Source of the DNA: Gammaproteobacteria bacterium | GTDB lineage: Bacteria; Pseudomonadota; Gammaproteobacteria; GCA-001735895 | DNA length: 64,000 bases | Assembly: GCA_050298595.1 (NCBI GenBank) | Contig: JBNKUM010000024.1 | Coordinates: 32,001 to 96,000, forward strand | Direction: 5' to 3' | Part shown: positions 1 to 64,000 of the stretch, one piece after another | How the letters are laid out: each line of letters starts with the position of its first letter | Position numbering within the stretch: position 1 is the first letter of the stretch | Program-made: the position numbers and the translations under genes | The notes under the pieces: generated by a model | Told to the model about the DNA's origin: nothing | Seen by the model: only the letters and a program-made list of their open reading frames with translations | Database searches by the model: none

Positions 1-1408
1 AGATTTCCAGGCGCCCCAGCAACATGGCAAGGCATAGCAGCCACTTGGCAAAATCATTGATGGATGCGAAGTTTTGCCCAACCTCATCCAGCCCTGGTCC
101 CAGATTATTCAGACAGGCCGCTACTGCAGAGAAAGCAGTATCCTGATTCAGTCCAGACGCCATCAGCAGCAATATCATCAGGGCAGATATAGCAAAATAA
201 GCCGCAAAGAACCCCCAGACGGCTTCAATGACATTATCCGGCACCGGTTTGCGACCTATTTTTACTGCAAACTGGGCTGAGGGATGGACTAGTCGCTGAA
301 GTTCACGTGCGCCCTGTTTGACCAGCAACAGGATTCGTATCACCTTAATGCCACCACCCGTCGAACCGGCACAGCCCCCCATATAGCTCACATACAATAA
401 TAAAACCGGCAGGAAGCCCGGCCAGCTGTAATATTCCTGTGTCGTAAATCCAGTAGTAGTACCAATCGATACCACCTGAAATAGCCCTTCGATCATACTG
501 TCCAGCGGGGAGTCAAAGGTCTTTGTAATCAATAAATATGGAATAGTAACCAGGCTGACCACCAGTAAAACCATGATATAGGTTCTAAACTCGGCATCTT
601 TTAGATAAGGAGTCAATCTGCGTTGGCGTACCGAGCTAAAATGCAGCGCAAAGTTCACACCTGAAAGCAGCATAAAAACAATGGCGATGAGTTCAATACC
701 TCTATTATTGAAATACCCCATGCTAGCATCGTGAGTAGAGAACCCACCGATAGCCACGGTAGAAAATGCATGCGAAATCGCATCGAAAGTATTCATGCCT
801 GCAAGCCAGTAGGCAATACCACAGGTAACGGTGAGGGTCAGGTAGATATACCACAGTGCTTTTGCTGTTTCGGTGATGCGAGGTGTTAATTTTGTATCCT
901 TCACTGGCCCAGGGGTTTCAGCACGGTATAGCTGCATGCCACCAATACCCAGCATAGGCAGTACTGCAACCGCCAGTACGATAATACCCATACCCCCCAT
1001 CCATTGAAGCTGCTGACGATAAAAAAGAATAGCGTGTGGCAGGTCATCGATGCCTACAATAACCGTTGCACCGGTTGTTGTCAGGCCTGAGATAGCTTCA
1101 AACACTGAATCGGTAATCGAAATATCATGCATACCAGATAGATACAGAGGTAGACCACCTGCGCTTCCCAGCACAAACCAGAACATGACAACCACCATAA
1201 ATCCATCGCGCAGGCGTAACTCTTTTTTATGCTTAATCAGTGGCAAAAATAACATCAGCCCACCAACCAGTATGATCAGGAACGATTCTAGAAAAGGGAT
1301 AGCGCTACCTTCCTGATAGATCAAATCGACCAGAACCGGTGGTAGCATGTTGGCACTAAAAACAACTAATAGCAGACCTAGAATTCTGATAATGACTAGA
1401 TATTGCAT
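1..1408 (-). CDS. trkH: Trk potassium uptake membrane protein (3' end outside window)
   Basis: Not in the ORF track. ATG at 1408 on the minus strand reads MQYLVIIRILGLLLVVFSANMLPP. Downstream are TrkH pore motifs (SGLTTTGAT, QWMGGMGII, STVAIGGFS, GGCAGSTGGGIKV). Lies directly after trkA. Confidence 0.93.
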   Translation of the reverse strand, partial: MQYLVIIRILGLLLVVFSANMLPPVLVDLIYQEGSAIPFLESFLIILVGGLMLFLPLIKHKKELRLRDGFMVVVMFWFVLGSAGGLPLYLSGMHDISITDSVFEAISGLTTTGATVIVGIDDLPHAILFYRQQLQWMGGMGIIVLAVAVLPMLGIGGMQLYRAETPGPVKDTKLTPRITETAKALWYIYLTLTVTCGIAYWLAGMNTFDAISHAFSTVAIGGFSTHDASMGYFNNRGIELIAIVFMLLSGVNFALHFSSVRQRRLTPYLKDAEFRTYIMVLLVVSLVTIPYLLITKTFDSPLDSMIEGLFQVVSIGTTTGFTTQEYYSWPGFLPVLLLYVSYMGGCAGSTGGGIKVIRILLLVKQGARELQRLVHPSAQFAVKIGRKPVPDNVIEAVWGFFAAYFAISALMILLLMASGLNQDTAFSAVAACLNNLGPGLDEVGQNFASINDFAKWLLCLAMLLGRLEI

Positions 1409-1411
1409 GCT

Positions 1412-2788
1412 TCAGATATAGGTTATTGCGACCTGGAACAGTTTTTCCACATCGACAATGTCCCGTTTATCGGTCAGAAAAAGGATGACATGATCTTCAG
1501 ATTCTACAATCGTATCGTGATGGGCAATCATTACCTCTTCTCCACGTACTATCGCACCAATAGAGGTTCCCCTGGGTAGTTTCAGGTCGACAATACGTCT
1601 TCCTACTACCTTGGATGATTTTTCATCACCATGTGCGATTGCCTCAATTGCTTCGGCAGAGCCTCGGCGCAGAGCGTGCACGGCAACGACATCGCCTCTA
1701 CGTATATGTGCCAGCATTGCACCAATCGTTACCTGATGGGGTGACAGGGCAATGTCGATCATGCCGCTTTCTACCAGGTCTACATAAGCGGGCCGGTTGA
1801 TCAGAGACATCACTTTTCTGGCACCCAGACGCTTTGCCAGCATGGCAGATAAAATATTGGCTTCGTCATCATTTGTTAGCGCACAGAACACATCCATAGA
1901 CTCGATATTTTCTTCTAGCAAAAGATCTGGATTAGCCGCGTCACCATATAAAACAATACTTGAGTTCAGATCACCAGCTAGCTGGTTTGCTTTCTGCTTG
2001 TCTCTTTCAATAATCTTAACCTGATAATGCTTTTCCAGGCTTAAAGCCAGCTGACTGCCGATATTACCACCACCAGCCAGCATCACACGCTTTACAGGCT
2101 TTTCAAGTTTACGCATTTCGGCGATCACTAGAGGAATATGCTTTCTGGCGGCCAGGAAAAACACTTCATCATCAGCTTCAATAACCCTGTCTGCTGTCGG
2201 TGCGATAGATTTACCATTTCTGAATATGGCTGCAACCCGTACATCTACACCGGGAATATGTTTGCGTATCGTTTGTAACTCTTGCCCAATCAATGGGCCT
2301 CCGTAATACGCTTTTACCGCTACCAGTTGCACCTTACCGTCAGCGAAATCAAGTACCTGCAACGCACTTGGATGCTCGATAAGGTGATGGATATATTCAG
2401 TAACCAGGTTTTCTGGACTAATGCTGACATCTACGGGAATTGCATCGGGACTGAAAAGCTGCTGATGCTGCATGTACTCCTGTGAACGGATACGCGCAAT
2501 CTTTGTTGGGGTGCGGAACAGGGTGGAAGCGATCTGACAGGCCACCATATTGATTTCATCGCTATTGGTTAATGCGATCAACATATCGGCATCATCCGCA
2601 CCTGCACGCTTTAGCACACTGGGATAGGAGCCATTACCACAAATGGTGCGCAAGTCGAGTCTATCCTGTAGTTCAGATAGTATGCCCTGCTCCACATCAA
2701 TGACGGTGATTTCGTTGCTATCTTCTTTTGCCAGCTCAGTGGCTACTGAAGATCCGACCTGACCAGCACCGAGAATAATAATATTCAT
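1412..2788 (-). CDS. trkA: Trk system NAD-binding regulatory subunit
   Basis: 458 aa with two RCK/Rossmann motifs (GAGQVG, GGGNIG); adjacent to trkH. Confidence 0.96.
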   Translation of the reverse strand: MNIIILGAGQVGSSVATELAKEDSNEITVIDVEQGILSELQDRLDLRTICGNGSYPSVLKRAGADDADMLIALTNSDEINMVACQIASTLFRTPTKIARIRSQEYMQHQQLFSPDAIPVDVSISPENLVTEYIHHLIEHPSALQVLDFADGKVQLVAVKAYYGGPLIGQELQTIRKHIPGVDVRVAAIFRNGKSIAPTADRVIEADDEVFFLAARKHIPLVIAEMRKLEKPVKRVMLAGGGNIGSQLALSLEKHYQVKIIERDKQKANQLAGDLNSSIVLYGDAANPDLLLEENIESMDVFCALTNDDEANILSAMLAKRLGARKVMSLINRPAYVDLVESGMIDIALSPHQVTIGAMLAHIRRGDVVAVHALRRGSAEAIEAIAHGDEKSSKVVGRRIVDLKLPRGTSIGAIVRGEEVMIAHHDTIVESEDHVILFLTDKRDIVDVEKLFQVAITYI

Positions 2789-2877
2789 CGTTATTAACTA
2801 CTTATTTTTCATTTTATTAGGTTGAACAGAAATGGGTATACCACAGGCAGTATATATCCAATCGTTCCTGCAATTGA

Positions 2878-4158
2878 TTATTTTCTATTATGCAGACCCA
2901 GGGCCTTAAGTTTTCGGTATAGATTGGTGCGTTCCAGGCCTATTTTTCGGGCCAGATCTGAAACATTATTGTGGCAGATCTCTAATTGCTGCCTGAGATA
3001 TTCACGTTCAAAAAATTCTCGTGCTTCGCGCATATCCAGATTTAAATCAATATGCAAATTTAGCTGGTTGTCACTCACACTGGAGGCACTGGATTGAACA
3101 TTCATCAGCAGTGCCTGTATCTCATCCAGCTCTATGTTATCCGCATCGCTATTGGATAATAACTGTTTTATTAAAGACTTCAGTTCAGCCAATCCACCGT
3201 TCCAACGGTGGTTACGAATCATATTCTGCGCAGCCACCCCAAAATGTCGATAGGGTAAGCCTTCTAGCTCCGCATACCAGTTGACATAATATTCAAGCAA
3301 TTCAGGAATATCCTCGATACGTTCATCCAGCTCAGGAATATAAACAGCATTACGCCAGTATTCAGCCAGCTCAGGGATAATCTCAGATTTTTCGCGCAAC
3401 TGCTCATAACTATACTGACTCGAAACGACCAGACGTCCATTGGAGGGTGACGTAGCAAGGCGCTGCAATAGCGATAGTAGGACTTGCTGAGCATGCCGAT
3501 TTAGATCACTGACTTCATGGATGAATATATTCCCGGTCAAACCATTTTTATAGAATTCATCATCCGCCTGGAACGATTGAACCGGATAGACCGGTTGACG
3601 CAAATGAAAAAGATAATCAACCCAGATACTGACTCCTGACCCCATCAGGCCCGTGATAAATACCGCTTGATTATGCAGCGCCAGCTCCTGCATGGTCAGG
3701 CGTAACTGCTGCATTTTATGGCTATTACCTACCGGTTGTTCGCGCCTTAAAGCTTTTACGGTAGAAGAACCCTGCTGGCTCTGTAAGGCAGATTTTACCG
3801 TACGCAACAGTTTCGCCATAGAGAGCGGCTTCTCGACAAAATCAAAAGCACCATAGCGCGTTGCTTCAACCGCAGTTTCCACCGTACCATGACCTGACAT
3901 CATCACGACTGGCCCAGTCAATTCTTTCTTCTCGTTCCACAGCTTAAGTAAGCTAACACCATCCATTTCGGGCATCCATATATCCAGCAAAACCAGGTCA
4001 GGGTTAAACACAGGCTTTCGATCTATCGCCCGTTGGGCATGCTCAGCCACTTCCACCTCATAACCTTCATCCTCCAGGATGTCTTTTAACAATTCCCTGA
4101 TATCAGGTTCATCATCTACTACCAGAATTTTACTTTGTATCGACATATTGTTAGCCAT
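2878..4158 (-). CDS. ntrX: NtrX-like response regulator (REC, degenerate AAA+, Fis HTH)
   Basis: REC motifs (VVDDE, LLDIWMP, SGHG, EKP) and C-terminal HTH (GLERTNLYRKLK); downstream of an NtrY-like kinase. Confidence 0.85.
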   Translation of the reverse strand: MANNMSIQSKILVVDDEPDIRELLKDILEDEGYEVEVAEHAQRAIDRKPVFNPDLVLLDIWMPEMDGVSLLKLWNEKKELTGPVVMMSGHGTVETAVEATRYGAFDFVEKPLSMAKLLRTVKSALQSQQGSSTVKALRREQPVGNSHKMQQLRLTMQELALHNQAVFITGLMGSGVSIWVDYLFHLRQPVYPVQSFQADDEFYKNGLTGNIFIHEVSDLNRHAQQVLLSLLQRLATSPSNGRLVVSSQYSYEQLREKSEIIPELAEYWRNAVYIPELDERIEDIPELLEYYVNWYAELEGLPYRHFGVAAQNMIRNHRWNGGLAELKSLIKQLLSNSDADNIELDEIQALLMNVQSSASSVSDNQLNLHIDLNLDMREAREFFEREYLRQQLEICHNNVSDLARKIGLERTNLYRKLKALGLHNRK

Positions 4159-4163
4159 TTACA

Positions 4164-6314
4164 TTAACTTACCATCTCTGCCGGTAAGCGTAGAATAACC
4201 TCAGCGCCAGCCTGTTTACTATTTTGCGCCAACACCATACCGCCGTGCTCTTCGACAATTTTTTTGACTATAGCCAGACCCAGCCCGCTACCACTGGTTT
4301 TAGTTGTGACATAGGGCTCGAACAGGGTATCCAGTATCTCTTCATCAACGCCTTCTCCACTATCCAGCACCGAAAACTCCACATATTCGCAGCCATATTC
4401 CTGCATGCAGCGTGTTTGCAGCTTGATCCAGCCTTTTTTACCTACTGCTTCCAGTGCATTCTTCACCAGATTGTGGATCAGCTGCCGCACCCTTACCGTA
4501 TCTGCATAAATTTGCGGGATGGCATCATCAAGCTCCAACTGGATATCAACCTTTCGATGGGTGTCGCGATACAGCTCAAGAACCTCCTTCAGAATCTGGT
4601 TTAGATCGATTTGTTCGGGATTTTTATCCGCGGTACTCGCATAATCGGTGAAGGTATTTACCATAGATTTCATCGCTTCAACCTGCTGCACAATGGTATG
4701 GGTGTAGCGATCCAGCATCTGCTGACGCTCTTCATCCACCTGCCCCGCCAGCTTTCGCTGAAGACGCTCTGCTGATAGCTGAATGGGTGTCAATGGGTTC
4801 TTGATTTCATGAGCCAGACGTCTGGCCATTTCACTCCAGGCAGAGTTTTTCTGGGCCTGTATCAGCTCGGTTAAATCATCAATTACAACAACCTGCTCAC
4901 CCATTTCGTTGACGCGCTGTTCCAGCTGGGTACCCTGCAGGCGCAAAATTTTTCGCCCGCTCTTACCATACACGATGATCTCTTCTTTCCAGTCCTGCTG
5001 CAGTTTTATGTTGCGTTTTACCACCTCAAAAAAAGGTTTTAACTGTGGGTATTTGATCAAAATCTGAGTAATAGTCTGATCAGAAAAGCAGCCTGATTCC
5101 AGGCCAAATATAGCTTCAACCCCTCGATTTCCCCGCTTGATAAGCCCCACTTCATTGATCGTCAATACACCCGAGTTGATATGTTCCAGCACCGATTGCA
5201 GATAATTTTTCTGTAACGCTTCCATCAACTGACTCTGATCAGCTATCGCACGTGCACGAGAAAGTTTGCGCGTCATAGTATTGAAAGAACGCGTCAGAAA
5301 ACTAAGCTCGTCGTCGCCGGAAACCTGTAACTGTTTTTCATAGTCTCCCGCAGCTACCGCCTGCGTACCCTCAACCAGATTATTGATAGGCGAAACCAGC
5401 CGACGTGCGGAGAGAAATGCGACGTAAATCGCCGATAGCACGCTTAACAACCAGACCAGAGACAGCGCCAGAGTAAAACTGGTTTTCAATGGGTCGCGCA
5501 AAACAGCCAACTCCCGATAACGTTCGTAGGCCTGCTGCACACCCTGCGTTAACTCATTCACCTGATCGGTCACCGGAAACAGGGCCTGCAAGGTTTTATC
5601 CTGCTCGGTTGCCAGTAAGCCGCGTACTGGTACCACCACCCGTATCTGTATACCACTACCTTCATTATCTTCCAGCTTCAGGTAATGATCATTCTGCCCC
5701 AGGTTACCAAAAGCCGTTTTTGCTAAGGTTTCAGGTAGCTCAGAAGAGTTTTCACTACTCGATACCAGAATTTCACCATTCCGCCCGACCATGGTTAATT
5801 CGCTGGCATTTTGCTGATTTCGCGCATCGTTGAGATAGATAACTCTCAGCTCTTCTGGAATAGTTGGAATTTCATTCGCTATCTGCTGGGTTTTCTTCAA
5901 CGCTTCGCGTTTACGTAAATCGATAGCACTACGCCCAAGCTGAAGAGAATCTTCCAGTGCCTGCTCAACCCCAACGTCAAACCAGCTGTCGATACTTCGA
6001 TGCAGGAAAGTGAGGGAAAAATAATAAACGATACTGACGGGAATAATGGTGAGCATGACAAAAGCGCCTATCATACGTGTAGTTAACCTTGAACCTACCG
6101 CTTTAAGACGGTACTGCACAATCAGTTTATAGACGTTGTATACGATCAGCCCAATCAGGGTAATCAAACCCAGAGCATTAAAAAATACCAATAGATTGTA
6201 ATATTTGCCGAAAGAAGCCGAGTTGGATGTAGCGTCACTGATTGAATATAGAGATACAAACAATAGAATGAGTAAAGCCATGAACGGCATGTAATTCTTC
6301 AACATGCGATTCAT
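4164..6314 (-). CDS. ntrY: NtrY-like sensor histidine kinase (TM, HAMP, PAS, HisKA, HATPase)
   Basis: H-box AWSEMARRLAHEIKNPLTPIQLSAERL and G-box GSGLGL; conserved rsmB-DUF4390-ntrY-ntrX synteny. Confidence 0.88.
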   Translation of the reverse strand: MNRMLKNYMPFMALLILLFVSLYSISDATSNSASFGKYYNLLVFFNALGLITLIGLIVYNVYKLIVQYRLKAVGSRLTTRMIGAFVMLTIIPVSIVYYFSLTFLHRSIDSWFDVGVEQALEDSLQLGRSAIDLRKREALKKTQQIANEIPTIPEELRVIYLNDARNQQNASELTMVGRNGEILVSSSENSSELPETLAKTAFGNLGQNDHYLKLEDNEGSGIQIRVVVPVRGLLATEQDKTLQALFPVTDQVNELTQGVQQAYERYRELAVLRDPLKTSFTLALSLVWLLSVLSAIYVAFLSARRLVSPINNLVEGTQAVAAGDYEKQLQVSGDDELSFLTRSFNTMTRKLSRARAIADQSQLMEALQKNYLQSVLEHINSGVLTINEVGLIKRGNRGVEAIFGLESGCFSDQTITQILIKYPQLKPFFEVVKRNIKLQQDWKEEIIVYGKSGRKILRLQGTQLEQRVNEMGEQVVVIDDLTELIQAQKNSAWSEMARRLAHEIKNPLTPIQLSAERLQRKLAGQVDEERQQMLDRYTHTIVQQVEAMKSMVNTFTDYASTADKNPEQIDLNQILKEVLELYRDTHRKVDIQLELDDAIPQIYADTVRVRQLIHNLVKNALEAVGKKGWIKLQTRCMQEYGCEYVEFSVLDSGEGVDEEILDTLFEPYVTTKTSGSGLGLAIVKKIVEEHGGMVLAQNSKQAGAEVILRLPAEMVS

Positions 6315-6883
6315 TGAGTGATCTCCAATTCATACCACTCACTGCTCAAATCCCAGTTATTTTCCCACAACGAGGAAGATTTTAAAGGTACCGGTAGCGC
6401 TGACTGATCCACTCCAATACGCAGTCGTGCCAAGTATGATTCATCCTCCTTAAGATTGCTTTTATCCAGCATTGGAAGGTCAAGAATCACGGCTAATTGC
6501 TGTACAGCTTCGTTTATTGAAGAAAAATATTGTCGCCTGCCTGAATTCACATCAAACACCGAAACAGCATCAAGTAATGGATGATTATTTATCTGATATT
6601 GCTGTTTGATATTTACAATCTGCTCATTAAACCAGAAGCTTTTATGACGATAAAACTCTATTTCAATCACTAGTGGTAAATTAAAACCCTGATCTATTGC
6701 AGTGGTTATATAAACCGGTAAATGAATATCAAAAACAGCATTTAAAAAAACCACATCACCTTTTAAATGCATATTGGCGGATTTCACTATAAACGGGTCA
6801 GCAGCCTGAGCCGCAACAGAACAAGGCTGTACTAAAAGCACCAGGCTAACGACCCAGGCCAGTATTAGCCTTTTCAACAACAT
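6311..6883 (-). CDS. DUF4390 family exported protein
   Basis: Signal peptide; C-terminal LPVPL...W.L.SEW pattern; typical position between rsmB and ntrY. Confidence 0.8.
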   Translation of the reverse strand: MLLKRLILAWVVSLVLLVQPCSVAAQAADPFIVKSANMHLKGDVVFLNAVFDIHLPVYITTAIDQGFNLPLVIEIEFYRHKSFWFNEQIVNIKQQYQINNHPLLDAVSVFDVNSGRRQYFSSINEAVQQLAVILDLPMLDKSNLKEDESYLARLRIGVDQSALPVPLKSSSLWENNWDLSSEWYELEITQ

Positions 6884-6890
6884 CTAAATA

Positions 6891-8240
6891 TCAGCCTCTT
6901 TTCTCAAGTAACGCATAATAAAATCCATCCATATCATTAAATCCGGGTAAAATCTGACGCCCATATAGACGTTGAATGCCCCATTGTACAGAGTTTAAAG
7001 GTAGTTCAACACAGCCAACTTTTTGATCACAAAAATCTGCAATCTGTAATTCATTCTCGGCTTGAAATATCGAACAGGTACTATAAAGCATACGCCCTCC
7101 TTTTTTCAGCAAGGGCCATAGCGCATCTAACAACTTCTTCTGCTGCCTGACCAGTTGCGGTATATCTTCAGGTTTACGCAGAATACGAATATCCGGATGA
7201 CGCCGGATAATACCGCTGGCAGAACAGGGTGCATCGAGCAGAATACGATCAAATTGAATGCCATCAAACCAGCTTTCTGGTACAGCAGCATCAGCATGGA
7301 TTAGTTTCGCTGCAAGATTGGCACGCTGGATATTCTGATCAACTCGTCGTAAACGCTGTTCATCTTTATCCAGAGCAAACACTTCTAGCCCATCAGCAGA
7401 TTGCAATATATGTAGCGTCTTGCCGCCCGGCGCAGCACAGGCATCCAGTACTCGCATTGCTGGTTGACAATCCAGTAAGGATGCTGCGACCTGGGCGGAG
7501 GAATCCTGCACACTAACCAGACCATCATCGAAACCGGGGATCTTGTCAACCGGCAAAGCCTGCTGAAGAATAATCGCAGTAGGTATCAATTCATGAGCAA
7601 CAGCCTCCAGTTGCTGAGCTTGCAGCATTTGAAGGTATGCATCACGAGAAACCTGCCTGGTATCTACTCTAAGCACCATTGGAGGAGATTGATTAGCCGC
7701 TTGCATCAGAGTCGGTGAGTCAGAACCCCAGTCAGCCTTAAACTGATCTTGCATCCACTGCGGGTAGGCAAGTGCATGCTCATGAGCCCTTAGTTTTGCT
7801 CGATTTGACGGGTCTTCGGAGCTATGCGCACGCAGATAATTACGTAAAACCGCATTGACTAAACCCCTTGCCCATTTTTTTCTTTGATATTCAACCAGGT
7901 TGACTGTTTCATTGACTGCGGCATGATCATCGGTACGCATAAACCGAATTTGATACAACCCAAGTAACAGGATGATCTGGATATCGAAATCCTTGCCTTT
8001 TAAGGGTTTCTTTAACAGGGGCTTCAGTTCAGCTGAGAGCAAAAAGTAATATCGACAGAAGCCATAACACAGCTCACTGCATAGCCCCTGATCACGACTA
8101 TAATCGAGATTGCTTAACTGTTTTTCTAACTGGGAACTGAGGGATTGCCCTTTCACCACTACCGACAGGCAAATCTTGAGCGCGAGCTGACGAGCATTTT
8201 GCTTTTTATTCTGTAAACTATTCTGCAAAACTTTGATCAC
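6891..8240 (-). CDS. rsmB: 16S rRNA m5C967 methyltransferase
   Basis: NusB-like N-terminus, DACAAPGGKT, DAPCSASG, YSTCS; follows fmt. Exact start uncertain. Confidence 0.95.
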   Translation of the reverse strand: MIKVLQNSLQNKKQNARQLALKICLSVVVKGQSLSSQLEKQLSNLDYSRDQGLCSELCYGFCRYYFLLSAELKPLLKKPLKGKDFDIQIILLLGLYQIRFMRTDDHAAVNETVNLVEYQRKKWARGLVNAVLRNYLRAHSSEDPSNRAKLRAHEHALAYPQWMQDQFKADWGSDSPTLMQAANQSPPMVLRVDTRQVSRDAYLQMLQAQQLEAVAHELIPTAIILQQALPVDKIPGFDDGLVSVQDSSAQVAASLLDCQPAMRVLDACAAPGGKTLHILQSADGLEVFALDKDEQRLRRVDQNIQRANLAAKLIHADAAVPESWFDGIQFDRILLDAPCSASGIIRRHPDIRILRKPEDIPQLVRQQKKLLDALWPLLKKGGRMLYSTCSIFQAENELQIADFCDQKVGCVELPLNSVQWGIQRLYGRQILPGFNDMDGFYYALLEKRG

Positions 8241-9147
8241 TCAAATTTCGTGCATTCAATACCTGGTCCGCCATCTGCCTCTTTTTACCTGCAAACTGTA
8301 GCTCTTTGATTTGCAACACACCTTCACCACAGCTTACTTTTATACCCAGCCGGTCATGCTGGATCACCCTGCCAGGAATCTCTTCAGAGTTTTCATTACA
8401 CGCTATTGCAGACCATATTTTGACTGGCTGGTTGTTGAAAGTGGTAAAACTCACTGGCCAGGGGTTAAATGCTCGAATCTGCCTTGCCAGTGCGAATGCA
8501 GATAACCTCCAGTCTATTGCAGCTTCCTGCTTAGTCAATTTGTCTGCATAGGTCGCCAATGCATCATCTTGTGTTTCAGCTTGAATAGATTGATTCTCTA
8601 GCGCGTCAAGATGTGCCTTAAGAAGCTTAGCGCCCATGACCATAAGTTGATCGTGTAGTTCTGCCGCAGTGCTTTGATCAGTGATAGTCAGCCTTGACTT
8701 CGCCAGCATAGCGCCAGTATCCAGTCCAACATCCATTTGCATCAATGTAATCCCGGTTTCACTATCACCAGCCAGTATTGCTCGCTGAATCGGTGCAGCG
8801 CCCCGCCAGCGCGGTAATAAAGAAGCATGGATATTGACGCAGCCGAGCCTGGGGGCATCTAGTACCTGTTGTGGCAATATCAACCCATATGCCGCAACAA
8901 CCATCAAGTCAGCCTGATAATCGACCAATTTTTGAATGGCTTCCTGGTTACGTAATGAAACTGGTTGCTCTACAGTTAACCCGAAACCTTCGGCGCAAAG
9001 TTTGACTGGACTTGCCTGTAAGTTTCGACCGCGCCCTGCAGGCCTGTCTGGTTGAGTATATACAGCCACCACCTGATGGCTAGACAGCGCGAGCATCTCC
9101 AGCGCAGGAACTGCAAATTCCGGCGTACCGGCATATATTATCTTCAT
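8218..9147 (-). CDS. fmt: Methionyl-tRNA formyltransferase
   Basis: YAGTPEFA, TQPDRPAGRG, NIHASLLPRWRGAAPIQRAI. Confidence 0.97.
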   Translation of the reverse strand: MKIIYAGTPEFAVPALEMLALSSHQVVAVYTQPDRPAGRGRNLQASPVKLCAEGFGLTVEQPVSLRNQEAIQKLVDYQADLMVVAAYGLILPQQVLDAPRLGCVNIHASLLPRWRGAAPIQRAILAGDSETGITLMQMDVGLDTGAMLAKSRLTITDQSTAAELHDQLMVMGAKLLKAHLDALENQSIQAETQDDALATYADKLTKQEAAIDWRLSAFALARQIRAFNPWPVSFTTFNNQPVKIWSAIACNENSEEIPGRVIQHDRLGIKVSCGEGVLQIKELQFAGKKRQMADQVLNARNLSDQSFAE

Positions 9148-9176
9148 TGTCAGGTTATCCTGAATAAGAGGTTATT

Positions 9177-9683
9177 TCAGGAGGCTTCCTGTTTCTTTTG
9201 TTTTTCCAGCTTCTTACGTATGCGATCACGCTTAAGTGCAGAGATGTAATCGACGAAGAGCTTCCCCTCCAGATGATCAATTTCATGCTGAATACAGACA
9301 GCTTCCAGGCCATCTGCAGTTAATTCAAAAAACTTACCATCAGCATCCTGAGCACGAACAGATATTTTCTCAGCCCGTCTTACAGTTTCATAATAACCGG
9401 GTACCGACAGACAGCCCTCATCCATTTCCTCTTCCCCTTCAGACTTAAGGATTTCCGGGTTAATCAATACCTTAGGTTCATTCTTCCCTTCAGACACATC
9501 CATAACCAGAAGACGTTTATGAACATTGACCTGGGTAGAAGCTAATCCGATTCCGGGAGCTTCATACATGGTGTCAAACATGTCACTGATCAGTGTTTTC
9601 AAGTTACTATCAAATTTAGTAACCGCTTTAGCTTTAGTACGCAAGCGGGGATCTGGATAATGTAAAATATTTAATAATGCCAT
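9177..9683 (-). CDS. def: Peptide deformylase
   Basis: GIGLA, EGCLS and QHEIDHL motifs. Confidence 0.97.
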
Positions 9684-9759
9684 AATTTAAACTTCGAGAA
9701 CATTTACAAGTTTTAGCTCCAAGTTTATGATTATAATAGAATCTTAACCATAAAAAAGG

Positions 9760-9786
9760 TTGTAGTTAGAGAGAATTCAACTACAA
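9760..9786. promoter_or_regulatory. Inverted repeat in the def / LysM-gene divergent intergenic region
   Basis: TTGTAGTT-N11-AACTACAA with perfect 8-bp arms. Confidence 0.45.
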
Positions 9787-9821
9787 TCGCCCAATATAAA
9801 TTCACCACCTTAGGGGTTTCT

Positions 9822-10991
9822 ATGTATAACCTTAACAAGCGACTGTTACTACATGGACTGTTCATTTTCGCCGGTTTAATACTGCTAAATGGCTGTTCCG
9901 CAACTAAAGAACCATACTCAGTAGTAGAGGAAACAGCGGTTGAACCAACTGAAATTACAGTTAAGGCCGACCTTACTCCACCTGCTCCTCGCGAAACAAT
10001 CGTATACGAACCTGAACATCCACAAACGTATATTGTACAAAAAGGTGACACATTATGGGATATTTCATCTCACTTTTTACGCGACCCCTGGTACTGGCCA
10101 GAAATCTGGTATAAAAACCCGCAGGTGGATAACCCTCACCTGATATATCCCGGAGATGAACTGGCTATAGTTTATATTGGCGGTGAAAAGCGAATTCAGT
10201 TATCTCGCCGCGGGGATACAGGCCTGGCAGCCGGCGGGCTTAAAATTGTAAAACTCTCACCTCGCATACGCGCCCAGTCTATCGATGCAAGTATTCCTTC
10301 GATTCCTATGGAATCCATTCGACAGTTACTGGAAAAACCCTTGATCATTGATGAAGAAGATCTCGCAAAATCTGCCTATGTTCTCGACAGTCGAGATAAT
10401 CACCTCGCCAACGCAATGAATGACACCTTGTATGTACGTAACCTTGATACTTCAGTAGGCAATGGCCGCTACCAGATTTTTCGCCCGCATAAACCGCTGG
10501 TAGATACCGTATCTGGAGAAGTGCTGGGATACGAAGCTCTGTATGTTGCTGAAGGCAAGCTTGAAAAAGGTGGAGACCCAGCTTCAGTCAGAGTAACTTC
10601 GTCAACTCTGGAAATTCTACGTGACGATCGCTTACTGCCTATCGACAATACCACATTGGAAAGAGACTTTTTCCCCCGCCCCCCCAAAGATCAGGTAGAA
10701 GGTCGCATTATTTCGTTGCTGGATGCAATCTCGCAGGTTGGTCTATATCAGACCGTAGTGGTTAACCTTGGGCTACGTGACAATATTTCAGTAGGTAACA
10801 TTCTCGAAATTAAGAAACAGGGAAAAATCGTTATCGATCATAATGAAGAAGAGAAAAACTTCGCAGTGAAACTACCGGATGAGCGCAATGGGCTGGTAAT
10901 GATAATCAGAACCTATGAGAAAATGAGCTTCGGGCTTATCATGCAGGCAGAATCACCCATCCATTTAAACGACCTGGTGAAAACACCTTAG
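9822..10991 (+). CDS. LysM peptidoglycan-binding lipoprotein, TsaP-like (type IV pilus secretin-associated)
   Basis: Lipobox LLNGC; LysM YIVQKGDTLWDIS...NPHLIYPGD; same def-LysM-dprA synteny as Pseudomonas tsaP. Confidence 0.8.
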   Translation: MYNLNKRLLLHGLFIFAGLILLNGCSATKEPYSVVEETAVEPTEITVKADLTPPAPRETIVYEPEHPQTYIVQKGDTLWDISSHFLRDPWYWPEIWYKNPQVDNPHLIYPGDELAIVYIGGEKRIQLSRRGDTGLAAGGLKIVKLSPRIRAQSIDASIPSIPMESIRQLLEKPLIIDEEDLAKSAYVLDSRDNHLANAMNDTLYVRNLDTSVGNGRYQIFRPHKPLVDTVSGEVLGYEALYVAEGKLEKGGDPASVRVTSSTLEILRDDRLLPIDNTTLERDFFPRPPKDQVEGRIISLLDAISQVGLYQTVVVNLGLRDNISVGNILEIKKQGKIVIDHNEEEKNFAVKLPDERNGLVMIIRTYEKMSFGLIMQAESPIHLNDLVKTP

Positions 10992-11006
10992 GATAGAATC
11001 CAGAAC

Positions 11007-12113
11007 ATGGCCAGGGATAACCTGGCCTATTGCCTGGCACTTAACCTGTGCCCAGGCATTGGGCCTGCCAATTTTCGCCGACTTACCTTAGATAGCAGTC
11101 TCACCATTAACGAGCTGTTTCACCTTTCAAGTAGTCAACTTTCCGAATTAAACCTTAAACAGCCTCAAATCGAATATATGGCCAACCCTGACTGGGCCAG
11201 CATAGATCTCACTCTGGAGTGGCTTGCCGAGGACTCATCTCATCATATCGTTTCCATAATCGATCCCGCATACCCTGAACTATTAAAAGACATTAGTGAC
11301 GCTCCTCCTATCCTGTATGGCATTGGCAATATTGAGCTTTTGCAATCTCCTCAGATTGCCATAGTAGGCAGTCGCAATTGCACTCCCGGAGGAGCTGAAA
11401 CTGCTAAAGACTTTTCGAGGTATTTAAGCAATGCTGGTCTGACCATTACCAGCGGAATGGCTCTTGGCATTGACCAGCATGCTCATCAGGCTGCACTGGA
11501 TAACGGTGGCCACACTATCGCAGTTATCGGCACAGGGATAGATAGAATCTACCCCTCGAAAAACAAACTCCTGGCTTATGAGATTGCTGAAAAAGGCTTA
11601 ATTGTTTCAGAATTCACATTAGGCACTCCGCCCGTTAACAGTAACTTCCCCAAAAGAAACCGCATAATCAGTGGGCTTAGCCTGGCAACTCTGGTGGTAG
11701 AAGCCACTCGCAAAAGCGGCTCTCTCATTACTGCACGCCATGGAATTGAACAGGGACGAGAGGTATTCGCTATCCCGGGCTCTATTCACAACCCACAAAG
11801 CAAAGGATGTCATCATTTGATACGTCAGGGTGCAAAACTGGTTGACCAGGCCTCCGATATTATCGATGATATAGGGAGCCTGTTGGGTTTTATCGCCGAA
11901 CAAACTGAAACTCATACAGATTCTCAAACTAATTCATTTCTCGATAGCGAGTATCAGGCACTACTGGATGCTATGGGTTATGATCCAGTATCAATAGACA
12001 TTTTGGTAAATCGCAGTGGCTTGACCATTGAGCAGCTTTCCTCCATGCTGTTAATACTAGAGTTAAACGATCAAATTAAAACCGCACCCGGTGGACTTTT
12101 TGTCAGGTGCTAG
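11007..12113 (+). CDS. dprA: DNA-processing protein DprA (Smf)
   Basis: IAIVGSR, SGMALGID, FPKRNRIISGLS, SGSLITA, GREVFAIPG. Confidence 0.96.
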   Translation: MARDNLAYCLALNLCPGIGPANFRRLTLDSSLTINELFHLSSSQLSELNLKQPQIEYMANPDWASIDLTLEWLAEDSSHHIVSIIDPAYPELLKDISDAPPILYGIGNIELLQSPQIAIVGSRNCTPGGAETAKDFSRYLSNAGLTITSGMALGIDQHAHQAALDNGGHTIAVIGTGIDRIYPSKNKLLAYEIAEKGLIVSEFTLGTPPVNSNFPKRNRIISGLSLATLVVEATRKSGSLITARHGIEQGREVFAIPGSIHNPQSKGCHHLIRQGAKLVDQASDIIDDIGSLLGFIAEQTETHTDSQTNSFLDSEYQALLDAMGYDPVSIDILVNRSGLTIEQLSSMLLILELNDQIKTAPGGLFVRC

Positions 12114-12125
12114 ACAGGGGTATAC

Positions 12126-12608
12126 ATGAAAGAAGGTGTTATAGACGTACTGATGTACATTTTTTCCAGCTATGCAGATAGTGATGACACCCTCCCAGAA
12201 GACCGTGAAAGCATTGATGCCGATTTACGTGAAGCGGGTTTTGAATCCAACGAAATAGATAAAGCTTTTGACTGGCTAGATGGCCTGGCGCTGGCTGGTG
12301 ATATCCCCAGCATTAAGCAATCTTCAAATGCCAGCCGTATATATTCGTCCTCAGAAAAGTTGCGCATGGATACGAAGATTCAGGGTTTTCTCTATTTTCT
12401 GGAACAATCAGGTGTACTAACCCCTGAGCTCAGAGAATTAGTCATCAATCGAATCATGGCATTGGACGGTATCGCTCCAGTAGATATGGAAGAGTTTAAA
12501 TGGGTAGTCATGATGGTATTGTTCAATAATGCTATTGATCAGGACGAAAACACTCTGATGCATTACGAAGATATCGTATTTGCCGATCAGCCAGCAATTT
12601 TTCACTAA
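12126..12608 (+). CDS. smg: Smg (DUF494) protein
   Basis: DVLMYIF, AGF...EIDKAFDWL, RELVI, KWVVMMVLFN; between dprA and topA. Confidence 0.9.
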   Translation: MKEGVIDVLMYIFSSYADSDDTLPEDRESIDADLREAGFESNEIDKAFDWLDGLALAGDIPSIKQSSNASRIYSSSEKLRMDTKIQGFLYFLEQSGVLTPELRELVINRIMALDGIAPVDMEEFKWVVMMVLFNNAIDQDENTLMHYEDIVFADQPAIFH

Positions 12609-12627
12609 ATAAAAAACAATCCAGCCT

Positions 12628-15075
12628 ATGAGTAGCAACCTCGTTATAGTTGAGTCGCCTGCTAAAGCCAAAACTATTGAAAAATATCTAGGTAAGGACT
12701 TTAAAGTTCTTGCCTCCTATGGCCATGTACGCGATTTGATCCCCAAAGAAGGGGCCGTAGAGACCGACAACAACTTTAAAATGAATTACGAAGTCGTAGA
12801 GCGGAACGAAAAGCATCTAAAAAATATCGCGAAGGAATTAAAGATTGCCGATACACTTTACCTGGCAACGGATCCGGATCGCGAGGGAGAAGCCATATCC
12901 TGGCACCTGTATCAATTACTGCAAGACCGTAATTTGATGAAAAATAAAAATGCTTACAGAGTAGTATTTTATGAAATTACCAAGCAGGCCGTCACCGAAG
13001 CAGTAGCCAACCCACATGAAATCACTATGGATCTTGTCAATGCCCAGCAGGCCAGGCGTGCTCTGGACTATCTGGTAGGCTTCAATCTGTCACCTTTGTT
13101 ATGGCGTAAAATTCGACGTGGCTTATCTGCTGGCCGAGTACAAAGTCCGGCACTCAGAATGATTGTAGAACGAGAACTGGAAATTGAAGCATTTAATCCA
13201 GAAGAATACTGGAGCATTGAATCTGATAATGTGTTCGAGAAACAGAATTTTATCGCTCGACTCACCCAGTATCAGGGAGAGAAAGTAAAACAGTTCAGCA
13301 TCACTAATGCGGAGCAGGCTGAACAGGCTCATGCTATTTTAAACCAGGCTGCCAACGGAACTTTAATCGTTTCCAACGTTGAAAAGAAACAGCGCAAACG
13401 CCATCCAGCAGCACCATTTACTACCTCAACCCTGCAACAGGAGGCTTCTCGAAAACTGGGATTTGGTGCACAGCGCACCATGCGTACCGCCCAGCGCCTG
13501 TACGAAGGTATAGATATAGGATCAGGTCAAACAGGTTTGATTTCCTACATGCGTACTGACTCTGTATCTCTGTCTAGCGAGGCAGTGGAAGATATCCGTA
13601 CCCTCGTCGCCAAAAAATATGGAACCGAACTGCTGCCTGAAAAGCCACGAGAGTTTAAGACTAAATCCAAGAATGCACAGGAAGCTCACGAAGCGATTCG
13701 TCCAACCAGTGCAATGAATACACCAGAGCAAATCAAGTCCTTCCTCAGTCAGGATGAATACAGGCTGTATGAGTTGATCTGGAAGCGTAGTATTGCCTGC
13801 CAGATGATTCACGCCACTATGGATACTGTAGCGGTAGACCTGGCCGCCGACAGTAAAAACACATTCCGTGCTAATGGCTCTACCATCAGAAATCCGGGCT
13901 TTATGCTGGTATATACCGAAAGCCAGGATGACGACAAGAAAGACGAACAGAAAGAAAACATCCTGCCTCCTCTACAAAAGGGGGATCAGGTAACCCTGAA
14001 GGAAATACGTCTGGAACAGCATTTCACCGAACCGCCACCGCGTTTTAGTGAAGCCAGTCTGGTAAAAACCCTGGAAGAATACGGTATAGGTAGACCTTCA
14101 ACCTATGCATCGATAATTACCACCCTGCTCGACCGCGATTATGTCGAACTTGAAAGCAAGCGATTCCATCCTACCGATGTGGGTCGCGTGGTAAATAAAT
14201 TTCTTACCCAACACTTTACACGCTATGTAGATTACGACTTTACCGCAAAGCTTGAAGATACTCTGGATGAGATATCACGTGGAGAAAGCGAATGGCTGCC
14301 ATTAATGCAGAACTTCTGGACATCGTTTAAAGAACTTGTTGATGAAAAAATGGAGACTGTAAGCCGCGACGAAGCTCTACAGTCGCGTGAGCTGGGGACC
14401 GACCCTGATACAGGGAAGCCGGTTTCAGTTCGCATGGGTCGCTATGGCCCATTTGTTCAGATTGGTACGCGTGAGGACGAAGATAAACCCCGCTTTGCCG
14501 GTCTAAGTCCTGGGCAAAAAATGGATCGTATCACCATGGATGAAGCCATGCAGCTGTTCAAGCTGCCACGCGAACTGGGTGAAACCGAAGAAGGCGAACC
14601 CGTATCTACCAATATCGGCCGCTTTGGGCCCTATGTTAAATTTGGTAGCAAATACGCATCACTAAAAACCAAGGAAGGCGATGACCCTTATACGCTCACA
14701 CTTGAGCGCGCGCTTGAACTTGTTCGTGAGAAAAAAGAATTTGAAGCCAATCGAGAAATAAAAACTTTTGAAGGCACTGAGATAAAAATTCTTCGAGGCA
14801 GGTATGGTCCTTACATCACCGACGGGATTAAGAATGCAAGAATCCCCAAAGATATCGAAGATCCTGAAACACTTGATCTTGCTACTTGTCAGGAATTGAT
14901 CGAGAAGGCACCTTTACCCAAATCAAAACGTAAGAAAGCGGCGACCAAAAAGAAGGCTGCCGTCAAAAAAGCGGCTACTAAAAAGAAGGCTGCAGTTAAG
15001 AAAAAGGCAGCCCCTAAAAAGAAAGCCAGCAAGAAGAAAGCTGCCGTTAAAAAAGCAGTCAAAGCTACCGCTTGA
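12628..15075 (+). CDS. topA: DNA topoisomerase I with C-terminal repeats and Lys/Ala-rich tail
   Basis: IVESPAKAKTI, ATDPDREGEAI, SAGRVQSPAL, YMRTDS; three GRYGP/GRFGP repeats; no zinc-ribbon cysteines. Confidence 0.96.
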   Translation: MSSNLVIVESPAKAKTIEKYLGKDFKVLASYGHVRDLIPKEGAVETDNNFKMNYEVVERNEKHLKNIAKELKIADTLYLATDPDREGEAISWHLYQLLQDRNLMKNKNAYRVVFYEITKQAVTEAVANPHEITMDLVNAQQARRALDYLVGFNLSPLLWRKIRRGLSAGRVQSPALRMIVERELEIEAFNPEEYWSIESDNVFEKQNFIARLTQYQGEKVKQFSITNAEQAEQAHAILNQAANGTLIVSNVEKKQRKRHPAAPFTTSTLQQEASRKLGFGAQRTMRTAQRLYEGIDIGSGQTGLISYMRTDSVSLSSEAVEDIRTLVAKKYGTELLPEKPREFKTKSKNAQEAHEAIRPTSAMNTPEQIKSFLSQDEYRLYELIWKRSIACQMIHATMDTVAVDLAADSKNTFRANGSTIRNPGFMLVYTESQDDDKKDEQKENILPPLQKGDQVTLKEIRLEQHFTEPPPRFSEASLVKTLEEYGIGRPSTYASIITTLLDRDYVELESKRFHPTDVGRVVNKFLTQHFTRYVDYDFTAKLEDTLDEISRGESEWLPLMQNFWTSFKELVDEKMETVSRDEALQSRELGTDPDTGKPVSVRMGRYGPFVQIGTREDEDKPRFAGLSPGQKMDRITMDEAMQLFKLPRELGETEEGEPVSTNIGRFGPYVKFGSKYASLKTKEGDDPYTLTLERALELVREKKEFEANREIKTFEGTEIKILRGRYGPYITDGIKNARIPKDIEDPETLDLATCQELIEKAPLPKSKRKKAATKKKAAVKKAATKKKAAVKKKAAPKKKASKKKAAVKKAVKATA
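14930..15072 (+). repeat. Low-complexity AAxKK(K) coding repeat in the TopA tail
   Basis: KKAATKKKAAVKKAATKKKAAVKKKAAPKKKASKKKAAVKKAVK. Confidence 0.85.
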
Positions 15076-15076
15076 T

Positions 15077-15634
15077 GTGTCACCCTGGTTACTTAATAAA
15101 TATGCTTTAAATATTAAAAAGGGTGCCGTGTTTGCCTACCCCACTGATACTATCTGGGGGTTAGGATGTCACCCTGAAAACCATCAGGCAGTCGAGCGAA
15201 TTTTAAGCATTAAAAATCGACCCTTTGATAAGGGCATGATTTTATTATCAAACAACATTGACTACTGCCAGCATTTTATTGATCAGGAATATTTTCAACA
15301 GCATTATCAACAAATTTCCAGCCCTGAAAGTTCAGCTACAACCTGGTTGCTTCCAGCCAGTCCATTTTGCCCTGTATGGTTAACCGGCAATAACAGAACT
15401 GTTGCCGTTAGACTGACCGCTTTACCCCACATCCAGATCCTGTGCGACCGATTGGCTCTACCCCTTATTAGCACTAGTGCAAATATTTCAGGCCATAAGC
15501 CATCCACAAATGCGTTACAGATCCATAGACATTTTGCTAACAGTGTCGACTTTATCATCGGTGGAATCAGCAGTGGATCAGCACGCCCCAGTCGCATTAT
15601 TGATAAACGATCTGGGGAAATAATTCGCCCCTAG
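15077..15634 (+). CDS. tsaC: L-threonylcarbamoyladenylate synthase (YrdC/Sua5 family)
   Basis: AYPTDTIWGLGC, IKNRP..KG, STSANISG. Confidence 0.9.
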   Translation: MSPWLLNKYALNIKKGAVFAYPTDTIWGLGCHPENHQAVERILSIKNRPFDKGMILLSNNIDYCQHFIDQEYFQQHYQQISSPESSATTWLLPASPFCPVWLTGNNRTVAVRLTALPHIQILCDRLALPLISTSANISGHKPSTNALQIHRHFANSVDFIIGGISSGSARPSRIIDKRSGEIIRP

Positions 15635-17006
<1,372 letters not shown>

Positions 17007-17016
17007 CCAGCCAGCG

Positions 17017-17616
17017 TTAGCCTGCCTCTAACAGCTTGATTAAATCATCAGCCATAACCTTTGGGTCCTCTTCATGTGGTTCATAAAATTGAACCACTCC
17101 ACGCTGATCGATAAAATAAATGACTGAGCTGTGATCAATGACATAGCCCATCGCAGAATTTTCTAGCGCCTTCTTTTCATAGATGACATTGTACTGGCGC
17201 GCTATTTTGTCGATATGTTCCTTATTATCTGCTGTAAGTCCGACATATCCGGGGTTAAAGCCCTTCACAAAGATGTCCAGGGCTCTGGGAGAATCTCGCT
17301 CGAAATCCAGCGAGACAAATATTCCCTGTACCTGAGCGGCCTGTTCCGGTGTTAGTAATTTTATGGCTTCTGTAAGTCCATACAGAGAGGTCGGACAGAT
17401 ATCAGGGCAGGACATATAGCCAAAATAGAGGGCAACCACCTTTCCTTTATAGTCACTTAGAGAAACCGGACCGTTTACTGATTGCAAGGTGAAATCGCCG
17501 CCTGCTCCGGGTATCAGGTCACTACCCTGACGAATCATGTATTGTTGAGCCAGTAATATGCCTGTAAAAAAACACACGGCAATTACCCAAAAATAAAGTG
17601 ACTTCTGATTCTTCAT
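17017..17616 (-). CDS. SCO1/SenC copper chaperone
   Basis: N-terminal TM; FGYMSCPDICP (CxxxC); DHSS His ligand. Confidence 0.92.
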   Translation of the reverse strand: MKNQKSLYFWVIAVCFFTGILLAQQYMIRQGSDLIPGAGGDFTLQSVNGPVSLSDYKGKVVALYFGYMSCPDICPTSLYGLTEAIKLLTPEQAAQVQGIFVSLDFERDSPRALDIFVKGFNPGYVGLTADNKEHIDKIARQYNVIYEKKALENSAMGYVIDHSSVIYFIDQRGVVQFYEPHEEDPKVMADDLIKLLEAG

Positions 17617-17650
17617 ATCAATTAATTATTAGTCTGAGCATGGCGCATCA

Positions 17651-18085
17651 TTACCGCTTCATGATAGATCTGGCAACTGGAGCCGTTACCGACTTTTTAC
17701 TACCATCTGAAAACTCAAGGATAACCTCGACTGTGCTATCAAGGTTCAGATCTCTATTCAGACCAATAAACATAACATGCATACCACCGGGTTTAAGCAT
17801 AACCTTTCGCCCCGCTGGCAGGTCGATTTTATCAATCCTTCGCATACGCATAACTCCATTGTCATTCACATGGGTATGCAGTTCAACGATTTTAGCGGCA
17901 TCCGTGCTTGCGCTTACTAATGCCGCATCACTACCATGATTAACAATTTGCATATACAAAATTGAGTTGAGCTGATCCTTTAACGCAGGCCGTGCATAGG
18001 CACCTTCAATCATAATATCATTCGACACATCAGCCATCACGTATTGACTAAAAATCAGGAGAGCAAGGAGGTAAAACTTTTTCAT
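17651..18085 (-). CDS. PCu(A)C periplasmic copper chaperone
   Basis: Signal peptide; ELHTH...MRM...LKPGGMHVM. Confidence 0.92.
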   Translation of the reverse strand: MKKFYLLALLIFSQYVMADVSNDIMIEGAYARPALKDQLNSILYMQIVNHGSDAALVSASTDAAKIVELHTHVNDNGVMRMRRIDKIDLPAGRKVMLKPGGMHVMFIGLNRDLNLDSTVEVILEFSDGSKKSVTAPVARSIMKR

Positions 18086-18188
18086 TCAAGTTCACTATTT
18101 TAAAAATGGAATGGATGTTACCTAAAAGGCCGTGAGCGCGGTAGCGACAATTTGACGCACCCCTGATGCCATCTTGATGACACTAGCT

Positions 18189-18208
18189 TAGGGCCTGTTA
18201 ACACTAAT
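18189..18208. repeat. Possible MITE/IS terminal-repeat remnant
   Basis: TAGGGCCTGTTAACACTAAT abuts the MMPL stop codon. A near copy, TAGGGGCCTGTAACACT, is intergenic at 49387-49403. Confidence 0.35.
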
Positions 18209-21200
18209 CTATGCCAATATAGCCCTGATGTTTTTCGGATTCTCTTTAAGTAACCGCAACTGTCTCTTAAGACGGTCCAGCACCAGGGTTGAATGCTCAC
18301 CCACTTTTACCTGAGTAACCGAGGCGGTCAGGTCTAACTGTATCCCCTGCCCCATATCAGCAGACTGAATATCCTTCTGGACAGCATTTACCAGGGTTAA
18401 CGCTGTATCACCATCCGAGCCTGGCAATACCAGCATAAAACCACACTCATCCCAACGAGCAAGTATATCGAGACCGCTTAGATGCGAGTTGATAATTTGC
18501 GAAATAGAAAATATCACATTATCGTGCAACTGATTAGTTAACTGATTTTGCATTGGCTTGATATCTATATCCAGCAATATCAATGATAATGGCTCTGACT
18601 GATAACGACTGCGTTTAAGCTCATGTTGCATAAGCTCACACAGATAAGATTTTGTGAGCGCCCCCGTTAGCTCGTCTCGTGACTTATCAGTATACTCAGT
18701 CAAATCAACGATACGTTTACTCATCACTTCGGATAGATTGCGGTACAGCCGCATGGAAATGCGTGGATGGAAAAATCCCAGTTGACGAATGCCACTCCAT
18801 TTCATTTCTAGCGCTCTCACCGTCTCCTGAGCGGTCACCCTCGACATGCGGTCACGCCTGGATAACTCCGCAACTTCGCCAAATAAATCCCCCGCTTTCA
18901 GATACCCCAGAGTGTGTATAGAACCATCGGAGTCACGATGCGTGGCCTTGGCAGAACCTTCCAGCAGTACAAAAAAGGTTTCCCCCTGAACGCCCTGCTC
19001 AACAATCACGTCTCCACTATTAAACTCACGTATTGATCCGGAAAGGATCGCACGCTTGATCTGAAAGCTTTTTAGCCCCTTAAAAATCGAACTTTTTTTC
19101 AGCACATCATCCTTTAGGTTTAGCGAGAGCATATCCCATACCGAAACTAGTCGAATAAACGATAGCAGTATAGGGGTCAGTACAAAGGTTGAAAACATGG
19201 CCAGCACCATCACCAGCGCGCTTAAGGCGCCAAAGTAAACCACCGGTTGAAAGCTCGATAACATCAGGGTTGAAAATCCAAGCGCAAGCGCAACTGAAGT
19301 GGTTCCGATTGGCGTTGCTTCATGCAGGATAGTTTTTTTGAGCGCCTTTTCGACGTCATCTGTGCCTCGTGTAAAAAAGTGATAACGACTGAGAAAATGG
19401 ATGGTATCGTCTACGCAGATGCCCAGTGCAATCACTGCCACCATCGTGGTACCCGAATCCAGCGGAATATGGTAATACCCCATCACACCAAACAGCACTA
19501 CCACAGGGAATACATTAGGTATCAACGCAATAAACCCGGCCCGAAAATCAATAAACAGTATGGAAACGAGCAGTAATATAACCACTAACATGAGTAGCAA
19601 AGATTGTATCTGTCCCCAGGCCATAGCATCTGCAGCCTTGTTATTTAATACTGAATCTCCAGTCAGGATCACCTGCATGCGCGACTTCAGATCATGCTTG
19701 ATATAATTCTCTATCTCGCTAAATGCCTTTTTCAAGGTCTCTGAATTACCCTGATTATGACGCACCAGAATACGGGTGCTACTATAATCCGAGTTCACAT
19801 ACGCACTCACCGCATCGAACTGAATGAACTCCATATAAACCTGAACAACCTCATCCTCCAGAGGTAGCTGAGGCTGACTGGTACCATCCATGGCCCTGTT
19901 AGTCAGCTTCACGAAATCAGCAAAAGAAAAACTTTTATCAAACACGCCCTGTTGATCGATAAATTGCTGTATCTTTTCCACCTCTTCCAGGTACCTGACT
20001 TTTTTAAAGGTGCCTTCTATGCCTGAATCCAGAATGATAGAAAAGGTCTGCATGCCTGATAAATCCTGATGGATTTGTGCAGCCCGCTGACGCACTTCGG
20101 AATGCTCATTAAAATAGGCCAGAGGATCGTTATTAATCTCCAGAAACTGAGTACCCCAGGCGAAATAACCAGCCACTAGCATCAGTAGAAAAAGCATGGT
20201 TTTTTTAATTCGCATCACTATCGAAAAAATACCGCGCGCAATCAGCTGATACATATTCTGATCGATATTTATATGCGATATACCTCCACCAAATAAGCGC
20301 AGGTAAGCTGGAACAAACAGTATTGTAATCAGGAAGTTAATTACCAGACCCACAGTAACCAGCCAGCCAAATTCCCGCAATAACTCCAGATCACTGACCG
20401 TAATCGACAGGAAACCGGCTATGGTGGTCACAAATGCCAGTAAAATCGCCAGCGACTGGTTAACCGGTAGACGTCGTACCGCTTCATCGCGTGATAATCC
20501 GTCACGAATACCACTATGATACTCGGCCATTAAATGCACATCTTCGGTAGAACCAATAATGATCAGTAAGGCAGGGATTATGGAGGTCAATACATTCAGA
20601 GGAATCTCCATCCAGGCGATAAAAGATAAGGTCAGAACGATACTGATAGTCGCTGAAGATAACGGCACAATAGCACAGTTAACTCGCCCCATACTTAGGG
20701 CCAGCACTACAATTAATACAACCAGGGCTGCCGGCAACATCGTATGCAAATCTTGCTGAATCTGGCGGGAAATTTGATCTCTTACATAAGGCGAGCTCAT
20801 CTGAAAAACGCTATCAATTAGCGACTTCAGTGGTTCCAGCTCCGCCTCAATAGCCCGAGTTATTTCAGCATCACGCCCCGGTTGATCCAGCGCTTCTTCA
20901 ATAAACAGGTTTATAGCCATCGTCTGCTGGTCGCTGGAAATTAAATTCTTATGCACCAGGGTATTTGCTACGGCATCCTTTAATAGCTGCTGCATTTGTG
21001 GTGGGTTTTGCGGAAAGTCGAGAAGAAAAGGCTTGCTTTCCACATATCCATTCACCTCTTTAACGTTGGGCACATTGAATAATGAGCTGGCACTGGTAAC
21101 AAAGTCTAAGCGCTGTAATCGCTTAAGCATCTGCTTAATAGCTTTCAACTTTTCGACTTCAAACAGCTGTTTATCCGATAAAATCAGTATAACAACGGTA

Positions 21201-21391
21201 TCAGAGCCAAATTGCTTTAAGGAATCCTGATAAATTTGCCAGCTTGGATCTGATTTTGCTAACAGGCTTTGAGCCGAGATATCGAACTTTAAACTGGTTA
21301 GGACCGGAGCTACTGAGATGGTTAACGCGATCAATGCAAACAGCATAAGGCGCGGATAACGAAAAGCAACATCGAGCAACCATCTAACCAT
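18209..21391 (-). CDS. MMPL/RND-family transporter fused to cNMP-binding and degenerate GGDEF domains
   Basis: Two MMPL repeats (IIGSTEDVH; GICVDDTIHF), cNMP cassette GDLFGEVAELSRRDRMSRVTA, and C-terminal DELTGAL...LLDID...DILARWDECGF. Confidence 0.85.
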   Translation of the reverse strand: MVRWLLDVAFRYPRLMLFALIALTISVAPVLTSLKFDISAQSLLAKSDPSWQIYQDSLKQFGSDTVVILILSDKQLFEVEKLKAIKQMLKRLQRLDFVTSASSLFNVPNVKEVNGYVESKPFLLDFPQNPPQMQQLLKDAVANTLVHKNLISSDQQTMAINLFIEEALDQPGRDAEITRAIEAELEPLKSLIDSVFQMSSPYVRDQISRQIQQDLHTMLPAALVVLIVVLALSMGRVNCAIVPLSSATISIVLTLSFIAWMEIPLNVLTSIIPALLIIIGSTEDVHLMAEYHSGIRDGLSRDEAVRRLPVNQSLAILLAFVTTIAGFLSITVSDLELLREFGWLVTVGLVINFLITILFVPAYLRLFGGGISHINIDQNMYQLIARGIFSIVMRIKKTMLFLLMLVAGYFAWGTQFLEINNDPLAYFNEHSEVRQRAAQIHQDLSGMQTFSIILDSGIEGTFKKVRYLEEVEKIQQFIDQQGVFDKSFSFADFVKLTNRAMDGTSQPQLPLEDEVVQVYMEFIQFDAVSAYVNSDYSSTRILVRHNQGNSETLKKAFSEIENYIKHDLKSRMQVILTGDSVLNNKAADAMAWGQIQSLLLMLVVILLLVSILFIDFRAGFIALIPNVFPVVVLFGVMGYYHIPLDSGTTMVAVIALGICVDDTIHFLSRYHFFTRGTDDVEKALKKTILHEATPIGTTSVALALGFSTLMLSSFQPVVYFGALSALVMVLAMFSTFVLTPILLSFIRLVSVWDMLSLNLKDDVLKKSSIFKGLKSFQIKRAILSGSIREFNSGDVIVEQGVQGETFFVLLEGSAKATHRDSDGSIHTLGYLKAGDLFGEVAELSRRDRMSRVTAQETVRALEMKWSGIRQLGFFHPRISMRLYRNLSEVMSKRIVDLTEYTDKSRDELTGALTKSYLCELMQHELKRSRYQSEPLSLILLDIDIKPMQNQLTNQLHDNVIFSISQIINSHLSGLDILARWDECGFMLVLPGSDGDTALTLVNAVQKDIQSADMGQGIQLDLTASVTQVKVGEHSTLVLDRLKRQLRLLKENPKNIRAILA

Positions 21392-21430
21392 TTATTTAAA
21401 ACTCTTAGACACCAGTAAATAAGAATATGA

Positions 21431-21454
21431 AATGCCGACAGGATAGACGGCATT
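21431..21454 (-). terminator. Possible terminator downstream of the MarR gene
   Basis: AATGCCG...CGGCATT stem followed on the minus strand by TCATATTCTT. Confidence 0.4.
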
Positions 21455-21528
21455 AGTATATTAGCTTACATTAATATTTATTCGTAACTTTAAATAGCAA
21501 TCTTTATCTTTTAAGGCATTTATGGTCT

Positions 21529-21963
21529 TTAAAAATCAATATTTCTGGAGAGTAGCTGCATTACCTCGCGCCAGTGTTTTTCGACCTCAGGTCCAACCTG
21601 CTGGAAAATCTCTGCAAACCTTCTACGCTGCTCCCCGGTCAATTGCTGCTCAAGTTCAGCACCGCGTTTAGTCAGCATAAGTCGCTTTATCCGTTTATCG
21701 AGGGTATCACTGCGATAATTAATATAATCCTGATTTATCAATTGCTTTAATGGACGATTCAGATATTGCTTACTGACCTGCAAAATCTTTAATAACTCGG
21801 AAATACTGCAATCTGGGTTACGCGCGATAAAATACAGCAGCCGGTGATGGATACGACTCATCCCCTCTTGCGCCAGGCGCTGATCGGGTTTTAACACCAT
21901 TGCTCTAAAGCCAAAGTGCATGGCTTCAAGCGCCAGATTTAATTCATGCTCTCTATCAGTCAT
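21529..21963 (-). CDS. MarR family regulator (PetP-like)
   Basis: HHRLLYFI, SKQYLNRPLKQL, DKRIKRLMLT winged helix; divergent from an ilvE-like gene. Confidence 0.88.
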   Translation of the reverse strand: MTDREHELNLALEAMHFGFRAMVLKPDQRLAQEGMSRIHHRLLYFIARNPDCSISELLKILQVSKQYLNRPLKQLINQDYINYRSDTLDKRIKRLMLTKRGAELEQQLTGEQRRRFAEIFQQVGPEVEKHWREVMQLLSRNIDF

Positions 21964-21978
21964 TTGAATAATTTTTAA

Positions 21979-22040
21979 GTCAACGGTATTGACATTATAA
22001 ATCCTGTAACCGCATAATAATAGGTCACTACTATTGACCT
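21979..22040. promoter_or_regulatory. Two GTCA-N7-TGAC dyads around a sigma70 promoter for the ilvE-like gene
   Basis: GTCAACGGTATTGAC (21979-21993) and AGGTCACTACTATTGACCT (22022-22040); TTGACA (21989-21994), 18 bp, CATAAT (22013-22018). Confidence 0.7.
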
Positions 22041-22053
22041 TTATGACTTAAAA

Positions 22054-22932
22054 ATGAATCACAATGCACTATGCTGGATAAATGAAAATATTCTACCTGC
22101 CGAACAGGCTCACATCTCAGTTTATGATCATGGATTACTCTACGGTGATGGCGTATTTGAAGGGTTACGCTTCTATCATGGTGCAACCTTTATGCTGCAG
22201 GCCCACCTTCAACGGCTGCAACAATCCGCACAGGCGATAGCACTAGAACTGCCTTATTCACTGCAACAAATCCAGCAGGCAATCGAGCAATTGATTCAAG
22301 CCTATCCGGGTGACGCTGGCTATCTGCGTCTTGTCGTTACACGCGGTGTAGGATCTTTGGGTATAGACCCACTTAAGTGTAAAAAATCACAACTCTTCAT
22401 CATTGCTGATGAACTTTCTGTCGTAAACACTCAGCATCTGGAACAGGGCATAAAATTGCATGTAGCCACAACCAGACGAACACCCGCAGCATGTCTTGAC
22501 CCAAAAATTAAGAGTTTAAATTATCTGAATAATATCCTGGCACGAATCGAAGCCAATCATGCCGGAATGGATGAAGCATTGATGCTCAACCTGAATGGAT
22601 ACGTCAGCGAAGGCAGCGTGGATAACCTCTTTATTATTTCCAATGGCGCCCTGAAAACTCCACCCTTAAGCGATGGGTTACTGGCAGGCATCACTCGTGA
22701 AGTGATTATCGATATCGCTCAGGAGATGGGGATATGCTGTGACCAGACTAGCCTCACGGTGAAAGATCTGCAACAGGCCGAAGAATGCTTCCTGACTGGC
22801 ACAGGGGCTGAGTTAATCAAGGTGAGTCAGATAGATCAGCATGTTTATAAAGCTCTGGAAAACCCCTTAATACCGAAGATTAGAGCCGCGTTTCAGAAGC
22901 GGATAGATCTCATTTGCCGTAAAGCAGGATAA
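22054..22932 (+). CDS. ilvE: Branched-chain amino acid aminotransferase (PLP fold IV)
   Basis: DHGLLYGDGVFEG, KSLNYLNNILA, EGSVDNLF, LAGITR, FLTGTGAE. Confidence 0.85.
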   Translation: MNHNALCWINENILPAEQAHISVYDHGLLYGDGVFEGLRFYHGATFMLQAHLQRLQQSAQAIALELPYSLQQIQQAIEQLIQAYPGDAGYLRLVVTRGVGSLGIDPLKCKKSQLFIIADELSVVNTQHLEQGIKLHVATTRRTPAACLDPKIKSLNYLNNILARIEANHAGMDEALMLNLNGYVSEGSVDNLFIISNGALKTPPLSDGLLAGITREVIIDIAQEMGICCDQTSLTVKDLQQAEECFLTGTGAELIKVSQIDQHVYKALENPLIPKIRAAFQKRIDLICRKAG

Positions 22933-22970
22933 CTGATAATTCTAATATTTATTTCACCATATTAGATCAC

Positions 22971-23756
22971 TCAATTATGGCGAATAAATAAATCATACAG
23001 TGTAAGAAAGATTTCGATCACAATTAGAATCACGATATACCATTCGACTCTTAATGTACGCCGGTCCTGTAACAGGCTGAGTAAGGTTTCTGCGGTAGAG
23101 CTGATCAACTCCAGCTTACGTTCCAGCGCCAGTTGTCGCTCGCCTATCTCATATTCATTTTCAAGATAATGCCACAGACGTTCCAGTTCAGGGTGATCCC
23201 ACAATACATCGGGTTTCTCACCCACCTGAGCGCGCCCAGTCATGCGGTGCTGTAATTGAAGCACCTCTCCAATATGGGTCAACAGATCGTTCGACCTACC
23301 CTGCAGGCGTCCGGTGCTGTGCATACGCTCGGCTAAGGGCTCTATACGATCAAATGCTTTCGCGATAGTATCTTCGTAATCATCCAGAAACACAGATTTA
23401 GCCAGAATATCAGCAACTACCTGCATCCTGGCGACTGACATATCGCGCATGATAAAACGCTGATTGTCCAGTCGCTCTTCCGCTTCAGAATCCACCACTA
23501 CCTCCAGAGATTCATTTCTGGGTGTCACAATGGATTTACTCACATAGGGTTGTAACAGAGTAAGGAATGCGTCTTCTGATTCAACGCGGGTATTAAAGAA
23601 AACAGCAGCCCCAAACCTGAATAACACGACATAACTATTTTCATCCAGCCCTATGGTGGTAGGATCGCGAGACAGAATTTTCATCTGTGTAATTCTTCTC
23701 GGCTCGATACTTTGTCCGAACAGCTGAGCACGCACATTAATTGTTGTCGATGACAT
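22971..23756 (-). CDS. RMD1/DUF155 family protein
   Basis: VLFRFGAAVFF, LAKSVFL..YE, KPDVLWD.PELE, ER..ALERKL, and C-terminal VEWYIVILIVIEI TM. Confidence 0.85.
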   Translation of the reverse strand: MSSTTINVRAQLFGQSIEPRRITQMKILSRDPTTIGLDENSYVVLFRFGAAVFFNTRVESEDAFLTLLQPYVSKSIVTPRNESLEVVVDSEAEERLDNQRFIMRDMSVARMQVVADILAKSVFLDDYEDTIAKAFDRIEPLAERMHSTGRLQGRSNDLLTHIGEVLQLQHRMTGRAQVGEKPDVLWDHPELERLWHYLENEYEIGERQLALERKLELISSTAETLLSLLQDRRTLRVEWYIVILIVIEIFLTLYDLFIRHN

Positions 23757-23804
23757 AAAAATATTCTCAAGCTAGATACTGATATCATGCGCTCGCTCAA
23801 AGCG

Positions 23805-23828
23805 ATGTTGCAATACAATTTGCAGCAT
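23805..23828. promoter_or_regulatory. Imperfect dyad upstream of the polyamine ABC operon
   Basis: ATGTTGCAA-TACAAT-TTGCAGCAT; arms match at 8 of 9 positions. Confidence 0.4.
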
Positions 23829-23932
23829 AAAATATTACATAAAATCAATTAAAAAACTCTGTACGCTAAAGCAGGAGGCCATTAACATATGCGCCTCGGC
23901 GCCATCCCGGCTCCTATTTTTCGGGGATCAAT

Positions 23933-25027
23933 ATGAACCGTTATCTAACTTTTTTCTCGTCTTTGGCTTTTGTTATTTCATCTGCAGTTCAAGCTGAATC
24001 ACCGACTGTAAATATCTACAACTGGAATGATTATTTCGCCGAGGATACCCTGCAACAATTTGAATCGACGACCGGGATAAAACCCGTACTGGATTTATAC
24101 GACTCTAATGAAACCCTGGAAGCCAAGCTACTCGCTGGTCACAGTGGATATGATCTGGTGTTTCCAACCGCAAGACCTTTTGCTGCTCGACATATCAAGG
24201 CCAAAATCTATCGGGCGCCTGAACGCAGCAAACTGACTGGCTGGAAAAACCTCGATCCACAGTTGATGCAGACACTAGAAGACATCGACCCTGGCAATAA
24301 ATATCTTGTGCCCTATATGTGGGGAACCACCGGTATTGGTATCAATAGCGTAAAGGTAAAACAGATTCTGGGTGAGGATGCCCCGCTAGACAGTTGGGCA
24401 TTGATTTTCGACCCATCGATCAGTTCAAAATTGAAAAGCTGCGGCATCAGTTTAATGGATGATTCCACTGAGGTATTTGCTGCTGCGCTGGCCTATCTGG
24501 GCAAGGATCCAAATTCAACCAGTAAAGCGGACATTCAGGCCGCGCAGGAATTAATCACTCAGGCCAGACCTAATATTCGTTATTTCCATTCCTCACAATA
24601 TATCTCTGATCTGGCGAATGGAGACCTGTGCGTCGCTCATGCCTATTCAGGTGATGCGCTGCAGGCAGGTGATCGAGCAGAAGAAGCCAAAAATGGCGTA
24701 GAAGTTTCCTACATCATCCCTAAAGAAGGCGCAGTGCTCTGGGTTGACGTGATGGCGATTCCTGCGGATGCACCTCACCCTGAACAGGCCATGGCTTTTA
24801 TCGATTTCATGCTGCAACCAAAGAACATAGCTGCCGCATCCAATTACGTGTATTACGCCAATCCCAATCTACCTGCAACCGAACTGCTGGATGAGGATCT
24901 GCGCAATCATCCCGGTATTTACCCCGATGCAAGCGTAAAACAGAAACTGATTGTTCTTAAAGAGCGTTCTGATAAGGAAATACGCAATATCAATCGCTTA
25001 TGGACCCGCATTAAAGCAAACCGTTGA
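23933..25027 (+). CDS. potF: Polyamine (putrescine) ABC transporter substrate-binding protein, PotF/SpuD-like
   Basis: NIYNWNDY, DSNETLEAKLLAG.SGYD, PYMWGTTGIG, YFHSSQYISDLANGD. Confidence 0.88.
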   Translation: MNRYLTFFSSLAFVISSAVQAESPTVNIYNWNDYFAEDTLQQFESTTGIKPVLDLYDSNETLEAKLLAGHSGYDLVFPTARPFAARHIKAKIYRAPERSKLTGWKNLDPQLMQTLEDIDPGNKYLVPYMWGTTGIGINSVKVKQILGEDAPLDSWALIFDPSISSKLKSCGISLMDDSTEVFAAALAYLGKDPNSTSKADIQAAQELITQARPNIRYFHSSQYISDLANGDLCVAHAYSGDALQAGDRAEEAKNGVEVSYIIPKEGAVLWVDVMAIPADAPHPEQAMAFIDFMLQPKNIAAASNYVYYANPNLPATELLDEDLRNHPGIYPDASVKQKLIVLKERSDKEIRNINRLWTRIKANR

Positions 25028-26172
25028 AGGCCCCGGGCATGGTTAAGGCAACCAGTCGCAGGATGGAGTCGTGGCAGGATCCATCCAGCCAGCCTTATGT
25101 TCAGTTAAAACGGGTTACCCGACAGTATGGGGATGTATATGCGGTAGATGATGTCAGCCTGGATATTTATCAGGGTGAGTTCTTTTCTCTACTGGGCAGT
25201 TCGGGCTGCGGCAAGTCTACGCTATTGCGTATGCTTGCCGGGCTTGAAATGCCCACCAGTGGACGTATCCTGATCGATGGTATCGATGTCACCGATGTCC
25301 CGCCCTACCGTCGCCCAGTCAATATGATGTTTCAGTCTTATGCGCTGTTTCCGCATATGTCGGTGGAGAACAATATTGCCTTTGGACTGAAGCAGGAAAA
25401 ACTCAGTGCTGAAGTTCGCAATGAGCGTATCGAACAAATGCTCAAACTGCTGCATATCGAGCCATTACGTCGTCGTCGGCCTGACCAGCTCTCCGGCGGA
25501 CAGCGTCAACGCGTGGCGCTGGCACGTAGTCTGGCTAAACACCCCAAGCTACTATTACTGGATGAACCTCTTGGCGCGCTGGATAAACGCCTGCGCGAAA
25601 ACACCCAGTTTGAACTGGTTAACCTGCAGGAAAAACTGGGTATTACCTTCATCACCGTAACCCACGATCAGGAAGAAGCCATGACCATGTCATCACGTAT
25701 CGCAGTGATGCATGACGGCCATATCGTGCAGGTGGATACCCCATCAGGTATCTACGAATACCCCAACTGCCGCTTCGTCGCAGGTTTTGTTGGTTCTATT
25801 AACCTGTTCGAAGGCAAGATCATTGAACGTAGTGAAGGTGAGACCATTATCGAAGGTACCGACGGAGAGCAATATCACATGAAGTGCCCGCACCCTCTGG
25901 CCATTGGATCACCGGTTGTCGTTGCCGTTCGACCTGAAAAAATCAGGCTGGCGCGTAATCCTGAGAAAGAAACCAACAATCAGATTAAAGGACTGGTTGA
26001 GGACATCGCCTATCTGGGCGATGTCTCGATATTCCATCTCAAAACAGCGTCTGACCGTAAGATTCAGATGACCCTGACCAATACTCGCCCCATTACCGAA
26101 CAAACCCTGACCTGGGGTGAAGAAGTCGTGATTGAATGGGATCCCGACGGTGGCGTGGTTCTGACCGAATGA
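25024..26172 (+). CDS. potG: Polyamine ABC transporter ATPase
   Basis: GSSGCGKS, LSGGQRQR, LLLDEP, TOBE C-terminus. Start may be a downstream ATG. Confidence 0.88.
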   Translation: MKAPGMVKATSRRMESWQDPSSQPYVQLKRVTRQYGDVYAVDDVSLDIYQGEFFSLLGSSGCGKSTLLRMLAGLEMPTSGRILIDGIDVTDVPPYRRPVNMMFQSYALFPHMSVENNIAFGLKQEKLSAEVRNERIEQMLKLLHIEPLRRRRPDQLSGGQRQRVALARSLAKHPKLLLLDEPLGALDKRLRENTQFELVNLQEKLGITFITVTHDQEEAMTMSSRIAVMHDGHIVQVDTPSGIYEYPNCRFVAGFVGSINLFEGKIIERSEGETIIEGTDGEQYHMKCPHPLAIGSPVVVAVRPEKIRLARNPEKETNNQIKGLVEDIAYLGDVSIFHLKTASDRKIQMTLTNTRPITEQTLTWGEEVVIEWDPDGGVVLTE

Positions 26173-27092
26173 GCAGCAATCTACGCGATCAGGTGGACAA
26201 ACTCTCCAGTGGTTGGGGGCGTCGCATCGGTATCGGCCTGCCCTATCTGTGGCTGAGCGTGTTATTCCTGTTACCGTTCCTGATCGTATTAAAGATCAGC
26301 CTGTCTGAACCCATGCTCAGTCAGCCTCCCTATACCCCGCTGACCAGTATGAGCGAAGACGCAGTGCTACAGATCAAGATCAATCTCGGCAACTATGTAC
26401 TGCTGAGTGAAGATGAACTGTATCTGGATGCCTTTATCAATTCCCTCAAGGTAGCTGGCATCAGCACGCTGCTGTGTTTATTTATCGGTTACCCCATGGC
26501 CTACACCATCGCGACCGCCAAACAACGCGCGCGGAATATGCTACTGATGATGATTATTCTGCCGTTCTGGACATCATTTTTGATCCGGGTATACGCCTGG
26601 ATCGGCATACTCAAGCCACAGGGTATACTCAACGACCTGCTACTGTCGCTAGGGCTGATCAGCGAACCGCTGGCTATCCTACATACCCAGTTGGCAGTGT
26701 ATATCGGCATTGTTTATTCTTACCTCCCCTTTATGGTATTGCCGCTTTACGCCAACCTGGCCAAACTGGATCACAGCCTGCTGGAAGCGGCAGCTGATCT
26801 GGGCGCGCGCCCAATCACTTCTTTTTTACGTGTTACCTTGCCCCTGTCACTACCCGGCGTAATTGCCGGTAGTATGCTGGTGTTCATCCCGGCCGTGGGA
26901 GAATTTGTGATTCCTGACCTGCTCGGTGGCCCCGATAGCCTGATGGTGGGTAAACTGATGTGGACCGAGTTTTTCTCCAATAAAGACTGGCCGCTGGCAT
27001 CTTCTTTAGCCATCTCTATGCTGTTCCTGCTGGTGATCCCTTTTATCGCGATGCAGCGACTGCACCAGCGCTTTGAGGACAGGCAGTCATGA
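26169..27092 (+). CDS. potH: Polyamine ABC transporter permease
   Basis: LPFWTSFLIRVYAW and EAAADLGA. Start placed at ATG 26169, which overlaps the potG stop (ATGA). Confidence 0.88.
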   Translation: MSSNLRDQVDKLSSGWGRRIGIGLPYLWLSVLFLLPFLIVLKISLSEPMLSQPPYTPLTSMSEDAVLQIKINLGNYVLLSEDELYLDAFINSLKVAGISTLLCLFIGYPMAYTIATAKQRARNMLLMMIILPFWTSFLIRVYAWIGILKPQGILNDLLLSLGLISEPLAILHTQLAVYIGIVYSYLPFMVLPLYANLAKLDHSLLEAAADLGARPITSFLRVTLPLSLPGVIAGSMLVFIPAVGEFVIPDLLGGPDSLMVGKLMWTEFFSNKDWPLASSLAISMLFLLVIPFIAMQRLHQRFEDRQS

Positions 27093-27880
27093 AATCGCGC
27101 CATTTGATGTTGGTAGTGGTAGCGTTTGGCTATGCTTTTCTATACATCCCGGTCATGCTGCTGGTGCTTTATTCCTTCAATGCATCGCGCCTGGTCACTG
27201 TCTGGGGCGGCTTCTCGATGAAATGGTATGGTGCATTAATCCATAATGAATCGCTATTGAGTGCTGCCTGGCTGAGCCTGCGCATCGCTACAGTAAACGC
27301 GACCTTTGCAGTGACTCTGGGCACGCTGGCCGCTTACTCACTCAGCCGTTATCGCAGATTTCGTGGTCGCACCGGTTTTGAGTTACTGCTAACCGCTCCA
27401 CTGGTCATGCCTGACGTCATTATCGGACTGTCGTTATTACTGTTATTTGTATCCATGGAACAGCTGATCGGATGGCCTGCCGGTCGTGGATTTACCACCA
27501 TCAGCCTGGCCCATATCACTTTCAGTCTGGCTTATGCTGCGGTGGTCATCCGTGGCCGAATTGGTCAACTGGATCCTTTACTGGAAGAAGCGGCAATGGA
27601 TCTTGGTGCGCGCCCGCTGACTGTTTTCATTCAAATTACGCTACCGCTGTTAACCCCGGCCATTATCTCCGCCTGGCTACTTTCGTTTACCTTATCGCTG
27701 GATGATCTGGTTATCGCCAGCTTCGTTTCAGGCCCCGGTTCTACAACCTTACCCATGTGGATTTATTCCAGTGTGCGCCTCGGTGTTTCTCCAGAGGTGA
27801 ATGCGCTGGCCTCGCTGATGCTCATATTTGTCGTGACTGCCGTTGTATTTTCCAGCCGACTGTTGAATAAAAAACAGTGA
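27089..27880 (+). CDS. potI: Polyamine ABC transporter permease
   Basis: YSFNASRLVTVWGGFS, EEAAMDLGA, LSLDDLVIASF. Confidence 0.88.
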   Translation: MKSRHLMLVVVAFGYAFLYIPVMLLVLYSFNASRLVTVWGGFSMKWYGALIHNESLLSAAWLSLRIATVNATFAVTLGTLAAYSLSRYRRFRGRTGFELLLTAPLVMPDVIIGLSLLLLFVSMEQLIGWPAGRGFTTISLAHITFSLAYAAVVIRGRIGQLDPLLEEAAMDLGARPLTVFIQITLPLLTPAIISAWLLSFTLSLDDLVIASFVSGPGSTTLPMWIYSSVRLGVSPEVNALASLMLIFVVTAVVFSSRLLNKKQ

Positions 27881-27895
27881 TCTGTTTGAGCGCTG

Positions 27896-28861
27896 TCAAT
27901 AAAGCCTCGCCATTTCAGTAATCACCGACTTTATTTTCTGCCTCAGGCTGTCTGGCTTTAGCACTTCCACATCGGCACCATGCTTCAGAATATCCATCAA
28001 TAACTCCGGTTCCTGACTGTAAGGCAATGAAAGGTAATAATGCCCGTCTTCATCAAAATGTGATTGCTGCTGTGGGTGCCATTGCTCCTGCGCTACCCAG
28101 CGCGAGCGTTCGGGGCTAAAGCGTAATTCAGCCCATTCAACCCTTGCGCCAGAAAAAATCCCATAGCCACTGCCCAGCTCCTTATCGAGCAGCGCCTCAT
28201 CCAGCTCTAAAGCGCTATCCGTCAGCACTTTCACTGCGCTGATAGCATCCACTGCAAAGCTACGTATCGCTTCGCGCTGATGACACCAGCTGTCCAGATA
28301 CCAGTTATCCCGGTAAAACGTTAAGCGCTGTGGAGAGACCACCCTGTCGCTGGACAATCCCTCACGTCGATTGAAATGGGTAATCTGTAGCTGTCGTCGA
28401 TTCAACAGCGCCTGACTGAGAATTTGAAAGTGATTATCACCCTGAATCAGTCGTGCCTGGCTGAGAATACGAATACGCCGCGTGATTTCATCCACACTAT
28501 GATCACCCTGATCCAGCAGGGCACGAATGCGCGCCTGTAGCGGTTGTATATGCTCCGACAACAGGCCCGGCTGCAGATTTTGCAGCCAGGCATTCATGGT
28601 CAACAATGCCTGTATCTCGCCCGTATTAAACCACAGACCGGGGAGCTGGTAGCTGCTATCGCCTGGCTGGCGCTGATAGCAATAGGCGCGATATTCACTA
28701 TCCCACACGATAGGTGCTCCCAGTCGAGAGCGCAGGTACTCCAGATCGCGTTTGAAGGTAGCTGGTGATATTTCCAGCGCATCCAGAAACTGCTGGCGAG
28801 TCACCAGTTGCGTAGTGCTGAGCATTTGATCGATCAGATGGAAGCGTTCTGTTCTATCCAT
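27896..28861 (-). CDS. WYL-domain transcriptional regulator (HTH-WYL-WCX, YafY/PafBC/DriD-like)
   Basis: N-terminal HTH (ISPATFKRDLEYLR), RVVSPQRL...NWYLDSWCH..REAIRSF, and WCX region (WHPQQ). Confidence 0.92.
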   Translation of the reverse strand: MDRTERFHLIDQMLSTTQLVTRQQFLDALEISPATFKRDLEYLRSRLGAPIVWDSEYRAYCYQRQPGDSSYQLPGLWFNTGEIQALLTMNAWLQNLQPGLLSEHIQPLQARIRALLDQGDHSVDEITRRIRILSQARLIQGDNHFQILSQALLNRRQLQITHFNRREGLSSDRVVSPQRLTFYRDNWYLDSWCHQREAIRSFAVDAISAVKVLTDSALELDEALLDKELGSGYGIFSGARVEWAELRFSPERSRWVAQEQWHPQQQSHFDEDGHYYLSLPYSQEPELLMDILKHGADVEVLKPDSLRQKIKSVITEMARLY

Positions 28862-28894
28862 TTATGTCTGGTTTCTAAAAAAATTTTTATCACA

Positions 28895-28927
28895 GGCTCA
28901 CCTGGCGAGCCACCAGGTCAGGATAAT
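28895..28927 (+). promoter_or_regulatory. Dyad (putative WYL operator) and -10-like box upstream of the divergent gene
   Basis: GGCTCA-CCTGG-CGAGCC at 28895-28911; overlapping ACCTGG-N7-CCAGGT at 28900-28918; GATAAT at 28922-28927. Confidence 0.55.
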
Positions 28928-28960
28928 AGCATGTGTTGAATCAATTACGAGGCCTATGCC

Positions 28961-29497
28961 ATGTCATTAATGAATACCGTTTTATTCAAGCTCTCTTCTT
29001 ACCTGCGCTGTCGCGTGATCACAGGTGAAAATCATCAACCCTATCTGGAACGATACCATCTGCTACGGCTACCTTTTGGCATACATATCTATCTGCACCG
29101 TTTTGTTGCCAGCGATCCCGGGCGGGCACTGCATAATCATCCCTGGCGCTCTGCGCTGTCGCTGGTTTTAAGTGGTGAATATCAGGAAACTCGATTAGGG
29201 GGCAGTAATACCGATTTCCAGCTGCAAACCCGTAATATCGCTGCGGGACGGATTAACTATATCAGTGGCAAAATCTATCACCGTATCAATCTTGCACCCG
29301 GACAGCAGGCCTGGACACTTTTTATCCACACAGCAAGTCATCGTAGTTGGGGGTTTCTTGATACTCAGCATCGTAAGTTCAGTTATACAGATCATAATCA
29401 GGCATTAAGTGCTGAAAGCAATCCACTCTGGTGGAAGACCGCATTACGCCCACTGCACAACCCACAGATGCGAGCCGGTCAGCAACAACAGCTTTGA
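28961..29497 (+). CDS. Hypothetical His-rich cupin-like protein
   Basis: PYLERY...IYLHRF..SD...LHNHPW...G.YQE...YHRI....WTLF; RBS GAGG upstream. Confidence 0.7.
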   Translation: MSLMNTVLFKLSSYLRCRVITGENHQPYLERYHLLRLPFGIHIYLHRFVASDPGRALHNHPWRSALSLVLSGEYQETRLGGSNTDFQLQTRNIAAGRINYISGKIYHRINLAPGQQAWTLFIHTASHRSWGFLDTQHRKFSYTDHNQALSAESNPLWWKTALRPLHNPQMRAGQQQQL

Positions 29498-29570
29498 CTT
29501 TATTGGTTTTAAGGCTTGGTGATATGATGCCATCTAATAGAAGTTGAGAATTATTAGTCACAGCAGCCTT

Positions 29571-30089
29571 ATGCCAATACCTGAAAATATTAAAGTGCTG
29601 GGTTTTGCCGCCTATAGCGGCACGGGTAAAACCACCCTGCTCAAGCAATTGATCCCCCTGTTGCGTGAACAGGGCCTGCGACTGGCAATTATCAAACACT
29701 CGCATCATGACTTTGAGATTGATCATCCCGGTAAGGATAGCTATGAGCTGCATCATGCCGGTGCAATACAAACCCTGATCACATCCAGATTCCGTAGTGC
29801 GTTAATCAGCGAAAATTCATCTCATCAGGAACCTGATTTTCTGAGTACATTACAGCAGCTTGACCTGAACAATATCGATCTGGTACTGGTTGAAGGTTTT
29901 CGCGATGACATAAAACTGCCTCGGATAGAACTTCATCGCCCATCTCTGAATAAGCCCCTGATTTATCCACAGGCAGAAAACATCATCGCTATCGCTAGTG
30001 ATACCCCTCTTCAAACCCATCTACCTTTGCTGGACCTGAACCAGATATCAGAAATCAGTAGTTTTATTTTTAACTGGTTTCAACACTGA
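29571..30089 (+). CDS. mobB: Molybdopterin-guanine dinucleotide biosynthesis protein B
   Basis: GFAAYSGTGKTTLL, IKHSHHDFEIDHPGKDSY, DLVLVEGF. Start moved to ATG 29571. Confidence 0.92.
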   Translation: MPIPENIKVLGFAAYSGTGKTTLLKQLIPLLREQGLRLAIIKHSHHDFEIDHPGKDSYELHHAGAIQTLITSRFRSALISENSSHQEPDFLSTLQQLDLNNIDLVLVEGFRDDIKLPRIELHRPSLNKPLIYPQAENIIAIASDTPLQTHLPLLDLNQISEISSFIFNWFQH

Positions 30090-30213
30090 AATTCATCAAT
30101 TTAATCCATTCAAATCTCAGATTAAGAAAGGAATCATAAATAAAGTCACATATCAGTACAAACCCATTCTTTTATGCTTTAATTAAAAAAATTGTACGCA
30201 GCGATGAATTTTT

Positions 30214-33200
30214 GTGCTGACTAAAATCACTCTCAAAATTTTTAAATTATTTTTCCTGTCTAGTCTGCTATTTACGATAAGTAACGCGCAAGCTCAGGAA
30301 AAAGAAAATCTACGCCCCGTCACACTGCAACTGCTGTGGAAGCATCAATTTGAATTCGCCGGTTTTTACGCCGCCAAAGCTAAAGGCTTTTATCAGGCAG
30401 CAGGACTGGATGTAAGAATCCTGCCCTTCAACCCGGATGACAAGCCCCCTGTAGAAAAAGTTATTAGCGGTGAAGCAGATTTTGCCGTTGGTGACTCGAC
30501 CATCATCATTAATCGAGCAAAGGGTTATCCGGTAAAACTTCTGGCAAATATATTCCAGCACAGTCCCTACGTATTAATCACGCTTGCTGATTCTGGCATT
30601 AGTTCGCCCGCACAAATGGTGGGTAAGAAAATCATGCTAGCTAAACGCGAAGAAATCAATGCAGAAATAAAGTCGATGCTGGCAGCAGAATCAATAAGCC
30701 TTGATCAAATACAGGTTGTTGAACATACCTCCAGAGTCGATCAACTGGTGAATGGCGAGGTGGATATCATGTCGGCCTATGCATCCAATGAACCCGCATT
30801 ACTCAAGCAAATGGGCATTAAAATTAACATCATCAACCCGCTAAACTATGGCGTCGACTTCTATAGCGATAATATCTACACCAGCGAAGAAAAAGAACAA
30901 AATGATCGCCCGATGGTAGATGCTTTTACCCAGGCAAGCATTAAAGGTTGGCAGTATGCTTTGCAAAACAGAAACGAAATTATAGACCTGATTATTAATC
31001 AGTACTCTCAGGAAAAATCTCGAGAAACTCTACAATACGAAGCTGATGCCATCGAGAAATATATACTACCCAACCATATTCCAATAGGTGACATCAAAGT
31101 AAACCGCCTACAGAGAATCGCCGACAGCTATAAAAATCTTGGCATGATACCAAAGGAATTTTCTATTAAAGGCTTATTTTCCGATACTGCACAGGCTAGC
31201 CACGAACTTAAACTGAGCCTGAACGAACAGCAATGGATCAGAAATAATAGAACCGTAATCATTGGTGTTGATCCAGACTGGGCGCCTTTTGAATTCATCG
31301 ATACTGATGGAAACTATTCTGGCATGGCATCAGATTTCATCAATCTCATTGCAAAGAAAACAGGCTTAAGCTTTAAGGTGCAGAGCAATGACACCTGGCT
31401 GGATGTCATAAATAGTGCCAAAGCAGGGAAACTGGATATGCTGCCTGCAGTCAGCTGGTCCGCACAAAGAAGCGAGTACCTGAATTTCACATCCCCACAT
31501 ATGATTTATCCAATGGTAATTCTTACTAATAAGGATAGTGATTTCATTGGTCACGATGACCTCGATAATAAAAGCGTTATTGTCGTAGATGGATACATCA
31601 CAGAGGAGTTATTGAGAGAAAACCACCCAGAAATAAATCTGATTGAAGCCAAAAATATAAACCAGGCTCTCGACATACTTTCTTCCAACAATGCCGATGC
31701 ATTCATCGATAACCTTGCCAGTATTACCCACTCAATAAATAAACGCGGGATCAATAACTTACGCATCTCGGGCACTACGCCTTACGATTTTGAACTGGGT
31801 TTAGCCGTCATTAAAGAAAAACCAGTGCTGTTTCATATACTACAAAAGACGATTAATTCAATCTCAGAACAGGAGCGCAAAGCCATCCGGGATAAATGGA
31901 TAAATTTGCGTACAGAATCACCCCTGCCGCTAAAAACAATTCTACAAATTGCAACCATTACGGCTGTATTTCTGCTCATGATGATTTTCTGGAACCGTAA
32001 ACTATCAGCTGAAGTTGAAAGCAGAAAAATTTATGAAACTGAACTGGCTTCCAAAGAAAAACGATTTCGAGAATTGTTTGAAAATAACATGGCTGCAGAG
32101 TTACTCATAGATCCAGAAACAGGAAAGATTATTGATGCAAATAATGCAGCCATTCGTTTTTATGGTTACCGCAAAGAGGAAATAAAACAAAAAAACATTA
32201 GCGATATTAATTTATTATATAACCAACAAACTTTACAGCGACTCGCCGATATTAGCCGTAACAAGGGCGCTCAATTTTTTTCTAAGCATCGATTAAATAA
32301 TGGTGAAACTAGAGATGTAGAAATACTCTCAGGGCCGATAAACTGGGATGGAAAGCAGTTACTCTATTCCATCGTCCATGACATTACTGACCGCATAGTC
32401 GCTGAAAATGCATTAATATCAGCTAAAGCAGAAGCAGAAAAAGCCAATCGCATTAAAAGTGAATTCCTGGCTAATATGAGTCATGAAATCCGCACCCCGA
32501 TGAATAGTGTCATCGGCATGGTTGAGTTACTTCAGGATACCAATCTTGATAAAGAACAAAAAAAGATGCTGGAGATTATTCAAAGCTCCGGCAGGGTTCT
32601 AATTACCATCATCAACGATATTCTTGATTTTTCCAAGCTTGAAGCCAGTCGCATGGTGATAGATCCACAACCGTTTCAATTAAAGCCTTTCCTGCATGAG
32701 CTTATTGATAGTTTACTCAGTAGCGCCAGCGAAAAATCACTGGAACTTTCTATTGAATTTACTGAAGAGTATGATTTTCTTGTCAATAGCGACGAAACCA
32801 AACTGCGCCAAATTTTAACCAACCTGATTAGCAATGCTATTAAGTTCACAAAACAGGGGTCTGTGACGCTAAGAGTCACCAGGCAGAATATTGATGATAA
32901 AACGGCTAATTTCCAGTTTCAGGTCATCGATACAGGTATAGGAATATTCAAAGATAAGATTGATCAATTATTTGAATCTTTTACCCAGGCTGAACAATCT
33001 ACTACGCGTCAGTTTGGAGGTACCGGTCTTGGTCTGGCCATCAGCAAAAAACTGAGCAACTTAATGGGGGGGGATATTCAGGTAGATTCCTTTCCAGGAA
33101 AGGGATCTACTTTCACCTTAACGATTCCGGCATCTTATAGCCAGATCGCTGAAGCAGACACAATGAGTTCCACTCAACGACATCAAACTACAGGTATTAC

Positions 33201-33963
33201 AAATAATTTTGATGCACAGCTGCTAGTCTGTGAAGATGTTTTACCAAACCGCATAGTGATTAATAAAATGTTGCAGAAATTTGGTATCAGCTGTGATTTT
33301 GCTGAGAATGGTCAGCAGGCTGTAGACCATGTTAAAGCGAAAAAATACGATCTGGTTTTGATGGACTGTCAAATGCCCATTCTGGATGGATATAGAGCGA
33401 CTCAACAGATAAGAGCGTTTGATCGTGAAACACCGATCCTGGCCCTAACCGCCAATGTAACCCAGGAAGATCACGCAAAAGCTCTTGATGCAGGAATGAA
33501 TGATGTGATAACCAAACCGGTACAACTCGACAGCCTGGAACAATCTCTCACCCAATGGCTAGAAAAAAAAATTATTGCAACACCAATAAATTCGGCAGCT
33601 GAAAAAACCGTATCAACAAAACAAAAATCCTCAGCCATAAACTTTGAACAACTGGAGAAGTTAAAGAATGATATGGAAGAATCCTTCGAGGAGATTTATC
33701 ACTCAATATTATTGACTATTCCATCGCTCATCGACGAGCTTGAAACTGCTGTAAACGATAATGAAACCATTACTCGCCTGTTTCACAGCTTAAAAACACC
33801 TTTCGCATCAATAGGTGCACATAAGCTGGCAGAACTGGCAGCAGAATACGAACAACAGGCTCGTGATAATCAGATAGAAGACCTTGCCTTAGCGGTTGAA
33901 AATTTACGTCAGCATTTCAGGCAGGTAGAGGGGGAATTAAAGAGCTTTCCTGTCAGCGCCTGA
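30214..33963 (+). CDS. Hybrid sensor kinase (NMT1/THI5-like SBP, family-3 SBP, PAS, HisKA, HATPase, REC, HPt)
   Basis: LLWKHQFEFAGFYAA; GVDPDWAPFEF; EFLANMSHEIRTPMN; GGTGLGL; LMDCQMP; RLFHSLK. Confidence 0.9.
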   Translation: MLTKITLKIFKLFFLSSLLFTISNAQAQEKENLRPVTLQLLWKHQFEFAGFYAAKAKGFYQAAGLDVRILPFNPDDKPPVEKVISGEADFAVGDSTIIINRAKGYPVKLLANIFQHSPYVLITLADSGISSPAQMVGKKIMLAKREEINAEIKSMLAAESISLDQIQVVEHTSRVDQLVNGEVDIMSAYASNEPALLKQMGIKINIINPLNYGVDFYSDNIYTSEEKEQNDRPMVDAFTQASIKGWQYALQNRNEIIDLIINQYSQEKSRETLQYEADAIEKYILPNHIPIGDIKVNRLQRIADSYKNLGMIPKEFSIKGLFSDTAQASHELKLSLNEQQWIRNNRTVIIGVDPDWAPFEFIDTDGNYSGMASDFINLIAKKTGLSFKVQSNDTWLDVINSAKAGKLDMLPAVSWSAQRSEYLNFTSPHMIYPMVILTNKDSDFIGHDDLDNKSVIVVDGYITEELLRENHPEINLIEAKNINQALDILSSNNADAFIDNLASITHSINKRGINNLRISGTTPYDFELGLAVIKEKPVLFHILQKTINSISEQERKAIRDKWINLRTESPLPLKTILQIATITAVFLLMMIFWNRKLSAEVESRKIYETELASKEKRFRELFENNMAAELLIDPETGKIIDANNAAIRFYGYRKEEIKQKNISDINLLYNQQTLQRLADISRNKGAQFFSKHRLNNGETRDVEILSGPINWDGKQLLYSIVHDITDRIVAENALISAKAEAEKANRIKSEFLANMSHEIRTPMNSVIGMVELLQDTNLDKEQKKMLEIIQSSGRVLITIINDILDFSKLEASRMVIDPQPFQLKPFLHELIDSLLSSASEKSLELSIEFTEEYDFLVNSDETKLRQILTNLISNAIKFTKQGSVTLRVTRQNIDDKTANFQFQVIDTGIGIFKDKIDQLFESFTQAEQSTTRQFGGTGLGLAISKKLSNLMGGDIQVDSFPGKGSTFTLTIPASYSQIAEADTMSSTQRHQTTGITNNFDAQLLVCEDVLPNRIVINKMLQKFGISCDFAENGQQAVDHVKAKKYDLVLMDCQMPILDGYRATQQIRAFDRETPILALTANVTQEDHAKALDAGMNDVITKPVQLDSLEQSLTQWLEKKIIATPINSAAEKTVSTKQKSSAINFEQLEKLKNDMEESFEEIYHSILLTIPSLIDELETAVNDNETITRLFHSLKTPFASIGAHKLAELAAEYEQQARDNQIEDLALAVENLRQHFRQVEGELKSFPVSA

Positions 33964-33983
33964 TTTTTTCAGGCACTGACAGG
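33949..33983. terminator. Hairpin between the convergent kinase and pntB genes
   Basis: CCTGTCAG-C-GCCTGA-TTTTT-TCAGGC-A-CTGACAGG; the single mismatch is a G.U pair on the minus strand. Confidence 0.7.
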
Positions 33984-33990
33984 GTAAATA

Positions 33991-35385
33991 TTAACTTAGA
34001 GCTTTAACCAGCTCATCCATATTGGATTTAGCATCACCGAACAGCATGCGAGTATTTTCCTTATGGAATAAAGGATTTTCAACACCGGCATATCCTGTTG
34101 CCATACTACGCTTGAGTACGACGCAAAGTTTACTCTTCCAGACTTCAAGCACAGGCATGCCAGAGATCGGACTACCTGGATCCTCCAGCGCTGCGGGATT
34201 AACCGTGTCGTTCGCGCCAATAACCAGAGTCACGTCAATATTTGGGAAGTCATCGTTGACCTCTTCCATTTCGAATACGACATCATAAGGCACCTTGGCT
34301 TCTGCCAGTAACACATTCATATGTCCAGGCATACGACCCGCTACAGGATGTATACCAAAAATCACATTTACCCCTTTTCTCATCAGGATACTGGTCACCT
34401 CAGACACTGCACGTTGTGCCTGCGCCATCGCCATACCATATCCAGGTACAATCATCACCTTCTTAGCAGCACTTAACTGCTGTGCAACCTCTACCACCGA
34501 GGTTGCGATAACTTCACCAGCAACATCTCCAGAAGCAGTACTCTTGCTGGTTGTGGTACCAAAACCACCGGCAATAACGCTAAAGAAATTACGGTTCATA
34601 GCACGACACATGATGTAACTCAGAATGGCACCACTACTTCCGACTAATGCACCTGTCACAATCAGCAAATCATTTGCCAGCATAAAACCAGTAGCCGCAG
34701 CTGCCCATCCGGAATAACTATTCAGCATGGAAATAACTACCGGCATATCGGCACCACCAATGGCAATAACCATATGTACGCCAAATACCAGCGCGATAAC
34801 AGTCATGATGATTAATGGCGTATAGGCATCCGCCAGGGTATCTGCCTGTATAAACTGGTAACCATAAAAAATAGCAACCAGAAACATGATGAGATTTATC
34901 GTATGACGGGCTGGTAATAATACAGGACGCGAACTGATCATCGCACTCAATTTACCGAAGGCAATAACCGAACCGGAAAACGTCATAGCACCGATAAAGA
35001 CACCCAGATAAACCTCGACATCATGAATCACTTTCTCAGCTCCCTGAAAATGCATTTCAGGATCCAGATAAGTGGCATAGCCAACCGTTACTGCCGCCAG
35101 ACCAACCAGACTGTGCAATAGCGCCACCAGCTGTGGCATCTGAGTCATCCTGACTTTCTTCGCCAGCACAAAGCCCAGAATAGCACCAGGCAACATACAG
35201 ATGATAACAACCCAATAGCTGGTAACCGCATCACTGAATACCGTAGCAATAATCGCCAACGCCATACCCAGCATGCCGAATAAATTACCACGACGTGCAT
35301 TTTCGTTACTACTTAAACCACCCAGAGCCAGAATGAAGAGGATAGAGGCAGCCAAATAAATCGCATTGATTAAACCTGATGACAT
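33991..35385 (-). CDS. pntB: NAD(P) transhydrogenase beta subunit
   Basis: [51 protein letters not shown]. Confidence 0.97.
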
Positions 35386-35388
35386 GAC

Positions 35389-36963
35389 TTACTCTCCAAA
35401 CATTTTCAGCATACGCTGAGTAACTGCAAAACCACCGACAATATTTATTGTGGCTACTAAAATAGCCAGCGCCGATAGCAGCATAATCAAACTACTTTGT
35501 GATGAAACCTGAATCAAGGCACCAATTACAATGATGCTACTGATCGCATTGGTCACACTCATCAAAGGCGTATGCAGAGAAGGAGTCACATTCCAGATAA
35601 CCATATAACCGATAAAGCAGGACAATACAAAAACGGTAAAGTGCCCCATGAAAGAAGGCGGTGCATAGGCACCCATAGCGAATAACAATAATCCGCCCAG
35701 ACCAATAGGCATCAGCTTTTTAAACACCTGCATGATCGCCGAGGGTTCGTCATGAAGTAAAGGTTCTACATTAGCTTCTGCCACCGGTTTTTCACTGTAG
35801 CCAGGTTGACGAGCTGCAACTTCGATAACCGGTGCTGGCCAGGTGATTTCACCATCTTTAACCACCGTGGCACCACGAATGACCACATCTTCAAAATCCA
35901 GTTGCAGAGGAGCGTTAACATCTTTAACCAGTTCATCCATCATATTCAGCAGATTGGATGCATAAAGCTGACTAGCCTGAGCTGGCAGGCGGCTAGGAAG
36001 ATCGGTATAACCAATAAGTGTGACCCCATTTTTAGAAACCACGCGATGCGGTACCGTCAACTCACAGTTACCACCCTGCTCGGCTGCCAGATCTACGATG
36101 ACACTACCCTGCTTCATCGACTTAACCATTTCAGCAGTGATCAGTTTAGGTGCCGGTTTACCAGGGATTAACGCGGTAGTGATAATAATATCGACATCTT
36201 TGGCCTGTTCGGCAAACAACGCCATTTCTGCATCGATAAACTCCTGACTCATCTGCTTGGCATAACCACCAGCACCAGAGCCATCTTCTTCAAAATCCAG
36301 TTCCAGAAATTCAGCATCCATACTCATAATCTGATCCTTAACTTCTGGACGTGTATCAAAAGCACGCACAATAGCACCTAGAGATTTTGCAGTTCCAATG
36401 GCCGCCAGACCGGCAACACCCGCACCGATTACCATCACCTTAGCAGGTGGCACCTTACCCGCTGCAGTAATCTGACCGGTAAAAAAACGTCCAAAATGAT
36501 TGGACGCTTCAATCACTGCACGATAGCCAGCAATATTCGCCATCGAGCTCAGCGCATCCAGCTTTTGCGCACGAGAGATCCGAGGTACTGCATCCACCGA
36601 CATCGCATTAATGCCCTTGTCGGCCAATGCTTTAAGCATCTCAGCACTTTGCGCTGGCCATAAGAAACAGATCAGTAATGAACCTTTCGGTATCAAATCT
36701 AACTCATTCACACCTGTTTCTGGGTGTTTCTGCGGCGCACGCACTTTTAAAATGATATCTGCATTGGCGTATAAATCTTTCGCCTCTGCAACAATCTCAA
36801 CACCTACCTCACGAAAAGCCTTATCAGAAAAGCTGGCCGCCATTCCGGCCTGACTTTCGACTGCTACGGTAAAACCTTTTTTGATAAGCTTTTCTGCTAT
36901 ATCCGGAGTCGTGGCAACGCGTTTCTCACCTGCCTGGATCTCTTTTGGAATGACTATCCTCAT
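35389..36963 (-). CDS. pntA: NAD(P) transhydrogenase alpha subunit
   Basis: [41 protein letters not shown]. Confidence 0.97.
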
Positions 36964-37384
36964 TTAATACCCCTTATTATTTAACTAAATCTGTGCTTAT
37001 AATCTGTAGCCTTCAGCATAACTGTAGACCGCTAGAAACCAAAAGACCTTAACTTGAAAAACGTTCTGATGAAACTACTGAAGAGACTATAGTTGAGAGT
37101 TCTTTTGAGATTTTTGGGCTTTATTTCCCATAAACAGCTCTGTATATTAATATTCTCTTATGCAGATTACCAGTCCTATCAGCTACAAAATTTGTCACAT
37201 TGCTTCTAATGCCAGCTAATATTGCTCAGGAATAGCATTCAGAATAGAGAAATGGTGTGCTTGAGTGGTTATTTGGCTGGTGATGATGAAATGATGCAGC
37301 CACTGACTGGATAATTCCATACTCTGGTGCTTGTATTCATCGCTTTCCAGCTAACGACGAGCCTGGTTGCAGATTAGTGAAGAG

Positions 37385-37957
37385 CTACTTCCAACTGAAC
37401 TCGCCGTTAAAGGTGGTACATTCGGTGACAGAGTTTGACGCATCATCAATATAGATTTGCTGTTTAGCCGAAACGGGATAAGTTAAATAGGCTGAGCATT
37501 CAGCACTTTGTCCAGTGCCAACGACCACCTTTGTTTCTGGCTTAAGCGTACAGCTAACTAGTTTATCCAATGGTGACCACTGGTAACAGATTTCATATTC
37601 AGAGCGGTATTTGGCAACCTCACCTGAGGGCTGCTGAAATGCCCACCATTTACCAAATTTGCTATCCGGGTTAGTGCTATTCCATGCTCGGTAGAGAGTA
37701 ACCTGTGCATCTTTCTTACTTTTATAAACCCGTCCTGTACATAGCTTTCCCTGCTTAGGACCGCCCAACGATTCATTCAAAAGCTGTTTATCCTCAACGG
37801 CTTCAAACTGACTGGCGATATTGTGTGGAAGATTTGAACTGCCCAGGCACAGCTGCTCTGTGTTGGTGGTTTGAGTTTCTTGCTCAACTGGATAGCTCGC
37901 GCAACCATAAAGCACGAGTATCAATAAGACTGTTAATAGTTTTTTAGCCCTCATCAT
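37385..37957 (-). CDS. Hypothetical Cys-rich lipoprotein
   Basis: Lipobox VLYGC plus six further Cys; YRAW...GKWW...YR...VVVG...QQIYI pattern. Confidence 0.75.
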   Translation of the reverse strand: MMRAKKLLTVLLILVLYGCASYPVEQETQTTNTEQLCLGSSNLPHNIASQFEAVEDKQLLNESLGGPKQGKLCTGRVYKSKKDAQVTLYRAWNSTNPDSKFGKWWAFQQPSGEVAKYRSEYEICYQWSPLDKLVSCTLKPETKVVVGTGQSAECSAYLTYPVSAKQQIYIDDASNSVTECTTFNGEFSWK

Positions 37958-37959
37958 GT

Positions 37960-38370
37960 TTATACCCTAGGAGCTTTTAACAACAGCTCCCCCATCAGCT
38001 CTGATACAACCCATTCCTCAGCAATTTTATCTTTGTCAAAGTGGGTAACAACCATATCAATCCATTCCACTTTTTTTCCTGAAGCAGGTATCCCCTTCAT
38101 CTCTACTGTGTGCGTACCTGTTAATGTGCGCTGCCAGACGATAGTATTTGTATCCTGTGCCAGGAATTTAACTTCTAGCACGTGAATATCTGGAATTGCA
38201 CTACGTAGCTGATTCACAAAACTTTTTATAAAAGTATGCCCGCTGTATTCTTTTGCTCCAGCATGGGCGATATAATCAGTGGTAAAGGTCTCATCTATAA
38301 TTGCCAGTTTACCCTTCCCAATTAACTCTTCAAAAGCATGCCTGATCAGTTCTTTTTTATCCTTACTCAT
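37960..38370 (-). CDS. SnoaL-like ester cyclase / NTF2-fold protein
   Basis: RSAIPDI...TGTH...GIPASGKKV....HF...KIAEEW. Confidence 0.85.
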   Translation of the reverse strand: MSKDKKELIRHAFEELIGKGKLAIIDETFTTDYIAHAGAKEYSGHTFIKSFVNQLRSAIPDIHVLEVKFLAQDTNTIVWQRTLTGTHTVEMKGIPASGKKVEWIDMVVTHFDKDKIAEEWVVSELMGELLLKAPRV

Positions 38371-38428
38371 TTTTTCAACCGGTTATAACCATTCTCTAAT
38401 CTTTTCATAAAAAATAATTATCAGGGAA

Positions 38429-39880
38429 TCAGGCTGGGCTAATTTCAAAAACCTTTTCCGAAGGCAGTCGAACCAGAGTGATATCAATGATGGTGGTGCG
38501 AAAACTTTGCAATATCGCTTTGATATCATCCGAACTGAGATGCAGGTTCATAGGTACATAGCTGATGTCACTAGATTCGGCTTCGAGGCCGGTAATTTCC
38601 ACATCCATTTCTGCAATATCGGCTAGCTGATCTTTCCAGATTTTTTTACTCTTATCGAATTTTTGTGTTCTTAGATAAAAGGTTATCGAGCCTTTGTCTT
38701 TTTCATGTGTATGCTGGTCTTCTATCATCTTCTCCAGCCTGGGCTGATCCTTATTTTTCGGCTTTGAATTGAAGCGCACATCGAAATGGTCTACGGCTTT
38801 TCCAAACTGATCTTTTAGACGAAAAATAAGTTGCGCATGGCCTTCATACTGCTGTTGTTTATCCCACTCAAAAATATTTGATTTTAATTTGGCCGCACGT
38901 TCAAAGGTTTTGTCCATTGCCTTCTGGTATTGCTCTACTGTCTTCTGATAATAGATGCTCCCGGATTTGGTATTTAGCCCCTGCTTGATAAGAGGCATCA
39001 CAGCAGCACGGTTTTTACTTCCACTCACGATGCCGATATCATCTCCAAAATGAGCAGTTTCATAAGCCACAGCAAAAGGCACCTGTGCTCGATTCTGGCT
39101 TAAACAGCTTAGGTCGTAGTCATAATTAATATCTTGAAACTGTTTGTCATCCAGGCGTTTGTTGATCAGCGTTTTCAATGCCCTCACTCCTAGCTTAAAA
39201 GCACGAGGTTTCGGTTTCACTGAGATGTAGTTAAAGTTCAGGTTACCCGCACTGGTTCGTACCGTATTGTCGGCAGAGTCTTCCTTCACATACCGAATGG
39301 GTATAGGGCGTAAAATACTGAGCGTTTGCGAGCCAATAATACAGAATTCCTGAACCTGGTAATCATTCAACATATCGTTCCCAGGTTGTAAGAAATGCAG
39401 ATGCATATCCAGAGTCTTCCATGAGCCGAATTCCAGCTCATCTAAAACCTGAGTGCCACGACCAGTTCCCGTGAAAATAAGTCTCCCCCAGCGTGACAAC
39501 TGACCTTTACCGATATGTGCCAGGCCACTGCCAAAATTCGCTCCTGCCAGATGAATGAGATTATTGACGGGTGAAGGTTTGGGACTAAATTTACTAATCC
39601 AGTTGCGCACCACCAATGCACCGGTACTGTGAATGATGACATGGAAGCCATTCTTCAGTAGATCCGGATGATCAGCCTTGAGAGCCCTGTCCATGGCAAA
39701 ACTGACATCGTCCAGAGAGACACCATCACTGAGCGATATCCAGCGACTGAGGTTGATCTCTTTTACATTATCCCTGCCATAAAGTTTACGTAGCTCTGCA
39801 GGTAGAGAGCCATAGATATCTTTTGCTTTGGTATCTTTGCCCTCTGATGAATAACCGTGAATTAAGAGTATGGGATCCAT
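38429..39880 (-). CDS. Alpha/beta-hydrolase (lipase/esterase-like) with C-terminal extension
   Basis: Oxyanion LIHGYS, nucleophile elbow IIHSTGAL, LAGANFGS, DNTVR. Start moved to ATG 39880, which has an AGGAG RBS. Confidence 0.8.
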   Translation of the reverse strand: MDPILLIHGYSSEGKDTKAKDIYGSLPAELRKLYGRDNVKEINLSRWISLSDGVSLDDVSFAMDRALKADHPDLLKNGFHVIIHSTGALVVRNWISKFSPKPSPVNNLIHLAGANFGSGLAHIGKGQLSRWGRLIFTGTGRGTQVLDELEFGSWKTLDMHLHFLQPGNDMLNDYQVQEFCIIGSQTLSILRPIPIRYVKEDSADNTVRTSAGNLNFNYISVKPKPRAFKLGVRALKTLINKRLDDKQFQDINYDYDLSCLSQNRAQVPFAVAYETAHFGDDIGIVSGSKNRAAVMPLIKQGLNTKSGSIYYQKTVEQYQKAMDKTFERAAKLKSNIFEWDKQQQYEGHAQLIFRLKDQFGKAVDHFDVRFNSKPKNKDQPRLEKMIEDQHTHEKDKGSITFYLRTQKFDKSKKIWKDQLADIAEMDVEITGLEAESSDISYVPMNLHLSSDDIKAILQSFRTTIIDITLVRLPSEKVFEISPA

Positions 39881-40105
39881 GCTTGCTCCTTTATTTTTTG
39901 AGTTAGTTCTGGAAAGCGGCAGGTTTTTCCTCGTATCAGAGGACAAAATATACTCCTGTTTCCATCACTCTGAAACCCCCTAATAGTAGAGATATAATTT
40001 GCAACAATCTGGTACTGATCTCTGGCTATCATCAGCACTTCACAACAAACCTTATAAACTTCATATGATTCCAGCTCCATGGCAGCTCTGATCTGTATAT
40101 TCTGT

Positions 40106-40178
40106 CTCTGCGAGACTGAAGCATACGGATCCCGGAGTGCAACGCCGAAGATATGAGCTTCAGGCCTCTCCAACGGGG
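40106..40178 (+). ncRNA. Candidate structured RNA resembling a degenerate glycine-riboswitch aptamer
   Basis: CTCTG-CGAGA...CGCCGAAG...CTTCAGGC...CGGGG with pairable arms; not tested against a covariance model. Confidence 0.3.
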
Positions 40179-40376
40179 CTTACAGGTTTAGCTACTCGTC
40201 TTTGTGAGTTGACTGGATACTCGAATCAAACTTATCTACGGTACTGGAAAAAATAGAATAAATTTTTCAGGCTATCCATGGTTAGTCTTATCGGCTAAAG
40301 TTATGCAGGTATATTAGGCAGCCTGTAGTTAATATAAAGACAGGCACTCGATAAAAAAGAATCCAACACGGAAACC

Positions 40377-41036
40377 ATGGATAACAATTCTTTGTACACG
40401 CCACCCACTGCCGATCTGAAAACTGCTCAGGAACTACCTGTAAACTACAGCAGCAGTGCTTTAACCGCCTCCAGACTAAAACTTCTTGGGTGGCTATTTG
40501 TTATGGACTTTATCCTGACAATACCTCTGACAGGATTCGATGTCATGAGCGGAACGACAGAGGCCCTTGACCCATACAAAAATATCATCCAGATACTATC
40601 TTTGCTAAGCACCTTCATCTGGTCCTACCTGATGATTATGTTCAGAAAATTCCTCAACCTGAGGTTTGAATTTTATAGAGTAGATTTACTCATTAATATA
40701 CTGATCTTTATATCCATAATGATGGGGATCATTCCTTTTGCCTCGTTAAATGAAGAAATTATTGCGGGTATTAAACTCGAAAGTTTAATCGTTTTCACAT
40801 TACTTCTGCCTTATGGACTGGTGACATTCCTGAGCGGAAAACGCCTGTTAACTATAGCCGACCGATTTCCTTACCTGAAAGGATTCTCGTGGTTAAGTAT
40901 GATATCCGGTATCTTAACAACGAGTATCGTATTATTTGTATTCTCTATCCCTCTATATATCGTGATGGAGCTTTTCATAGCTCTGATATTTTTTGAAGCT
41001 GCGCGTGAACGCCGCGAGTGGCAGGCTGTTCAATAG
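40377..41036 (+). CDS. Hypothetical multi-pass membrane protein with N-terminal SLYTPPTADL motif
   Basis: About 6 hydrophobic segments; 219 aa. Confidence 0.75.
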   Translation: MDNNSLYTPPTADLKTAQELPVNYSSSALTASRLKLLGWLFVMDFILTIPLTGFDVMSGTTEALDPYKNIIQILSLLSTFIWSYLMIMFRKFLNLRFEFYRVDLLINILIFISIMMGIIPFASLNEEIIAGIKLESLIVFTLLLPYGLVTFLSGKRLLTIADRFPYLKGFSWLSMISGILTTSIVLFVFSIPLYIVMELFIALIFFEAARERREWQAVQ

Positions 41037-41075
41037 AGCCGTCTAAAAAATAATTCTTTAAACCGAGCAACAAGA

Positions 41076-41105
41076 ATAGATAACGCCGAATTCGACGCTA
41101 TCTAT
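41076..41105. terminator. 30-bp near-palindrome between convergent genes
   Basis: ATAGATAACGCCGAATTCGACGCTATCTAT; both mismatches are G.U pairs on the minus-strand RNA. Confidence 0.6.
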
Positions 41106-41167
41106 CCTCATCAATTTACTAAAGTTGAAAAAATGCTTTAACGCTTAATCATTAATAATCAGCGGTC

Positions 41168-41698
41168 TTATATATTACTGATTGCAGGTATTGCGACTGC
41201 AGCAACAATTCCGATCAAAGAAATGATAGGAAAAAACAACCCGAGGATTTTCACCCCCATAGGATTTTCATTAGGAGCAGCACCATAATCATTAACACCA
41301 TCGGTACCCGCCCCAAAAACCATATACAGCGTAAGTAGAAGATTAGCTAGCGGTACTATAAACAACAGCATCCACCAACCGCTGCGATTCAAATCATTCA
41401 TCCTGCGCTTACCAAACGTAAAGACTATTACCAGCAGCGCAATATAGACCACAGCCATAATAATAACCGCAAACACTGGCATGTCTGGCATGCCAGATTC
41501 GCCTGCACTCATGCCTCCAACGAGAGCCATAATGGGGATAGCTATAGCGGCAAGCACCAGATAGACGCCGGTAAGATAGGCCAGATAACGTAAGCGTCCG
41601 ATACGTCCGCTAAAGCTAAAGACAGTGGGTTGGTAGGTTTCATCCATATCAACAGCCAGAGATGCATCGGGGGTAGTATAGGGGTTTTGATCAGTCAT
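41168..41698 (-). CDS. DUF805 family membrane protein with N-terminal NPYTTPDASL motif
   Basis: FSFSGRIGRLRY, KRRMNDLNRSGWW, GTDGVNDYG. Confidence 0.88.
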   Translation of the reverse strand: MTDQNPYTTPDASLAVDMDETYQPTVFSFSGRIGRLRYLAYLTGVYLVLAAIAIPIMALVGGMSAGESGMPDMPVFAVIIMAVVYIALLVIVFTFGKRRMNDLNRSGWWMLLFIVPLANLLLTLYMVFGAGTDGVNDYGAAPNENPMGVKILGLFFPIISLIGIVAAVAIPAISNI

Positions 41699-41816
41699 AA
41701 AAGAGTCCTTGTTTTGTTAAAATTTCCGAATATTTTTTCGATTGCGCTCAAAAAAGTGCAGCCCATATTTAAAATATTCCAGCTACAGGAAGATAGCAAA
41801 AGACAGCATGTTTTGC

Positions 41817-43145
41817 TTAAAATATTCCGCTTCTTTTTAGTGCCATATATTCAGTCACCAAAGCCGAATGCATGGTCGAAGGCAAGGTGTCAACCACTAT
41901 CACATTATCGGATCTTAGCTCGGTTAGCATGGCTGCCTGTTTTTGTTGATGATTAACTGCACCGCAAAAGCTCAATGCATCACCCAGGGATATGACTTCC
42001 ATCTCCTGCGCATCACGAATAACCTGCTGGCGCATACTCGCCACTATGACCAGATGATGACGTGACAATAGGCGCACGGCCTGGGTAAGATCGTCTTTAT
42101 CTTCCGGCTCTAGCGAAGAGATTAATATCACCAGAGATCTTTTACTGTGCCGACTAATCAATTGCTGACTGACATCAATAAAATCGCTGGTTTCGATTGA
42201 GCTATCCAGGTCATAGATTTGTTCCAGCAACTGCGCGATCTGTCCACGGCCTTTAACCGGAGGAATCCATCGAGCCTGTCCGGCAAAACTCAACAGGCCA
42301 ATGCCATCCCCCTGGCGCAGCGCGATAAATGCTGATAGCAATAATGCATTCAAAGCATGATCAAAATGGCTAATATCCCCCTCTCTCGCACGCATGCGTC
42401 GCCCACAATCGAGCATGAAAATAATCTGCTGATCTTTTTCTTCCTGATATTCTCGCGAGATAGGACGATGAAATCTCGCGCTTGCCCGCCAGTCAATCTG
42501 GCGTAAGGAATCACCCTCACGAAAATCCCTTAACTGATAAAAATCAGTGCCTTCACCACGGCGCTGATTCAGATGAACACCAAGGTCTGCATACAACTGT
42601 TCACTATTAATCACCGATGAACGAAACAGGGGTTTGTAATTGGGATACACCTTGCTTTGTTGCGGCTGAGCATAATAGAAATTCTTTTCCCAAAGCTGCA
42701 TACGCGAGATAACCCGGCAACACACCTTTGAGAATTCGGCAGGTCCACGTCGGATAGCCGTGACATAATATCGCACATCAGCGAATTCTCCTGGCTTGAT
42801 ATCCAGCTTCACGGGTAGGCCCTGAATCTGCAATTGTGCAGGCGGGCTATCACTGACTGCCAGTTGAATAGGATGCCCCGATTGATTGCTAACACGCAGC
42901 TTAACCGCCTGCTTTACTCCTAGCGCCAGATGCGGTTCCAGACTGCGCTCCACCGTCAACTGAGGTCGAACGCGTAGCGCAAGGTAATCTATCAGGCTGA
43001 GAACCATCAGCAGCATAAGATAGCCCCAGAAAACAAACCTTATCTCCGCAGCAAATGGCCACTGCAGAATATTAGCAATTACGCTAATCAGAGCAATCAC
43101 CAGCCACAACAGGGCCAGCTTAATCAGCTTGACGGCAGGTCTCAT
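41817..43145 (-). CDS. DUF58 / vWA-like MoxR partner with N-terminal TMs
   Basis: GEGTDFYQLRDFREGDSLRQIDWRASAR, REYQEE, LDCGRRM, GDGIGL. Confidence 0.9.
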   Translation of the reverse strand: MRPAVKLIKLALLWLVIALISVIANILQWPFAAEIRFVFWGYLMLLMVLSLIDYLALRVRPQLTVERSLEPHLALGVKQAVKLRVSNQSGHPIQLAVSDSPPAQLQIQGLPVKLDIKPGEFADVRYYVTAIRRGPAEFSKVCCRVISRMQLWEKNFYYAQPQQSKVYPNYKPLFRSSVINSEQLYADLGVHLNQRRGEGTDFYQLRDFREGDSLRQIDWRASARFHRPISREYQEEKDQQIIFMLDCGRRMRAREGDISHFDHALNALLLSAFIALRQGDGIGLLSFAGQARWIPPVKGRGQIAQLLEQIYDLDSSIETSDFIDVSQQLISRHSKRSLVILISSLEPEDKDDLTQAVRLLSRHHLVIVASMRQQVIRDAQEMEVISLGDALSFCGAVNHQQKQAAMLTELRSDNVIVVDTLPSTMHSALVTEYMALKRSGIF

Positions 43146-44101
43146 GAACGTGGGGCATTAACCTTTTCAATCAAGCTGCCCAGTACTTCATCAGCATTCA
43201 ATCCATCAATCTCCACTTCAGGAGAAAGTATGATGCGGTGCCGCAGCACCGGCAGTGCTATAGATTTAACATCATCAGGGGTAACAAAATTATTGCCATG
43301 GATGAGCGCCAAAGCCTTGGCGCAGCGTAATAATGCAATACTTGCACGCGGCCCGGCACCGTGACGCAATAGCGTGGTAGCCCGTGTTTCACGCACCAGG
43401 TTAACGGCATACTCGGCTACCCGCTGATCAACCTCTACCTGGCTACAATACTGCTGAGCAGTCACCATATCTATCAGACTGGCTTTAGTTTCCTCAACCC
43501 TGGCAATTGACTTCGCCGCATAGCGAGTTGCCAGTATCACCTCGTTATCGAGTGAGGGATAGTCGATTTTTATCTTGATAATAAAACGATCCAGCTCGGC
43601 CTCGGGTAAAGCATAAGTACCTTCCTGCTCGATTGGATTTTGTGTGGCCAACACCATAAAGGGGTGATCAATCGACAAAGATTGACCATCCAGAGTGACC
43701 TGATATTCCTGCATCACTTCCAGTAACGAGGCCTGTGTTTTAGCGGGTGCCCGGTTTATTTCATCGGCCAGTAATAGATTGGTGAATATTGGCCCGCGTT
43801 TAAGCACAAACTTACTCTTTGCCATATCGAACATCACATGCCCGGTGACATCGCCTGGCATCAGGTCAGGGGTAAATTGTATTCGTTTAAAAGCGGCACC
43901 TATACCTGATGCGAATGCCTGCACCAGAAGGGTTTTACCCAGCCCAGGTACACCCTCTATCAGTACATGCCCCCCTGCCAGCATCGCAATCAATACCTGA
44001 TCAACGACATTCGACTGTCCGATTAATCTCTGGTTGACATGCTCCTTTAGCGCAGCCAGCGAGGCAGAGATGGTTTCCAGAGAAGCGCTTGTATCATTCA
44101 T
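43142..44101 (-). CDS. MoxR family AAA+ ATPase
   Basis: EGVPGLGKT, RIQFTPDLMPGD, LLADEINRAPAKTQ, ATQNPIEQEGTY.LPEAELDRF. Confidence 0.95.
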   Translation of the reverse strand: MNDTSASLETISASLAALKEHVNQRLIGQSNVVDQVLIAMLAGGHVLIEGVPGLGKTLLVQAFASGIGAAFKRIQFTPDLMPGDVTGHVMFDMAKSKFVLKRGPIFTNLLLADEINRAPAKTQASLLEVMQEYQVTLDGQSLSIDHPFMVLATQNPIEQEGTYALPEAELDRFIIKIKIDYPSLDNEVILATRYAAKSIARVEETKASLIDMVTAQQYCSQVEVDQRVAEYAVNLVRETRATTLLRHGAGPRASIALLRCAKALALIHGNNFVTPDDVKSIALPVLRHRIILSPEVEIDGLNADEVLGSLIEKVNAPRS

Positions 44102-45372
44102 AATAAATTCTCAATTTGTTTTAATAATCGCACCGTCTGTACGAATGTGAGTTCATTGTGTTGTGTTGAATTAAATGCCTTTTCCACTGTTTTTAAATCT
44201 AGCCCACAGCGTTGACTGATAAGCTGCAACTTATCGTCCATTACACTGGCGCGGTTAATAACTGGATAGGCGAGCGCGGCGCGCCGCATCACTTTATTGC
44301 GCAACGGTGTTAACAGATGTGCGCTCGCTTTACGGTGCCATAAATAGTTAGCGGTCGCAGCAAAATGCACGCCCAGAGAGCGCGCAGCAGCAGGATTACT
44401 GATTTCTATACGCCCAAAACGATGACTTAGATGCCAGAGTAATAGCGATACCAGCAGCGCCAGAGCAATCAGAAATTCACTTGCGGAATCAACTGCCAGA
44501 GCCCACAGACTCGGTCTATCCAGCGGCTTGAAAAGAGCGATATCACCATCCTTGGAAATCAGCATCCACAGTAGAAAAGCATGGTCAAACTGATGAATAC
44601 GCCGGGAAGTCCAGATACCTGGATCGGAGAGTATGGTTAGCAGCCCATCACCCACTTCAAACTGCATCATATGAACCCCATGTTCAGATGAGCTCCAGCT
44701 AAAAGGCCGGGATTCCAGTTCATCTTCCTGATCACTGTTAAAAGCGGGATGGGTTAAAACCTTTTGCGCATTAAAGGCTATTTCCAGTACGCCAATCTCG
44801 TCACCAAAATCTACTTCAGTCATCAGTCCATCATCAGCAAACGACTGGGCAATTTCTTCGGGTGTCATACCCTGGTCAATTTTTTCATTATATTCGCGCA
44901 TTAGATCGCTTAAGGACTTATCCTTGTTATTGTTGTTTTCTCCATCAGCAGTATCCTTATCAGACTGTTCTTCCTGATACCACTCCACCCCTACATCGAA
45001 CCTGTCCAGCAACAGATCACCTTCCTGTGATACAGAACTCGCAGCAACAATCAGATTACCGCCCTGCTCCAGCCACTCCAGCACCTTTTCCAGCTGGCGT
45101 GGATTGGCCACCTGATTAACATCGGTAATCATTACCGTGCTCACGCCTTCCAGCTGATCCAGTCGCATCAGGCTTTCTGCCTGTTTCACCTCAACACCCG
45201 CCTGTTGCAGGAAATACTGCGCGGCCAGATAGGGATTAGTCAATGCCTCGGTTGACCAGGGTGTTTTTTCGTTTTCCTGATAAAACTCGATATTGGAATA
45301 AATCTGCCAGGCCAACACTCCAGCAAGGCCTAACAGCAGCAGAGCTTTCACATGAAGATTAATCGATGGCAT
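44098..45372 (-). CDS. DUF4350 domain membrane-anchored protein
   Basis: N-terminal TM, NPYLAA, WLEQGGNLIV, second TM followed by RFG; position in the MoxR operon. Start moved to ATG 45372. Confidence 0.75.
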   Translation of the reverse strand: MPSINLHVKALLLLGLAGVLAWQIYSNIEFYQENEKTPWSTEALTNPYLAAQYFLQQAGVEVKQAESLMRLDQLEGVSTVMITDVNQVANPRQLEKVLEWLEQGGNLIVAASSVSQEGDLLLDRFDVGVEWYQEEQSDKDTADGENNNNKDKSLSDLMREYNEKIDQGMTPEEIAQSFADDGLMTEVDFGDEIGVLEIAFNAQKVLTHPAFNSDQEDELESRPFSWSSSEHGVHMMQFEVGDGLLTILSDPGIWTSRRIHQFDHAFLLWMLISKDGDIALFKPLDRPSLWALAVDSASEFLIALALLVSLLLWHLSHRFGRIEISNPAAARSLGVHFAATANYLWHRKASAHLLTPLRNKVMRRAALAYPVINRASVMDDKLQLISQRCGLDLKTVEKAFNSTQHNELTFVQTVRLLKQIENLL

Positions 45373-46873
45373 TAGACATCTCTCTGGACCAGGTTTTGCA
45401 CAGTGCCTCAATCAACTGTGTACTTGGCAGCCGATGTCCATAAGCCAGGTTACACCAGGCAACAGTGATTTGCTCAAAGTACTGACTCAAGGACTGCACA
45501 CCCTGTTTTTTTACCAACGCCGCACATTCTGCTTCGGTGTGGCTAGGCTTGAATGTTAACTCATACTGCTCGATCAGGTGCGACAATGCTGCACGATACA
45601 GTAGTCCTAATGATTCTCGATGCTGGCCGCTATTCCACAGCTGCATAACCTGGCTCGGGACATCTTCGGGCAAGCTATCCGGGGTCACATCAAGACCAAA
45701 CATAACCTCTGGTTTATTGATACTACGTTTGACCGGTTTCAGGCTTGAGAGTGGCCCGCGATAGCGATACAACAGATATCCCAGCAGGCAAACAAACACA
45801 ATAATAAGAATGATCTTGATCCAGACAGCAGGGGAAAATAGTCTGTCTTCATGATCATTGTGAGCAGACCAGTCGAAGTTGGCTAAAAACCAGTCGACCA
45901 GATCAATCATCCACTGTGGAATCTTATCCTTATTTTCTTCAACCACATTTTTAAAGCGCCATTTTTCTACACTTACCTCGCGACCAAAATCTTCTCCCTT
46001 GAGGATTTCATTAATGGTTTCGCTGGCAGTTTTCCGATCATAATTATCTACGGCATAACTGCTGGAAGGTGTACCCGACAGTAGCAGGGTCAACAGCATG
46101 GCCGCAAGCATCAACCCACTGAGCTTAGCTGTTGAGCTCTGTTTACGAGCTACCAGATTGCGAAAAGTAATCTCTATATCCCAGGCTTCCAGCTCGATAC
46201 GACGATTCAGATAAAGCGCAAATCCAGCCATTGAATAAAATGGCATCACAGCGAAGATCGCAGTAAATGCGCACAGTGTATACAGCCATTTCCCAATCAG
46301 GGTTAATTTATTGGCTGAGTCATAAATTTCGAGCCCGAAATCATCCGGCACAAAAAAAAGTATGCCTGAGAACAGACCCAGGCAAACGATCAATTCGAAC
46401 ATAAAACAGATAATCTGATTACTAAACGCAATGTCGATGCTTTTACCGTGTAATACGCTAAGACGTTGCTTACGTGGCTTACCCTTTAGCCCTTCAAGTA
46501 CAGTGACCGGGGCGCTATAAGCACGCTGCAATGAAAACCTGCGCCATAGCAGCCAGGCCAGCACATCGTTAAAATAAACCGATTTTATCTTCGCCAGCAC
46601 CTCATACAGCGTTATCTGTTCGCCGAAGATTCTCCGACTGCTGAAGTAAAGCGGTAAGCGTTCCCAGAACGGTTTTAACCACCAGATAATGAAAAGTGCA
46701 ATAAAGGGTTGGTCAAAAAAGAGGATTGATAACGGAATGAATACAGTCAGTGCAGGCAATAGCCCGCACAACAGCAGCGTCAGCCACCAGGCACGCGCCA
46801 TCAAAAAACCCAGATCCAGTGCCTGCCAGCCCGATCTTACATTGGCCCCTATTTCTAACTTATCCAGGTTCAA
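45359..46873 (-). CDS. DUF4129 domain membrane protein
   Basis: RSGWQALDLG, WWLKP, YLNRRIELEAWDIE, LLYRAAL...TEAEC...AYGH. Confidence 0.8.
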   Translation of the reverse strand: MNLDKLEIGANVRSGWQALDLGFLMARAWWLTLLLCGLLPALTVFIPLSILFFDQPFIALFIIWWLKPFWERLPLYFSSRRIFGEQITLYEVLAKIKSVYFNDVLAWLLWRRFSLQRAYSAPVTVLEGLKGKPRKQRLSVLHGKSIDIAFSNQIICFMFELIVCLGLFSGILFFVPDDFGLEIYDSANKLTLIGKWLYTLCAFTAIFAVMPFYSMAGFALYLNRRIELEAWDIEITFRNLVARKQSSTAKLSGLMLAAMLLTLLLSGTPSSSYAVDNYDRKTASETINEILKGEDFGREVSVEKWRFKNVVEENKDKIPQWMIDLVDWFLANFDWSAHNDHEDRLFSPAVWIKIILIIVFVCLLGYLLYRYRGPLSSLKPVKRSINKPEVMFGLDVTPDSLPEDVPSQVMQLWNSGQHRESLGLLYRAALSHLIEQYELTFKPSHTEAECAALVKKQGVQSLSQYFEQITVAWCNLAYGHRLPSTQLIEALCKTWSREMSNAID

Positions 46874-47816
46874 ATCGCTTACCCGACAGACAGTAGATAA
46901 TCACTAGTAACCAGAAAAAACCACCTACGCCATATTTCACGGCTATAGGGATAGTGCTACTTGAAGACCAGAAGGCTTCTAAAAAGGCAGCAATCACCAG
47001 CATCAGGATAATGCCATACAATAAAGGGATAACCTCTAACCCTGCTCTGCGCAAGGCACTCACCCGAGTAAAGGGGCCTGGGTTAATAATTGAATACCCC
47101 AGCCTGAGGCCTGCAGCACCACTGAATACGATGGCGGTTAATTCAAAAGCGCTATGACCGACGACAAAGGGATAAAAAGTATCTATGAAATCAAGCCGAG
47201 TCAGATGCCCAGCCACGCTGCCGATATGTAATCCATTGTAAAAAAGGACCAAAAGAGTCCCAATCCCCGCCATCAAACCACCGGCAAAACAGCGAAAGGC
47301 AATGCTTATATTATTCAGGATATAAAACCCAAACATATAAATATCCGTATCGGACTCGCGTTCACGCCCCAGCTTGACCGCCGAAGCGTCATACATCTGT
47401 TCCAAATGTCGCACATCCTGGGCATCCATGATGCTATATACCGCCACATCATCCAGATAAACCCAGAGCCCGGCTATCAGGCCCGGTAATACAAACACCA
47501 GCAGGGATGCAATGATAAAAAAGCGCTGTTGATAGATAGTATGAGGGAACTGGCGTATCAAAAATGAAAATAGATTCAGGCGTCCGCCCTTCTGGTATCG
47601 ATACAGTTCACGATATAAACGCAACACCAGTTTATTCAAGCGCTCAATTAACGCCGTATCATACAGGCGCTGTTTGGCAAGAGAGAGGTGCTGACACAGC
47701 AGCATATAGTGATCTGAAAGCAGGATGCTGTTGTGCTCGCTGGCGGGTTTATCCAGTGACTTTTCAATCGCTTGCCAGGTTTGCTGATGCTGTTTTTCAA
47801 ACAATTGCTGTTTCAT
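46860..47816 (-). CDS. SpoIIM (DUF95) family membrane protein
   Basis: LCQHLSLA, YILNNISIAF..FAGG, NGLHIG, VVGHSAFELTAI. Start moved to ATG 47816. Confidence 0.88.
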   Translation of the reverse strand: MKQQLFEKQHQQTWQAIEKSLDKPASEHNSILLSDHYMLLCQHLSLAKQRLYDTALIERLNKLVLRLYRELYRYQKGGRLNLFSFLIRQFPHTIYQQRFFIIASLLVFVLPGLIAGLWVYLDDVAVYSIMDAQDVRHLEQMYDASAVKLGRERESDTDIYMFGFYILNNISIAFRCFAGGLMAGIGTLLVLFYNGLHIGSVAGHLTRLDFIDTFYPFVVGHSAFELTAIVFSGAAGLRLGYSIINPGPFTRVSALRRAGLEVIPLLYGIILMLVIAAFLEAFWSSSSTIPIAVKYGVGGFFWLLVIIYCLSGKRFEPG

Positions 47817-47851
47817 GCTAAACACCGTAATTGAATTGCGCGCAGCTTCAT
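47813..47851 (-). other. 12-codon mini-ORF (MKLRAIQLRCLA) linking RDD and SpoIIM
   Basis: Its ATG overlaps the RDD stop (ATGA) and its TGA overlaps the SpoIIM start (ATGA). Confidence 0.4.
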
Positions 47852-48528
47852 TGCACCCCCAGAAACCATGCACCGATGCGGTGTAACTGGGTGACCTTAT
47901 CGTCATCCTTATTATGCGTTATACCATCCAGAATACTGGCAAGTTCCTGTTGGCGCGGATCGGACAGCTGCTGGCTTCTATGCAAAAAATCGACTATGGC
48001 GGTTTGCTCGTTGCGCAGCAGAGCGGTGGGGGGGGGCAGTGGCCGGATATCATTGATACTGGTTGGCCTTGCTGCTTCCTTAACGCTAATCACCAGAGTG
48101 CCTGCTGCCAGGTCGCCCAGACGTTGAAAGCGACCATTAGAAACCATAGTGACTAATCCGGCCAGATAACAGAATGGCAGGAAATCGACACTACGTAGCA
48201 AATTTCTAAGCATTGATGCACCGAAGCTAACCGGTGTTAAGTCATCGTGTACCACGCTGATGCCCATCATCTTTTTACCCGGAGTCTGCCCGCGCCTGAA
48301 CACTTCAAAAATAACGGGATAAAACCACTCGATCAGAAACAGCGTGATATACCAGAAACCAGTGCCAACTCTGCCGAAAGGAATCATCGCCAGAGTCAGG
48401 ATAAAGAGAACAATGCCACGGATCGCAAGATCAATTATAAACGCGAGAAAGCGCGGAATAGGACCGACCAGTTGCGCTTCAAGCTCTATGCCCCCGGGTA
48501 TCTCTGCCCGGTAATTAGTGTCCAACAA
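47848..48528 (-). CDS. RDD family membrane protein
   Basis: RFLAFIID, GQTPGKK, RNLLRSVD, QRLGDLAAGT. Confidence 0.92.
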   Translation of the reverse strand: MLDTNYRAEIPGGIELEAQLVGPIPRFLAFIIDLAIRGIVLFILTLAMIPFGRVGTGFWYITLFLIEWFYPVIFEVFRRGQTPGKKMMGISVVHDDLTPVSFGASMLRNLLRSVDFLPFCYLAGLVTMVSNGRFQRLGDLAAGTLVISVKEAARPTSINDIRPLPPPTALLRNEQTAIVDFLHRSQQLSDPRQQELASILDGITHNKDDDKVTQLHRIGAWFLGVQ

Positions 48529-48540
48529 CGAGAGGCTCTC

Positions 48541-49296
48541 TTATTCCGCCAGCGTGTGGGCTTCAGCGCCAAACAGCTTGATATGGACCATTGACATGGT
48601 AAGCACCGACCAGGGAATAACCCAGATATAGGCTATACCGAGGGTGAAAATCGCCAGTGAATTGACCAGCAGAAGAATCAGCAGCAATCCAAATATTGAA
48701 AACCATTTGCGGGTCAGGGCCTTACGCGAAACCTCCAGCGCCTGCCAGGGGGTCATATTTTTCTCAACAATCAGCGGTAAGGCATACATGTACGCCACCA
48801 TTAAATAGATACCCGGAAGTACAAATAATAATAGCCCCAATATAATCAAAGGAGTCATTATGATATAGCATAAAACCAGTGCTGGAATCTTATGGAAGTA
48901 CTGGAACACCGCACTAGCAGAGCTGGGTTTATTTGCAGCATGCCGAATCCCCATAATATGAATCGCCATGAACATTGGCATGGTTGCAATGCTGGCAACC
49001 ATCTGCAACAGTTGGGCAATGAAAGCGGCAGTATCTTTATCAACACCCAGAGCTGCTACTCCCATGCTAATGGGAATAACGAGTATCGCGACAATAATGG
49101 AGACGATAAAATATAACAGGAAAGCAATATGACAGCGCGTCTTAAAGCCTTTCAGGTTTTTCCAGGCCTCACCCAGAGTACCGGTCATACTGATTTCTAT
49201 ATTTCCAGCAATAGCCTGTTCAGGCGAACCACCGATACGCTCACTAGAGGAAGTATTATCAAGATCAGATTGGGGGGTAGCGTAGATATTGTTCAT
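48541..49296 (-). CDS. Multi-pass membrane protein (DUF975/BPSS1780-like) with N-terminal NIYATPQSDL motif
   Basis: EAW, LLFVLPGIYL, PWQALEVSRK pattern. Start moved to ATG 49296 (GGAG RBS). Ends 12 bp upstream of the RDD gene. Confidence 0.75.
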   Translation of the reverse strand: MNNIYATPQSDLDNTSSSERIGGSPEQAIAGNIEISMTGTLGEAWKNLKGFKTRCHIAFLLYFIVSIIVAILVIPISMGVAALGVDKDTAAFIAQLLQMVASIATMPMFMAIHIMGIRHAANKPSSASAVFQYFHKIPALVLCYIIMTPLIILGLLLFVLPGIYLMVAYMYALPLIVEKNMTPWQALEVSRKALTRKWFSIFGLLLILLLVNSLAIFTLGIAYIWVIPWSVLTMSMVHIKLFGAEAHTLAE

Positions 49297-49450
49297 ACAA
49301 AACTCCATGTATTCATTAAATTTCTATAGCCCGCGCATCCTATAATAATTTCACCCAGACATACAAGCATGATTTTGAACAGTTGATAGGGGCCTGTAAC
49401 ACTGAGGGTAGTCCGTACCCCCCTTTGTTATTTCATCACTTTAGGTATCG

Positions 49451-50017
49451 CTAGAATTTTTTTGTAACATTTAATGCCTGTTTTATCTTATCAATATCCA
49501 GCTTCTCAACCAGAGTGAGTAGCTCTGGGTATATCCGGCCATGATATCCATAACCACCATTTTTCAGTTCGTCTATTGCCTGGGCCTTTGACCAGTTGTT
49601 GAAAATAATTCGGTAAGCGGCAATGGTGACACCCGTTCTATCTGAGCCATGCCAGCAGTGTATTAAGATGGGGCCTTTTCTATTGTTGATAATCTGCATG
49701 GCCTGAATAATCTGCTTCTGGGTGATGGCACCCGTTTGCATTTTAATTCTATGCAGTACAAATTTTTCTTCCCCAATTTCATTTTTATCGCTGTGATACT
49801 CTCTTAAATTCAGCACTTCCTGAATCCCAAGGGCCACCAGGTTATCGATATCATCATCGTCAGGTTGCTCTGACCGATATACACCTTTGTCAACCTGGTA
49901 CAGGTTATCAAGACCCGTTCCAATGATCGGTTTCCCCCAGTCATCAGGTCTTAATCGAGGCTCTGCATCAGCGTTAGCAGAGATAAGCAGTAAAAGAATT
50001 ATCAGGTATCTGGTCAT
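49451..50017 (-). CDS. Exported dual-specificity / tyrosine phosphatase family protein
   Basis: Signal peptide ending ADA; YRSEQP, VLNLR, P-loop HCWHGSDRTG. Confidence 0.88.
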   Translation of the reverse strand: MTRYLIILLLLISANADAEPRLRPDDWGKPIIGTGLDNLYQVDKGVYRSEQPDDDDIDNLVALGIQEVLNLREYHSDKNEIGEEKFVLHRIKMQTGAITQKQIIQAMQIINNRKGPILIHCWHGSDRTGVTIAAYRIIFNNWSKAQAIDELKNGGYGYHGRIYPELLTLVEKLDIDKIKQALNVTKKF

Positions 50018-50187
50018 TTAATTTTTCATTTAAACAGTTTCAGCTGTTACAAACAGGGTAGAGGCTGAAGCCATATTAGCAACATTTTGCATGATGAAAA
50101 GCCCAATGTTCAGGTAAAATCATTATTTACTTTTCAAACCCTGCTGACAGTTAGCTGTTCAGCTTTATGGACTCTAATTAATTTACC

Positions 50188-51987
50188 GTGAATTCTGAAC
50201 AAGCTCATTATCAACCAGTCAGCTGGCAGAAAATCTTTCAACTTGCGCGTAGTCATAAAAAAAATCTTATCCTGGCGCATATCATCGCGATTTTTGCTGC
50301 GATGATTCTGGTGCCAGTGCCGATGCTGATGCCATTGCTGGTGGATGAAGTCCTGCTAAATAAGCCCGGCATCATTGTAGCAACACAAAAAATTATATTT
50401 CCTGAATCCTGGCATGGCCCTGCGTTATTTATTATCAGCATCATGCTGTTCACTATTTTACTACGCCTGATTGGTACCAGCTTATCGGTATGGCAAACGC
50501 GCGAATTCACGCTGGTTTCAAAAGATATTACTTACCAGTTACGAAGCAATCTATTACATCGCCTACAAACCATCTCAATGGCTGAGTACGAGGTTCTGGG
50601 TAGCGGAGCGGTTGCTTCACATCTGGTTACCGATATAGATACTATCGATCAGTTTATCGGTAGTGCTCTGAGTAAATTGCTGGTCGCGATTCTGCTAGTG
50701 ATCGGCATAGCGATTACACTGTTATGGATGCACTGGCAACTGGCTCTGTTTATTCTGATCATGAACCCTGTGGTGATTTACTTCACAACAGTCATGGGTA
50801 AAAAAGTTAAGGAATTAAAGAGGCACGAAAACTCGGCGGTGGAGTTATTTCAGCAATCACTCACCGAAACGCTGGATGCCATCCAGCAGATACGAGCCAG
50901 TAATCGTGAACGCCATTATCTGATGCGCGTGATCGACAAAGCACGTGCTGTGAAGGTTAATTCAGCCAGCTTCAACTGGAAAAGCGATGCCGCCAACCGA
51001 CTGTCTTTCTTTGTGTTTCTAATGGGCTTTGAGGTTTTTCGTGCAGTGAGCATGTTGATGGTGGTGTTTTCCAGTCTGAGTATTGGAGAGATGTTCGCGG
51101 TATACGCTTACCTGTGGTTTATGATGACGCCAGTACAGGAAATACTTGGTATACAATACAGCTATTATTCAGCCAATGCCGCGCTACAGAGACTCAATCG
51201 CATCCTGCAATTAAAACAGGAGCCAGTATATGCACATAAGATCAACCCGTTTGAACATCACAACACCGCCAGCCTGAAGATTGAAGATATCCATTTCGCC
51301 TATGGTAATGGTGACATAGTACTAGATGGGGTTTCGCTGGATATTCGTGCAGGAGAAAAAATTGCCCTGGTCGGTGCCAGCGGTGGTGGCAAATCTACCC
51401 TGGTTCAGGTCATTCTGGGGCTATACCCGCCTGCTCAGGGGCATATCTATTTCAACGATGTGCCAGTTGAGCAAATCGGCCTGGATATCGTCAGAGAGCA
51501 TATAGCCACCGTGCTGCAACACCCTGCGCTATTTAATGACACGATACGCAGCAATCTGACTATGGGCTTATCTCTGAGTGATGACAAGCTGTGGCAGGCG
51601 CTGGAAATTGCTCAGCTTAAAACCACTATAGACGAATTACCCGCCGGGCTAGATACCATCGTTGGTCGCAATGGCATACGTCTGTCTGGCGGTCAGCGTC
51701 AACGCCTGGCCATTGCGCGCATGATTTTAAACGACCCCAAAGTGGTGGTTCTGGATGAAGCGACTTCAGCACTGGATACCCAGACCGAAGAAAGGTTGCA
51801 CAGTGCCATGCAGGACTTTCTTAAGGGCAGAACCACGCTTATCATTGCTCATCGACTCAGTGCTATAAAACAGGCAGACAGGGCCTATGTGTTTGATGGT
51901 GGACAGGTCATAGACGAGGGGCATCACGAAGAGCTGGTGAACCGAGATGGTCTATATCAACAATTATACGGCGAAAGACAACAATAA
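50188..51987 (+). CDS. ABC exporter, fused TMD and NBD (MsbA/ABCB-like)
   Basis: About six TMs; GASGGGKST, LSGGQRQR, LDEATSALD, IAHRLS. Confidence 0.92.
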   Translation: MNSEQAHYQPVSWQKIFQLARSHKKNLILAHIIAIFAAMILVPVPMLMPLLVDEVLLNKPGIIVATQKIIFPESWHGPALFIISIMLFTILLRLIGTSLSVWQTREFTLVSKDITYQLRSNLLHRLQTISMAEYEVLGSGAVASHLVTDIDTIDQFIGSALSKLLVAILLVIGIAITLLWMHWQLALFILIMNPVVIYFTTVMGKKVKELKRHENSAVELFQQSLTETLDAIQQIRASNRERHYLMRVIDKARAVKVNSASFNWKSDAANRLSFFVFLMGFEVFRAVSMLMVVFSSLSIGEMFAVYAYLWFMMTPVQEILGIQYSYYSANAALQRLNRILQLKQEPVYAHKINPFEHHNTASLKIEDIHFAYGNGDIVLDGVSLDIRAGEKIALVGASGGGKSTLVQVILGLYPPAQGHIYFNDVPVEQIGLDIVREHIATVLQHPALFNDTIRSNLTMGLSLSDDKLWQALEIAQLKTTIDELPAGLDTIVGRNGIRLSGGQRQRLAIARMILNDPKVVVLDEATSALDTQTEERLHSAMQDFLKGRTTLIIAHRLSAIKQADRAYVFDGGQVIDEGHHEELVNRDGLYQQLYGERQQ

Positions 51988-52000
51988 AAGGACAGCAAGA

Positions 52001-52243
52001 ATGATCAGTTGCCAAACCCATGATTATATAGAAATTGCCTGCCTGTATGGTTTTCAGATCCGCCTACAATTAACTGATGGCTCAAGCCAGCAGGGCACAG
52101 CCATCACCACAGAAACAAGCTCAGACAAACGGGAATGGTTAATCCTCGAACAACCCACAGGCAAGATTCAGATTGATCTGATGCAGATCAAAAGCATGCA
52201 ATCTCTCACAGCCAATAGTCATTTTGAACTGATAAATTTCTAA
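52001..52243 (+). CDS. rof: Rho-binding antiterminator Rof (YaeO)
   Basis: ISCQTHDYIEIACLY...L.L.DG...NSHF pattern. Start moved to ATG 52001. Confidence 0.85.
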   Translation: MISCQTHDYIEIACLYGFQIRLQLTDGSSQQGTAITTETSSDKREWLILEQPTGKIQIDLMQIKSMQSLTANSHFELINF

Positions 52244-53364
52244 GTACAAAAATCACGAATTAAATCAAGCACCTTATCTAACTGATCGAATGGCGTGTAA
52301 AAGTGAGGAGACAGACGAATACCTCCCCCGCGTGGTGCGCACAGCACTGAATGATAAGTCAGCATTTTATATAACTCTGTATCCTGACTGTAGCGGTGAC
52401 CAAATGTCACAATCCCGGACAGGCGCTGCTCAGTGGTATCGGTGAATAAATCAATATCATCAATTGCTTTCAAGCCATCAATGAGATACCGCGTCCGGTC
52501 AAGTACTCTGTCACCAATTTCCTGCATGCCACTATCCAGCAATAGCTGGAGACTAGCATTCAAGGCATGTATACCCAGCATATTGGGGCTGCCACATTCA
52601 AAACGTCTGGCCGTTTTTTCGATTGCAAAATCCTGCTGACTGTAATCGCTGAGCTTCTCTGTCATATGCCAGCCATACTGACAAAGAGACAGCCTTTCAA
52701 GCACGTCATTGCGAACATAAAACAGTCCCAGCCCTTCAGGAGCCAGCATCCATTTATGTCCATCGGCTATTGCAAAATCAGCGCCTGTCGCCTGCACATC
52801 AAATGGTAATGCTCCTATCTGTTGAATCGCATCGACGCAAAACAGGATATTGTGATCCCGGCAAAATGAACCCACTTTTTCCAGATCCATGCGAAAGCCA
52901 TTATAGTATTGCACGGCACTGATCGAGATCAGCCTCGTTCGTACATCGCACAGGTCAAACAGGGCCTGTTCGGGATCATCCTGCCCCTGCATATCCAGTT
53001 TGCGAAACTCTACTCCTCTGGGTGCCAGCGAATCCCACACAAAGCGATTAGAGGGAAATTCCTGCTGGATTCCAACTACGTTATCACCCTCTTCCCAGTC
53101 CAGACCATAGGCGACCAGCGACAGACCTTCAGAGGTATTTTTTACCAGTGCGATTTCATCCACCGAACTCGCATTAATAAGCGTTTTAATATTTTCGCGC
53201 AGCTGGGTTTCAACCTCCAGCCACTTTAGATAATCCAGAGATCCCTGCCGTGCGTTTTCTTCAGCAAACTGCTTAAGCACATTGGCGGTTTGCTGGGGCC
53301 AGGGGCCAACCGCAGCATGATTGAGATGAATGAGGTTATCGATAACTGGAAATTGGCGATTCAT
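52240..53364 (-). CDS. Aminotransferase class V PLP enzyme
   Basis: HLNHAAVGP, NTSEGL, VDAIQ, DGHKW, RLSPHFY. Confidence 0.88.
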   Translation of the reverse strand: MNRQFPVIDNLIHLNHAAVGPWPQQTANVLKQFAEENARQGSLDYLKWLEVETQLRENIKTLINASSVDEIALVKNTSEGLSLVAYGLDWEEGDNVVGIQQEFPSNRFVWDSLAPRGVEFRKLDMQGQDDPEQALFDLCDVRTRLISISAVQYYNGFRMDLEKVGSFCRDHNILFCVDAIQQIGALPFDVQATGADFAIADGHKWMLAPEGLGLFYVRNDVLERLSLCQYGWHMTEKLSDYSQQDFAIEKTARRFECGSPNMLGIHALNASLQLLLDSGMQEIGDRVLDRTRYLIDGLKAIDDIDLFTDTTEQRLSGIVTFGHRYSQDTELYKMLTYHSVLCAPRGGGIRLSPHFYTPFDQLDKVLDLIRDFCT

Positions 53365-53466
53365 AATCTGACAGGGCTATTGTTAAAACGATGGAGAACT
53401 ATAACAGCTTTAAATTCAATGCTTCACCATAAAACCATGTAATCGTTTACTATTCGAAAACGAAGG

Positions 53467-54924
53467 CTACGATAAAAACCTTGAAGCGTTTATCAGCATA
53501 TGTGCATAGATACTGGCGGCATAACCCAGGGCAATCACCGGCATCCATTTCAAATGCCCGAAAAAGGTGTAATAGCCTCTGGCCTGCCCCATCAATGCGA
53601 CACCAGCCGCTGAACCGATTGACAACAGACTACCGCCAACACCAGCCGTCAGGGTAACCAGTAACCACTGTCCTTCTGCCATATCAGGATTCATCGTTAA
53701 CACGGCAAACATAACCGGAATATTATCAACAATGGCAGATAATAATCCGACCATCACGTTCGCGTTTGTAGCGCCCAGATCCATATACATGAATTCAGAA
53801 GCCAGCGCCAGATAACCGATTAAGCCCAGACCTCCAACGCATAAAATAACACCATAAAAGAAGAATAGAGTATCCCACTCGGCCAGTTTCACCTTGTTGA
53901 AGATATCAAAGTAATCATCAGTGGAAACATCATCCATTGCTTGAATGCCTGTTTCATGTTCAACAATATTGATATCCGCATAGTTTTTTCCATGCTTCTT
54001 CTTTTTCAGGTAATAACCAAAAAACATCAGGTAACTCAGTCCCGTCATCATCCCTGCTACAGGAGGAAGATGTACAAAATTGTGAAAGCTGACTGCAGTT
54101 ACAATGGTCAAAATAAACAGTACAACAATACCGACTGCACCCGGCTTCATGATTACTTTTTCATCTAGCGCGTCAGGTTTATCGTTGGATACGAAAAATG
54201 ACATGATCACTGCCGGTACTAAGAAGTTAACAACAGAAGGGAGAAACAGTACGAAGAAGGTACCGAAATCAATAATTCCTTTCTGCCATACCATCAGGGT
54301 TGTGATATCACCAAAGGGGCTAAAAGCCCCCCCTGCATTGGCCGCTACAACGATATTGATACAGGCTAACAGGATGAAGTTTTTATTGCCGACACCAACC
54401 GACAATACCACTGCACACATCAACAGGGCGGTAGTCAGATTATCGGCTATGGGTGAGATAAAGAATGCAAGAATACCGGTAATCCAGAACAGCTGGCGCA
54501 AGGTGAATCCCTTGGTAACCATCCAGGCTTTGAGTCGATCAAACACCAGCCTTTCTTCCATCGCGTTGATATAGGTCATCGCCACCAGCAGGAATAAAAA
54601 CAACTCTCCATACTCAAGGATGTTGTGTCGAATCGCAGTTTCAGCAGTATGGGTATCTCCATGTTGGCTATAGACGATAGCCAACAGCAGCCAGATCATG
54701 CCCGCAGCAAGAATGACCGGTTTAGATTTCCGTAAATGTATAAATTCTTCCATCATCACCAACGCATAGGCGGCAACAAAGATAATGATAGAGCTGATGC
54801 CGACCCAATGATGAGTCAGGTCGAGCTTCTCGCCGCTAGCTGACGACGCAATACTGACAGCGGGAATGAACAGGCCTGCGAATAATGCACACAGGGACCA
54901 GAATGAGGCTAGTCTGAACTTCAT
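53467..54924 (-). CDS. nhaD: Na+/H+ antiporter NhaD
   Basis: LRKSKPV, LFLLVAMTYINAM, SPIADNLTTAL, AFSPFGDITTLMVW, SAIVDNIP. Confidence 0.92.
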   Translation of the reverse strand: MKFRLASFWSLCALFAGLFIPAVSIASSASGEKLDLTHHWVGISSIIIFVAAYALVMMEEFIHLRKSKPVILAAGMIWLLLAIVYSQHGDTHTAETAIRHNILEYGELFLFLLVAMTYINAMEERLVFDRLKAWMVTKGFTLRQLFWITGILAFFISPIADNLTTALLMCAVVLSVGVGNKNFILLACINIVVAANAGGAFSPFGDITTLMVWQKGIIDFGTFFVLFLPSVVNFLVPAVIMSFFVSNDKPDALDEKVIMKPGAVGIVVLFILTIVTAVSFHNFVHLPPVAGMMTGLSYLMFFGYYLKKKKHGKNYADINIVEHETGIQAMDDVSTDDYFDIFNKVKLAEWDTLFFFYGVILCVGGLGLIGYLALASEFMYMDLGATNANVMVGLLSAIVDNIPVMFAVLTMNPDMAEGQWLLVTLTAGVGGSLLSIGSAAGVALMGQARGYYTFFGHLKWMPVIALGYAASIYAHMLINASRFLS

Positions 54925-55074
54925 TGTTTCTCCTTAGATTTCAAATACCGCTAAGCACGGGTATTGAGAATTAATATCTAGATGAGCTATTTATCAGATA
55001 AATACTCGTTAGTAATCAGTTAAAAATTCTATAGTTGTTATAGAGAGAGCCTCTATTACATTAATGCTTTGGCA

Positions 55075-56028
55075 TCAATCCAGTACACCACTAGCCTGTA
55101 TGTCGGCATGATAGGATGAACGTACCATAGGCCCACTGGCAACCTGATCAAATCCAATCTCATAGGCGAAGGATTCAAGTTGTTTAAATTCATCCGGAGT
55201 CACGTAGCGATCCACCGCCAGGTGATCGCGACTGGGTTGTAGATATTGCCCCAGGGTCAGCATGTTAACATCATGAGCACGTAAATCACGCAACAGTTGC
55301 TCAACCTCCTGCATTTCTTCGCCCAGCCCAAGCATAATGCCGGATTTTGTGGGTATATCTGGATGTTGTTGCTTAAAGTTCTTAAGTAAATCCAGCGACC
55401 ATTGATAATCTGCACCGGGTCGGATTTTTTTATATAACCGGGGTACCGATTCCAGATTATGGTTGAAAACATCGGGTAATGACTGACTGAGTATATCCAG
55501 AGCGATTTGCATGCGTCCGCGAAAATCCGGTGTCAGGATTTCGATCTGAATATCAGGATTGAGCTGACGTGTTTGCTCAATGCAATCAACAAAATGCTGA
55601 GCACCTCCATCACGCAGGTCATCCCGGTCTACCGAGGTCAGCACCACATAACGCAACTTCATATTCTGAATGGTTTTAGCCACGTTATAGGGTTCATCCT
55701 TGTTTAACGGGTTGGGACGCCCATGCCCTACATCGCAGAAAGGGCAACGTCGCGTGCAGATATCACCCATAATCATAAAGGTCGCCGTACCCTTAGAAAA
55801 ACACTCACCCAGATTAGGGCAGGCTGCCTCTTCGCATACGGTATACAGATTATTTTCACGCAGGGTGCTTTTCAACTGCCTGACGGTTTCACTGGTAGGC
55901 GCTTTGGCTCGAATCCAGGACGGTTTGCGTGCCAATGTTTGTGCGGGCACCACTTTGATTGGAATGCCTGCAACCTTGTCGGCACCCTTGAGTTTCACAC
56001 CCTGCACTATTTTTTTATTTTTGCTCAT
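55075..56028 (-). CDS. lipA: Lipoyl synthase
   Basis: [27 protein letters not shown]. Confidence 0.97.
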
Positions 56029-56641
56029 AACCTATGGTTTCGAATAATTGCGAACATAACTGCTGCTCTACCTGCTGCCGAGAAAACTCAGGTACCAGGT
56101 CGACCAGTTGAATAACCGGTAAATCTTTATAGCCGCAGGGATCTATGCCGGAGAAGGGCGTCAGATCCATATCCAGATTCAGACTCAGTCCATGATAGCA
56201 ACAGGCCTTACGAACACGTAGGCCCAGTGCGGCGATCTTGGCAACGCCCACATACACACCGGGGGCGTCCCTACGCGCATGAGCATCGATGTCGTAGCCC
56301 TGTAAGAAGTTCACCACGCCCTGCTCCAGGCTCATCACCAGTGAGCGAATACCTATGCCCAGCCGATTCAGATCGAGCAGAAAATACACGATTAACTGGC
56401 CCGGACCGTGGTAGGTGACCTGGCCGCCCCTGTCCACCTTCACCACAGGAATATTTCCTGTGTTAAGCACATGCTCTTTGCGGCCATTTAAGCCCAGGGT
56501 ATACACCGGATTATGTTCGGTTAACCAGAACTCGTCTCGTGTTTCAGCATCGCGTTGCTCGGTAAACTGTTTCATCGCCTGCCATACCGGTTCGTAATCG
56601 GTACGCCCCAGATGCTGGATATTGGGTAACTGCAAGGACAC
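56015..56641 (-). CDS. lipB: Octanoyltransferase
   Basis: [31 protein letters not shown]. Confidence 0.96.
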
Positions 56642-56651
56642 GGCTAAACCG

Positions 56652-56939
56652 TTATAAGGACATCACGACATGCTCACTGGCAGTCAATGAGTAATAGATA
56701 TCATCCAGTTGTTGACGACTATGAGCGGTAAAAGTAATGGTCAGAGATTGATATTTACCCTTAGAACTTTGATTTCGATGCACGCTGAACTCAGTAGATT
56801 CTGGACAATGCGCAGCAACCAGCTCCAGCACTATGCCTTCGAAAGACTCGTTATTCAAACCGAAAACCTTAAGTGGAAACTCGCAGGGGAATTCTAGCAG
56901 CTCGCTTAAATCCTGATCTGAAGATAGATCCTGAGTCAT
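56652..56939 (-). CDS. ybeD: YbeD / DUF493 protein
   Basis: LEFPCEFPLKVFG, SSKGKYQS, QLDDIY; between dat and lipB. Confidence 0.9.
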   Translation of the reverse strand: MTQDLSSDQDLSELLEFPCEFPLKVFGLNNESFEGIVLELVAAHCPESTEFSVHRNQSSKGKYQSLTITFTAHSRQQLDDIYYSLTASEHVVMSL

Positions 56940-56942
56940 CTA

Positions 56943-57800
56943 TTAACCTCGCATGACTGATTTTTTAAAATCCTGATACAGATCGATCAACTGCATCCAC
57001 ATAGGACCTGGAACACCCTTACCTACCTTATGCTGATTCAGGGTAGTTACCGGCATGATTTCACGCGTAGAAGAAGTCATCCAGATTTCATCTGCATCGT
57101 GTAATTTATCTTCGCTAACCGGCATTTCACGCACCAGAATTTTATTTTTGTTGCAGATTTCTATGATCAGTTCACGCGTGATACCACCCAGCATATAACG
57201 TGTTTGGGGTGGGGTTAAGATCACTTCGTCCTTAATCACAAACAGGTTGCTGGAGGTGCCTTCTACAGCCAGATTGTCACGTATCAGAATGGCCTCCTGA
57301 GCACCCGCATCAACCGCCTGTTGTCTCAATAGCACATTGGGCAAAAGATTGATGGACTTGATGTAGCAATTCATCCAGCGATTATCATCCAGAGTGATCG
57401 CTCTAATCCCCTTCGTATCCTTATTTTGCGAGGGATAGTCCAGGGCCTGACACATCACCAGCACGGTGGGCTTCATATCACGATCATAGGCCTGATCTCG
57501 AACCTGCATAACACCACGCGTAATTTGCAGATAAATAAAGCCATCACCCTGATGGATATTATTTTCAATCAAAGAGCTGAATATTTCGGGCATTGCGTTT
57601 TCACACTCAGCGCAAGACATATCTACTGCTTGCAGACTGCGTTGCAGACGTTGCAAATGCTCATCCACACGGAAAACCTTTCCGCTATAAACCGGCAAAA
57701 CTTCATACACCCCATCACCGAACATAAAGCCTCGATCCAGCACTGGAATACAGGCTGTTTCGGCTGGTACATAATTTCCATTTAAATAAACTAGATCCAT
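56943..57800 (-). CDS. dat: D-amino acid aminotransferase (PLP fold IV)
   Basis: DRGFMFGDGVYEV, YLQITRG, IKSINLLPNVL, EGTSSNLF. Start moved to ATG 57800 (MDLVYLNG). Confidence 0.82.
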   Translation of the reverse strand: MDLVYLNGNYVPAETACIPVLDRGFMFGDGVYEVLPVYSGKVFRVDEHLQRLQRSLQAVDMSCAECENAMPEIFSSLIENNIHQGDGFIYLQITRGVMQVRDQAYDRDMKPTVLVMCQALDYPSQNKDTKGIRAITLDDNRWMNCYIKSINLLPNVLLRQQAVDAGAQEAILIRDNLAVEGTSSNLFVIKDEVILTPPQTRYMLGGITRELIIEICNKNKILVREMPVSEDKLHDADEIWMTSSTREIMPVTTLNQHKVGKGVPGPMWMQLIDLYQDFKKSVMRG

Positions 57801-57816
57801 ATAAGTGTCCTGTGAC

Positions 57817-58956
57817 CTATTCAAAAAGTAGTTTGATGCTATCGATAGCTTTCTGCACGATACCACCATCATTAACCGCCTGCATAGCCACCAGCGGTTG
57901 AGAAATGATGACTTCGTCATCCAGCTTAACCTTTAACATTCCAAGTTCCTGACCCAACGCTATCGGCGCAGAGATACGTTGATCAATTTCTATAGAAGCA
58001 TCCAGGTTCTTATAGCGTCCACGCGCTATAGTGACAAATACATCCTGTTGCACACCCAGAGAAACCTGCTCCTGGTCGCCATACCAGACGCGCGCCTGAT
58101 TGAGTACGTCATTGGTACGATACAGTTTCTGGGTTTCAAAGAACCTAAAACCGTAGTTTAGCAGTGTCTGGCTATTCTGCGTGCGCGCTTTATCCGAATC
58201 GGTGCCCAGTACCACGGATATCAGACGCATATCGTCGCGCTTGGCTGAACTTGCCAGACAGTACCCAGCGGCTTCGGTATGCCCGGTTTTCAGCCCATCT
58301 ACCGATTCATCGCGCCACAGTAAACGGTTGCGATTGAACTGGCGAATATCATTGAAGGTATATTCCTTCTCGCGGTAAAAAAGATAGGTTTCAGGGAAAT
58401 CACGAATAATCGCCTGACTCAATAATGCGATATCGCGCGCTGTACTGTAATGCTCTTTATGTGGCCAACCTGTGGAATTCTGAAAGTGACTATTTTTCAT
58501 GCCCAGTAAAGCAGCCTGATGATTCATATACTCAACAAACGCCTGTTCAGAACCAGCAATATGCTCTGCCAGCGCTACCGTAGCATCATTGCCCGACTGG
58601 ATGATCATACCCTTCATTAATTTTTCTACCGATACCTTCTTACCCACTTCGATAAACATTTTGGACCCCTTCATGCGCCAGGCCTTCTCACTTATCGTCA
58701 CCATATCGGTCATATTGATGTCACCCGATGCCAATGCCTTATCCACCAGATAGGCAGTCATGAGCTTGGTGATACTGGCGGGTTCTACACGTTTATCAGG
58801 GTCTTTCTCTGCCAACACCTTACTACTGGCAAAATCCATCAGGATAAAACTATCCGCTGCCAGCTCAGGCGCCTGAGGAACAGGTTTTACTGCTGCGAAC
58901 AGGGGCTGACTTAGGAACCATAAAAGTGAAACAAACAGGAGTTGAAAAATATTCAT
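57817..58956 (-). CDS. dacA: D-alanyl-D-alanine carboxypeptidase (PBP5/6)
   Basis: SxxK (ASITK), SGN and KTG motifs. Confidence 0.92.
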   Translation of the reverse strand: MNIFQLLFVSLLWFLSQPLFAAVKPVPQAPELAADSFILMDFASSKVLAEKDPDKRVEPASITKLMTAYLVDKALASGDINMTDMVTISEKAWRMKGSKMFIEVGKKVSVEKLMKGMIIQSGNDATVALAEHIAGSEQAFVEYMNHQAALLGMKNSHFQNSTGWPHKEHYSTARDIALLSQAIIRDFPETYLFYREKEYTFNDIRQFNRNRLLWRDESVDGLKTGHTEAAGYCLASSAKRDDMRLISVVLGTDSDKARTQNSQTLLNYGFRFFETQKLYRTNDVLNQARVWYGDQEQVSLGVQQDVFVTIARGRYKNLDASIEIDQRISAPIALGQELGMLKVKLDDEVIISQPLVAMQAVNDGGIVQKAIDSIKLLFE

Positions 58957-59088
58957 AGAGGAAAGATAACTAAACCGGTTGCGTGCTAAATTAAAAGAAT
59001 AGATTGTACCTTAGCTGGGTAGAAAATTAACCCCCTGCCCGGCATGCTATTAAGGAATGAGGAATAATATACTTACACTGACAGTAGA

Positions 59089-59889
59089 TTAATTCTCACC
59101 CACCACAATCCTGACGTTTTGATAGCCTTTGCGCAACAATCGTTTCTGCACAGACTCGGCTTCAGTAACATCCAGCAAAGGCCCAAGTCGTACACGATAA
59201 AATGTGCCCGAGCCAGTATCAATAGAAGATATTAAAATTGCCTGTTCATTCTGCGCTTTCAACTGGTTACGCATATTAATCGCATTAACTTCACTACCAA
59301 AGGAGCCCAACTGCAGAAAGATTTCTCCTGCGCTATCCTCAAGTGTGGCCGTTTGTAGCGGAATAGCTCGAACCGGAGGCCGTGGTTCGGTAGCGGCGGA
59401 TTTATGATCAGTGGCAGATAGCGCAGTAATCTCTACCTCGGCAGTGCCTGGCCCGATTACACCCAGTTGTTTAGCGGCAGCCTGGGACAAATCGATAATA
59501 CGATCATTAACGAACGGCCCCCTGTCGTTGACCTTAACCACTACAGTCTTTCCATTAGCTAGATTTTTAACACGTACCATAGTCGGTAATGGCAGGGTTT
59601 TATGTGCTGCCGTCATCGCATGCATATTATAGGTTTCACCACTGGAGGTTCTTTTACCGTGAAAGTCTGGACCATACCATGAAGCCGTGCCACGCTGTAC
59701 AAAGCCCCTCGCTGACTGCATCACGAAATAGCGTTTTCCAAATACCACATAAGAGCCAGGGTTTCCATGTTTCGATTTTCCTGTACTATCTAGCTCGATA
59801 CTGTCAGATCCAGGGCTGTCTCCCATCGGCACGCCAAAGGTACAGCCAGATAGAATAACTAAAGCTATCAGAAGAGCCAGTAAACGCAT
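59089..59889 (-). CDS. rlpA: Septal ring lytic transglycosylase RlpA (DPBB and SPOR)
   Basis: Lipobox LSGC, ASWYG, TAAHKTLP, NDRGPF, and SPOR domain (LQLGSF, YRVRLGP). Confidence 0.94.
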   Translation of the reverse strand: MRLLALLIALVILSGCTFGVPMGDSPGSDSIELDSTGKSKHGNPGSYVVFGKRYFVMQSARGFVQRGTASWYGPDFHGKRTSSGETYNMHAMTAAHKTLPLPTMVRVKNLANGKTVVVKVNDRGPFVNDRIIDLSQAAAKQLGVIGPGTAEVEITALSATDHKSAATEPRPPVRAIPLQTATLEDSAGEIFLQLGSFGSEVNAINMRNQLKAQNEQAILISSIDTGSGTFYRVRLGPLLDVTEAESVQKRLLRKGYQNVRIVVGEN

Positions 59890-59891
59890 AC

Positions 59892-60875
59892 TTACTCTAC
59901 GCCCTGCTTCAGTTTCTGACTGAGTTGATAAACCGCCATAGCGTATAAAGGGGAATGGTTATAACGGGTAATCACATAAAAATTCTGTAACCCTGCCCAA
60001 TACTCAGCATGATCTTGCTGTTCAAACTTTAATAGTGCAACCTTCAGATCATCGTCCAGCGGGGTTTTACTTTTAAACCCAACGGCTGTTAAATCCTTCC
60101 AGTATTGATTGGGTTTCATTGCTGGCTCTATATCTATTTTTGAATTTTTCTGCTGTAAGCTGATGGGATAGGCAATCGGCTGTCCTTCAACCCAACCGTG
60201 CTTTTTAAAGTAATTGGCGACACTTGTCAGAATATCCGGCAGGCTTTCAAACAGGTTCGCTTTGGCATCGCCGTCACCATCCAGCGCAAAGTTTCTATAA
60301 CTGGACGCGATAAATTGCGGCATACCCATAGCGCCTGCATAGGAACCCATGACAGCACGAGTATCCAGACCATTCTCTTTACTCAGGATCAGAAACTGTT
60401 CCAGTTCACGGGTAAAAAACTCGGCGCGCTTGGGGTAATCGAAGGCAAAAGTAACCAGGGTATCAAACACGGGTGATTTTCCTTTATAAACTCCGTAAAA
60501 GGTTTCTACACCGACAATAGCAATGATAATTTCAGCTGGAACCTTAAAAGTTTTTTCGATCTGACTGATTAATTCTCGATTCTCTTTCCAGAACTGAATC
60601 CCCGCATTGATGCGCTTATCTGTCAGGAAGATATTTCGATACTGGTGCCATTCCAGTTTTTCTGCCGGCCGGTCCATAAGCTCGAACAGCTCTCGCTGAT
60701 TTTTGACCTGAGAAAACAGCTCAATCAACTCGGCCTCGCTATATTCACTAGTGGCAGCCATCTTGCGGATAAAGTCCTCAACATCAGTACGATAGCGGTA
60801 ATCGCCTTTATTTAGTTTTGCGGCCTGTAGCGACAATGGCAACAAAAGTATCGATAACAGTAAAACTCTTAACAT
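59892..60875 (-). CDS. mltB: Lytic murein transglycosylase B
   Basis: IVGVETFYG, GSYAGAMGMPQF, SVANYF, ITRYNHSPLYA. Confidence 0.94.
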   Translation of the reverse strand: MLRVLLLSILLLPLSLQAAKLNKGDYRYRTDVEDFIRKMAATSEYSEAELIELFSQVKNQRELFELMDRPAEKLEWHQYRNIFLTDKRINAGIQFWKENRELISQIEKTFKVPAEIIIAIVGVETFYGVYKGKSPVFDTLVTFAFDYPKRAEFFTRELEQFLILSKENGLDTRAVMGSYAGAMGMPQFIASSYRNFALDGDGDAKANLFESLPDILTSVANYFKKHGWVEGQPIAYPISLQQKNSKIDIEPAMKPNQYWKDLTAVGFKSKTPLDDDLKVALLKFEQQDHAEYWAGLQNFYVITRYNHSPLYAMAVYQLSQKLKQGVE

Positions 60876-60940
60876 TCTGGCTCCTTTGGGCCCAGTTTAT
60901 ATATGGAAATTCCTGTCGGAAAATCCCTATTGAAAAATTT

Positions 60941-62062
60941 CTATCGTAAAAAACGCTTGGCTGATCCGACCGCCATTATCATGCCGAACCCCGCCATAAG
61001 AGTCACCATAGAGGTGCCTCCATAACTCACCAGGGGTAAGGGTACACCAACCACCGGCAACAATCCTGTGACCATGCCGGTATTTACAAACAGGTAGACA
61101 AAAAAGGTGAGACTTAGTGCACCAGCCAGCAGTCGACCGTAGTTATCCTGAGACATTGTGGCGATGAATAAACCACGATAAATAATCAGTAAATACAGTA
61201 ATATCAGAAATAAACTGCCGAACAATCCAAATTCTTCACCAAATACGGAAAAGATAAAATCTGTCTGTCGCTCTGGTAAAAACTCCAGCTGCGACTGGGT
61301 ACCATTCAACCAGCCTTTGCCATACACACCGCCTGATCCTATGGCGATTTTGGATTGAATAATGTGATAGCCGGATCCCAGAGGATCAGATTCAGGATTG
61401 AGCAGGGTTAGTATGCGTCCACGCTGGTAATCATGCAGCCCAAACTTCCATAATAAGGGAGCCATCGCTGATATCACCAGCCCCAGAATAAAAAAGATTT
61501 TCCAGCGCACTCCCGCCAGAAAGAGCACAAAATACCCTGCACTTGCGACTAGCAACGCAGTTCCAAGGTCGGGCTGACGGGCAATCAGTATAACCGGGAT
61601 CAACACCAGCAAAGCAGAAACGGATAAATCTTTCCAGCCCACGGGTAATACCTTTTCCGATAGATAGGATGCCACCATCATAGGCATTGCCAACTTCATA
61701 AACTCTGAAGGTTGAAAGCGTATAAAGCCAAAATCCAGCCAGCGTTGCGCACCTTTACCGATCTCACCAAATATCATTACAGCGATCAGCAATAGCACAC
61801 CGCCCAGATAAAACCACATAGACAGTTTTTTTAGTACGCGCATTGATATATTGGCGATGCCTATCATCAGCACCACCGCCAATGCCAGACGCGTGATCTG
61901 CCTTATCAGCATATTAATATCGCTACCGCTGGCGCTAAATAGAATGACCAGCCCAAAACTGGACAGTATAAACAACAGCAACATAAGCACTGGATCAAGT
62001 CGAAATGCATCCAGTACACGACGCGAAATTGAATGCTGGTCATTCTCTGTATAATGATCCAT
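60941..62062 (-). CDS. rodA: Rod shape-determining protein RodA
   Basis: GAQRW, QPSEFMK, QPDLGT, LPERQTDFIF, SYGGTS. Confidence 0.96.
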   Translation of the reverse strand: MDHYTENDQHSISRRVLDAFRLDPVLMLLLFILSSFGLVILFSASGSDINMLIRQITRLALAVVLMIGIANISMRVLKKLSMWFYLGGVLLLIAVMIFGEIGKGAQRWLDFGFIRFQPSEFMKLAMPMMVASYLSEKVLPVGWKDLSVSALLVLIPVILIARQPDLGTALLVASAGYFVLFLAGVRWKIFFILGLVISAMAPLLWKFGLHDYQRGRILTLLNPESDPLGSGYHIIQSKIAIGSGGVYGKGWLNGTQSQLEFLPERQTDFIFSVFGEEFGLFGSLFLILLYLLIIYRGLFIATMSQDNYGRLLAGALSLTFFVYLFVNTGMVTGLLPVVGVPLPLVSYGGTSMVTLMAGFGMIMAVGSAKRFLR

Positions 62063-63942
62063 TAATTACTCGCCTGTGTTTTATTTTCATTTTCATCTGG
62101 TTCTTTTAATAGGTAGGCATCCATAATCTTGCGCGCTATAGGCGCTGCCACTGAGCTACCATGCCCGCCATTTTCGACCACCACCGCCACGGCTATTTTT
62201 GGATCTTCTACCGGGGCAAAAGCCATAAATAGAGCATGGTCGCGTAACTTCTTCGTCACATTCTCTTCTTCGTATTCTTCATCCTGGGCAATACCAAAAA
62301 CCTGTGCGGTACCCGTCTTGCCCGCAATTTTATATTGAAGCCCCTGGGCGATACGGTGTGCGGTACCGCGTATATGATGTACTACATTGGTCATACCTCG
62401 TACGACATGATCCCAGTTGAGTTTTTTCTTTAACTTATATTCACTACTGAGTACCACTTCGACAGGCTGATCTGTCTGATCGACCGGGTTTTCTATGGAT
62501 TTCACCAGATGAGGCTTATACAGCTTGCCCTGCATGGCCAAAGCTCCTGTAGCGCTACTTAACTGTAAGGGTGTAACCAGCAAAGCTCCCTGGCCTATAC
62601 CCGTGATTAAAGTTTCACCCGGAAACCATGGCATGCCTCTGGCATTGCGTTTCCATTCGCGTGAAGGCATCAGGCCCGGGCGTTCACTGGTACTATCAAT
62701 CCCGGTACGACTGCCAAACCCGAACTGTTTCATAAATTCAGACATGCGATCTATGCCAAGATTGTAAGAGAGCTCATAAAAGTAAACATCACAGGATTGG
62801 GTAATTGCCCCATCCAGCGTCATGTACCCATGCCCCCCCTTTTTCCAGTCACGGTATTTACGCTCATCGTTGGGCAATTGATAGTAACCACCACAAAAAA
62901 CCTTATGCCCTGGCCCGATAACATTAGATTCCAGGCCAGCAAGACCGAAAAACGGCTTGGTTGTTGAGCCGGGCGGATACTGTCCGGTAATTGCGCGATT
63001 AAACAGCGGGCGCCTGGGTGAGTCACGTAAAGCACTGTAATTGGCCATACTGATACCATTGACAAACAGATTCGGATCAAAGCTTGGCATGCTTACCAAA
63101 GCAAGGATTTCACCATTACGAGGATCAATCGCCACCATAGAACCTTTCTGACCGGTAAACAGGTATTCCGCCAATTGCTGTAGTGATGAATCTATCGTCA
63201 GGTGCAGATTTTTGCCTGCTTTCGGTGCCTGTTCGTCCAGTACCCGTAAAGTCCGCCCGGAGGCATTTACTTCAACGCGCTGATAACCCACCTCACCATG
63301 TAACTCGGCTTCATAGTATTTCTCAAGCCCCAGCTTACCAATATGACTGGTGCCTGCGTAATTCGCTTCATCTAACTTGACCAGATCCCTCAGATCAATT
63401 CGCCCAACATAGCCCAGCGCATGCACAGCATGCTTGCCCAGGGGATAATTTCGCGTCAGACGCGCATTGATTTCCACACCATTAAAACGATGGATATTGA
63501 CTGCCAGTGCTGCGACTTCTTCATCGCTCAGATTAAGCAACAGAGGCACTGATTCAAATGACCTTCTGCGTTTGCTGGTTTCACGAAATCTGCTGACTTC
63601 CTGATCGGATATCTCAACCAGTTGTCTCAATTGTTGCAATGTTTCATCCATATCCTCAACCTGCTCTCGAATAATCTCTAATCGATAAGCAGGTAGATTA
63701 TCTGCAAGCACAATGCCATTACGGTCATAGATCAGTCCGCGCGTAGGAGGCAGCGCTTTGAGACTGACTCGATTTGACTCGGATAAGGTGGTGAAATGTT
63801 CATGATCAACGACCTGTAGCACATACAGACGCCCTAGCACCACCATCATCAACACAAAAACAATCAGCGCCGCTGCAATCAAGCGGTTCCTGATCAGTCT
63901 GGTTTCCAGATAATTATCTTTGAGTTTTTCTCGGTAGGCCAT
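62062..63942 (-). CDS. mrdA: Penicillin-binding protein 2
   Basis: RGLIYDRNG, YPPGSTTK, SCDVYFY, AGKTGTAQ. Confidence 0.96.
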   Translation of the reverse strand: MAYREKLKDNYLETRLIRNRLIAAALIVFVLMMVVLGRLYVLQVVDHEHFTTLSESNRVSLKALPPTRGLIYDRNGIVLADNLPAYRLEIIREQVEDMDETLQQLRQLVEISDQEVSRFRETSKRRRSFESVPLLLNLSDEEVAALAVNIHRFNGVEINARLTRNYPLGKHAVHALGYVGRIDLRDLVKLDEANYAGTSHIGKLGLEKYYEAELHGEVGYQRVEVNASGRTLRVLDEQAPKAGKNLHLTIDSSLQQLAEYLFTGQKGSMVAIDPRNGEILALVSMPSFDPNLFVNGISMANYSALRDSPRRPLFNRAITGQYPPGSTTKPFFGLAGLESNVIGPGHKVFCGGYYQLPNDERKYRDWKKGGHGYMTLDGAITQSCDVYFYELSYNLGIDRMSEFMKQFGFGSRTGIDSTSERPGLMPSREWKRNARGMPWFPGETLITGIGQGALLVTPLQLSSATGALAMQGKLYKPHLVKSIENPVDQTDQPVEVVLSSEYKLKKKLNWDHVVRGMTNVVHHIRGTAHRIAQGLQYKIAGKTGTAQVFGIAQDEEYEEENVTKKLRDHALFMAFAPVEDPKIAVAVVVENGGHGSSVAAPIARKIMDAYLLKEPDENENKTQASN

Positions 63943-64000
63943 CAGCAGATGATGTCCAGTGGATACGGCATAAAATGATACGAAGCTTTAAAAAGTGACG

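Follow-up and report, generated by a model that had tools for sequence, protein, structure and literature searches.

Three unrelated membrane proteins encoded in and around an uncharacterized MoxR AAA+ operon, namely a 219-aa orphan, a DUF805 protein and a UPF0259/YciC-like protein, share the N-terminal start x-[PIL]-Y-x-[TP]-P-x-[AS]-[DS]-L. This start, which we refer to as the tag, is a real and conserved short linear motif, and no published description of it was found. In the sampled genomes it occurs almost only where the operon is present, a distribution that suggests a recognition tag for the machine predicted to be encoded by the operon. All positions refer to the window, a stretch of 64,000 nucleotides from a gammaproteobacterial genome.

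The operon of the window and its tagged genes

Six genes lie between the YciC-like and DUF805 genes and were assigned via Pfam to RDD, SpoIIM, DUF4129, DUF4350, MoxR (AAA_3) and DUF58/VWA_2 (Table 1). The YciC-like gene comes first and its product is itself an operon member, the DUF805 gene comes last, both are on the operon strand, and the orphan gene converges on the DUF805 end, just as the original prediction had placed them (one leading the operon, one following it, one converging on it). The MoxR gene belongs to AAA_3 (PF07726) and AAA_lid_2 with 206.1 and 81.6 bits, respectively, while its neighbor scores above threshold for both DUF58 (89.8 bits) and VWA_2 (27.6 bits, cut-off 27). The metal-binding (MIDAS) motif of vWA domains, DxSxS, was not found in this DUF58/vWA-like protein, which has DCGRR there instead (LDCGRRM); in an alignment of 31 operon homologues (A2), D246, G248 and M251 are invariant and R250 is at least 90% conserved. 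The SpoIIM protein (AF2 model, pLDDT 86.5) likely starts at M31 (position 47,816), with tblastn matches beginning at residues 21 to 31, and the RDD protein has a conserved N-terminus of its own, LDTxYxxExPEG[IV]xL. Pfam searches of the operon genes returned neither a protease nor a transpeptidase domain, and no recognizable peptide-binding domain in any operon protein.

Table 1. Genes and tags of the window
Feature	Position	Strand	Evidence or remark
Orphan, 219-aa polytopic membrane protein, tagged	40377..41036	+	ORF; converges on operon end
Tag of orphan, residues 4-14, NSLYTPPTADL	40386..40418	+	homologues keep NS[LI]Y[TK]PP
DUF805 membrane protein, 176 aa, tagged	41168..41698	-	last gene on operon strand, 118 bp past DUF58
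Tag of DUF805 protein, residues 5-14, NPYTTPDASL	41657..41686	-	alignment of homologues
DUF58/vWA-like protein, N-terminal TM hairpin	41817..43145	-	DUF58 1.9e-25, VWA_2 4.8e-6
MoxR AAA+ ATPase (AAA_3 + AAA_lid_2)	43142..44101	-	AAA_3 1.9e-61
DUF4350 membrane protein	44098..45411	-	4.7e-18
Polytopic membrane protein, DUF4129 domain C-terminal	45359..46873	-	6.9e-8
SpoIIM-family membrane protein, three-helix N-terminal extension	46860..47906	-	5e-37
RDD-family membrane protein, untagged	47848..48528	-	1.7e-20
UPF0259/YciC-like (DUF975-type) membrane protein, 251 aa, tagged	48541..49296	-	first gene of operon, ~12 bp before RDD
Tag of YciC-like protein, residues 2-12, NNIYATPQSDL	49261..49293	-	alignment of homologues

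The DUF805 gene belongs to PF05656 (70.4 bits, cut-off 25.7, E 2.2e-19) and adjoins the operon in all five operon-bearing genomes of the genus. In case of the YciC-like protein (AF2 model, pLDDT 83.4), the only Pfam match was GPDPase_memb at 23.7 bits, below the cut-off of 29.6; PF06790 (UPF0259)/PF10110 are the database's precomputed domains for it and most of its homologues, which denotes resemblance, not curated membership. Assignment to the BPSS1780 family (NF041043/DUF7847) was rejected at 25.8 bits against an NCBIfam cut-off of 90, a value exceeded by tagged proteins of other genomes (L050, 205.7 bits; L079, 198.8 bits). An alternative ATG lies upstream at position 49,308, but most homologues begin at MNNIY. 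The orphan has no Pfam or NCBIfam family and is weakly similar to a tagged 215-aa protein (L103) from a genome of another family (E 5e-6).

Conservation and form of the motif

The open reading frames and starts of the three proteins (MDNNSLYTPPTADL, MTDQNPYTTPDASL and MNNIYATPQSDL) are as originally described. A scan of the 5.49 Mb genome (3,193,115 residues in 23,773 six-frame ORFs of at least 60 aa) with the originally proposed consensus yielded exactly three matches, all of them these genes, against a composition-based expectation of 0.018; this test is post hoc because the pattern was derived from those three hits. Two looser whole-genome scans gave 236 and 132 candidates that were inspected by eye. 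They revealed no tag-like N-terminus in the window beyond the three, in line with the original observation, and a single further one in the genome, on contig C76.

Conservation in homologues served as the independent test of the motif. The core Y-x-x-P-x-x-x-[LVIMF], searched within the first 45 residues, was present in 120 of 120 YciC-like and 120 of 120 DUF805 homologues, and the tag could be read in 8 of 9 orphan homologues; in the ninth (P0008), an N-terminally truncated protein, the pattern match was spurious. Loss of the motif from orthologues, which would have spoken against the original prediction, is not what these homologues display. In the YciC-like alignment (A1), Y5 and P8 are invariant and A6 and L12 at least 90% conserved, while in the DUF805 alignment (A4) Y7 and P10 are invariant and N5, P6, A12 and L14 at least 90% conserved. 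Residues directly past the motif are variable in both, and the protein bodies in these two alignments are well conserved, with 45-56% mean column identity. The tag can be written more broadly as [NDS]-[PIVL]-Y-x-[ATP]-P-x-[AS]-x-[LV], in which the tyrosine and proline are invariant. Since codon usage varies among the pattern hits of the census described below, selection acts on the peptide.

The tag of the YciC-like protein is disordered in the AF2 model (residues 1-18 with pLDDT below 50 compared with 83.4 overall). Counts of lysine and arginine place the N-terminal tails of the DUF805 protein (7 versus 1) and the orphan (10 versus 5) on the cytoplasmic side and are tied for the YciC-like protein (7 versus 7), favoring neither side. 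Based on these counts, the tag is probably cytoplasmic.

Distribution of the tag and of the operon

We searched about 800 genomes with a strict degenerate DNA pattern, using chance hits as an internal control, and recovered 22 genuine tagged membrane genes. They fall into DUF805, BPSS1780/DUF7847, UPF0259-like, RDD and DUF4234 proteins and five proteins without a Pfam family, with one to four bearers per genome. Within Gammaproteobacteria, small polytopic inner-membrane proteins from no fewer than five unrelated families carry this one terminal signature.

SpoIIM was the only correlate used for operon presence. In the class sample, 40 strict-pattern hits included 16 genuine N-terminal membrane-protein tags from 15 genomes in 14 families, and SpoIIM was found in 14 of these 15 genomes compared with 43 of 385 others (Fisher p = 2.8e-11 with our own genome left out, a value that, like Fisher values here generally, overstates the association because the genomes are related). 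In the phylum sample, SpoIIM was present in all five new tagged genomes versus 36 of 395 others; four of the five belong to one family, in which SpoIIM occurs in 10 of 10 genomes. In genomes where the only hits were chance, non-gene ones, SpoIIM stayed at its base rate (3/21 and 1/21). The pattern detects the NPY form only (117 of 120 DUF805-type but 6 of 120 YciC-type tags), so that other forms of the tag in operon-free genomes would be missed. The original prediction had proposed such a scan of relatives and had named equal abundance of tagged proteins without the operon as evidence against itself; instead, tag and operon co-occur and the abundances are far from equal.

The distribution of the tag tracks the machinery with one exception, G193, an assembly that is 99% complete in 560 contigs and carries, at the end of one contig, a tagged YciC-like gene, with no match to the SpoIIM protein, the RDD protein of the operon or the DUF4129 protein that served as operon marker in genome searches. 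Contrasts between close relatives point the same way as the census. In eight families, a genome with both tag and operon has a sister with neither. The DUF805 proteins of two operon-free sister genomes (G141 and G341) are tagless, as are two true BPSS1780-family proteins of G363, an operon-free genus-mate of the tagged genome G204. Further, the DUF4234-like gene on contig C76, unlinked to the operon, is tagged in three operon-positive genomes (G000, G010 and G012), while operon-free G004 has only a tagless fused homologue.

Gene order also links tag and operon. The RDD gene lies directly downstream of the YciC-like gene in 29 of 31 related loci (48-88% identity), the remaining two of which stop at a contig edge. 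A tagged DUF805 gene precedes the YciC-like gene in four loci and follows the DUF58 gene in three. Of 19 operon loci from other families, 6 have a tagged gene (DUF805, BPSS1780-like or YciC-like) directly beside the operon and 13 have no tagged neighbor. In G204, two tagged genes stand in tandem ahead of the RDD gene. Among the census genes, 5 of 22 lie within 10 kb of the operon, compared with about 0.8% expected per gene, and 17 of 22 do not adjoin it.

The operon can do without the tag: many operon loci and genomes have no tagged genes, among them 43 SpoIIM-positive genomes of the class sample without a strict-pattern tag. In the phylum-sample census all tags found came from a single class; in another class the tag occurred in 0 of 23 SpoIIM-positive genomes. 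There, UPF0259/GPDPase_memb-like proteins (sub-threshold Pfam hits) adjoin the operon in 4 of 14 loci and are tagless, and the link between this family and the operon is therefore older than the tag.

A candidate recognition handle and its relation to known systems

Gene order, genome co-occurrence and the tagless paralogues of operon-free sisters support the link between tag and operon. Based on this comparative evidence, we lean towards the reading in which the tag, a portable, disordered N-terminal linear motif coupled to the operon, is a recognition handle for the MoxR-driven complex. A cytoplasmic, membrane-proximal part of the machine would bind the tag, and binding would engage the bearers as clients or exchangeable accessory subunits of this assembly or remodeling complex. 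More tentatively, the tag may be the address label of a hitherto unrecognized MoxR-driven system that handles membrane proteins, its Y-x-x-P being read by an operon-encoded receptor, with the RDD-SpoIIM-DUF4129-DUF4350-MoxR-DUF58 machine assembling, remodeling or relocating a defined set of small polytopic membrane proteins. We infer the cytoplasmic location, the direct binding, a receptor among the operon proteins and the fate of the bearers. Of the originally proposed docking or sorting signal, the short linear motif and its tie to the operon have held up, and the docking stays a prediction from sequence.

That the tag is instead read by a factor outside the operon, such as a protease, insertase or scaffold sharing its distribution or pathway, with an indirect link to the operon, appears unlikely. 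Most tagged genes are unlinked to the operon, G193 is tagged with no operon detected, the operon proteins have no Pfam peptide-binding domain, and with SpoIIM as the sole correlate the real partner could be some other gene with a matching distribution. However, tagged genes of three families recur beside the operon in varied positions and in many genome families, as expected if they are functionally coupled to the operon itself, and no alternative partner gene recurred in the mapped flanks, which covered homologues of 12 window proteins and motif-bearing ORFs. It is rather improbable that the tagged proteins are membrane-anchored regulators or adaptors whose peptide acts on the MoxR complex at particular sites by recruiting, gating or inhibiting it, the body being a mere anchor. 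Small and diverse bodies (DUF805, DUF4234, RDD, DUF975-type and orphans), few bearers per genome with the tag as their only common feature, and the many operons without tagged genes, as expected of optional modulators, would fit this role, whereas the conservation of the bodies and the pLDDT of 83 argue for functions of their own. Finally, we very much doubt that tag and operon are functionally unlinked and that the tag is a lineage-restricted N-terminal module, topogenic or acting at translation start for instance, that descent or recombination has spread and that co-occurs with the operon through shared phylogeny or lifestyle: its restriction to one class and the non-independence of kin, with four of five phylum-sample tagged genomes from one always operon-positive family, would agree with this, but the tagged class-sample genomes come from 14 families, eight within-family contrasts exist, the same protein family is tagged only with the operon within one genus (G204 versus G363), chance-hit genomes stay at the base rate, and adjacency recurs in shuffled gene orders.

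Substrates are known for few of the widespread MoxR ATPases and their vWA partners. We know of no substrate for a membrane-embedded MoxR operon of this type and of no function for the large DUF805, UPF0259/BPSS1780, DUF4234 and RDD families. If correct, the address-label reading would define the first client set of any MoxR AAA+ ATPase set by a linear motif and give the first functional handles on DUF805, BPSS1780/UPF0259, DUF4234 and RDD proteins. By naming candidate clients or partners, the link turns both problems into experiments, for which the tag supplies its two invariant residues, Y and P, as targets for mutation and a peptide bait for the receptor; the pattern census with its chance-hit control is scalable to the full set of tagged proteins.

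Dedicated sorting tags such as those of the PEP-CTERM/exosortase, GlyGly-CTERM/rhombosortase and LPXTG/sortase systems were found by co-occurrence with their machinery. The tag resembles them as a short terminal signature on unrelated proteins with several bearers per genome, and, as for exosortase-type tags, its distribution tracks one gene set, beside which some bearers are encoded. In contrast, those tags sit at the C-terminus of exported proteins, contain a TM helix and undergo cleavage by a transpeptidase or protease, whereas the present one lies at the N-terminus, brings no TM helix, probably faces the cytoplasm and marks polytopic membrane proteins, and its gene set is an AAA+/vWA membrane operon without a protease or transpeptidase domain. 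Terminal recognition tags of AAA+ machines are also known from ssrA/ClpXP, N-degrons/ClpS and FtsH, which engages membrane proteins by their free cytoplasmic tails. Here the likeness lies in a disordered and probably cytoplasmic terminal peptide as predicted AAA+ handle, on bearers that may be membrane proteins, and the difference in the operon encoding no protease; to our knowledge, MoxR-class ATPases are not unfoldase-protease pairs. As the tag is kept over long evolutionary distances in stable proteins, assembly or remodeling would fit better than degradation.

RavA-ViaA, CbbQ-CbbO and NorQ-NorD are MoxR-vWA chaperone pairs in which the vWA partner contacts the substrate. The operon is similar in that its MoxR AAA_3 gene adjoins a vWA-type partner (DUF58), and differs in having DCGRR in place of DxSxS and four further membrane proteins; the known pairs each serve one defined enzyme complex and are not known to have a client set defined by a linear motif. 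The Y-x-x-P core in common with eukaryotic YxxP motifs (phosphotyrosine ligands of Crk SH2 domains) is a resemblance of letters only, as the tag has a bacterial cytoplasmic context and extra conserved positions, and its phosphorylation is unsupported. For DUF4350, MoxR and vWA proteins, a 'secretion or membrane remodeling complex' has been predicted, and a SpoIIM-vWA-COG0714 neighborhood was seen in non-sporulating bacteria (Makarova, Galperin and Koonin 2015, PMC5898192). The passages of that paper on this neighborhood describe the same gene arrangement and offer the same kind of prediction for the operon as ours, and make no mention of an N-terminal motif, DUF805 or UPF0259/BPSS1780-type partners; relative to these passages, the tag and its bearers are additions to the prediction.

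The locus and its nine genes

Nine genes lie between 40377 and 49296 of the window, eight on the minus strand and one converging, in a genome (G000) of 5.49 Mb assembled in 119 contigs. Three dissimilar membrane proteins among their products share an N-terminal tag, [NDS]-[PIVL]-Y-x-[ATP]-P-x-[AS]-x-[LV], and the three N-termini and the placement of their genes around a MoxR operon are as described in the original prediction.

Genes of window positions 40377-49296, with order of transcription and the start of each tagged product
Product	Coordinates	Strand	Order	Basis	Start
251-aa membrane protein, UPF0259/YciC-like	48541-49296	-	first		MNNIYATPQSDL
RDD	47848-48528	-	second	Pfam	
SpoIIM family	46860-47906	-	third	Pfam	
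Polytopic protein with DUF4129 at its end	45359-46873	-	fourth	Pfam	
DUF4350	44098-45411	-	fifth	Pfam	
MoxR AAA_3	43142-44101	-	sixth	Pfam	
DUF58/VWA_2	41817-43145	-	seventh	Pfam	
DUF805 protein, 176 aa	41168-41698	-	eighth, last	Pfam	MTDQNPYTTPDASL
Orphan membrane protein, 219 aa, without family	40377-41036	converges on DUF805 end			MDNNSLYTPPTADL

Homologues of the 251-aa protein are labelled UPF0259 (YciC-like) in precomputed annotation; the protein itself scores below threshold for GPDPase_memb (Pfam) and reaches 25.8 bits with the BPSS1780 NCBIfam model (cut-off 90). Protein atlas matches of the orphan were confined to unnamed Pseudomonadota clusters of similar length. Promoter-like sites in 39900-50300 were fewer than the shuffle mean and no terminator-like site was found within the 118-bp DUF58-DUF805 gap; neither scan settles the transcription units. 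A Foldseek search of the PDB with the SpoIIM model gave no match up to the E <= 0.001 limit; ABC-2-type permeases and other transporters scored weakly, with E >= 0.2, and were set aside.

DxSxS is the metal-binding motif of vWA domains, and at its position the DUF58/vWA-like protein carries DCGRR. Across 31 operon homologues D246, G248 and M251 never vary, and R250 is kept in at least 90%. The alignments suggest a non-MIDAS variant that is conserved and peculiar to operons of this type. A 505-aa protein encoded at 38429-39946 (minus strand) shows a weak N-terminal Palm_thioest/alpha-beta-hydrolase match (27.7 bits, cut-off 26.8), the remainder belonging to no family.

Conservation and context of the tag

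When all six-frame ORFs were scanned genome-wide (3.19 million residues), the consensus of the original prediction matched three times, each time in these genes, with 0.018 matches expected. This chance test is post hoc and we relied on conservation instead. Among the matches listed, a Y-x-x-P-x-x-x-[LVIMF] core was present in 120/120 homologues of the 251-aa protein (first 45 residues) and in 120/120 DUF805 homologues, as it was in eight of nine orphan homologues, the ninth being truncated. Tags of the 251-aa homologues take the form [ND][IV]YA[AT]P[EQ][AS][DE]L, with a few showing NPYATPDAxL, the form of the DUF805 protein. In the alignments the Y and P are invariant, the flanking N, P, A and L at least 90% conserved and the next dozen residues variable; at the DNA level, synonymous positions differ freely among pattern matches. 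The AlphaFold2 model of the 251-aa protein has a mean pLDDT of 83.4, with residues 1-18 below 50. Based on this model, the tag looks like a short linear motif, conserved within a disordered tail. Counts of K/R in the loops favour a cytoplasmic N-tail for the DUF805 protein (7 versus 1) and the orphan (10 versus 5) and are tied for the 251-aa protein (crude helix finder), which has four K/R just ahead of its first helix. The tag is thus predicted to lie on the cytoplasmic side.

Other conserved elements are found nearby. DUF805 homologues show a second motif, Y-[QNE]-P, about 15 residues past the tag, with Y22 and P24 (window 41633-41635 and 41627-41629, minus strand) at least 90% conserved, and YciC-like proteins share a GGxIEDAIAGNIE stretch after the tag. 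The N-terminus of the operon's RDD protein, LDTxYxxExPEG, was rejected as a tag and is a separate conserved motif. Also rejected was 'NNYSTPKAEL' on contig C67, since the ORF that contains it, upstream of an etfB-like gene, is spurious, and the HisC-like 'LNTNENPY.PP' and other internal or start-less pattern matches were counted as chance. One such chance match, NPYHAPEADF (L047, G067:C2:42218-42246), stands in a 42-codon frame that has neither a start codon nor a membrane body. Its genome, 88% complete, lacks SpoIIM, and the peptide may be a remnant of a tagged gene.

Association of tagged genes with the operon

We carried out a census of tagged genes in 401 genomes spread across the window's class, using degenerate DNA for the NPY form, NPYx[ASTP]Px[AS]x[LF], which catches 117/120 DUF805-type tags and only 6/120 YciC-type tags. 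The pattern matched 40 times in 36 genomes, compared with about ten matches for a reversed-pattern control. All 40 places were read, and a match was called genuine if a start codon preceded it by no more than 20 codons and two or more TM helices were predicted after it. Sixteen matches qualified (15 genomes, 14 families), the other 24 being internal to soluble proteins or without a gene. SpoIIM (PF01944) was above cut-off in 57 of the 400 scored genomes (G260 was unscored; the unpublished G051 is included as a positive without tag): 14 of the 15 tagged genomes carried it, versus 43 of the 385 others (Fisher p = 2.8e-11, own genome excluded, related genomes not being independent). As an internal control, SpoIIM occurred in 3/21 genomes with non-gene pattern matches, which is the base rate. 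A wider sample of 401 genomes of the phylum, 42 with SpoIIM, added genuine tags on six genes, spread over five new genomes that each have SpoIIM, as against 1/21 chance-match genomes; four of these five belong to one always-operon family and this sample therefore adds less. Co-occurrence of motif and operon, which the original prediction had put forward as a check, was thus observed in both samples. It contradicts our own first expectation, which we had considered rather probable, that small membrane proteins would show the motif generally, with or without any tie to MoxR.

By Pfam and NCBIfam, the genuine bearers of both samples comprise eight BPSS1780/DUF7847 proteins, three UPF0259/DUF975/GPDPase_memb-like proteins, two each of DUF805, RDD and DUF4234 (one of the DUF4234 pair weak), and five without family.

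Paired contrasts are available in eight families of the class sample, each between a tagged genome with the operon and a sister in which both are missing (G322/G155, G358/G198, G314/G141, G309/G132, G179/G342, G204/G363, G162/G329 and G176/G341). These sisters, together with G354 and G331, were searched to see if the bearer families themselves or just their tags are missing. DUF805 is present in G141 and G341 minus the N-terminal extension, and G363, a congener of G204, encodes two true members of the BPSS1780 family (156 and 137 bits), which start 7-8 residues ahead of the family domain and lack the tag. Two weaker matches (L152, L153) are likewise tagless; L154, read out of frame, and L155 are not counted. 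The window's own genome holds a fourth tagged gene, DUF4234-like (G000:C76:106595-107188; L092 6596-7188; start MTNAPYKTPSAEL), 46 kb from a second MoxR. It is tagged in two operon-bearing genomes (G012, G010). In the operon-less G004 the sole homologous segment is tagless and forms part of an ORF of about 1000 aa, as is also the case in the operon-bearing G011. The C76 gene lies in frame behind a 200-aa upstream ORF and is split, its frame stopping after about 100 aa and the C-terminal part lying in another ORF (L092 6946-7188). Its copies in G012 and G010 are intact (about 210 aa). The C76 gene is either a frameshifted pseudogene or an assembly error.

The association extends to gene order. 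Within the genus, five of 12 genomes have the operon marker; the DUF805 gene adjoins it in 5/5, the YciC-like gene in three and the orphan in four, and all three tagged genes are missing from the seven operon-less genomes. The pattern is that of one inherited block and proves little. Relatives of the 251-aa protein are encoded at 37 loci in genome contigs, 31 of them close (48-88% identity). At 29 of these 31, RDD follows within about 15 bp and the remaining operon genes come next as far as the contig allows, the other two loci stopping at a contig edge; the YciC-like gene is therefore the operon's first gene in that clade. Beside the operon, a tagged DUF805 gene occurs at 7/31 close loci in two positions, upstream of the YciC-like gene (L007, L008, L010, L013) or downstream of DUF58 (L005, L006, L009). 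Paraglaciecola has two distant relatives of the 251-aa protein (25-28% identity) with neither operon nor motif.

All 19 SpoIIM loci fetched from the class sample show the order RDD-SpoIIM-DUF4129-(DUF4350)-MoxR-DUF58. A tagged membrane gene abuts the operon at six of them, and a tagged neighbour was not seen at 13. The six neighbours are a YciC-like gene (G164), DUF805 genes with variant tags (NQYQAPQSQV in G294, NQYATPQSNL in G263, NPYQAPAADV in G176) and BPSS1780-like genes directly upstream of RDD (G358) or convergent past DUF58 (G162). G204 has the order DUF805 (TDPYAAPLGDL), BPSS1780-like (NPYQAPAAAL), RDD. In G672, 6 kb separate a tagged DUF805 gene from SpoIIM, and a tagged paralogue of RDD is 2.5 Mb away. 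Overall, the operon is no more than 10 kb away for five of the 22 census genes, with about 0.8% expected for each, and 17 lie elsewhere or on other contigs.

A second, divergent MoxR (34-37% identity to the operon's) is found on the opposite strand upstream of the operon in several uncultured Gammaproteobacteria, about 9 kb from the YciC-like gene in L016, L019, L029 and L031 and about 3 kb in L030/L072; at L072 it adjoins a DUF58-like fragment. Directly upstream of the window's YciC-like gene, 49451-50017 (minus strand) encodes a tyrosine/dual-specificity phosphatase family protein. As a candidate tag-modifying enzyme it was set aside: its N-terminal signal peptide predicts export, and the gene has this position at no loci but the two closest, L005 and L006.

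Some genomes depart from the association. In G193, which is 99% complete in 560 contigs, a contig end truncates a tagged YciC-like gene, and searches for SpoIIM, for the RDD of the operon and for the DUF4129 protein gave no match. Many operon-bearing genomes lack a strict-pattern tag, and no genuine tag turned up among the 23 genomes with SpoIIM that represent the other class in the phylum sample. Fourteen operons fetched from that class run DUF4129-like, DUF4350-like, MoxR, DUF58, SpoIIM, RDD, and four adjoin a tagless UPF0259/GPDPase_memb-like protein of 7-8 TM helices (sub-threshold scores). The partnership of the UPF0259/GPDPase_memb-like family with the operon is thus older and wider than the tag and, judging from these gene contents, the operon's machine does not depend on it. 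At the RDD end of one other-class operon (L136 7052-8803, minus strand), two tandem 8-TM paralogues of 264 and 310 aa without Pfam family share the N-terminus KQPLGVGA[IL]IS[DE]TFS[IV].

A putative recognition tag

Comparative genomics supports a link between tag and operon. The bearers follow the operon in presence, absence and position, and the tag is their only common feature. It lies within about 25-55 residues of the first TM helix, a short distance that would hold it near the cytoplasmic face of the membrane. The simplest reading is a putative recognition handle, to which a cytoplasmic part of the machine close to the membrane would bind, the bearers being clients, exchangeable subunits or modulators. 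The original prediction had likewise proposed a docking or sorting signal marking clients or subunits of a membrane AAA+ complex, and we lean slightly towards a recognition tag of the operon's machine. Candidate receptors would be MoxR itself, the DUF4129 domain, the cytoplasmic Ig/vWA part of DUF58, the RDD and DUF4350 tails and, in the SpoIIM homologue, an N-domain of three helices. One joint complex prediction, with alignments supplied, placed residues 1-36 of the DUF805 protein with three partners (DUF58 60-442, SpoIIM and residues 345-504 of the DUF4129 protein). Its score, 0.00 where the mark is 0.32 and without controls, counts neither for nor against binding. With DCGRR in place of DxSxS, a classic MIDAS contact with the tag's conserved D/E is unlikely. 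The operon has no protease domain (Pfam) and degradation is therefore ranked below assembly or remodelling.

Makarova, Galperin and Koonin (PMC5898192) described how, in bacteria that do not sporulate, SpoIIM homologues are encoded beside a COG0714 AAA+ ATPase and a vWA protein, and predicted a secretion or membrane-remodelling complex for DUF4350, MoxR and vWA. A transcriptome study of Burkholderia mentions BPSS1780 without a mechanism (PMC7998038). Full-text searches on the motif and the families, supplements and subscription journals being outside them, returned nothing on an N-terminal tag, and 'PYxxP'-type motifs only in eukaryotic phosphotyrosine papers.

Terminal sorting signals have been paired with their machinery through co-occurrence, and terminal tags exist for AAA+ machines. 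The tag described here resembles both in kind, and differs from both in its position, topology, bearers and machinery.
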